Shown here piece after piece: positions 1 through 34,745 of a stretch of 34,745 nucleotides of DNA. The position numbers and the translations under genes were made by a program. Source of the DNA: a virus. Its lineage: Duplodnaviria; Caudoviricetes. The first letter of the stretch is position 1, and every line of letters begins with the position of its first letter. The notes beneath the pieces are model-generated. The model saw nothing but the letters and a program-made list of their open reading frames with translations. It ran no database searches and was not told the origin of the DNA. The DNA lies in the IMG/VR virus record IMGVR_UViG_3300009124_000047, positions 1 to 34,745 of that record; one strand, given 5' to 3'.

Positions 1-203
1 TCCGCGTGCATCCGCAGCGCGACGTGACGGCGCTGGTGTCGCTGTTCCCGCAACTCAGCGAGGAGGAGCGCAGCCAGTTGACCTACTACATCGCAAGCCG
101 CGACAGCGTGACGTTCGGCAACCTGCTACCGTCTGACGCGACCGTGCTGACCCACGAGCAGGCCGAGGCGCTCGGCTGGTTCCCTGACGACCCAACACCA
201 TGA
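1..203 (+). CDS. Hypothetical protein, probably the 5'-truncated end of an upstream gene
   Basis: Frame is open to the window edge; stop overlaps the next ATG (ATGA at 200-203). Confidence 0.55.
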   Translation, partial: RVHPQRDVTALVSLFPQLSEEERSQLTYYIASRDSVTFGNLLPSDATVLTHEQAEALGWFPDDPTP

Positions 204-448
204 GCGAAGACGCAGGCAACGGCTGGGGCGAATACCGCAAGCTCGTCATGACGGAGATCGAGCGGCTGGCTCGTGAGATCCGGCACGAGCGCAACAACGG
301 CAAGCAGGTGCAGCAGCATCTCTGGGACCAGATGTTGCGGATCGAGAAGGAGATCGCGACGCTGAAGGTGCGCTGCGGCATCTGGGGTTTGGTCGGCGGT
401 CTAATCCCGGTAGTGACAGCCCTTTTGATGAGTAGGATTCCCGCATGA
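200..448 (+). CDS. Putative holin-like membrane protein (coiled coil plus C-terminal TM helix)
   Basis: Helical charged N-part then hydrophobic GIWGLVGGLIPVVTALLM; ATGA-coupled on both sides; next to a lipoprotein gene. Confidence 0.55.
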   Translation: MSEDAGNGWGEYRKLVMTEIERLAREIRHERNNGKQVQQHLWDQMLRIEKEIATLKVRCGIWGLVGGLIPVVTALLMSRIPA

Positions 449-747
449 AACTGATTTACATCCTCGTGCCCTGCCTGCTTCTTGCTGGCTGCGGCATCTT
501 TACCCCCGAACAGGTCTCTGGCATCACCGACGTGATTAACCAGATTGAGACGCAGGGCGGGCTCACGTCCATGCAAGCCGAGGCGCTGCGCCAAGCCGTC
601 ATGGCTAACACGGGCGAGCCGTGGTGGATGCAACTCGGCAAGATCGTGCTCGAAGTCGGGCTTGCAGTTGCCGGTGTGCGCCTGTGGCGCGGGCCTGCTG
701 CGACGACCGCCGAGCGAGCGGCGCGGATCGCATCTAGCAAGAGCTAG
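445..747 (+). CDS. Lipoprotein with C-terminal hydrophobic helix, candidate spanin
   Basis: Signal peptide MKLIYILVPCLLLAG/C with LAGC lipobox; second hydrophobic segment WWMQLGKIVLEVGLAVAGVRLW. Confidence 0.6.
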   Translation: MKLIYILVPCLLLAGCGIFTPEQVSGITDVINQIETQGGLTSMQAEALRQAVMANTGEPWWMQLGKIVLEVGLAVAGVRLWRGPAATTAERAARIASSKS

Positions 748-768
748 TGCGGTCTAGGAGCCGCAACG

Positions 769-792
769 TGCCGCAGCCTAAGGGCTTGCGGC
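769..792 (+). other. GC-rich stem-loop after the lipoprotein gene
   Basis: GCCGC-AGCC-taag-GGCT-t-GCGGC inverted repeat; no U-tract. Confidence 0.4.
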
Positions 793-803
793 TACAGGGC
801 AGC

Positions 804-878
804 ATGAACACGCTGCTCTGGCCGGTGCTCCTGGTGTTGTCCGTGCGGTTCTGGGTCGCAGTCATCTGCTGGATCTAG
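804..878 (+). CDS. Small hydrophobic peptide (24 aa, MNTLLWPVLLVLSVRFWVAVICWI)
   Basis: Manually read ATG..TAG ORF below the track cutoff; single-TM composition. Confidence 0.4.
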   Translation: MNTLLWPVLLVLSVRFWVAVICWI

Positions 879-922
879 CCCGCACGCCCTAGACCACAAC
901 ATTCGGTAGAGCGCAAAAAAAG

Positions 923-972
923 TCCCACAACTGGGACTGGGATTCCCAAAACTGGGATAAGGATGCTAGAGT
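923..972 (+). promoter_or_regulatory. Putative head-operon promoter: two TCCCA-N4-TGGGA palindromes plus extended -10
   Basis: TCCCAcAACTGGGA at 923-936 and TCCCAaAACTGGGA at 944-957; TGcTAGAGT at 964-972, 6 nt before GTG 979. Confidence 0.6.
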
Positions 973-978
973 CCTGGC

Positions 979-1311
979 GTGCGCCACCACGCGATTTCCG
1001 ATGAGTTGATCGACCAAGATGCGGCAGAGCGATCTGACCGTATCCAGGGGCGTATCAACACACATCGTGAAGACATGCGTTGGCTCATGGGGACGCAGTC
1101 TGGCCGCCGCATCGTGTGGCAATGGCTTCAGGAGATGCGGGTCTTCCTGCCTGTGGCAGACACAAACGGTCTAGCGCAAAGCCACAAGGCTGGCGCTCAG
1201 GCTGTTGGCATGAAGATCACCGCCGAGCTTCTGGATGCGTGCCCCGACCAGTTCACCTTGATGCTCAAGGAATCCCGTGACAGAGACGCAAACAGAAACT
1301 CCCGAAACTAA
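979..1311 (+). CDS. Bbp19-like conserved podovirus head-region protein
   Basis: DMRWLMGTQSGRRIVWQWL motif and position immediately before the scaffold gene. Confidence 0.7.
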   Translation: MRHHAISDELIDQDAAERSDRIQGRINTHREDMRWLMGTQSGRRIVWQWLQEMRVFLPVADTNGLAQSHKAGAQAVGMKITAELLDACPDQFTLMLKESRDRDANRNSRN

Positions 1312-1903
1312 CAACGAGGGGCAAGTTGCTGAATCTCTGCTGACCGGCCAGGAGGTCGATCAGCAACCGCAAGAGCAGCAGCCGCAGGAAGCCCAGGCCC
1401 AGCCCGAGCAACCGGCGGAAGTCAGCGAACCCGAGGGTGCGCCCGAGACATACGAGTTCCAAGCCACGGAAGGCTCGGACCTCGATGTGGACTCAGGTGC
1501 GGTGCAAGCATTCTCCGAGGTCGCAAAGGAACTCAACCTGACTCAAGAGCAGGCTCAGTCAGTGCTCGACAAGGTCGCCCCGGCGCTGAAGCAGCAGAAC
1601 GAAGAATACATCCAAGGTCTTCGTTCCGAGTGGGTTGAGTCCGTCAAAGCCGATCCTGAGATCGGTGGAGATCAGCTTCAGGAAAACCTGGGTAAGGCCG
1701 TGCGCGTCCTCGACGCCTTCGGCACCCCCGAACTGAAGTCGCTGCTAGGGGAAACAGGTCTTGGCGATAACCCGGAGATCATCCGGTTCCTCGTCAGGGC
1801 GCACCAGGATATCGGCGAGGACCGTTTCCTCACTGGTAGCCCGTCGGACAAAGAACAGCCGTTCTCTGCCCGAGATTTCTACAACAACTCAAAGATGAAC
1901 TGA
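1277..1903 (+). CDS. Capsid assembly scaffolding protein
   Basis: Acidic Q/E/P-rich N-terminus, APETYEF, AKELNLTQEQAQ, DPEIGG, LGDNPEIIRF; directly upstream of the major capsid gene. Confidence 0.8.
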   Translation: MTETQTETPETNNEGQVAESLLTGQEVDQQPQEQQPQEAQAQPEQPAEVSEPEGAPETYEFQATEGSDLDVDSGAVQAFSEVAKELNLTQEQAQSVLDKVAPALKQQNEEYIQGLRSEWVESVKADPEIGGDQLQENLGKAVRVLDAFGTPELKSLLGETGLGDNPEIIRFLVRAHQDIGEDRFLTGSPSDKEQPFSARDFYNNSKMN

Positions 1904-1914
1904 GGAGTTAACCC

Positions 1915-2943
1915 ATGCCTGTAAGTGCAACTACGCACCCGACGCTGCTTGACTACACCAAGCGGCAAGACCCTGACAAGAGCATCGCGACGATCGTCGA
2001 GACGCTCGCCCAAACCAACGAAGTCCTTGAGGACATGGTCCACCTTGAGGGCAACCTTGAGACTGGCCACCGCACCACGATCCGCTCGGGTCTCCCGGCT
2101 CCGACGTGGCGCAAGCTCTACGGCGGCGTCCAGCCCTCGAAGAGCGAGACCGTCCAAGTGACGGACACCATCGGCATGATGGAAGCCTACGCCGAAGTGG
2201 ACAAGCAACTTGCCGATCTGAACGGCAACACGGCTGCGTTCCGCATGTCGGAAGACATGGCCCACATCGAGGGCATGAACCAAGAGTTCACCCGCACGCT
2301 GTTCTACGGCGACGAGGGCACCGATGTCGAAGAGTTCACGGGTTTCCGTGCTCGCTTTGATGACAGCGGCGCTGAAAACGGCACCAACATTCTGGACGGT
2401 GACGAATACGGCGGGAACGAGATTGCTGGCAACGCTAACTCTAGCCTGTGGCTGGTCGTCTGGGGTCCGAACACCTGTCACGGCATCTACTCCAAGGGCA
2501 GCCAGATGGGTCTGTCCAAGGAAGACAAGGGTCAGGTGACCATTGAGAACGTCTCTGGCACGACCAGCGGCGGTCGCATGGAAGCCTACCGCACGCACTA
2601 CAAGTGGTGCTGTGGCCTGAGCGTTCGCGACTGGCGTTACGTCGTGCGAATGCAGTTCCTTACTTCCGATCTCAACGGTGCCAATGACGGCACTGGCCTC
2701 GATCTGACTGAGATGATGTCGGACGCTTGTGAACTGGTGCCGAGCCTGAGCATGGGTCGCGCCTCGTTCTACTGCAACCGCTCGACGAAGCAGTTCCTGC
2801 GTAAGCAGTACGTTAGCAAGGTCAAGCAATCGACGCTTGGCATGGACGAGATCGGTGGTCGCAGCACCCTGGTCTTCGATGGCATCCCGATCCGCAAGGT
2901 CGATGCCCTGATTGACACCGAATCCCCGGTGACGGGCTTCTAA
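1915..2943 (+). CDS. Major capsid protein (BPP-1 Bbp17-like)
   Basis: 342 aa with IVETLAQTNEVLEDM, RSGLPAPTWRKLYGGV, GLSVRDWRYVVR, FDGIPIRKVDAL; GAGGAG RBS. Confidence 0.92.
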   Translation: MPVSATTHPTLLDYTKRQDPDKSIATIVETLAQTNEVLEDMVHLEGNLETGHRTTIRSGLPAPTWRKLYGGVQPSKSETVQVTDTIGMMEAYAEVDKQLADLNGNTAAFRMSEDMAHIEGMNQEFTRTLFYGDEGTDVEEFTGFRARFDDSGAENGTNILDGDEYGGNEIAGNANSSLWLVVWGPNTCHGIYSKGSQMGLSKEDKGQVTIENVSGTTSGGRMEAYRTHYKWCCGLSVRDWRYVVRMQFLTSDLNGANDGTGLDLTEMMSDACELVPSLSMGRASFYCNRSTKQFLRKQYVSKVKQSTLGMDEIGGRSTLVFDGIPIRKVDALIDTESPVTGF

Positions 2944-2958
2944 TAGGAGGACACACAG

Positions 2959-3426
2959 ATGTTCATTGATGGAAACTTGGAGTTCTGCGACGGCGAGACG
3001 CTGTCGGGAACTGGCATCTCTGAGGCCAAGGGCACCGTCCGCGATCTCAGCAACACGACCGACAACGCTCTTAAGGACTGGGGCGCTGGCGAGCCGATCT
3101 ACTTTGTTCTGAACGTGACTACCGCTTTCTCTGGCGGCACCAGCGTCCGCATTGATCTGCGCTCGGACAGTGGCACCGACCTTGAAACTGCGGAGGTCAT
3201 TCACTGGACGACCGGCGTAGTCGCGGCGGCGGATTACGCCACCTTGACGGGCATGACCATCATCGCCCTTCCGACTGTTCCCAGCGACTACAAGGAAAAC
3301 GTCGGAGTTCACGTCACGACTGTTGGCACAGTCACTGGCGGTGTTGCGGACGCCTTCCTCGCGAAGGACGTGAGCAACTGGACCAGCACCGCGACCCGCG
3401 TCCCGGCAACTGACCCGGCTAGCTAA
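2959..3426 (+). CDS. Capsid cement/decoration protein (Bbp16-like)
   Basis: MFIDGNLEF start, DWGAGEPIYFVLNVTTAF, beta-rich; follows MCP; AGGAGG RBS. Confidence 0.75.
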   Translation: MFIDGNLEFCDGETLSGTGISEAKGTVRDLSNTTDNALKDWGAGEPIYFVLNVTTAFSGGTSVRIDLRSDSGTDLETAEVIHWTTGVVAAADYATLTGMTIIALPTVPSDYKENVGVHVTTVGTVTGGVADAFLAKDVSNWTSTATRVPATDPAS

Positions 3427-3635
3427 TGCGAGTCAGAGCCAAGAATCGTGGCATCTACGGACCCCGGCGTTGGCAGCCGGGGATGGAGTTCACGCTTACT
3501 GATCCCAGCCAGTTCAACGCAAGTTGGATGGAGAAGATCGAGGAGCCCAAGGCTTCTGTTAAGCGTGGCCCTGGACGCCCGAAGAAGCAGCCGAAGCCTG
3601 AACCGCTTCCGGCTCAGGAAAAGGCGGAAGCCTGA
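3426..3635 (+). CDS. Small protein with AT-hook-like motif
   Basis: TAATG coupling to upstream gene; KRGPGRPKK motif. Confidence 0.7.
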   Translation: MRVRAKNRGIYGPRRWQPGMEFTLTDPSQFNASWMEKIEEPKASVKRGPGRPKKQPKPEPLPAQEKAEA

Positions 3636-3640
3636 TCCGA

Positions 3641-3690
3641 ATAGTGCGGGGGTTGCAGCCGCCGCCCCCGCGCTATATCTGACGGCGGCT
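3641..3690 (+). promoter_or_regulatory. Putative H-type RNA pseudoknot at the head/tail gene boundary
   Basis: Stem 1 3641-3652/3665-3676; loop AGCCGCCG 3657-3664 is complementary to CGGCGGCT 3683-3690. Confidence 0.5.
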
Positions 3691-3705
3691 ACTTGAGGTA
3701 AGCCC

Positions 3706-6700
3706 GTGGCCGTCAGAAAGTTCATCCTCGTTGCCGGACAGAGCAACGCGACTGAGATCGGAGATGCTCAAGGGTGGGAGGACGAGAACCCCTACCTTGC
3801 GATCAGAAGCCCGCAGCATGAGGCTTCTCAGACTCCGCAGTTCAGCAACGGAGCCTACAACGATCTCCTGACTCTGCCCTACACGTTCAACGGCGGGCAG
3901 CAGACGGACTTCAAGGGTGACGGAACGGCTGCGAGCCAGTGGCAATACTCGAACGTCATCGGCAGCGCGTCGCAGGCGATCCGCTACCTGACGTTCTACG
4001 ATCCGACGCCTAGTTACTTCAACTTTGGTGTTGGTGTTACTTCTAACTACCCTGGCACAGGCACGATCCTGACCGGCAGCACGTCTACGTCGCTAACGAC
4101 AAACATCCGTTGGCAAGTAGACCCTGACGGCATCGTGCTCACGCGGCAGCGGACGGGCCAGCAGCACACTATCCAGTCCGGGTGGTCGTCGGCGACTGCA
4201 ACCGTCACCATCAGCCCGCCGATGGTTCCGCCGCCTGAAGTTGGAGAACTCTTTGACTACGAAATTGAAGGTGGAGGCGACGGCGGAGGATCGAGCTACA
4301 GCACTACGACCCAACTGGTGTTCAAGAACCAGTTTGGCGGCAACGCTTTCTCCACAACGGCGGAAGACTTGGTGCTCAGTTCCGTCATTGACGACGACGG
4401 AGTCTACGCCTCTTACATCTCCCACATCCGCAACGCCGACGGCACTAAGGATGCGGCGCGAGTAACTTGCCGGGGTCGGCTTATCAAAGTCGGCGACATC
4501 ATCCAGTTCGAGAATGGCACCAGCGGAACTCTTGCAAACGTCACTGGCGTAGTTACTGGGTCGTCTACCACTCCCAACACTAACTATTACGTCACGCGGG
4601 TGTTGTCGCAGGGGGCGACGGTTGCGCTGGCTTCTACTACTTGGGACCACGAAGACAACCAGATCCGCCTGAGCGGCCACAAGTTAGCGCACAACGAACC
4701 CATCCAGTTCAGCGGGAACATCCCGTCGGATTTGGACGAGGACACTACCTACTACGTCAACACCCACATCACGGTTGGCAGTAGCGATTGGGACGACACA
4801 ACAGATCGAATCACTATTACTGGGCACGGCCTAGACGCCAACGACATCGTAGTTTTTGTCAACGACGGCACGACTGCGTCCAGCCTTCCTAGTGGCGGTG
4901 AGATCACGATTGACACGCCTTACTACGTCATCGTCGTAGATGAAAACACGATTCAGTTAAAGGCGTCTTCTAGTGGTAGCGCCGTGGATTTCAGCGGCAC
5001 CTCATCGGGTGACTCCATCATCACCCTGCCCAACATCTTCCGCTTGCAAAGCGGGATCAGCGGTTCAGCGGTCACTTTCTCGGCGATCGCAGGAAACGAC
5101 CCAAGCACGGCTACCCGCCTCGATTCCTACGCCAACTTTTACATCTCGGCGTCTGTCGGCGGAACAGAAGTTCAAGCAGACGCAGACTCTAGTCGCGACG
5201 CTACGTTTGCCAACGAACTCAAGCTCCAGCACACAGATGTCTTCCGAGGCAGCCTGACGGGCCTGCAAGCCCGTTGCGTTGATGGCACGCCAGCCAACAT
5301 CGGCGTAGCTAAGGCTTTGGCAGACATCGAATACAACACGACCGACTCCAGAAGTGTGGTCACTTGCGATGCTTGGGACACCGCGCCTGCTGAGAACGAC
5401 GTGTTTGTCATCGAGCCCACGGGACAGGCTGCCGACTTCCACAAGTGGGCGATGTGGCTGCCCTGGTGCCCGTTCGAGGGCAAGGCGTCCTACGTGGGGC
5501 CGGGACTGGTGTTTAGCCTGTCTAGCACAACCGGAAGCACGCTGTTCGGAATTGGTCTAGGGACGCTGTCGCCGCTGCAAGTGAACTCAAAGGTTCGTTT
5601 CTACACAAGCGGCAGCCTCCCGTCTCCGCTGGTGGAAGGTAAGGACTATTTCATCCACACGCTGACGGGCGGCGGGACGACCTTCTTCTTAAAGGAGACC
5701 TACGACAGCACGACGGCTATCCAAGGAGACAGCACCAGTGCAGGCTCGGGTGTCCACACCTTCTACATCGTAGACGCGGAGGGTAAGGCCAACCCCTACC
5801 CGCCGGGGTTCAACTACCCGAACCACCACGCGATCCCGCGTGCCTACCAGCCTTTCGATGGCTCGTCCTACATCAACAGGCCGCCGAGCATCGGGTTCCA
5901 CACGGGTCTCGCCTACCGCCTGCACGAACACTACGGCGAGGTGATGAACGTCGCGGTCAGCGCCATCGGCGGAACCAGCGTCGGGCACAAGGAAGTCTGG
6001 GATGTCGATACTGGCGTCCAGTTGGGCCATGCGTGGCTCGACGTGATGCAGCAAAAGTCTTGGTCTCCCGGTGAGCCCAACAACTGTTTTGCGCGTCTAG
6101 AGGACGTTCTGGACGCCGCCAAGACTGCGTTCACGGCAGACGGTGACACCGGAGAATGCGTCGGCATCTTCTGGGCGCAGGGCGAGTCTGACGCTGGCAA
6201 CCAGAGGCTTGCCAACAACTACGAGGATGGCACGCGCAAGCTGCGTGCAGCGATCCGCAAGGCTGTCAAGAGCCGTGGGTTGACCACGCTGGACGAGGAC
6301 AAGATTCCGTTCGTTCACCCGAAGATCAAGGAGATCACGAACTGGGCCTACGCCACCACGGTGAACACCGCGATCCAGACGTTGGCAGACGAAGATCCCT
6401 ACAGCCGCACGTTCAGCGTTGCAGACCTAGAACTCAACCCTGCCGACGGCGTCCACTACACGGGCAAGGGGATGAACGACTTGGGGGATCTGTGCTACAC
6501 GGCTTGGAAGAACATCCAGCGTTCGGGCTCGTCGGAGGTGGACATCTGCAACCTCGCCCTGACGCACATCGGCGACAAGGCCACGATCACCAGCATCAAC
6601 CCATCCGATGGCAGCCACCAAGCCGACCTTTGTGCTCGATACTATCCTCTGGCAAGAGATCTACTACTGGAGCGGCATCGTTGGGACTTCACCATCCGGC

Positions 6701-7155
6701 AAGTCTCTCCTGTGGCTCTCAGCGCTAGTGGACGGACAGACTGGGAGTATGCCTACCGGCTGCCGAGCAACTTCGCGGGAGTTATCGCGGTCCTCGCGAA
6801 GGACTCGACGGACGACCAGATCTCGGAAGGGACCGCAGCCCCGCAGCCTTTCGCGATCGAGTCGAACATAGACCAGGACCGGGTTCTCTACTGCAACCTC
6901 AAGGACGTGGTGTTGCGCTACCAAGCCAAGATCACGGACAGCACCAAGTTCAGCCAGATGTTCGTCCACGCCATCTCTTGGCAGTTGGCGAGCATGTTGG
7001 CGGGTGCGCTCATCAAGGGTGACGACGGGGCCGCAGCGGTCCAGAACGCTACGAGGATGGCTGAGTTCTACGCCGAGCGTGCGGCGGCGTTCGACAGCAG
7101 GACGACCCGCGACAAGCCGGTCGTTGACACCAACACGAACCCCTGGGATCGCTAG
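3706..7155 (+). CDS. Tail tubular protein A (adaptor) fused to a split SGNH/SASA-type carbohydrate esterase with repeated beta domains
   Basis: GQSN (aa 11-14), AIGGTS (~753), QGESD (~825), DGVHY (~914); C-terminal ~210 aa SEVDICNLALTHIG...LLERHRWDF...YAYRLPS typical of adaptors; gene precedes the nozzle. Confidence 0.85.
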   Translation: MAVRKFILVAGQSNATEIGDAQGWEDENPYLAIRSPQHEASQTPQFSNGAYNDLLTLPYTFNGGQQTDFKGDGTAASQWQYSNVIGSASQAIRYLTFYDPTPSYFNFGVGVTSNYPGTGTILTGSTSTSLTTNIRWQVDPDGIVLTRQRTGQQHTIQSGWSSATATVTISPPMVPPPEVGELFDYEIEGGGDGGGSSYSTTTQLVFKNQFGGNAFSTTAEDLVLSSVIDDDGVYASYISHIRNADGTKDAARVTCRGRLIKVGDIIQFENGTSGTLANVTGVVTGSSTTPNTNYYVTRVLSQGATVALASTTWDHEDNQIRLSGHKLAHNEPIQFSGNIPSDLDEDTTYYVNTHITVGSSDWDDTTDRITITGHGLDANDIVVFVNDGTTASSLPSGGEITIDTPYYVIVVDENTIQLKASSSGSAVDFSGTSSGDSIITLPNIFRLQSGISGSAVTFSAIAGNDPSTATRLDSYANFYISASVGGTEVQADADSSRDATFANELKLQHTDVFRGSLTGLQARCVDGTPANIGVAKALADIEYNTTDSRSVVTCDAWDTAPAENDVFVIEPTGQAADFHKWAMWLPWCPFEGKASYVGPGLVFSLSSTTGSTLFGIGLGTLSPLQVNSKVRFYTSGSLPSPLVEGKDYFIHTLTGGGTTFFLKETYDSTTAIQGDSTSAGSGVHTFYIVDAEGKANPYPPGFNYPNHHAIPRAYQPFDGSSYINRPPSIGFHTGLAYRLHEHYGEVMNVAVSAIGGTSVGHKEVWDVDTGVQLGHAWLDVMQQKSWSPGEPNNCFARLEDVLDAAKTAFTADGDTGECVGIFWAQGESDAGNQRLANNYEDGTRKLRAAIRKAVKSRGLTTLDEDKIPFVHPKIKEITNWAYATTVNTAIQTLADEDPYSRTFSVADLELNPADGVHYTGKGMNDLGDLCYTAWKNIQRSGSSEVDICNLALTHIGDKATITSINPSDGSHQADLCARYYPLARDLLLERHRWDFTIRQVSPVALSASGRTDWEYAYRLPSNFAGVIAVLAKDSTDDQISEGTAAPQPFAIESNIDQDRVLYCNLKDVVLRYQAKITDSTKFSQMFVHAISWQLASMLAGALIKGDDGAAAVQNATRMAEFYAERAAAFDSRTTRDKPVVDTNTNPWDR

Positions 7156-7157
7156 AA

Positions 7158-10100
7158 ATGCCGAAGACTCGCAAGCTCCAGTTGGCGTTCTCGGGCGGCG
7201 AGATCGACCCCCAGATGTATGGGCGGATCGACTCTCCGCAGTATCAGTCGGGGCTTGCGACCTGCAAGAACTGGATGGTGGACCCGAGAGGCACGCTGCG
7301 GCGGCGTCCTGGTATGCAGCGGGTGGCGAGCAGTCTGGACAGCGCCAACGCCTCGCGCCTAATTCCGTTCACCTACTCGGTGGACCAGCAACTTGCGGTC
7401 GAACTTACGGACCAGAAGATCCGGTTCCACGCCAACGGCCAAACCGTGGTCTGGGCCGACCTCAAGAAGTTCGACAGGTTCGTCACTGGCAACACGCTGG
7501 TGTTCGATGAGCCCCACGGGTTTGTAAACGACGAGAGAATCGTCTTTTACGCCAAGGCTACCACGGGCGGGGCTGACGCTATCAGTCAGTTGCCTGCGCC
7601 TCTAAACGACTTCCCGAACAACAACTATCACGTTCAAGTCGTAGACAGCAAGCGGATCAAGGTCTTGGATGACGAGGGAGGCTCTGTCGTCAGCCTGACG
7701 GATGCTGGTGCCGGATACAACTACTACGCTTTCCGCCACGGCGGGGTAGACGGCAAGATCGGGCCAGCGCAGGAATACCGAGGCTACGTCCGAGGCATAA
7801 CCACGTCGGTCACGTTGTTCGAGCCCAGCCTGTCTTCTGGTTTTTGTCTTCAGTTTGGGACGCAGCCAGTAACCCAGATCACAGACTGGCAACAAGGCGA
7901 ACGTGTGCAGCTTGTCACTTTGCAGACGGCTGCGGCAGGCGGGGACACGATCCCTGTCGCCAGCATCCCGCAACCGTTGTATGTAGACTTTACGGCGGGA
8001 GGGACCGCTGGATGTGGAAGCAGTGTCAAGTTTGGGCTCCGCACTAGCCGTGAGTTTGTCGGCACGCCTGTAGACACCAACGGTGACACCTACATTACCG
8101 CAGACCAACTCAGCGCCGCAGCCGCCAGCACCCCAGGAGCCATTTACTACAGCAGCATTGGACGAACTCCTGTTTGGATCAGGCAGTTCTACGAGGCTGG
8201 AGACCTATTGTATGTGAACGAAAGCCGAGCAGATCCTGCTACTCCTACTTGGATCAGTGCGGGCGATAGGTGCGAGATGTGGCGCGTCACCAAGTCGTTC
8301 GGGGCGACGCTCATCCAAAATAACGCTCCGAGCACAGATTGGAACGCGGTCAAAGCCAGCAGCCTTGAGGCCGTAGACGGAGACGGCTCGTTCTCTTTGT
8401 CGTCCCCGTTCTTGAAGGAAGAACTGTTCGACATCGAATACGACCAGTCGGGCGACGTGGTCACGCTGACGCACCCGAACCATCCCCCGCAAGACCTCAA
8501 GCGGTTTGACACGGTCAACTGGACGCTGGGGCCGGTGGACTTCAGCCCGCAGTTGCAGCCCCCTGCCAACATCGACGGCAGCGTAGACCGTGGTCAAGTC
8601 TACTCGTTTGCCTTGGGCTATCAGAATAGCACAGACTCAAGAGCAACTGTGCTAACCATGCGTCCCAGCGCGGTCATTACTACCCCCGACAGTTTTCACC
8701 CATTCGCAGTTGGGGACACGGTCTACATTGCAAACGACGGTATTAACTCTGCCAGCATTACGTCTTTCTTCGGGACATCCGGTGGGGTCATTGACCGCTA
8801 CTACACAGTTGCGGAGATCGGCGTCAATGTGGCAACCGGCGTAACAAACAACAACCAGATCACGCTTCGTGATAACGAGACGGGCGAGCTTGTTACGCAC
8901 ACATTTGGCACTGTTACTGAAAACTATTTCGTCACCGGCAACGACGTGCTCGTCTACTACAGCGTAGCCGACGCTGACAACGAGCAGAAATACAAGGTCA
9001 CGGCGGTAGACGCTCGCGGGCAAGAGAGCCTTGGATCTGCCGAGAAGGTTCTGGAGAACGTGCTGTCTGTCCCCGGCAGCAGCAACACCATCACGTTCGA
9101 CGCGGTCCCAAACGCCCGCTCCTACAACGTCTACAAGGAGATCAACGGCACGTTTGGTTTCATCGGGCAAGTCGAGAACAGGCCAGACACCACCACCTAC
9201 TCCTTCGAGGACGACAACATCGGCCCCGACTTGTCTCAGACGTTGCTGGTCCCCGACAGCGAAGTGCAGGGCAGTTTCCAGCCGCGTGCGGCGGCCCGCT
9301 TCGAGCAGCGCCGATGCTTTGGTGGCTCGGACGCCTTGCCTCGCACGCTTTTTATGAGCCGCACAGGGACGGAGTCCTCGTTCTCTTACCGCTTCCCGAT
9401 CCAGCCTGACGACCGCATCTCGGTGGACCTAGCGTCCCGTGAGGCGCACGTCATTCGCCACATCGTGCCGGTGCAGGACTTGCTGATGATGACGCAGCAG
9501 GGCGAGTTCCGGGTAACCGCGATCAACAGCGACGCGATTACGCCGAACACCATCGCGATCCGGCAGCAGTCCTACGTCGGCAGCAACAACGTCCACCCGC
9601 AGGTAGTCAACAACTCTGTAGTCTTCTGCTCCGCCCGAGGCGGTCATGCGCGGGAGATGAACTTCCGCGTTGAAAGCCAAGGCTACCTGACGGGTGACTT
9701 ATCCTTGCGGGCAGCGCACTTGTTCGACGGGTTTACCCTGAACGACTTGGCCTACTCCAAGGCTCCGACGCCGGTCCTGTGGTTCGTGTCCAGCAGCGGC
9801 AAGCTCTTGTGCCTGACCTACATCCCCGAGGAGCAGGTGCTGGCATGGCACCAGCATGAGACGGAAGGCGCTGTAGAGAGCATCTGTAGCATCTCAGAAG
9901 GCGACTACGACAACCTCTACGTCATCGTCAAGCGTGGCAGCGACAGGTCCGTGGAGCGGCTTGTGCAGGTCCGCGAGGAGGCGCTAGAGGACGCTGTTTA
10001 CTTGGACGCCAGCGTCAGCCAAGACGGCACGAACACGTCTGCGGACAGGTTCAACATCCTGTCTTCTGGGCTCTACCAGAAGGGTGACACGGTCACGGTC

Positions 10101-10802
10101 ACGGCGATGGAGTCCAGTTCCACGACCGCCAAGGCTGGTTTGTTCTCCAGCGATGATGTCGGCGCGGTGCTGGAGTTCACGCTGGATGGCAGCAAGTATC
10201 GGGTGTCGATTGACACCTACGTCTCGGCGACCCAGTTCACGGGCAAACTGCTCTCGGATCTGCCCAGTGGTCTTAGGAACACCCCGACCTCGTCTTGGGC
10301 TTTTGCCTACAAGACATTCACGGGCTACCAGCACCTAATAGGCCAGACCATCACCGTGCTGGCGGACGGCGTGCGTCAGGAGACGGTGACGGTCGAGCCT
10401 GTCTATGACCCGGTCAGCGTTATTAACCCTCCGCTGGTTATAACGGATGGCTCAATCACCTTGTCCGACTACGCCGTCAAGGTGTGCGCGGGCTTGCCCT
10501 ACGTCTCACAGGCAAAGACCTTGCCCATGAGCCTGGAGGTAGAGGCTGGCGCTCAGGGTCGGACCAAGAACGTCAACCAAGTCTTCGTGCGGGTGGAGGA
10601 CACGGGCGCGTTGCAGGTTGGGATGGACGAGGCTGACCTGAAATCGGTCACAGAACTAAGCAACCTGTTGTTGAAGACGGGCGAGTTCCGAACGAGCGTG
10701 CCGTCTACTTGGGACGACGAGGGTCAGATCGTGGTAGAGGCCACGGGCGCTGCTCCTGCCAACCTACTGAACATCACGACCCAAGTGTCGATCGGAGACT
10801 AG
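7158..10802 (+). CDS. Tail tubular protein B (nozzle, T7 gp12-like) with insertions
   Basis: FSGGEIDPQMYGRID, RRRPG, RLIPF, QSGDVVTLTHPNHPP, FEQRRCFGG, EQVLAWHQH, GLPY motifs; 1214 aa. Confidence 0.9.
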   Translation: MPKTRKLQLAFSGGEIDPQMYGRIDSPQYQSGLATCKNWMVDPRGTLRRRPGMQRVASSLDSANASRLIPFTYSVDQQLAVELTDQKIRFHANGQTVVWADLKKFDRFVTGNTLVFDEPHGFVNDERIVFYAKATTGGADAISQLPAPLNDFPNNNYHVQVVDSKRIKVLDDEGGSVVSLTDAGAGYNYYAFRHGGVDGKIGPAQEYRGYVRGITTSVTLFEPSLSSGFCLQFGTQPVTQITDWQQGERVQLVTLQTAAAGGDTIPVASIPQPLYVDFTAGGTAGCGSSVKFGLRTSREFVGTPVDTNGDTYITADQLSAAAASTPGAIYYSSIGRTPVWIRQFYEAGDLLYVNESRADPATPTWISAGDRCEMWRVTKSFGATLIQNNAPSTDWNAVKASSLEAVDGDGSFSLSSPFLKEELFDIEYDQSGDVVTLTHPNHPPQDLKRFDTVNWTLGPVDFSPQLQPPANIDGSVDRGQVYSFALGYQNSTDSRATVLTMRPSAVITTPDSFHPFAVGDTVYIANDGINSASITSFFGTSGGVIDRYYTVAEIGVNVATGVTNNNQITLRDNETGELVTHTFGTVTENYFVTGNDVLVYYSVADADNEQKYKVTAVDARGQESLGSAEKVLENVLSVPGSSNTITFDAVPNARSYNVYKEINGTFGFIGQVENRPDTTTYSFEDDNIGPDLSQTLLVPDSEVQGSFQPRAAARFEQRRCFGGSDALPRTLFMSRTGTESSFSYRFPIQPDDRISVDLASREAHVIRHIVPVQDLLMMTQQGEFRVTAINSDAITPNTIAIRQQSYVGSNNVHPQVVNNSVVFCSARGGHAREMNFRVESQGYLTGDLSLRAAHLFDGFTLNDLAYSKAPTPVLWFVSSSGKLLCLTYIPEEQVLAWHQHETEGAVESICSISEGDYDNLYVIVKRGSDRSVERLVQVREEALEDAVYLDASVSQDGTNTSADRFNILSSGLYQKGDTVTVTAMESSSTTAKAGLFSSDDVGAVLEFTLDGSKYRVSIDTYVSATQFTGKLLSDLPSGLRNTPTSSWAFAYKTFTGYQHLIGQTITVLADGVRQETVTVEPVYDPVSVINPPLVITDGSITLSDYAVKVCAGLPYVSQAKTLPMSLEVEAGAQGRTKNVNQVFVRVEDTGALQVGMDEADLKSVTELSNLLLKTGEFRTSVPSTWDDEGQIVVEATGAAPANLLNITTQVSIGD

Positions 10803-10803
10803 C

Positions 10804-11622
10804 ATGGGCGGATTTAGCGATTTAGGTCCAACTGCCTCGTTTGGCTACGGTGACTTTGCTGCTGCTGGGGCGCTTCCTAGTCAGCAGGCTTTCGGTGGAA
10901 CCCTCCTTGGGTCGGCTCTGCCAAGTTTCAGATTCAGTGGTCCTGAGTTTGTCACCAACACCCCGCTGAGCGTCGAGGAGTATAACGTCGAGAAGTATCT
11001 CGGGAGGAAGGCGGTTCAAGCCAAACTTGACCAAGCCGAAGCCTTCCAGACCGCTGGCATGGTTTCCATGATCGGCGGCGCGATCACGCAGCAGATCGCT
11101 AGCTACTACCAAGCCAAGCAGGCTCAGTATGAAGCCAAGTCCAAGGCGTCTTCTATGCGCTTCCAAGCGGACATGGCGGACATCAGCGCGAGCATGGCGA
11201 TGGAGGACGCTGCCAGCATTCTGGAGGCGGGGCAGCAGCAGAAGGCGCAGTTGACCATGCGTGCCGGTCTGGAGATGGCGCAGGAGTTGACCAGACAGGG
11301 CGCGAGAGGCGTCAGGATCGGCGCAGGATCGGCTGCGGAGACGCAGGCCAGCCTAGAGTTGGTCAAGGAGATCGACGCCTACAACATCGACACGAACGCC
11401 ATGCGGCAGTCGCAGGCTCGCCGGATGCAGGCGGTCAACCTGCGTGCTCAAGGTCGGATGGGCAGGGTTTCTGCCTACAACCTAGAGCAGATGGCTCGAC
11501 CCGGTGAACTAGGGACGACGCTCTTGGGCGCTGCTGGTCGGGTCGGGTCGGAATACATGCTCTACCGAGCCCAGCAAGAGAACCGTAACCCTCGATACAA
11601 CTACTTCGGCGGTGGTCAGTAA
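10804..11622 (+). CDS. Internal virion (ejection) protein
   Basis: A/Q/M-rich helical protein with QGARGVRIGAGSA motif; position right after the nozzle. Confidence 0.7.
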   Translation: MGGFSDLGPTASFGYGDFAAAGALPSQQAFGGTLLGSALPSFRFSGPEFVTNTPLSVEEYNVEKYLGRKAVQAKLDQAEAFQTAGMVSMIGGAITQQIASYYQAKQAQYEAKSKASSMRFQADMADISASMAMEDAASILEAGQQQKAQLTMRAGLEMAQELTRQGARGVRIGAGSAAETQASLELVKEIDAYNIDTNAMRQSQARRMQAVNLRAQGRMGRVSAYNLEQMARPGELGTTLLGAAGRVGSEYMLYRAQQENRNPRYNYFGGGQ

Positions 11623-14108
11623 TGCCTAGAGTTCCTAGTGTCGGGCTGTCGCCCACGTCGCGACCGCAGTTCCAGGCTCCTGGGGTTGTAGCTTACGGAG
11701 GCCGTCCGCAGGAGATGCAGGACGCGATGCGTCTCGGCGCGGGCATGGAGCGGATGGGCCGGGTCGTCTCTCAGATCGGGCTAGAGATCGAGGACAAGGT
11801 CAACGACGCCCGTGCGATGGAGGCTACCAACGCCTTCGAGAACGGCGTCAGCAAGGCGTTCTTGGAGTATCGGCAACTCAAGGGCAAGGATGGCGTAGAC
11901 GGTCTCGCGGCGTTCCAGCAGCAGGTCCAAGAACTGCGTGACAGCGCAGGCGGCATGTTGATGAACGACATGCAACGGGCTGCCGCCATGCCGATCTTTG
12001 ACAAGATTGGAGCCCGCACAGATCTGCGTGCTCAAGAGCACTACATGGGTGCAGCCGCTGAATACAAGCAGCAGCAGGTTGTAGCCGAGCGCATCAAGCT
12101 GGAAGACGCTCTGCGGTCTGAGCCTCTAGGAGCCAACTCGGTGGCCTTGTTCATGCGCCTGCGCCAGAACTTGGCGAAGGAAGCGGAGGGCTTGGGCTAC
12201 AGCGACGAGCGGCTGGATGCCCACGTCCTAGAGAACACCAGCAAGCTGGTCAACAACCTGTTCAACCACTACGCCGACAGCGACCGACCGGAAGATGCTC
12301 TTGCGTTCCTGCAAGCGGTCGAGGTCTTTGAGCAGTCCCCGATGTCTGCGGCGCAAGGCCCAGCCTCAATGCGCGGCAAGACCTACGAGGAAGCCAAGGC
12401 TGCGGCGGAAGCGGAGAAGCAGCCTGTAGGCGCGGTGATGTTTGAGAGCACTCGCGCCAGCCTTAAGAAGAAGGCCAAGAACCTCAGCCTCAACACTTGG
12501 GCCATGAGGACTGTGGATGGCTACCAGTCTGCCAGCGATGCGTTTGAGGACGCTGAGGTCAAGTTTACGTCAGGCGAGTGGACAGCCGCAGAACGTGAGG
12601 CTTTTGAGAAACGAGCCGCGACGGTCTTTGACCGCCAACGAACTCTCAGCGGTATCGCAGCCAGCGAAACTCTGGAAGCCGCGAAAAGCGAATACATGCG
12701 GGATGGCAAGATTAGTCAAGCCACGCGGGACTCGCTTGACGGCGCTAGAAAGCTAGACGACTTCGTAGGCTGGGTTGGCCGTGTCTCTGACGGCAAGGCA
12801 TCAGATCAGGGAGATTCCTTGAAGTGGGGTGCATACCAAGCCGCTTACGACAACGACACCGGCATTGCAGGGATAGCATCTAGGATTAGAACGCGAGAAG
12901 ACCTGATGCTTGTCTTTAAAGACGCTCTGGGCGCTGGCGCAACTCAGGCAGAAGCGAAGGCTTGGGCTCGCAAGATCGGCCAGCGATCTAAATACGGGGA
13001 GCAAAAGGACGTAGAGGAGGAGCTACAAGGTCTATCGACTGCGACAGACGTTGAGCAATACGCTACTGATTGGTTTGGAGGTCAGTGGGCTGGCGTCATT
13101 GAGCAAGCCAAGATGGGCGACAGCGACAAAGTCAAGGAGGCTGCAACCGCCACACTTGGCTTAAAGTCGGATCGCACCCGAGAGTTCAAGCAGGCTTTTG
13201 ACAAGAAGGTCCGAGAGCTTAGGCTTCTGAATACTGGCCTTGAGGGCGAGGCTTTGCTGGAGCGTGCGCGCAGTGAAGCGTGGCAAGACGGGATCAGGAC
13301 TTACGAGGTCGGAGGAGAGACTCGCAAGATCAACACTTGGCTAGCGCGGCCTTCCGAGATTGAGGCTGCCACCATTGCCGCAACGCCCGCTGGGACTCTT
13401 AGCACTCTTGAGGGCTACATGACGACCTACCGCGTGGTCGGTGAGCCAGACGATCCCAAGCGTCAGCAGACAATCCTTGAGGCGGCCACCCAAGAGTTTG
13501 TAAGAGAGAACATGCCAGCGACCATGCTGGCTGAACGTCGCCAAAGAGAACTTGATCTTGCAAGGAACGCCAGCGCCGCGATGCGAATGATGGGCTTGCC
13601 ACAGCCTATGGCTGCAACGATGGCTGCCGTAGGGGCCATGCAGGCGTATCCACCGTTGCCGCAGCGAGCAGCTTTAGATATTGACTCTCCAGCCGGTCAG
13701 TTCCGACTCCTGCAAATCGCTCAAGAGATCCAGTTGCGTGACACTGAATCTCTGACAAAGGCAGAGCGACAGGATCAACTGAAGCGTGAGCTTTGGTCGT
13801 CCATCAACAGGGACATCGAACACGATGGTTGGCTGACTTCTGCCATCGAAGAAAGCGGCAGAGGGCGTGGAGGAATGAGTCCGGGCCGGGTGTTCTATTT
13901 AGAGCAAAGATATTTAGATGAGGCAGGGCCAACAAGACTAGAGTGGGAGACTCGCGGTATGACGGAAGAGTCTTTTATGGAAGTCTTAAGTCTGCACCCA
14001 ACTTTAGCAAAGGCGCGAAGTCCAGGCTTATTTGCTAAGAGCTACTGGACTCCGCAACCTTACCCCGAAGAAGGGCAAGAGCCCCAAGCAGTAGAGGCTG
14101 GGCGATGA
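11622..14108 (+). CDS. Internal virion (ejection) protein
   Basis: MPRVP start, YRQLKGKDGV motif, helical, 828 aa; synteny. Confidence 0.7.
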   Translation: MPRVPSVGLSPTSRPQFQAPGVVAYGGRPQEMQDAMRLGAGMERMGRVVSQIGLEIEDKVNDARAMEATNAFENGVSKAFLEYRQLKGKDGVDGLAAFQQQVQELRDSAGGMLMNDMQRAAAMPIFDKIGARTDLRAQEHYMGAAAEYKQQQVVAERIKLEDALRSEPLGANSVALFMRLRQNLAKEAEGLGYSDERLDAHVLENTSKLVNNLFNHYADSDRPEDALAFLQAVEVFEQSPMSAAQGPASMRGKTYEEAKAAAEAEKQPVGAVMFESTRASLKKKAKNLSLNTWAMRTVDGYQSASDAFEDAEVKFTSGEWTAAEREAFEKRAATVFDRQRTLSGIAASETLEAAKSEYMRDGKISQATRDSLDGARKLDDFVGWVGRVSDGKASDQGDSLKWGAYQAAYDNDTGIAGIASRIRTREDLMLVFKDALGAGATQAEAKAWARKIGQRSKYGEQKDVEEELQGLSTATDVEQYATDWFGGQWAGVIEQAKMGDSDKVKEAATATLGLKSDRTREFKQAFDKKVRELRLLNTGLEGEALLERARSEAWQDGIRTYEVGGETRKINTWLARPSEIEAATIAATPAGTLSTLEGYMTTYRVVGEPDDPKRQQTILEAATQEFVRENMPATMLAERRQRELDLARNASAAMRMMGLPQPMAATMAAVGAMQAYPPLPQRAALDIDSPAGQFRLLQIAQEIQLRDTESLTKAERQDQLKRELWSSINRDIEHDGWLTSAIEESGRGRGGMSPGRVFYLEQRYLDEAGPTRLEWETRGMTEESFMEVLSLHPTLAKARSPGLFAKSYWTPQPYPEEGQEPQAVEAGR

Positions 14109-17100
14109 ATGACTTTGTAGGGTCTCCCCCTCTGTTTGGCGAAGCGCCCAGCCTTCCCCAGCAGATCCGCGCCAACTTCTTAGAGCCTCAAGAGCAAGAC
14201 CCTAAGAAGTCGCGGGAACTCAAGACTCTACAAGCGGCAGGGGTAGACCCTAGCCTTGACGTTGAGAAAGCCAAGGCTCGCTTCTTGGCCGACACGTTCA
14301 GTAACACGAACTGGGTGCAGCGTCACCCAACGCTTGCAGCCAAGCTGGCTGACCGCAACTACGTCCAGATTGCTCGCGATGATGTAGGCAACATCATTGA
14401 GACGGAGGGCTTGGTTAACGAGATGGCGAACGCTTGGCGCGTGTCTCGGGACACCGTCTTCGCGGGCAAGATCGGAACCCGCGCCATGCTAGAGGTTCGC
14501 GATCTGCACCCTTACGAAAGGGAGCGACTGAAGCGTGCTCAAGAGCTTGCCAGCGCCTACATGGCAAGCGACCCAGGGTTTATCGCTTCGTCGGTAGAAC
14601 TAGCCGGAACCTTGGTGGAGACAGCGGGGGTTTCGGCGGTTGCTGGCGGAGTAACCGGAGCCGTCTTCCCGCCTGCTGCGCCTTACGTGGCGGGCGCGGC
14701 TGCCTACGCGGCGAGCTTTCAGTTAGAGGGCGGCAACCTCTACGCGGAACTCTTGCGCGAGTTTCAGGGCTCTATCACCCCGGCTGAAGCCAGAGACATC
14801 GCTATCGGCTACGGCTCAGTCATCGCCGGGGCGGACCTGATTGGTCTCAAGGTGGCTACCGCCCCCATCAAGGGTCTCATCAAGGAGATCGCCAAGAAGC
14901 GCGGCAAGGGCTTGTTGACCCGAGAAGCAGCGTCTCGCATGACGCTAAGGATTGTCGGTCAAGGTCTAGGCGGAGCGGTTGGTGAGGCTACTACCGAAGG
15001 CGTCCAAGACGTTCTTCAAGAGCGCGCCAAGCGCATTGCCTCCGAGCTTTACCGGCCCGACAACCTCTACGAGCCTGAATACGAAGAGTCGTTCTGGCGT
15101 GCCTTCAACCACACCTTCAAAGGCATGGTCTTGATGGCCGGTGTGCCCACCGGGGTGCGGGTCGTCAACACCAACATCAAGGTTGCTAACGCCAACTACG
15201 ACTACGAGCAAGCCAAGAAGGCTGCCGAGATCCGTGGACGCAGCAAGGCTCCCGAGGCCCAGCGTGAAGTTGAGGCAGAGGCTGGTGAGTCAGACACGCT
15301 GAACTCTACCTACTACGTCCGCGCTCAAGACTTCAACAAGGCAATCTCTGAGCTAGCAGAGCAGACGGATGTCACGGAGCAGCAGGTTCGCGACACGGTC
15401 GAAGCCAACAGCCCTGGTCTGATGGCGAGGATCGACGAGGCCGCAGAACGTGACGGCGAGGTTGAACTGACCAAGTCTGAGTGGGGCGCAGCCTTTGACA
15501 ACACCAAGTTCAGAGATACTGCTCTGTTGAACACGGCGTTTGAGGAGGACGGCCTGACTCAACGGGAAGCCAAGGAGGTTGACCTCATTCGCGATAAGGT
15601 CGTGAAGGAAGAGGGTGAGGCTGCTGCTAAGAAACTTCAGGAGTTGGAAGCGTTTGAGCGCGAGCTTCGCGAAGTCCGCAAGGAGATGCGCCAGCAGTTA
15701 GATGTCGTCCTAAAGGGCACAGACGCAGCGCAGACGATGAACGCAGCGGCTAACGCTGCCGTGCTGATGGGCTTTATCCGGCGCGGGGCTCTCCAAATGA
15801 ACATCTCTCCGCGAGAGTTCGTAGAGAAGCACCTGCCCCAGATCGTGCAGCAGCGCCTGACGGGTCAGGAAGCCGCTCAAGCCCAGCAACAACAGCAAGC
15901 CCAGCAGCAGACCGAGCAGCAAGCAGAGACGCTTGAGACGTTTGCCCAAGACTTGCCGGAAACGCCTGAAGAGCAGCGCGCACGCATGGAGCGCATGCTC
16001 GACGCTCGCGAAAAAGCAGACGAAGAGATGCGAGCGAGGGGTCAAACCGTGCGGTCAAAGGTGCCGGGAGAGACCGAAAGCCCTCCGACGCGCCCGATGA
16101 CGACCGACGACATTACCACGGTCGAGCAGGCAGACCAGTTGCTAGAAGAACTGGCGACGCGCCGCGCCAATGACATAGAGCAGGCTTCGGGGGTTCAAGT
16201 CGCTGAATTTGACCGAGACCGCGCACGCATCGAGGCTCGCCGCGCCCAACTGGCTGGCGAGCAGCAGACCGAGCAGCAGACCGAGCAACAAGCCCAAACA
16301 GACACCCTAGAGTCCGGCACCTTCGACCAAGACGCCGACTACACGTTCACGGAAGGTGACTACCGCCCCGAGGTCGTAGCCTGGGCCAAGGAGCAGTTCG
16401 GGGACCGCGTCGCTCCCAACGGCAAGCCTGTCTACCAGAACTTCGTGCGCTGGTTCGGGGACAGCAAGGTGGTAGATGCGGAGGGTAAGCCGCTAGTGGT
16501 TTACCACGCGACAACCGCAGAGTTTTCTAAGTTTGATCGGCAGGCCGAAGGAAGCATGTTCACCTATGGCCGCGAGCCAGGATCAGGTGGCATCTTTTTT
16601 AGTTCGACCCCCTCTCCATATTTTACTGAAGGCTCTCGCGGTCAAGAAAAGGGGGGGAGAACTATACCCGCCTATGTGACGATCAAAAATCCAGCGATAG
16701 TGACTAGGGGTTTATCTCTTGAGGAGCAAGCCAAGGCTCTGCGTGAAGCGGAAGAGCAAGGGCATGACGGTGCTATCATTGGAGAAGTTGAATACGTCGC
16801 CTTCAACCCCAACCAGATCAAGTCCACCCTCCAAGGACGCAGCGATGAGTATGGCGACTTCAGCGCCGACCCTCGCATCCTCTACAGCAAGGAGGGCGAC
16901 AAGAAGGTTCTAGGCACCGCCTCCTTCGAGGGCACGGACGCCATCCAGAAGATCCTGCTCGACCCCGACGCCAAGCCCACAACTCTGATGCATGAGTTGA
17001 TGCACTGGAACTTGGAGTTGATGGCGACCATTGGCCTCGACATCGAAGGCAAACTGGCGCAAGAAGGATACGAAGCAACGGCGCTGGAAAGGCAGATGCT

Positions 17101-20100
17101 GGACGACATCCAGCGTCTTCTGAAGTGGTCCGGCTTCGAGGGCACGCTGACCGAGTGGCGTGCGATGACCACCGACCAGCGCCGTCCCTTCCACGAAGCC
17201 GTCGCTGTCTCCTTCGAGACCTACCTCTACGAAGGCGTCGCTCCTAGTCGTGAGCTTCGCGGCGTGTTCCGCCGTTTGCTGTCTTACATCGCAGGCAAGT
17301 TCGAAGAGTTGGTCAAGGGCTTCCAGAAAGACTACGAGCAAGAGTTTGGCCGTCCTCTTCCTGGCTTGACCGACGAGGTCCGCGCCATCTTCGGGCGCAT
17401 GATGTCAGCCGAGCGCGACGTGCAGGCGTTCTTTGATGAGAGCGAACTCGACGCGATGATGATGACCAAGAAGGAGTGGACGGACTCCGGTCGCGACGCC
17501 GACGAATACGACGAATACGAAAGAGAGTTCAAAGACGCGCTGACCGAGGCCACAGCAGAACTAACGATCCAGCGCATGAAGGAGGTCAAGACCTTCGCGA
17601 ATGCCTACGCGCTGGTGGCTCAGAAGCAGCGCGGTGAACTCCAGCGCATTTCCAAGGAGATCCGGCAGGAAGTCCAAGCCCAGGTCGAGGTTGAATCGGT
17701 CTACCAGTTCGTGTCTTGGATGCGGAAGGGGACTTACCAAAGCGAGAACGGAACGGTTGAGCCTGTCAATCTCCCCTCCGCTGAAGGGACCAAGACATCA
17801 AGGAAGTTGAACGCGGCTATCGTCAAGGCTGTGGCCCCTGACCTTTACGACAAGCTCGCTAGAAGAGGCTTGGTCTCCAAGAACGGCGTGACCTTAGAGA
17901 AGGTGCGCGGCATGTTCGGCTTCGAGAGTAACCGAGCCATGCTGGAAGCTCTGGCTACTCACAGGAACATCAAGGAGGAGGTTCTTCACCGGACAAACCA
18001 AAGGCTGCTTAACGAGCACACATCCTTGATGGACCCGATTGTGCAGCAGGAGAACATCCACGCTGCGGTCCACAACAAGATCCGCCAGAGGGTCGTGGCT
18101 CGCGAACTGAAGTTCCTTCTTCAGAACGGTCGCCGCAGCAAGCAAGAGTTGGAGCTTGCTAAGAGGATCGCGGAGGCGCTGATCGAGAAGACCCCGGTCG
18201 GCAACATCGACATCGTGGCTTACAAGCGCGCCGCTGCTCGCGCTCGCAAGAAGGCGTTGAAGGCGTTGAAGGACGGCGACATGGAGGCTGCTGCCTTTGC
18301 CAAGCGCCAGGAGTTGGTCAACGAGCAGATGATCGTGGAGGGCTTGAAGGCTCGCAAGGAAGTGCGAAGCCTGATTGAGTCAAACAAGCGTGCGTTCAAG
18401 CACCGGACTGACAAGGCCCTAGCTTCGGCGGGTTACGACGTGACGGTGATGAAAGCCTTGCGTGCTGTGCTGGCTCGCTTGGGTATCGGCAACGTAGACT
18501 TCGATGCCAACGAAGCACTGGCCCGGTTCGTCAAGGAAGACCCCGAGTTTGCAGCGGAGGTTAGCGGCAACATCGCGTCCTTGCTTGGGAAGGACATCGC
18601 GCAGCCGCGAGTCGGTGACCGGCGCAAGCCGATGGAGCACCTGACTCTGGGCGACATCCGTGTTCTGCGCCTGCTGTCAGCCAGGATGATGTTGCGAGCG
18701 AAGAACAAGCTGAAGACTAAGATCGGCGAGAAGCGCCAGCGTGTTGAGGCTGCTCAAGACGAGGCCGCCAGCACCTTGGATAGCAACGTCAAGGACGGCT
18801 CGAAGGATCTCGACGGGAAGAAGAGCATCTTCGGCAAGATCCGAAACTACTTCTCAGACCTCATCCGGTTTGAGCACCTGTTCCGCCGTGCGGATGGAGG
18901 CAAGGTAGGCATCTGGACCCAGATGTTCCGCATGGTCAAGGACGCGGGCAACCGCTACCGCCAAGAGTTTAAGGAGTTCGCGGAAGACTTCGGCAACCGG
19001 CTTCGCGCTCTAGACCTGACGATCCCTGGCGGTGCTCGCGAGCTAGAACTGACCGTTTACGGGAACCGAGTCGTCATCGGAGAGAACGGTCGCAACGTCA
19101 AGTCTCAGTTGATCCACTTGGCGATGCACTACTACGGCAACGCCAGCAACCGTCAGCGTTTGCTTCGAGGCTACATCGGTCAAGACATTGACCCTGAGCT
19201 ACTGGATGAGGCGATGGAGCAGGCAGACTTGGAGGTCAAGACGTTCCTCCAAGAGCAAATCCGTCAAGGTCTCCTGACTCGCAAGGACTTCGAGTTCATG
19301 CAGGAGACCTTCAAGCAGTTGAGCGGGGCCAACATGCTCGGGCGGGCGCAGCAGGTGATGATGCGCCTACGCCACTACGAGATGGACACGATTGAGGGCG
19401 AAAAGTTCTCGGTCCAGTTCCCTGACGGCGAGACTGTCGAGTTTATGGGCGGCTACATCCCTATCCGCTACGACACATCTACGGCGTCAGTGCGTGAGAG
19501 CGATGCTCCTGGTCTTCAAGACGAGGACATGAGCATTGAGCAGCAGGCCACGAGGATGCTCGGGATCTTGCCCAGCTTTACCAAGGACCGGACTGGCCCT
19601 GCTGCGCTTCCCTTGGAACTCAACCTTGCAAACATCCAGCACCACGCCGCCGAGGTCTTCAAGTTCATCCATATGGCTGAACCTGTTACCGAGGTCTACA
19701 AGGTAGTGAGCGGAAGGAAGGTTAGGCAGACCTTCATCCGTAAGTTTGGGACCAAGGCATACCGAAACATGGAGGGCTGGCTTAGGCGCAGCGCCTACCA
19801 GAAGTTTGACAAGAGCGAGGACACTGAGGTTGGCGACATGATGTTGACGTTGGCGAGGAACGCCAACATGGGCATCATGTTCTTGAACATCGGCAACGCC
19901 TTGCAGAACTACGCTGGCCTCATCATCCCGATGCGTAGAGTCGGCGCTCGTCGGATCATCTCGGCGTTGATGAGTAACATGTTCAGCAACGGTCCTCGCG
20001 CTGAGGTTGCGGAGAAGTCAGTCGAGATGAGGATTCGCTTGGATCGCCAAATCTTCGACATCTACAACCAGCAGCAGAAGCTGCTCACGCAGGAGAGCGG

Positions 20101-20962
20101 GGTCTGGGACCGCATCCAAGACTGGTCTAACCGCTACGCCTACTTCCTCCAGCAATGGACTCAGAACCACGTAGACGTGGCGGTTTGGCAGGCGGCCTAC
20201 AACCAAGAGACGGAGGTCGCGCTGCGCGAGATGATCGGGCAGCCGGATGCTGAAGCTAAGGCCGAGGCGAGGGCTGTCGCTTACGCCGACAGCATCGTGC
20301 GTCAGACACAGATGGCTGGCGAGAAGGAAGACTTGAGCAACTTTGAGTCGCAGGGCTCGATCTACCGTGCGATGTTCCCGTTTAAGTCTTGGTTCATCAA
20401 CTGGATGAACAACGCTTCCAACCAGCGGAGGCTAGACATGGACAAAAAGGGGCAGGCCAAGGCTGCCGCGTTGGCTTCATCCTACATGTATCTTCTGATG
20501 CTGCCCGCCATGATGGCGACGGCTGCGGTGGAGATCGCTCGGGGTGAAGACTTCGACGACGACGACGACGGCTACGGCGACGACATGTGGGAGCTTTGGT
20601 GGCGCTCGCAAGCCGAGCAGATCACGGGTGGTCTGCCTGTCATCCAAGAAGCCACCCGTGTCATGGACACGTTCTGGTTTGACGACGAATACTGGAACAA
20701 CCGTTACCCGGCGACGCCGTGGCAGAGAGTCATCGAGAACATCGCCAAGGCTCCGCTCAAGGATGACACCGTAGATGCGGCGGGATCCTTGGTGTCTCAG
20801 ATAGCCGACCTGATGGGTATTCCTGCCTCCCGAGTCTGGAAGTCGGTCAACCTGCTAGGTGACGAGTTCATCCGAGATGATCTTGAGAGCGAGAGCACCT
20901 ACGACTTCATCCGGGGAGCCGTCACAGGCCAGCGGAGCGACCTGCAACGGCTGAGTCAGTAA
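14105..20962 (+). CDS. Giant internal virion / polyvalent protein with ART-like and zincin metallopeptidase-like domains
   Basis: 2285 aa; FVRWFGDSKVVDAEGKPLVVYH...GIFFS...EYVAFNPNQIKS; HELMH (HExxH) and HEAVAVSFETYLYEGVAPS. Confidence 0.8.
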   Translation: MNDFVGSPPLFGEAPSLPQQIRANFLEPQEQDPKKSRELKTLQAAGVDPSLDVEKAKARFLADTFSNTNWVQRHPTLAAKLADRNYVQIARDDVGNIIETEGLVNEMANAWRVSRDTVFAGKIGTRAMLEVRDLHPYERERLKRAQELASAYMASDPGFIASSVELAGTLVETAGVSAVAGGVTGAVFPPAAPYVAGAAAYAASFQLEGGNLYAELLREFQGSITPAEARDIAIGYGSVIAGADLIGLKVATAPIKGLIKEIAKKRGKGLLTREAASRMTLRIVGQGLGGAVGEATTEGVQDVLQERAKRIASELYRPDNLYEPEYEESFWRAFNHTFKGMVLMAGVPTGVRVVNTNIKVANANYDYEQAKKAAEIRGRSKAPEAQREVEAEAGESDTLNSTYYVRAQDFNKAISELAEQTDVTEQQVRDTVEANSPGLMARIDEAAERDGEVELTKSEWGAAFDNTKFRDTALLNTAFEEDGLTQREAKEVDLIRDKVVKEEGEAAAKKLQELEAFERELREVRKEMRQQLDVVLKGTDAAQTMNAAANAAVLMGFIRRGALQMNISPREFVEKHLPQIVQQRLTGQEAAQAQQQQQAQQQTEQQAETLETFAQDLPETPEEQRARMERMLDAREKADEEMRARGQTVRSKVPGETESPPTRPMTTDDITTVEQADQLLEELATRRANDIEQASGVQVAEFDRDRARIEARRAQLAGEQQTEQQTEQQAQTDTLESGTFDQDADYTFTEGDYRPEVVAWAKEQFGDRVAPNGKPVYQNFVRWFGDSKVVDAEGKPLVVYHATTAEFSKFDRQAEGSMFTYGREPGSGGIFFSSTPSPYFTEGSRGQEKGGRTIPAYVTIKNPAIVTRGLSLEEQAKALREAEEQGHDGAIIGEVEYVAFNPNQIKSTLQGRSDEYGDFSADPRILYSKEGDKKVLGTASFEGTDAIQKILLDPDAKPTTLMHELMHWNLELMATIGLDIEGKLAQEGYEATALERQMLDDIQRLLKWSGFEGTLTEWRAMTTDQRRPFHEAVAVSFETYLYEGVAPSRELRGVFRRLLSYIAGKFEELVKGFQKDYEQEFGRPLPGLTDEVRAIFGRMMSAERDVQAFFDESELDAMMMTKKEWTDSGRDADEYDEYEREFKDALTEATAELTIQRMKEVKTFANAYALVAQKQRGELQRISKEIRQEVQAQVEVESVYQFVSWMRKGTYQSENGTVEPVNLPSAEGTKTSRKLNAAIVKAVAPDLYDKLARRGLVSKNGVTLEKVRGMFGFESNRAMLEALATHRNIKEEVLHRTNQRLLNEHTSLMDPIVQQENIHAAVHNKIRQRVVARELKFLLQNGRRSKQELELAKRIAEALIEKTPVGNIDIVAYKRAAARARKKALKALKDGDMEAAAFAKRQELVNEQMIVEGLKARKEVRSLIESNKRAFKHRTDKALASAGYDVTVMKALRAVLARLGIGNVDFDANEALARFVKEDPEFAAEVSGNIASLLGKDIAQPRVGDRRKPMEHLTLGDIRVLRLLSARMMLRAKNKLKTKIGEKRQRVEAAQDEAASTLDSNVKDGSKDLDGKKSIFGKIRNYFSDLIRFEHLFRRADGGKVGIWTQMFRMVKDAGNRYRQEFKEFAEDFGNRLRALDLTIPGGARELELTVYGNRVVIGENGRNVKSQLIHLAMHYYGNASNRQRLLRGYIGQDIDPELLDEAMEQADLEVKTFLQEQIRQGLLTRKDFEFMQETFKQLSGANMLGRAQQVMMRLRHYEMDTIEGEKFSVQFPDGETVEFMGGYIPIRYDTSTASVRESDAPGLQDEDMSIEQQATRMLGILPSFTKDRTGPAALPLELNLANIQHHAAEVFKFIHMAEPVTEVYKVVSGRKVRQTFIRKFGTKAYRNMEGWLRRSAYQKFDKSEDTEVGDMMLTLARNANMGIMFLNIGNALQNYAGLIIPMRRVGARRIISALMSNMFSNGPRAEVAEKSVEMRIRLDRQIFDIYNQQQKLLTQESGVWDRIQDWSNRYAYFLQQWTQNHVDVAVWQAAYNQETEVALREMIGQPDAEAKAEARAVAYADSIVRQTQMAGEKEDLSNFESQGSIYRAMFPFKSWFINWMNNASNQRRLDMDKKGQAKAAALASSYMYLLMLPAMMATAAVEIARGEDFDDDDDGYGDDMWELWWRSQAEQITGGLPVIQEATRVMDTFWFDDEYWNNRYPATPWQRVIENIAKAPLKDDTVDAAGSLVSQIADLMGIPASRVWKSVNLLGDEFIRDDLESESTYDFIRGAVTGQRSDLQRLSQ

Positions 20963-21026
20963 CCTATTGCAACGAAGCAACTTGCATAACACTTGCGTTC
21001 TACCGCATTTCTGAGAGACTACCGAC

Positions 21027-21518
21027 ATGGCCTCTACCATCACTGCTGCCACCTTGACCATCACGATCACGGAGTCCGTGACTCTGAACGGATCGGATCA
21101 AGGTGCGACGAACACGATCACGGTAGACAACGTGGACGAGGTTGTGAAGCGGATCGTGTCCGTGCCTACATCGGAATCGGGACTGCTGGGCTTTGACAGC
21201 ACCGACATTTTCTCGACAGGCTACCTTGCAGGCCAGTTCGTCGAAGGAGATGTCCGCTACATCCGCATCACGAACAAGGATGACGCGAACCACGTCACGC
21301 TGAAGTTCCGAGGTAACGACACCACGGATGCGGAGTTCGCCGTCATGCTCGACAAGGGTCACTCTTACATCGTCTCATGCGATCAAGACTTGGGGACGGT
21401 AGGGACCGTTGACGCAGGAGATGCGCCACTCTCCCCCACTCTTCTCAATCTCATTGACATCACGGCTGTAGCGGACACTGCTGCGGTCGATGTGGAAGTT
21501 TTCGTAGCGAGTATCTGA
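21027..21518 (+). CDS. Hypothetical beta-rich acidic protein, possibly structural
   Basis: Clean ORF with genome-like codon usage; T/V/D-rich. Confidence 0.75.
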   Translation: MASTITAATLTITITESVTLNGSDQGATNTITVDNVDEVVKRIVSVPTSESGLLGFDSTDIFSTGYLAGQFVEGDVRYIRITNKDDANHVTLKFRGNDTTDAEFAVMLDKGHSYIVSCDQDLGTVGTVDAGDAPLSPTLLNLIDITAVADTAAVDVEVFVASI

Positions 21519-21519
21519 C

Positions 21520-21633
21520 ATGCCTAAGCACACCAAGAAGTCCATGCCCAAGAAGTCCATGCCTGCCAAGGTTGCCAAGAAGATGGCGAAGAAGGCTGGC
21601 AAGAAGCCGATGAAGAAGGGCTATGGCCGCTAA
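21520..21633 (+). CDS. Lysine-rich peptide (37 aa, MPKHTKKSMPKKSMPAKVAKKMAKKAGKKPMKKGYGR)
   Basis: Manually read; starts 1 nt after upstream stop; 14 Lys, all AAG; no acidic residue. Confidence 0.7.
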   Translation: MPKHTKKSMPKKSMPAKVAKKMAKKAGKKPMKKGYGR

Positions 21634-21778
21634 GAAGAAGGGGCTCTACGCCAACATCAACGCGAAGCGTAAGCGCATCGCGGCTGGCTCGGGCGAGAAG
21701 ATGCGGAAGCCGGGGACGAAGGGTGCCCCGACCGCGAAGGCTTTCAAGCGCAGTGCTAAGACTGCGAAGAAGAGGTAG
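21623..21778 (+). CDS. Small basic phage protein (51 aa, MAAKKKGLYANINAKRKRIAAGSGEKMRKPG...)
   Basis: Manually read; tiles the gap between neighbours; resembles a small basic protein recurrent in aquatic phages. Confidence 0.8.
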   Translation: MAAKKKGLYANINAKRKRIAAGSGEKMRKPGTKGAPTAKAFKRSAKTAKKR

Positions 21779-21780
21779 AG

Positions 21781-22068
21781 ATGGCTGACGCCTACAGGAA
21801 CAACGTCATCCGTGCGGCTGGCTACGCGAACAGCACGTTCGACCCGCCTCTGGACGCTCTCTTCGTTACTGCTGCCGCTGGTGCAAATGTCACGATGACG
21901 GTCAGTGGAACGAGCGTGGCGATCCCTTCCGGCCAACTGACGGCGGGGACGTTGTTCGAGGTAGGTGACATCTCTGCGATCAACGCCGCCACGGGCTTCG
22001 CCTTCATCGGACTTCGCGTTCTGAACAAGTCCGGTTCCTCGAACGTCACCAACGACACCGCAGGCTAG
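21781..22068 (+). CDS. Small beta-rich protein, paralog 1 (possible head spike base-like)
   Basis: Shares YRNNV, TFDPPLDA, GTL-x2-VGDI, IGLRVLNKSGSSNVTND with the next gene. Confidence 0.75.
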   Translation: MADAYRNNVIRAAGYANSTFDPPLDALFVTAAAGANVTMTVSGTSVAIPSGQLTAGTLFEVGDISAINAATGFAFIGLRVLNKSGSSNVTNDTAG

Positions 22069-22074
22069 GTAGGT

Positions 22075-22377
22075 ATGAACGGTCCCTACAGAAACAACGT
22101 GGTAGTCGCAAATGCTGGCGACGCCACGTTCGATCCGCCTCTGGACGCCATCTACATCACAGAAGATGCCGATGCTGTAGGCGCGGAGGAGGCGATGGAC
22201 ATCTACGTCGGCGGGGCAGTGTCCAACATCGCGGTCGCTAACCTACGGGGAGGCACGCTGGTCAATGTGGGTGACATCACCAGGATCAACAGCACTGGGA
22301 ACGCCTTCCGCTACATCGGGCTCCGGGTTCTGAACAAGTCGGGATCGTCCAACGTGACGAACGACGTAATCCCTTAA
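22075..22377 (+). CDS. Small beta-rich protein, paralog 2
   Basis: Tandem paralog of 21781-22068. Confidence 0.75.
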   Translation: MNGPYRNNVVVANAGDATFDPPLDAIYITEDADAVGAEEAMDIYVGGAVSNIAVANLRGGTLVNVGDITRINSTGNAFRYIGLRVLNKSGSSNVTNDVIP

Positions 22378-22385
22378 GGCGGCTA

Positions 22386-22655
22386 ATGATCGAGCGCGGC
22401 GGTGAGAAGTTCTCGGGCTACAACAAGCCCAAGCGCACTCCGGGCCACGGCTCGAAGTCTCACGCCGTGCTTGCGAAGGTAGGCGGCAAGGTCAAGCTCA
22501 TCCGCTTCGGTCAGAAGGGCGTAAGCGGCGCGGGCAAGAACCCGAAGACTGCCAGCGAGAAAGCCCGCCGCAAGTCCTTCAAGGCGAGGCACGCCAAGAA
22601 CATCGCGAAGGGCAAGATGTCGGCGGCTTACTGGGCCGACAAGGTCAAGTGGTAG
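22386..22655 (+). CDS. Conserved small basic phage protein
   Basis: YNKPKRTP, VKLIRFGQ, RRKSFKARH, SAAYWADKVKW; last gene of the + operon. Confidence 0.8.
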   Translation: MIERGGEKFSGYNKPKRTPGHGSKSHAVLAKVGGKVKLIRFGQKGVSGAGKNPKTASEKARRKSFKARHAKNIAKGKMSAAYWADKVKW

Positions 22656-22665
22656 CTAGGCGTCG

Positions 22666-23019
22666 CTAGAACGGCAGGGTCCGCTGCGTATTCGATTTAG
22701 CTTCAGCATCCGGTTCTGATGCTGGCTTCTTCCTGATGCAGTAGACCCAAGTGCCGGGACCGCGCTGATCTCGTAAGACATCGTAGCCTAGGCTGCGTAG
22801 TTCACGCATCCTCCGCAGACCCTCGCTTGCGTATCCGTTTGGTCCACCGGCAGCGGTGCATATGTCGTGCATGTTGTGCCACTTGCCGTCGATCATCAGA
22901 TCCAGCACTCGCAGCACGCCGATCCCGGTCTCGATAGCCTTCTGTTGGTCAAGGATGCCCTCGCCCCCAAGGCTTCTGATGCGTTGTGCGATCAACCACT
23001 TCTCGTTGTTGCGACTCAT
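22666..23019 (-). CDS. Winged helix-turn-helix protein
   Basis: VLDLMIDGKWH...RRMRELRSLGYDV; ATGA-coupled to the loader gene. Confidence 0.65.
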   Translation of the reverse strand: MSRNNEKWLIAQRIRSLGGEGILDQQKAIETGIGVLRVLDLMIDGKWHNMHDICTAAGGPNGYASEGLRRMRELRSLGYDVLRDQRGPGTWVYCIRKKPASEPDAEAKSNTQRTLPF

Positions 23020-23828
23020 TTCCGCTGGTCCTCCCAGTAGAAGCCGAGCATCGCGCCTCCTTGGCGCAGCCTGGACACCAGTGCTTCCCCAAGGTAGTCC
23101 ACCAACTCGTCCTTGCTCATGTTGGAGATGACGATCGTGGGCCTGACCTCTCGGTAGCGCCTGTCGAGCAGGGCGAACAGGCTGTCGGCGGCGTGCTTGC
23201 TGTCCTTGTGCCTACCCACTTCGTCCAAGACCAGCAGGCTGGGAGCGGTGTAAGCCTCGAACACGTCCATCTCGCACTCGTCAACCTCATGGTTGTAGCT
23301 GTTCCTGAGTCGCAGCAGGAAGTCGTTAGCCGTGATGTAGACGGCGCTGTGGTCATGCTTGGCGACGACCTCGTGGATGACGGCGCAGGCTGCGTAGGTC
23401 TTGCCGGTGCCGGGGCTGCCGATGAAGATGAGGTTGTTGCCCCTCTCCAGCGCGATGTCGAACGAGGCGCAGTAGTCCGTCAGCCTCTTGTGGACAGCCT
23501 CCATGGCCGGGTCCGTGCTCTTCCAGTCTTGGAGCGTAGCGTCTAGGTAGCGCGGCGGGATGCCGGTGTTGAGCATGAGCATGTCGTCCAGCCGCTTCTC
23601 CAGGCCGGGGTCGTTGGAGACGCAAGCCTCGTAGCGTTCTTGGGTCTCGCGCTCTTCCTCCTCGTAGATCTTGTTGCACTCTGGACACCGGGTCCAGAAC
23701 GCCTGACACCGTGGGTGCCGGTGAGACATCAGGGAAGACTCGTAGGTTCCGTGGTCAGGGCACTCCTTCCAGCCCTCCTCGACTACCCGCCATGCCTGCT
23801 TGATCTCTGACTCGTCGCTGCTTTCCAT
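23016..23828 (-). CDS. DnaC/IstB-like AAA+ helicase loader with N-terminal Zn-binding motif
   Basis: CPDH..CPEC, GIPPRY, Walker A GSPGTGKT, Walker B LLVLDEVG, PTIVISN, SRL. Confidence 0.9.
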   Translation of the reverse strand: MESSDESEIKQAWRVVEEGWKECPDHGTYESSLMSHRHPRCQAFWTRCPECNKIYEEEERETQERYEACVSNDPGLEKRLDDMLMLNTGIPPRYLDATLQDWKSTDPAMEAVHKRLTDYCASFDIALERGNNLIFIGSPGTGKTYAACAVIHEVVAKHDHSAVYITANDFLLRLRNSYNHEVDECEMDVFEAYTAPSLLVLDEVGRHKDSKHAADSLFALLDRRYREVRPTIVISNMSKDELVDYLGEALVSRLRQGGAMLGFYWEDQRK

Positions 23829-23905
23829 TCTAAGCCCCCTCTTGGCTCCTCTGTTCCACGATCTCCTGTCGCCCCTGTCCAGACAGCCCGGACAGAGAAA
23901 AGCGC

Positions 23906-24697
23906 TCAGAAGTCAATCTCGCCAGCCTCATGCAGGTGTTCTTGAGGCATGGGCTTTTGAGGTGCAACCATCTCGTCTTCCCAGCCTCGTTGGTTCAGCC
24001 ACGTAGACGGGTTCTTGCGGTATCTCACGTCGGGCGTGCTGGCGACGTACTCCTGAACGCGCCCCATGGCTGCCCTGCGGTCCTTCTTGGTCATCCGGTT
24101 CCAGCTAGAGAACGCAGGCTTGGCCCCGGTCTTCTTGCCGTAGGCGTTCCAGAACTCGGTGAACCCAGTCTCGGCCCACTTCTGCTCCCGAGCCTGACGA
24201 ACCTCCTCCTCCTCCTGTACTGTACTAGTACTACTAGTACTATCTGTACTAGTACTAGTACTAGAAGATATCTCACTAGGGGGGGTCTGGGGGGGATGGT
24301 TGCTTGTAGCGTTCTCGGTATCGTTATCTCTAGCGATACTGGTAGCGGATTGAGCCTTCCGTTCACGGTGACGCCGGACTCTTTCGGCAGCCTTGGCTTG
24401 CGCGACGGTCTGGCGATGACGGAACCGGCTGACCCGGTTGATGCAGATCGTGTCGTCCTCGAAGACGCAGATCAGGTTCGCCTTCTGAAGCTCCGCCAGC
24501 GCCTTCTGAGCCGACTGGATGCCCAAGCCTGAGATCTCAGAGCAGACGCGGTAGTCCTCGTCCACCACGATCCAGCCCTCGTCGTCCGTCTTCAAAAGCA
24601 GGCAGATGAACAACCACCGGGACGCGACGGAGATCATGTCGTCCCAAAGGTTTGACTCCAGCAGTTCGTTGCCTAGCAGCTTCGTTTGTCCTTTCAT
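23906..24697 (-). CDS. Phage replication initiator protein (lambda O-like organisation)
   Basis: ERVRRHRER, PPQTP, S/T linker, FTEFWNAY, NPSTWLNQRGWED; upstream of loader. Start moved to ATG 24697 with GAGGTG RBS. Confidence 0.85.
   Translation of the reverse strand: MKGQTKLLGNELLESNLWDDMISVASRWLFICLLLKTDDEGWIVVDEDYRVCSEISGLGIQSAQKALAELQKANLICVFEDDTICINRVSRFRHRQTVAQAKAAERVRRHRERKAQSATSIARDNDTENATSNHPPQTPPSEISSSTSTSTDSTSSTSTVQEEEEVRQAREQKWAETGFTEFWNAYGKKTGAKPAFSSWNRMTKKDRRAAMGRVQEYVASTPDVRYRKNPSTWLNQRGWEDEMVAPQKPMPQEHLHEAGEIDF
24216..24279. repeat. Putative replication origin: clustered palindromic TACTAGTA repeats
   Basis: TACTAGTA at 24223, 24232, 24247, 24253; CTGTACTAGTACTA at 24220 and 24244; AT-rich patch within the initiator gene. 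Confidence 0.65.
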
Positions 24698-24745
24698 GCT
24701 GCCACCTCTGTAACGCTTCGCGTCACAGGTTGCAAGCAAGAAAAT

Positions 24746-24935
24746 GGGGGCCGGACGCTGTGCTGGTGTAGGAAGGGAGAAGGGGGGAGCGCGCTAGGTG
24801 CTAGGCGGGTGCGCGCTGCATGCAGCGTCCGACCCCCGGTGTGTCAAAAGTAGGCGGCAGCCAGCGAGGGGAAAGCATAAGTCCTCGCTGACCACCACCA
24901 AGACCTGTATTTGTTATGGCACACACCTACAGGTC
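24746..24935. other. Structured intergenic region with tandem hairpins
   Basis: Stems 24746-24760/24823-24837, 24788-24794/24811-24817, 24862-24869/24883-24890, 24902-24909/24928-24935. Confidence 0.5.
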
Positions 24936-24994
24936 ATGCGAAGTCCCTCTCATCGGCCTTGCGCTGGTGTCACTCTTAGCACCCCTAGACAACC

Positions 24995-25381
24995 ATGTCC
25001 AGCCCTACCCAGAGATCTCTTGAACACTGCCGCAAGCAAGGCTGGATCGCCGGGGTTGTGGAGAAGTGGAACCCACACGCCCGCATCCGGCAGGACTTGT
25101 TCGGGTGCATCGACCTCATCGTGATCGACGACCTCGAACAAGGCCCCCTCGCAGTCCAGGCTACGTCGGGGACCGGGCACGCCGCACGCCGGAAGAAGTC
25201 CGTGGCGGAGCCGAGGCTCAAGCTGTGGCTCGAGGCCCCGGCCCGATTCGAGATATGGTCCTGGTCAAAGCGAGGACCGAGGGGCAAGCGCAAGGTCTGG
25301 ACCCTGCGCCGTGAACCCATCACTCTAGAGCATCTTCTAACTGAGACTGACCCACCTCTAGGGACTGAGCCAGCAACTTGA
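24995..25381 (+). CDS. PD-(D/E)XK-like nuclease, possible resolvase
   Basis: SPTQRSL...VVEKWN...RQDLFGCIDLIVI...LAVQAT pattern. Confidence 0.7.
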   Translation: MSSPTQRSLEHCRKQGWIAGVVEKWNPHARIRQDLFGCIDLIVIDDLEQGPLAVQATSGTGHAARRKKSVAEPRLKLWLEAPARFEIWSWSKRGPRGKRKVWTLRREPITLEHLLTETDPPLGTEPAT

Positions 25382-25496
25382 GGGTGCTGTGGTTCGGGAT
25401 GTGAACCCCGTATTGCAGGTTGTAGATAGTCTTGACGCTGACCCCGGAGTGCTCGGCCAACTCCGAGATCGTGGCGAAGCCTGCTCGACGCATCAT
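25320..25496 (-). CDS. XRE/Cro-type HTH regulator
   Basis: TISELAEHSGVSVKTIYNLQYG..P..STLKLLAQSL; start moved to ATG 25496 overlapping the upstream TGA. Confidence 0.75.
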   Translation of the reverse strand: MMRRAGFATISELAEHSGVSVKTIYNLQYGVHIPNHSTLKLLAQSLEVGQSQLEDALE

Positions 25497-25726
25497 TGCG
25501 TAGAGCCCTTCCTCCTCTGGAGCATCTTGATCTCGTTGATTACTTCTAGGCGTTCCCATGACATGCAGTATTCAAGTTTCCTGGTAAGGCGAAGCATCTC
25601 GTCGGCGAACTCACGATCCCTCTCCGTCGCCTTGTTCGGAGCATTCCGACACTTGGTGCATCGCCCCTTGGAGTCGGTCCCAACTTCCTGGGTATCGTGC
25701 CCTTGCTTGCAGAATCGTTCTGGCAT
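25493..25726 (-). CDS. Small Cys/His metal-binding protein
   Basis: CKQGH...RCTKC motif. Confidence 0.6.
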   Translation of the reverse strand: MPERFCKQGHDTQEVGTDSKGRCTKCRNAPNKATERDREFADEMLRLTRKLEYCMSWERLEVINEIKMLQRRKGSTQ

Positions 25727-26060
25727 CTTGTAAGTCTTTCGGGAGTGGTTCGTCGGTTGGGTTCCTGCCGAGGCCGATCTCTAACGCGATCTCGACAGCT
25801 TCAATGGTGGACCTGTAGCCGCTGTCGCTATCCATACGAGATCCGACATACTTCAGCCAATACAGGCAGGTCGTGTGGTTCTTCCTTCTCAGGAAGCGGG
25901 TGATGTCCTCGACGGGCATATTCAGGTGCTTGCGGATCAAGAACGCGGCCACCTTGCGGGGCTCGCTCTCGAACCGCTTGCGCGAGGGACCGAGGATGTC
26001 ATCCCCAGTCACCCCGAACACGCTCGCGACAGCTTGGATGATCTCGTCCGGTGAGGTCAC
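25611..26060 (-). CDS. Stand-alone DnaA C-terminal (domain IV) DNA-binding protein
   Basis: IIQAVASVFGVTGDDILGPSRKR...PRKVAAFLIRKHL...NHTTC matches the Bac_DnaA_C pattern. Confidence 0.85.
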   Translation of the reverse strand: MTSPDEIIQAVASVFGVTGDDILGPSRKRFESEPRKVAAFLIRKHLNMPVEDITRFLRRKNHTTCLYWLKYVGSRMDSDSGYRSTIEAVEIALEIGLGRNPTDEPLPKDLQDARTILQARARYPGSWDRLQGAMHQVSECSEQGDGEGS

Positions 26061-26461
26061 ACGACCTCCCAGACGATGTGCGCCCTCCCGGTAGGACCGG
26101 ACTTGCGCCTGCCGCTGTCCTTGACCAGACCCATGCGGACCAACTCCGAACGACGGGTCCGTGCTCCGCTTGCAGACATCCTAGAACTCATGGCTTGCAC
26201 CAGTTCGATGTCCGTAAGCGGACGAAGACTCAGAGTCTTGAGGACGCTGCTGCGGTTCTCGGTCATACGGAGCGATTCTGGCCCCTGACGGCTGGTCTCA
26301 GGGTCTAGGCACCGAGACCGGGACTCCGAGTTCATCTCGTCGATAGACTTCCGCAGAGCCTGGATGGCGTCCTCCATGTGGTCAGGCAGGTTGGACATCG
26401 TCCTACGCCACGCCTGAACCACAGCGCCTGCGTGCATCAGCACCTTGTCGCGAGGGCTCAT
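26057..26461 (-). CDS. Winged-helix DNA-binding protein
   Basis: LTDIEL...ARTRRSELVRMGLVKDSG...TGRAHIVW. Confidence 0.7.
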   Translation of the reverse strand: MSPRDKVLMHAGAVVQAWRRTMSNLPDHMEDAIQALRKSIDEMNSESRSRCLDPETSRQGPESLRMTENRSSVLKTLSLRPLTDIELVQAMSSRMSASGARTRRSELVRMGLVKDSGRRKSGPTGRAHIVWEVV

Positions 26462-27123
26462 GATCGGTCCTTCGGCTCTTCGAGCGCAGCCTTGAGGATG
26501 TCCATGTGGTCCTTGCCTGCTTGACGGAGATCGTCCAAGTCAGAGCCCGTGATCTTGCTGGCCTTCACGCGGGCACCCCACTCCTTGAAGTCGTTGCCTC
26601 CGTTCACGTTCTTCAAGGCTTCGAGCGCGTGCTCCTTGAGCGGGAACGGCTCGACCAGCTTGGGCTGCGGCTTCTTGACCGGAGCCGGGACAGGGGCTTC
26701 CCGTTCCATCGGGTCGTCCTTGCTCCAGAGCTTCCAGCCCAGCCCGAACAGCAGCGCCGCCGCCTTGCACATGCCACGCACGAAGGCGTCGCTGATGTCG
26801 CGAGCGTCGGGGTTCTTCTTGGCCTGCATCCGGTGATCCATGACAGCGTGCGGGACCAACGTCGTGACCATCGGACCATCTTCGTCGTCAGGTGCGACGT
26901 AGGCTTGCCGGAACCCGAGCAGCAGGTAGCACGAACCGTCAGGGGCACGGTGCGCGAGGCCACCGTCCTCTGCGGGCTTGGCGTATGCCTGCCACCCCGG
27001 CGCGTGCTCGCGCAGGTAGAAGGCGATCTTCGCCCAGTTCACGTAGTCGGCAGCGAAGTTGCCGCCGCCCTTCTTGCTTACGTCGTCAGCCTTGACGACA
27101 TCGTCGAGTCTTGGGTAGGTCAT
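26458..27123 (-). CDS. Sak/DUF1071-like single-strand annealing protein
   Basis: KKGGG..DYVNWA, VMDHRMQA, ARDISDAFVRGMCKAAALLFGLGWKLW; near an exonuclease. Confidence 0.7.
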   Translation of the reverse strand: MTYPRLDDVVKADDVSKKGGGNFAADYVNWAKIAFYLREHAPGWQAYAKPAEDGGLAHRAPDGSCYLLLGFRQAYVAPDDEDGPMVTTLVPHAVMDHRMQAKKNPDARDISDAFVRGMCKAAALLFGLGWKLWSKDDPMEREAPVPAPVKKPQPKLVEPFPLKEHALEALKNVNGGNDFKEWGARVKASKITGSDLDDLRQAGKDHMDILKAALEEPKDRS

Positions 27124-27995
27124 ACTTCAACATCCTCCTTGCTCGGGACGTAGATCGAGGGGAAAGGCTGGGCGCGAGGGCCGGTTCCACGCCACTGGAG
27201 CACCTGCATGGTGTTGCCCTGGACCCAGTGGTTCCAAGACGTGACCATCAGGGCGAGAGCCACTTCAGCACTGAGCTTCTGGCGCGTCTCGGCGTAGTCT
27301 TGGATCAGACGCTTGCGGAGCAGATACACCGGGTCGGTCTTCGTCAGGTTCGTGCCCGTCAGGACCAACTCTGCGAACTTGAGGGCGTCCTCGCCGCAGA
27401 GGCGGTGAATCTCGCAGACAACCTGCCCGAAGTATGTGCCTCGACTGAGCCTCTCCTCCCGACAACGGCAGGCGATCTCTGCCATGGAGGCGACCATCTC
27501 CTTGTTGGCAAGCCAGAAGTCATACTGCTGCGCGAGACCGGCACTAAGTCGGCTGCTACGCAGGCAAGAGATGTCCCGGTTGTTCTCTTGTAGGCTCAAC
27601 TGCGACGCCACGATGCTCGCGCACTTGGTGGAGTTCTTGACGCCGTCACGCTTGAGAATCCCGGCGAGGGTGCGCGTCAAGCCCTGGTCCTTGGTCAACG
27701 CCGCCGTGGGCTCTGCGTTCTTGGCGCACCAGAACCACACGTTATCACCCGTGGACTTCTGGTAGGCGTAGGCCGCCGACAGCCGGTGCTGCCCATCAAG
27801 ACACAAGCCTTCCTTGTCGAAGACAAGCACGTCGCCGTTCGCGCAGTTCCAGTTGCCGTCCATCATGGACTGCAAATACTTGTCACGGTTGCGGGGGGCG
27901 ATAGACCGCACGTTGTTGGAGTTCTTGAGGATGTCCTCAATCTGCTCGCAAGAGAACGAGCAAAGCTCGTATGTGATTCCGTCAGGCTTCTTCAC
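27120..27995 (-). CDS. ParB/Srx-like DGQHR domain protein
   Basis: NNVRSI..Y..SMMDGNW..GD.LVFD..G.CLDGQHRLSA. Confidence 0.75.
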   Translation of the reverse strand: MKKPDGITYELCSFSCEQIEDILKNSNNVRSIAPRNRDKYLQSMMDGNWNCANGDVLVFDKEGLCLDGQHRLSAAYAYQKSTGDNVWFWCAKNAEPTAALTKDQGLTRTLAGILKRDGVKNSTKCASIVASQLSLQENNRDISCLRSSRLSAGLAQQYDFWLANKEMVASMAEIACRCREERLSRGTYFGQVVCEIHRLCGEDALKFAELVLTGTNLTKTDPVYLLRKRLIQDYAETRQKLSAEVALALMVTSWNHWVQGNTMQVLQWRGTGPRAQPFPSIYVPSKEDVEV

Positions 27996-27998
27996 TTT

Positions 27999-28817
27999 CT
28001 AGTCCTTCCAATCCGGCTTGTGCCGGTTCTTCGCTTGCCAGTAGTCGAGTTGCGCCTTGAACATGGCAAGCCCCTGCTCAAGTTGCTCCTCCGTGACCTC
28101 CACGAAGGAGCAGCAGGACGGGTGTGTCCTGCTGACGTAGACGATGGCGCATCGCTTTCTGTGTTCGGTCGCCACCTTGAGGTCGAGCGCCTGCCGGGTT
28201 GCAGCTAGCTGCATCCAGTGGCTCTCGTAGGTCTTCAGGCTGTCCATGACATCCTGGTTGCCGTCGCGGCCCTTGAAGTCCAGCACCCACGCTTCGCTGT
28301 GCAGGTCAGCCTTGGTGCCGTAGCCCCATGGGTGGGCGACCGCCTGCTCTGCCAGCCACGGGTGCAGCATGTTCGGCCCTTCAGCGGTCGGGCAGTGCTC
28401 CTTGATGAGTTCCGAGACGCCGAGGACGTGCGCCCGGTAGTTCTTGTCGAAGGGTTCCCCCCGATAGAACTGCTCGATGGCGGCGTGGATGCGCGTGCCT
28501 TCTTCGGCTGCGTCCTTGGCGATCTTCGCCGCGTCTTCGAGCACGCGAGCCATCCACTCTTCGGTGGTGTCGTTGACATACCGATGGATGCGGAGCGCGG
28601 AGAGCGCCGCCTGCTGCTGCTTCCAGCGGGTCAGGCCAGGAGCCGCAGCGCATCCGATGATGGTCGTGACGCCCGGTCCCCAGTTGTTCTTGCGAGCGTC
28701 GCGCAGCGTGGGCTTTCGCATCCCGTCGCCCTTCGCCCGCTCGACCTCGCCGATCTGGGTGCCATCGCTGGCATACCAGTGCCCGCCCTCGGACGGGCGC
28801 TCTGCCTTAGTCGGCAT
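27999..28817 (-). CDS. PD-(D/E)XK exonuclease (Cas4/RecE-like fold)
   Basis: GHWY, PTLRDARK, PGVTTI, EGTRIH, YGTKADL, LDFK, MQLAA; start moved to ATG 28817 after AAGGAGG. Confidence 0.85.
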   Translation of the reverse strand: MPTKAERPSEGGHWYASDGTQIGEVERAKGDGMRKPTLRDARKNNWGPGVTTIIGCAAAPGLTRWKQQQAALSALRIHRYVNDTTEEWMARVLEDAAKIAKDAAEEGTRIHAAIEQFYRGEPFDKNYRAHVLGVSELIKEHCPTAEGPNMLHPWLAEQAVAHPWGYGTKADLHSEAWVLDFKGRDGNQDVMDSLKTYESHWMQLAATRQALDLKVATEHRKRCAIVYVSRTHPSCCSFVEVTEEQLEQGLAMFKAQLDYWQAKNRHKPDWKD

Positions 28818-29070
28818 CGTGTTCCTCCTTGGCATCCCTTGCGTAGAACAGCGCCGCGTTCACGCTGTACTTGGCTGCGTCGAGGTGCGTCTGGATCGCC
28901 GTCGCCCGGCGCATGGCGACGACGCTGCTGACTTTAGGGGGCGACCCTTCGAGCACGTCGTTCGTGATCTCCAACAGGTGGCTATAGACCACCTTCTGGA
29001 GGTTCCCGAGCGCCTTGCGGTGCTCCTCAATCGCCTCAGAAAGGCAGATCTTCGTCGCTGATGATGTCAT
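28807..29070 (-). CDS. Hypothetical helical protein
   Basis: AGGAGG RBS; tiles between neighbours. Confidence 0.65.
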   Translation of the reverse strand: MTSSATKICLSEAIEEHRKALGNLQKVVYSHLLEITNDVLEGSPPKVSSVVAMRRATAIQTHLDAAKYSVNAALFYARDAKEEHDAD

Positions 29071-29085
29071 TGTTTTCCTCCTGCT

Positions 29086-29568
29086 TTAGTTGGCATTGTG
29101 TTCCTCCCTAGCATGACTGGAGACCCTGGCATTGCCGAAGACCCAGACCTTGCCGAAGACCCAAGCATCGTCGGAGACCCTGGCATCGCCGAAGACCCAA
29201 GCATCGTCGAAGACCCGGGCATTGCCGTAGATCCTGGCATCGCCGTAGGCCCTAGCATCGCCGTAGACCCTGGCGTTGCCGTAGACCCAAGCATCGTCGA
29301 AAACCATGGCGTCGCCGAAAACCATGGCGTCGCCGTAGACCCTGGCGTCGCCGAAAACCCTGGCATTGCCGTAGACCTTGGCTTTGCCGTAGACCCTGGC
29401 TTTGCCGTAGACTTGGGCTTCTGGACCGACGTAGGCGCTATCTTCCACGGTGGCGGTCAATGCGACCCACCCTCCACCGTTCTTGTGCTGACGGGCGGGA
29501 ACGGAGCCCTTGCCGTCTCCGAAGTTGTGGGTGATGCCGATTCCGGTGTCCTCGTCCTTAGTCGGCAT
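29086..29568 (-). CDS. Hexapeptide-repeat (left-handed beta-helix) protein
   Basis: GGWV then about 17 A-x-V-(Y/F)-(G/D)-(N/D/K) repeats; AGGAGG RBS. Confidence 0.85.
   Translation of the reverse strand: MPTKDEDTGIGITHNFGDGKGSVPARQHKNGGGWVALTATVEDSAYVGPEAQVYGKARVYGKAKVYGNARVFGDARVYGDAMVFGDAMVFDDAWVYGNARVYGDARAYGDARIYGNARVFDDAWVFGDARVSDDAWVFGKVWVFGNARVSSHAREEHNAN
29113..29418. repeat. Degenerate 18-bp coding tandem repeat (about 17 units)
   Basis: Unit like GCCGTAGACCCTGGCRTY on the + strand. Confidence 0.85.
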
Positions 29569-29827
29569 CCTCGTCCTCCTTGATCATCGCAAGCGAGACA
29601 TGCGCGTCGCGCAGGGAACGCTCCGCTGTTTCGAGACTGGTGATAGCTTCGGAGATGGAGCGCAGGTCGTAGATGAGCCGGGCCTTGCCCTTGTCGAGTA
29701 GCCCTGTGTTCAGGACATCGACCGTCATCTGGTTGCGGACACGCTTGAGGTATCTGGAAAGCTCGTTGGTCTGATCCAACAAGCGGCTCGCTTCCCTAGA
29801 AGGGGAGATCGTCGTCGTCGATGTCAT
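29558..29827 (-). CDS. Hypothetical coiled-coil protein
   Basis: Likely start ATG 29827 (MTSTTT); stop overlaps the next gene start. Start uncertain. Confidence 0.55.
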   Translation of the reverse strand: MTSTTTISPSREASRLLDQTNELSRYLKRVRNQMTVDVLNTGLLDKGKARLIYDLRSISEAITSLETAERSLRDAHVSLAMIKEDEDAD

Positions 29828-30326
29828 TGCTTTCTTGGGGGTTCTGGTTGTTGAAGGCGACGAGTGCTTGCAGCACCTCGTCGGTGAAGTCACGGCCTGG
29901 GTAGACCGTGCCGCTGTCGGGGTCGATGCGTCCGAAGTAGACGCTTTCGCCGTAAGGCCCGCCGTCCGTGACGGAGACGTGGCCGGGGTTCTTGCTCTTG
30001 TCGGAGTTGAGCGTGACGACCACGCCGTTCGCGACTTCGAGCTTCGGGCGCTTCTTGCCCGGTAGGTTCCGCAGCATCGGGGCGATGTTGGTCAGCCCCA
30101 GCGCCATAGGTTCCCGCGTCTCGCGGGGAGGCTGGGTGGCAAGGCGATGCGCCCACGCCGCCTGCTTGTCGGAGAGGCCATACTTCGCGTGCTTCTCGAT
30201 CAAGTCGCGAGCGAACTGGCTGCGGTTGCCGCTTTGCTTGATCGCCTCGATGGCGTCGTCGAGCGTCTGGTGAGGGGACTCAAAGGTGACTTCCTCACCT
30301 TTGACCGTGACGGTAAACTGCTTCAT
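29796..30326 (-). CDS. Hypothetical protein with SSB-like acidic C-terminal tail
   Basis: Ends DIDDDDLPF; core has LSDKQ and SKNPG..YFGRID motifs. Confidence 0.75.
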   Translation of the reverse strand: MKQFTVTVKGEEVTFESPHQTLDDAIEAIKQSGNRSQFARDLIEKHAKYGLSDKQAAWAHRLATQPPRETREPMALGLTNIAPMLRNLPGKKRPKLEVANGVVVTLNSDKSKNPGHVSVTDGGPYGESVYFGRIDPDSGTVYPGRDFTDEVLQALVAFNNQNPQESNDIDDDDLPF

Positions 30327-30382
30327 GTTTCGGTAGTGTTACCTGTAGAACTGCCGATGTTCAAGTAAAAAAGGGGGGAGCC

Positions 30383-30469
30383 TCACGCCAGCAGCGCGAG
30401 GACGATGAACCCAACGATCAGGAGCGCGGCTCCAAGGTCGTTGCGGTCGAGGGGGTCGCGGTTATTCAT
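30383..30469 (-). CDS. Small membrane peptide (28 aa)
   Basis: MNNRDPLDRNDLGAALLIVGFIVLALLA; AGGA upstream; preceded by AACCCC motif. Confidence 0.55.
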   Translation of the reverse strand: MNNRDPLDRNDLGAALLIVGFIVLALLA

Positions 30470-30530
30470 GCGTATGTTCCTGTGGGGTTGGTGGCGTTGT
30501 TCAGCTTTGCTGAATGGAGTGCGACGATAT

Positions 30531-30713
30531 TCAGAGTTCGGGGCGAAAACTGAACAACGAGTAGCGGCTGCTGTGTGGGGTTGGGGGTTGCGTGCCCTCG
30601 CCGTCGCAGTCAGGGCACCGCACGGTGGCGTCCGGGCATTCGTCCCTTGCCCAGTCGGCGGGGACTTGCCCGAAGCCCTCGCAAGTAGAGCAGGGGTTAG
30701 TAGATGTCGGCAT
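30531..30713 (-). CDS. DnaJ-type CxxCxGxG zinc-finger peptide
   Basis: CSTCEGFG and CPDCDGEG; start ATG 30713 after GAGGA. Confidence 0.65.
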   Translation of the reverse strand: MPTSTNPCSTCEGFGQVPADWARDECPDATVRCPDCDGEGTQPPTPHSSRYSLFSFRPEL

Positions 30714-30942
30714 CGGGTTCGTCCTCGTAGGCTTGCAGGAGCTTCCCATCGAGGTCGTCCCCGTGGAGTTCGGCCCAGATGTCGGGATCTAGGTCGGTGA
30801 ACGAAGACCACTCCTGCATGCTGATGATCTCCGACACTTCGATGCTGTCCACGGCTGGCGCGGTATCGGGGCCGTCCCCGACGCCGTGCGGGTCGATGAT
30901 CCCGCCGAACACGACGCCGTGATGTTCTACGTGTACTTGCAT
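30697..30942 (-). CDS. Hypothetical acidic protein
   Basis: AGGAG RBS; D/E-rich. Confidence 0.65.
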   Translation of the reverse strand: MQVHVEHHGVVFGGIIDPHGVGDGPDTAPAVDSIEVSEIISMQEWSSFTDLDPDIWAELHGDDLDGKLLQAYEDEPDADIY

Positions 30943-30990
30943 AGCTTTCTCCTGGGGTTATGCCGGGCTATGCCCGGCGGGGTTGTGTCG

Positions 30991-31224
30991 TTAGGAACAG
31001 GAAGGGCACCGCACGAACTCCGCCTTCGGGTTGCGGAGGTATGCGTCTAACAGGTTGTGGCGCTCCGCCATGCCGCTGTCGATCCACGGCTGGACGATCT
31101 TTCGCCAAGCGTCGAGGGCTTGCACCCTGGTCCTGCCATAGATGCCCCGGAAGGTTGTTCCGTCCGTGACAACGCGATAGTGACAACCGCATTCCGGTTG
31201 CGTGTGCTGGGTCTGCTTTTGCAT
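30991..31224 (-). CDS. Hypothetical early protein
   Basis: Bounded by intergenic hairpin/AACCCC motifs; CGC and CPSC ends. Confidence 0.6.
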   Translation of the reverse strand: MQKQTQHTQPECGCHYRVVTDGTTFRGIYGRTRVQALDAWRKIVQPWIDSGMAERHNLLDAYLRNPKAEFVRCPSCS

Positions 31225-31297
31225 CGTTCTAGGTATGGTGTCAGGTAGGGGTTAGGGGTTGCCCGGACTAGCGCAGACCGGGCGGACGCGTTGCGTG

Positions 31298-31441
31298 TCA
31301 CTCGAAAGATTGTGCCAGCCCGATAGCGTAGGCCAGCACGAACGGAAGCGAGATGCAGAACGTGGCGAAGCCGTAGAACTCCAGCACGTCAAGTCCGGTG
31401 CGGTCGCGGTAGCGCCCGGAGCGGTCGCGGTAGGCGCTCAC
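31298..31441 (-). CDS. Small membrane peptide (47 aa, MSAYRDRSGRYRDRTGLDVLEFYGFATFCISLPFVLAYAIGLAQSFE)
   Basis: Manually read; GAGGTG RBS and GTGA overlap with the upstream gene. Confidence 0.65.
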   Translation of the reverse strand: MSAYRDRSGRYRDRTGLDVLEFYGFATFCISLPFVLAYAIGLAQSFE

Positions 31442-31829
31442 GGCGTCACCTCTCCCCATTGGTGGAGAATGTCGCTAAAGTATTTCACTTCAACGGGGCC
31501 ATGGGCGGAATCATCCCACCCCGGCACGCTCTCGATCCGATGATGCAGAGCGGAGAAGGTGCCGCGCATGTATGCGCGGGATGCTTCCTGCGGGTAATCC
31601 GGCGCGTATTCTTCTAGGAACCTCTCGCGGTGCTTGTTCGTTTCGACGATGTAAAGCACCCCCGGATGGTTCAGAAGCTCGAACAGATAAACGGCGCGGG
31701 AATCCATAACGTCGCCGCCGTCTAAGTAGCGCGACCACCACTCCCCGAACGGTTCGCGCAAGGGGCCGCCCGTGTCCCGGATGCAGTCGGCGTCGGTGTA
31801 TTGTGTGGGATCGCTCACGGCGTCACCTC
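31435..31829 (-). repeat. 18-bp direct repeat GAGGTGACGCCGTGAGCG (31435-31452 and 31812-31829)
   Basis: Identical copies; both upstream proteins end EVTP. Confidence 0.85.
31438..31818 (-). CDS. Hypothetical early protein
   Basis: GAGGTG RBS; flanked by identical 18-bp repeats. Confidence 0.7.
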   Translation of the reverse strand: MSDPTQYTDADCIRDTGGPLREPFGEWWSRYLDGGDVMDSRAVYLFELLNHPGVLYIVETNKHRERFLEEYAPDYPQEASRAYMRGTFSALHHRIESVPGWDDSAHGPVEVKYFSDILHQWGEVTP

Positions 31830-32072
31830 CGCCGCGTCGTAGGTCCAGACGTGCCCGCCGTCACCGGGTCCGGCGGAGTCGAGAACCGCGCCGGGGACGT
31901 GCCGCGCCAGCCAAGCGCGAGCGGCGGCGGCGTGGTTCTGGTCGAGGCTTAGCGCGTGGTCGTAGTCTACCGAGAGACGGCGGCGACCTTGCAGCGTGTA
32001 ACCGCTGGCGTGGATCTTAGAACCAGCGAAGCCACGCGGGCCGGTGTAACGGGTTCGGATTGTTCCTTGCAT
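31815..32072 (-). CDS. Hypothetical early protein (85 aa, MQGTIRTRYTGP...)
   Basis: Credible 3' part of the 331-aa track ORF; ATG follows a C-rich leader. Confidence 0.7.
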   Translation of the reverse strand: MQGTIRTRYTGPRGFAGSKIHASGYTLQGRRRLSVDYDHALSLDQNHAAAARAWLARHVPGAVLDSAGPGDGGHVWTYDAAEVTP

Positions 32073-32098
32073 GATTCGGAGAGGGGTAGGGGGCGAGA

Positions 32099-32581
32099 CT
32101 AGCTCGCCCGGTTCAGGAAGTAGCGCACTTGCCGCGCATCCATGTTGCAGCACGTTAGCCGGTTGTAGTATGCGTCCGCCGGTCCCGGCAGAAGGTCGGC
32201 GGGGCCGACGTATAACGACGCGACACGCGGGTCGGTCTGGTGGTAGAACACGAAGCCGAGACGCTGGCACACCTCCGCGACGCGGGCGAGCGCGCCGCGT
32301 TCTAGGTCGGGGACGCGGGTCCGGGTGGTGCGGGTCGCGCCGTTGTTTCGTTGGTCGGTGATGTGCCGCACCTCGTAGGGGTGGCCGGTGTTTTCGTCGC
32401 GCTCGATCGCGTGCGAGACGTAGTAACCTCCGGCGTCGTAGCTGTCGCCGCATTCGCGCTCGCCCCACCGGCGAAGCGTCTTTTCGGCGCGGCGTAGCGT
32501 GCGGGCGTCGGATTCGGAGACGATAACCCCGAACCGGGAAAGGGAAGCGGCAAGGGCCGCGTCGTAGTCTGTCGCGAGCAT
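32099..32581 (-). CDS. Hypothetical early protein
   Basis: Globular composition; ERECGD, YHQTDPR motifs. Confidence 0.75.
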   Translation of the reverse strand: MLATDYDAALAASLSRFGVIVSESDARTLRRAEKTLRRWGERECGDSYDAGGYYVSHAIERDENTGHPYEVRHITDQRNNGATRTTRTRVPDLERGALARVAEVCQRLGFVFYHQTDPRVASLYVGPADLLPGPADAYYNRLTCCNMDARQVRYFLNRAS

Positions 32582-32651
32582 GTGCGTAACCTTGGAAAGT
32601 GGAGAGGGGAAGGGGCGGAATGCCCCGCGAGAACCCGCAGCGCGGATGCTC

Positions 32652-32993
32652 GCGGCGCGTTGCGCCTAGTTTTCGAGAAACTGGCCCACGGCTACGTCGT
32701 AGGCGGGGTGAGACGTTGGGAGCTTGCGCTTGAGGTGGTCCGCTATGCAGGCGGAGAATGCGTCCGCGTCTACGTCTACGCCGTCGCGCCCGTCTATGGT
32801 GTAATCCCATAGACCGTTTCGGTCGAAAGCGGCATAAAGGCGCTTACCTCGAAAGCCGGAGCACGGCCACGACGCGCACCAGTCGTAGGTCTCAGAAGCG
32901 GACAGCCATACGGCTACGGAGTTCTCGTGTATTTTGGTTCTCATGATATGAGAGGGGTTAGCGTGAGGGGTTGCGGCGCGTTGCGCCTAGTTT
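32652..32993 (-). repeat. 21-bp direct repeat AAACTAGGCGCAACGCGCCGC (32652-32672 and 32973-32993)
   Basis: Identical copies, each containing the TAG stop of the upstream gene; degenerate third copy near 31283-31300. Confidence 0.85.
32666..32944 (-). CDS. Hypothetical early protein
   Basis: VWLSASETYDW..WPCS motif; flanked by 21-bp repeats. Confidence 0.75.
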   Translation of the reverse strand: MRTKIHENSVAVWLSASETYDWCASWPCSGFRGKRLYAAFDRNGLWDYTIDGRDGVDVDADAFSACIADHLKRKLPTSHPAYDVAVGQFLEN

Positions 32994-33298
32994 CGGAGAA
33001 TGCGGATAAGGGCGGCGGCGGCGGCGCGGGCGGTGTAGCCTTCCGGCTTTCGCCATGCCATGCCGGGGCGAAACTCGCTCGCGCATCCGGCGGCGTATAG
33101 CGGGCACGTCTGGCCAGCGTGCCAGGAGAGCGAGACGTAGTAGACCGCTTCCGCCGTGTCGAATCCGGCGGGGTCCTCGCGCCCGGCGTCGTCTTCGCGC
33201 TCGAAAGCGGCAAGGGCTCGGAGCATTTCGGGGCCGTGTTCGTGTTCGGCTAGGACTGGCGCAATGCGCCGGAGCGATTCGGTGTAGGTGTGTCGCAT
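32987..33298 (-). CDS. Hypothetical early protein (103 aa, MRHTYTES...)
   Basis: Credible 3' part of the 267-aa track ORF; ATG after C-rich leader. Confidence 0.7.
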   Translation of the reverse strand: MRHTYTESLRRIAPVLAEHEHGPEMLRALAAFEREDDAGREDPAGFDTAEAVYYVSLSWHAGQTCPLYAAGCASEFRPGMAWRKPEGYTARAAAAALIRILRN

Positions 33299-33351
33299 GG
33301 TAGGAGAGGGGGTAGGGGTTGCCGCGCATCCGGCGCGGCGCGGGTTATGAG

Positions 33352-33669
33352 TTAGGCCGGGTCCAGCTCGATACCGTAGCGGGCGATTCGGACCCGGTAG
33401 ACGTGGCCGCAAACTCGTATCAGAGCGCCGTCGTGAATCGGGACGGGTTCGGCGGGTCGCTTGCCGGGCTCGCCTTGTTCGGTGATTGCGAAGGGCAACC
33501 CGAAGGCGTAGGCCCACGGTCCGGGGATCAGGGGGCCGCCGTAGGTCTTGCGGCCTTGCTCGCCTTCGGGAACGTAGCCTACGTGGAAGGTCCGATCCTC
33601 GAAGGCGAGGACCGTAGCGGTGTCGTCGGGCCCGCCCCGATACGGTAGAATCGTGGGTATGGTGTCCAT
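33352..33669 (-). CDS. Hypothetical early protein (105 aa, MDTIPTIL...)
   Basis: First gene of the leftward array; ATG after hairpin plus ATCCCCTACCC motif. Confidence 0.65.
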   Translation of the reverse strand: MDTIPTILPYRGGPDDTATVLAFEDRTFHVGYVPEGEQGRKTYGGPLIPGPWAYAFGLPFAITEQGEPGKRPAEPVPIHDGALIRVCGHVYRVRIARYGIELDPA

Positions 33670-33833
33670 GCTTTCTAGTGGGTAGGGGATGCCTTGCGGC
33701 AATGTTGCCGAAGGATGCACTATCTATCGGCAGAACACCAGCGAACGTTGCGTGACGTGTCACTATTTCTTGATGCGTCTCTCGTAACATAGGGAAACGC
33801 TACGGGTTACGTCGCGCAAGTTTTCTCAGATTG

Positions 33834-33848
33834 TGTTACGCTTCCGGC
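33834..33848 (+). promoter_or_regulatory. Putative extended -10 promoter for leaderless terS mRNA
   Basis: TGtTACGCT then 6 nt then ATG 33849; no SD. Confidence 0.5.
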
Positions 33849-34442
33849 ATGCATGCGCCAGAACGTAAGCCCGGAAGGCCCGTAAGCCCTTTGCCTCGCG
33901 CCGTATGTGAACGGTTCCTAGAATGGATTGCGTCGGGCCGGACGTTGCGCGCTTTCGCCAGAGCGGAAGGGATAAGCGAAAGTGTGTTGTATCGGTGGGC
34001 AGAAAAGGATGAAGCGTTTCGTCGGGACGTAAGGGAAGCCCGGACCGTAGGCCACGACAGCCTAGCTGCGGAGATGCTGGAGATAGCCGATTCCGCCACG
34101 CCGGAAACGGTAGGGCCGGACCGCTTGCGCTGCGACGTAAGGCGCTGGCTCCTGTCCAGGTGGAGTCCAGAGCGTTACGGCGATGCGAAAGCGTCGGGCG
34201 AATCCGGAGCTACCGTCGTCGTCGTGACGGGGGTCCCTCGCGAGCGGCTGGTCGATGCGGTCGAGCGTAACCAGGAAACGACCCCCACCCTGGGGCGGTC
34301 ACCGCTCGCTGCGTCGCGCGCGGGGGGAGAGGAACACAACACCTCCAACACACAAATGTCCCCCAACACACACATCTCCTCCAACCCACAGCCCCGCGTA
34401 ACCGTAGAAATCGACCCCCCTATCTCCGACGACCCCCTCTAA
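33849..34442 (+). CDS. terS: Terminase small subunit (Sf6-like)
   Basis: KPGRP, IASGRTLR, LYRW, EMLEIAD, RLRCDVRRWLLSRWSPERYGD; precedes terL. Confidence 0.85.
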   Translation: MHAPERKPGRPVSPLPRAVCERFLEWIASGRTLRAFARAEGISESVLYRWAEKDEAFRRDVREARTVGHDSLAAEMLEIADSATPETVGPDRLRCDVRRWLLSRWSPERYGDAKASGESGATVVVVTGVPRERLVDAVERNQETTPTLGRSPLAASRAGGEEHNTSNTQMSPNTHISSNPQPRVTVEIDPPISDDPL

Positions 34443-34507
34443 AGCCTAGCCCGATTTGTGCCTTCCCACTTTTTTTGGGAGGCGTTACTTATACGGTTAC
34501 TTTTTCG

Positions 34508-34524
34508 ACCTCCTTTCAGGAGGT
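34508..34524 (+). promoter_or_regulatory. Hairpin occluding the terL Shine-Dalgarno
   Basis: ACCTCCT-ttc-AGGAGGT perfect 7-bp stem; ATG at 34533. Confidence 0.6.
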
Positions 34525-34532
34525 GATACAGC

Positions 34533-34745
34533 ATGTCTGAGAGTGTGAATCTCACATTGGACTATGAGCCTCGCGACTGGCAGCGGATGTGCCACATCAA
34601 CAAGGCTAGGTTCACGGTCTTGGCCTTGCACAGGCGTGCGGGGAAGACGGAGTTGGCGCTCATGGAACTGCTGGACTGCGCCATGTCCTGTCAGAAGGAT
34701 CTGGGGGCGTTCTTCTACGTCGCGCCGCAGTTGAAGCAGGCCAAG
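34533..34745 (+). CDS. terL: Terminase large subunit, 3'-truncated
   Basis: Manually read: YEPRDWQ, RFTVLALHRRAGKT (Walker A), FYVAPQLKQAK. Confidence 0.9.
   Translation, partial: MSESVNLTLDYEPRDWQRMCHINKARFTVLALHRRAGKTELALMELLDCAMSCQKDLGAFFYVAPQLKQAK

Follow-up and report, generated by a model that had tools for sequence, protein, structure and literature searches.

The window, by which we mean the whole 34,745-nucleotide stretch of viral DNA analysed here (record completeness 86%), contains a podovirus structural operon. Its genes run in the order protease, major capsid protein (PF20911), Bbp16, a 69-aa ORF, the gene studied here, the nozzle and three more large genes, the first of which matches an internal virion protein family. 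The gene studied here, which encodes an SGNH domain joined to a head-tail adaptor, starts with GTG at 3706 and ends at 7155 on the plus strand, giving a protein of 1149 aa. Its parts follow one another as SGNH-N, B1, B2-N, N1, N2, N3, C3, C2, C1, B2-C, a conserved core stretch, A4, SGNH-C and adaptor:

3706..7155 (+): whole ORF; split SGNH esterase domain, inserted modules and head-tail adaptor; 97 homologues of 659-1473 aa
3706..4056 (+): SGNH N-terminal part, aa 1-117; block I GQSN, with Ser13 at 3742
4057..4266 (+): module B1, aa 118-187; a second type of beta module, intact, also found in nest-less relatives and similar to the B2 C-part (hhalign E 1.5e-5)
4261..4344 (+): B2 N-part, about aa 186-213; host of the nest, lying 2-20 aa from the B2 C-part in 35/119 relatives
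4402..4608 (+): N1, aa 233-301; N-half of the outer barrel A1
4612..4764 (+): N2, aa 303-353; N-half of the middle barrel A2
4765..5028 (+): A3 (N3 and C3), aa 354-441; innermost, intact barrel and predicted arm tip, with a modelled FCCH/endosialidase-type fold
5029..5124 (+): C2, aa 442-473; C-half of A2
5125..5232 (+): C1, aa 474-509; C-half of A1
5233..5421 (+): B2 C-part, aa 510-572; closes the module that hosts the nest
5491..5781 (+): A4, aa 596-692; intact fourth copy of module A, at a site of its own, missing in 15/16 short relatives (alignment A1)
5791..6519 (+): SGNH C-terminal part, aa 696-938; block II at 5968, block III QGESD at 6178, DGVH at 6445; PF03629 E 6.6e-12, 46 bits against a cut-off of 24.8
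6532..7155 (+): head-tail adaptor of the tail tubular protein A type, aa 943-1149; phrog_394, Carin-1 connector
7158..10802 (+): next gene, nozzle (tail tubular protein B); phrog_376 E 5.8e-157, with its own inserted copy of module A near aa 105-190

Other genes of the window deserve a brief description. A 2285-aa protein (14105-20962, plus strand) matches phrog_9880 and carries an ART-PolyVal ADP-ribosyltransferase domain at aa 791-910 that exceeds its cut-off; by its sequence, it is a polyvalent ejected protein. On the 3' side of the large internal virion gene lies a neighbouring pair of paralogous ORFs (95 and 100 aa; 21781-22068 and 22075-22377, plus strand), which returned no match in Pfam, PHROG and NCBIfam scans and may resemble head spike-base proteins. 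Near phage replication genes, a 149-aa ORF (25611-26060, minus strand) is similar to DnaA over the latter's C-terminal DNA-binding region (E 1e-15, far under the whole-protein cut-off).

SGNH esterases are recognized by blocks I (GQSN), II (Gly), III (QGE) and V (DxxH), and all four occur here in order, at aa 11-14, 755-758, 825-829 and 914-917, with the above-cut-off match to PF03629 (SGNH/SASA) spanning aa 674-928. The initial annotation had placed its motifs correctly throughout (block I GQSN, aa 11-14, at 3736; YYV at 4585, 4750 and 4921; C-halves at 4945, 5032 and 5134). GGTS of block II (aa 755) lies at 5968 and DGVH (aa 914-917) at 6445, and the gap of about 740 aa that it gave between blocks I and II measures 744 aa. 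It had described about 700 aa that contain nested repeats; the nest is there and accounts for only about 290 of the 744 aa, the rest being filled by A4, B1 and B2, and nest-less relatives still have about 310-330 aa between the two blocks. The range it gave, 3736..6459, ends before the adaptor fused at aa 943-1149. If the enzyme and B2 are counted, the nest is five layers deep.

A full-length structural model (pLDDT 78.9, pTM 0.74; A3 and C2 of low confidence) bears on how the split enzyme is put together. Because its superposition on acetylxylan esterase 1zmb runs from residue 3 to residue 938 (Z 24.4, rmsd 2.0, 220 aligned), block I is predicted to close onto the C-terminal SGNH half to form one alpha/beta domain, the packing that had been anticipated from the motifs. 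NanS (Z 22.1) and the esterase-like region of the Pan3 tailspike (Z 22.5) also match well; the fold neighbours of the domain include a CE6 esterase, NanS and the Pan3 and G7C tailspikes.

The central question is whether the six segments between the two parts of B2 are halves of one module inserted into itself. Generic half-module HMMs parse the protein as NNCNC, missing the divergent C1, C2 and N1, and profile-profile tests and position-specific profiles were therefore needed. When segment profiles built from 12 proteins of the same clade were compared with half-module profiles built from other clades only (148 rows, P0036 onward), N1, N2 and N3 matched the N-half profile (E 1.4e-6, 2.2e-15 and 1.9e-15), and C3, C2 and C1 matched the C-half profile with a modest to weak signal (E 8e-5, 1.1e-4 and 2.7e-4). 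Cross-matches between the halves stayed at E 0.027 or above and all 7 of 7 control segments at E 0.024 or above, and even the C-half of the intact A4 reaches only E 0.0027 against the C-half profile. Each segment in the proposed order N1-N2-N3-C3-C2-C1 therefore matches the correct half of intact modules from other clades. An NNNCCC parse was also obtained in 10 proteins, with profiles built from the same proteins and hence partly circular. The order of the halves, the zero-to-three series described below, the fusion, the motifs and the gene order are all read from the sequences themselves, and we are highly confident that module A is nested within itself.

The opposite reading, that the N- and C-segments are independent tandem mini-repeats with no nesting, draws on the weakness of the C-half matches and on several relatives that parse as plain NCNCNC with generic profiles. 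We nevertheless consider it very improbable, the least probable of the alternatives weighed here: in two-level relatives one N and one C are missing jointly, one-level relatives run directly from N1 to C1, structural matches are concentric and, by eye, P0037 and P0109 hold NC copies inside a divergent outer barrel.

The structural evidence came mainly from a second AlphaFold model restricted to aa 186-577. It was made with a cleaner alignment of 14 rows of the same architecture, several of them near-duplicates, because the nest was poor in the full-length model, whose 57-row alignment smears gaps across it. This model (pLDDT 77.4, pTM 0.71) is mostly at 80-95 over A2 and A3; the B2 N-part falls below pLDDT 50 in it, whereas it is confident in the full-length model. 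Single-barrel PDB domains of about 75-85 aa, each contiguous, align to concentric ranges of the model: aa 354-443 (A3) to E1 FCCH domains (Z up to 7.9, Uba6 FCCH), and aa 302-473 (A2) to E1 FCCH (Z 7.3, 74 aligned) and to endosialidase barrels (Z 5.0-6.3), with rmsd 2.2-2.3 over 73-74 aligned residues for the FCCH alignments of both. For aa 230-510 (A1) the best match is not FCCH but the IF2-gamma translation-factor barrel (Z 5.3), followed by K1 lyase (Z 4.8); aa 204-572 gives a weak match (Z 4.0), and a few structural rows mix ranges (134-258, 70-288). The model gives concentric rather than contiguous tandem domains, and the pairing of N1 with C1 and of N2 with C2 that had been forecast for AlphaFold agrees with it, as deduced from range ends and aligned lengths and not from contacts. 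As only range ends are known and Z values below 8 are common (the structural-search tool itself terms the 5-8 range of these barrels common), the concentric matches speak for the topology of the model and not for homology. In the same sense, module A is modelled as no more than a fold-alike of the E1 FCCH and endosialidase barrels (PF16190, PF12195). PF12195 reaches only E 0.0023 and 18.3 bits on A3, below its cut-off of 35; PF16190 finds no match in A3, and a Pfam scan of A4 none either. The ESM Atlas offers a lead only, with unnamed clusters at 0.93 and E1_FCCH at 0.88.

Halves could also pair between neighbouring subunits of a ring, such that domain swapping would produce an interlocked collar instead of 12 free arms. 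The high local concentration in a ring and the general capacity of split domains to swap make this conceivable, but the innermost barrel closes within one chain and gathers N2/C2 and then N1/C1, the single-chain model is confident, and arm length varies among close relatives. We regard swapping as improbable, and pairing within each chain remains the reading we follow.

Relatives provide a natural series for the nest. Two homology searches gave 226 proteins including the query, 143 of them with both SGNH parts; 119 of these have both B2 anchors and could be measured, and the 24 without anchors were dropped. Inserts of 2-20 aa (n=35) hold no barrel, those of 101-141 aa (n=5) one, 187-226 aa (n=18) two, 269-330 aa (n=35) three, 355-403 aa (n=16) four and 424-459 aa (n=9) five, with a single odd length (n=1); the period is 82-88 aa, measured among relatives that are not independent. 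Homologues with zero to three nested units, which the initial annotation had expected, are all present. In the one-level proteins P0106, P0133, P0147 and P0130, the N1 motif leads through a short hairpin to the C1 motif, and their barrel fits N1+C1 best (62, against 51 for N1+C3, 45 for A4, 37 for N2+C2 and 30 for A3). A sister clade of 14 proteins has two levels, and pairwise alignment shows that in most of its members one N-half is missing together with one C-half. The best fit of their intact A2 is to N2+C2 (99.5), with a narrow lead over N2+C3 (95), ahead of N3+C3 (79) and N3+C2 (71). P0011, P0013 and P0014 carry an extra fourth copy that is most like A3. A search with the nested region alone (proteins of 631-2011 aa) returned six proteins, all already in the set, and no other family with the nest; GTDB genomes contained no locus for relatives, and a comparison with 50,697 phage records turned up no match and no cultured phage.

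A quick IQ-TREE phylogeny of the SGNH parts (118 rows) shows one change in insert presence and 16 in insert length class, compared with at least 60 when shuffled; in it, the 13 rows of the three-level clade form the sister group of the two-level clade (14 rows). The stepwise growth that we propose would begin with a single entry of A1 into module B2, followed by entry of A2 into the beta-hairpin of A1 and then by entry of a copy of A2 into the corresponding hairpin of A2 itself. The highest scores of A3 are with A3b (90), A2 (82) and the A2 of the sister clade (79), which suggests that it is a self-copy of A2; an out-of-register double crossover and plain insertion of a copy give indistinguishable signals for the origin of level 3. 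The same A2 hairpin holds a different insert of about 100 aa in P0029/31/34, and a common origin of that insert lineage with the window clade is rejected (AU p 0.001; 43 rows, with groups picked after the first tree). A second loop of A1 likewise carries barrels in P0029/30/32/33/34, P0037 and P0109, judged by eye, and in the last two the NC copies lie within the divergent outer barrel. Growth is consequently branched as well as recursive, so that the proposal that each copy entered the same loop of the previous one holds for the nesting but not for all relatives, some of which use the second outer-barrel loop too. Two further proteins, P0156 and P0168, have about 11 module copies in tandem.

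Module A also occurs beyond this gene. Nozzles of the group carry zero to four inserted copies at several sites, and one of them (L002, 8794-13041), with a parse of NNNCN near aa 995-1197, may contain another nest. One or two copies are found in genes directly 3' of the major capsid gene at five loci (L102 2087-2800, L103 5224-6303, L107 5978-6967, L111 3463-4203 and L133 5953-7089). As these genes follow the major capsid gene immediately, the barrel probably decorates capsids too.

At its C-terminal end the protein is a head-tail adaptor. This part matches phrog_394 (E 6.6e-36) and the Carin-1 connector (E 1.4e-30, Z 19.8), and none of the other 24 ORFs scanned in this 86%-complete record matches an adaptor family. 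Gene order at adaptor-fused loci is strict, with the gene 3' of the capsid genes and directly 5' of the nozzle. Among 26 proteins scanned, related SGNH domains sit on phrog_477 adaptors in 8 and on phrog_2545 adaptors in 4, two of whose loci lie between the terminase or its flank and the portal, which we take to be the position of lambda gpW. More distant relatives are fused to PF24175 SU10 adaptors (two above cut-off, one just below). Related esterases are, by family assignment, fused to four different adaptor families, and all identified partners are neck adaptors. A count of adaptor-type changes on the tree (6) was set aside, as the label mixes fragments with a contaminated profile.

Some individual loci vary from this pattern. 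At L022 (2824-4896) and L024 (2542-4500), the esterase cassette with a small phrog_2545 adaptor lies directly before a lambda-type portal, in L022 after the terminase; on their gene context, these fusions are assigned to a different phage type. In L130 (1902-4139), the SGNH N-part and the SGNH-C/adaptor part are in different frames, which indicates a frameshift, a split gene or an assembly error, and L092 (2215-3191) has a tandem pair of Bbp16-like genes.

By analogy with 9EFK, which contains 12 chains of an adaptor homologue, we infer a 12-copy ring of the adaptor in the virion. Fusion to the adaptor places the enzyme at the arm's base and not at its tip. The out-and-back stalk described in the initial annotation survives as a predicted out-and-back arm, but one that would act as an antenna beyond the enzyme, with the active site not carried on it. 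As both ends of a barrel return to one face, a new barrel would lengthen the arm without disturbing enzyme or ring. The secondary structure of the model contains no beta-helix, coiled-coil shaft or fibre repeat with trimer anchor, and trimeric fibre and tailspike families give only a weak module-level match (phrog_9370). Replacement of tail fibres by the arms was considered and rejected, since close relatives have separate fibre genes: tail-fibre-family genes lie between portal and scaffold in L093, L099 and L018, L085 has a beta-helix gene and L143 has two GP4 gp80-like fibre genes. A tail-fibre PHROG was matched by 9 of 25 candidates (E up to 0.01); the portal-scaffold region that holds such genes lies outside the 86%-complete window record.

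Fusion could instead serve co-assembly only, with later cleavage yielding a soluble or release-stage enzyme, and the use of different adaptor families suggests that the partner matters little. However, a continuous helix at aa 920-955 of the full-length model is predicted to link esterase and adaptor across the junction, the alignment shows a short, conserved junction, and the identified partners are all neck adaptors. Cleavage therefore appears quite improbable, slightly more so than swapping.

What the SGNH domain does there is less certain. Ser is kept in 118/143 relatives and replaced by N or D in 18/143, with 7 unassigned, and Ser and His are both kept in 40/57 aligned proteins (A1), including 12/12 of the window clade and the window protein. 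Separate origins are supported for the two main groups without Ser (AU p 0.0014); both retain their arms, and the rest of the domain is conserved in these lineages (C-half identity 53-65%). Some relatives can do without catalysis, since Ser13 has been replaced in at least two separate arm-bearing lineages; the arm is dispensable too, because 35/119 relatives have no barrel in B2.

These data leave room for a reading with the same nested architecture in which the SGNH domain works chiefly as a scaffold for binding or display: the collar would attach to host glycan or protect the neck, and catalysis would be incidental. Independent loss of Ser in at least two arm-bearing lineages that keep the rest of the domain fits it, as does the presence of the same barrel on nozzle and cement-position genes without an enzyme. 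It is harder to reconcile with the retention of Ser in 118/143 relatives, with the Ser and His pair kept in 40/57 aligned proteins and in all 12 rows of the window clade, or with short relatives that have the esterase domain and wholly lack module A. We consider it unlikely, if the most credible of the alternatives. An enzymatic role for the SGNH domain seems rather probable, with esterase activity itself inferred, and by a hair less so the full reading we prefer: an adaptor-SGNH fusion with three nested concentric barrels that forms a 12-copy neck collar and strips host O-acetyl groups during attachment. A collar of 12 O-acetyl esterases at the neck would probably deacetylate or grip host surface polysaccharide, in the manner of G7C-type spikes (PMC11654681), and the barrels, which would extend outward from the enzyme as an antenna, may be spacers and weak glycan binders. 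The barrels, the closure of the split SGNH domain and the esterase-adaptor helix are all predicted features of the models. Endosialidase barrels bind glycan. FCCH barrels are present on many virion surfaces and are not known to have a ligand there.

Parts of this architecture have precedents. Si3 of cyanobacterial RNA polymerase has SBHM repeats, several built from distant parts of the chain, in an elongated insert of 150 A (PMC10895346); as in the nest, repeats of one small beta domain lie within an enzyme and not in simple tandem, but Si3 appears to have another fold, belongs to a cellular enzyme and is present in one copy, whereas the nest belongs to a virion protein with a living zero-to-three-level series and branches. 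The SBHM fold is absent from the rows of structural matches to the nest, and Synechocystis RNA polymerase chains have Foldseek probabilities of 0.04-0.06, to which we attach no weight. Contractile tail sheath proteins have 'Russian doll' domains I-IV and vary in layer number (PMC6088184). They too are phage tail proteins with domain-in-domain insertion, but their layers are different domains, whereas here the same module nests in itself, inside an enzyme on a podophage adaptor; the ORF had no match to the sheath family in Pfam and PHROGs scans, and the comparison is one of analogy only.

Virion esterases that act on O-antigen have been reported (PMC11654681), including the Moo19/B2 tailspikes and, as cited there, G7C gp63.1 (PDB 4QNL), and DEV gp53 has an esterase-like fibre domain, although no LPS hydrolase activity was seen with DEV (PMC10925440). 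Together with Pan3 (PDB 9VYH), these have an SGNH or esterase-like domain on a podophage particle that acts on or binds surface polysaccharide, but their spikes or fibres are proteins of their own; in the window protein, the esterase forms the N-terminal part of the adaptor itself and bears an arm. The Carin-1 connector (8CK1), LME-1 orf17 (9EFK), T7 gp11 and KP32 TTPA share the adaptor fold and sequence. They are about 200 aa long, whereas the window protein adds an N-terminal extension of 942 aa. KP32 TTPA, a 196-aa chain without an SGNH domain, is reportedly dual-function, in the words of a study's title. Outward-facing FCCH barrels occur on siphovirus tail tubes (PMC13576161), and the E1 FCCH and endosialidase barrels resemble module A, as modelled, in being barrels of about 80 aa that lie outward on virion proteins and within glycan-active enzymes (phi92 and K1F endosialidases), but they are normally single or tandem, unlike a module nested in itself. 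Non-trimeric, chain-like fibres are described for A1002 (PMC13730344), and PMC9230969 gave no passage on nesting. Searches of a mostly non-subscription literature, covering nested insertions in the tail proteins of phages, phage FCCH domains and fusions of SGNH domains to adaptors, yielded no description of this protein; Russian-doll nesting itself is known, but these searches gave no published example of a self-nested series on an enzyme borne by an adaptor.

More broadly, and only tentatively, these proteins may represent widespread 'neck enzymes' of uncultured phages. A mobile SGNH cassette carried on unrelated adaptors (T7-gp11-like, two Ad1 families including the one at the lambda gpW position, and SU10-like) would provide short- and long-tailed phages with a ring of glycan esterases, the reach of which would be tuned by a self-inserting FCCH-type barrel that builds linear or branched single-chain antennae, with steps from zero to five modules all extant.

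The family provides a natural record of a repeat protein that grows by self-insertion instead of tandem duplication, in which the tree orders the zero- to three-level forms; the existence of these forms, and of a tree that orders them, makes recursive insertion testable. The fusions also suggest that the head-tail adaptor, usually viewed as a passive ring, repeatedly bears a putative glycan-modifying enzyme in uncultured phages, and the hairpin that has repeatedly taken inserts is a candidate site for single-chain display arms.
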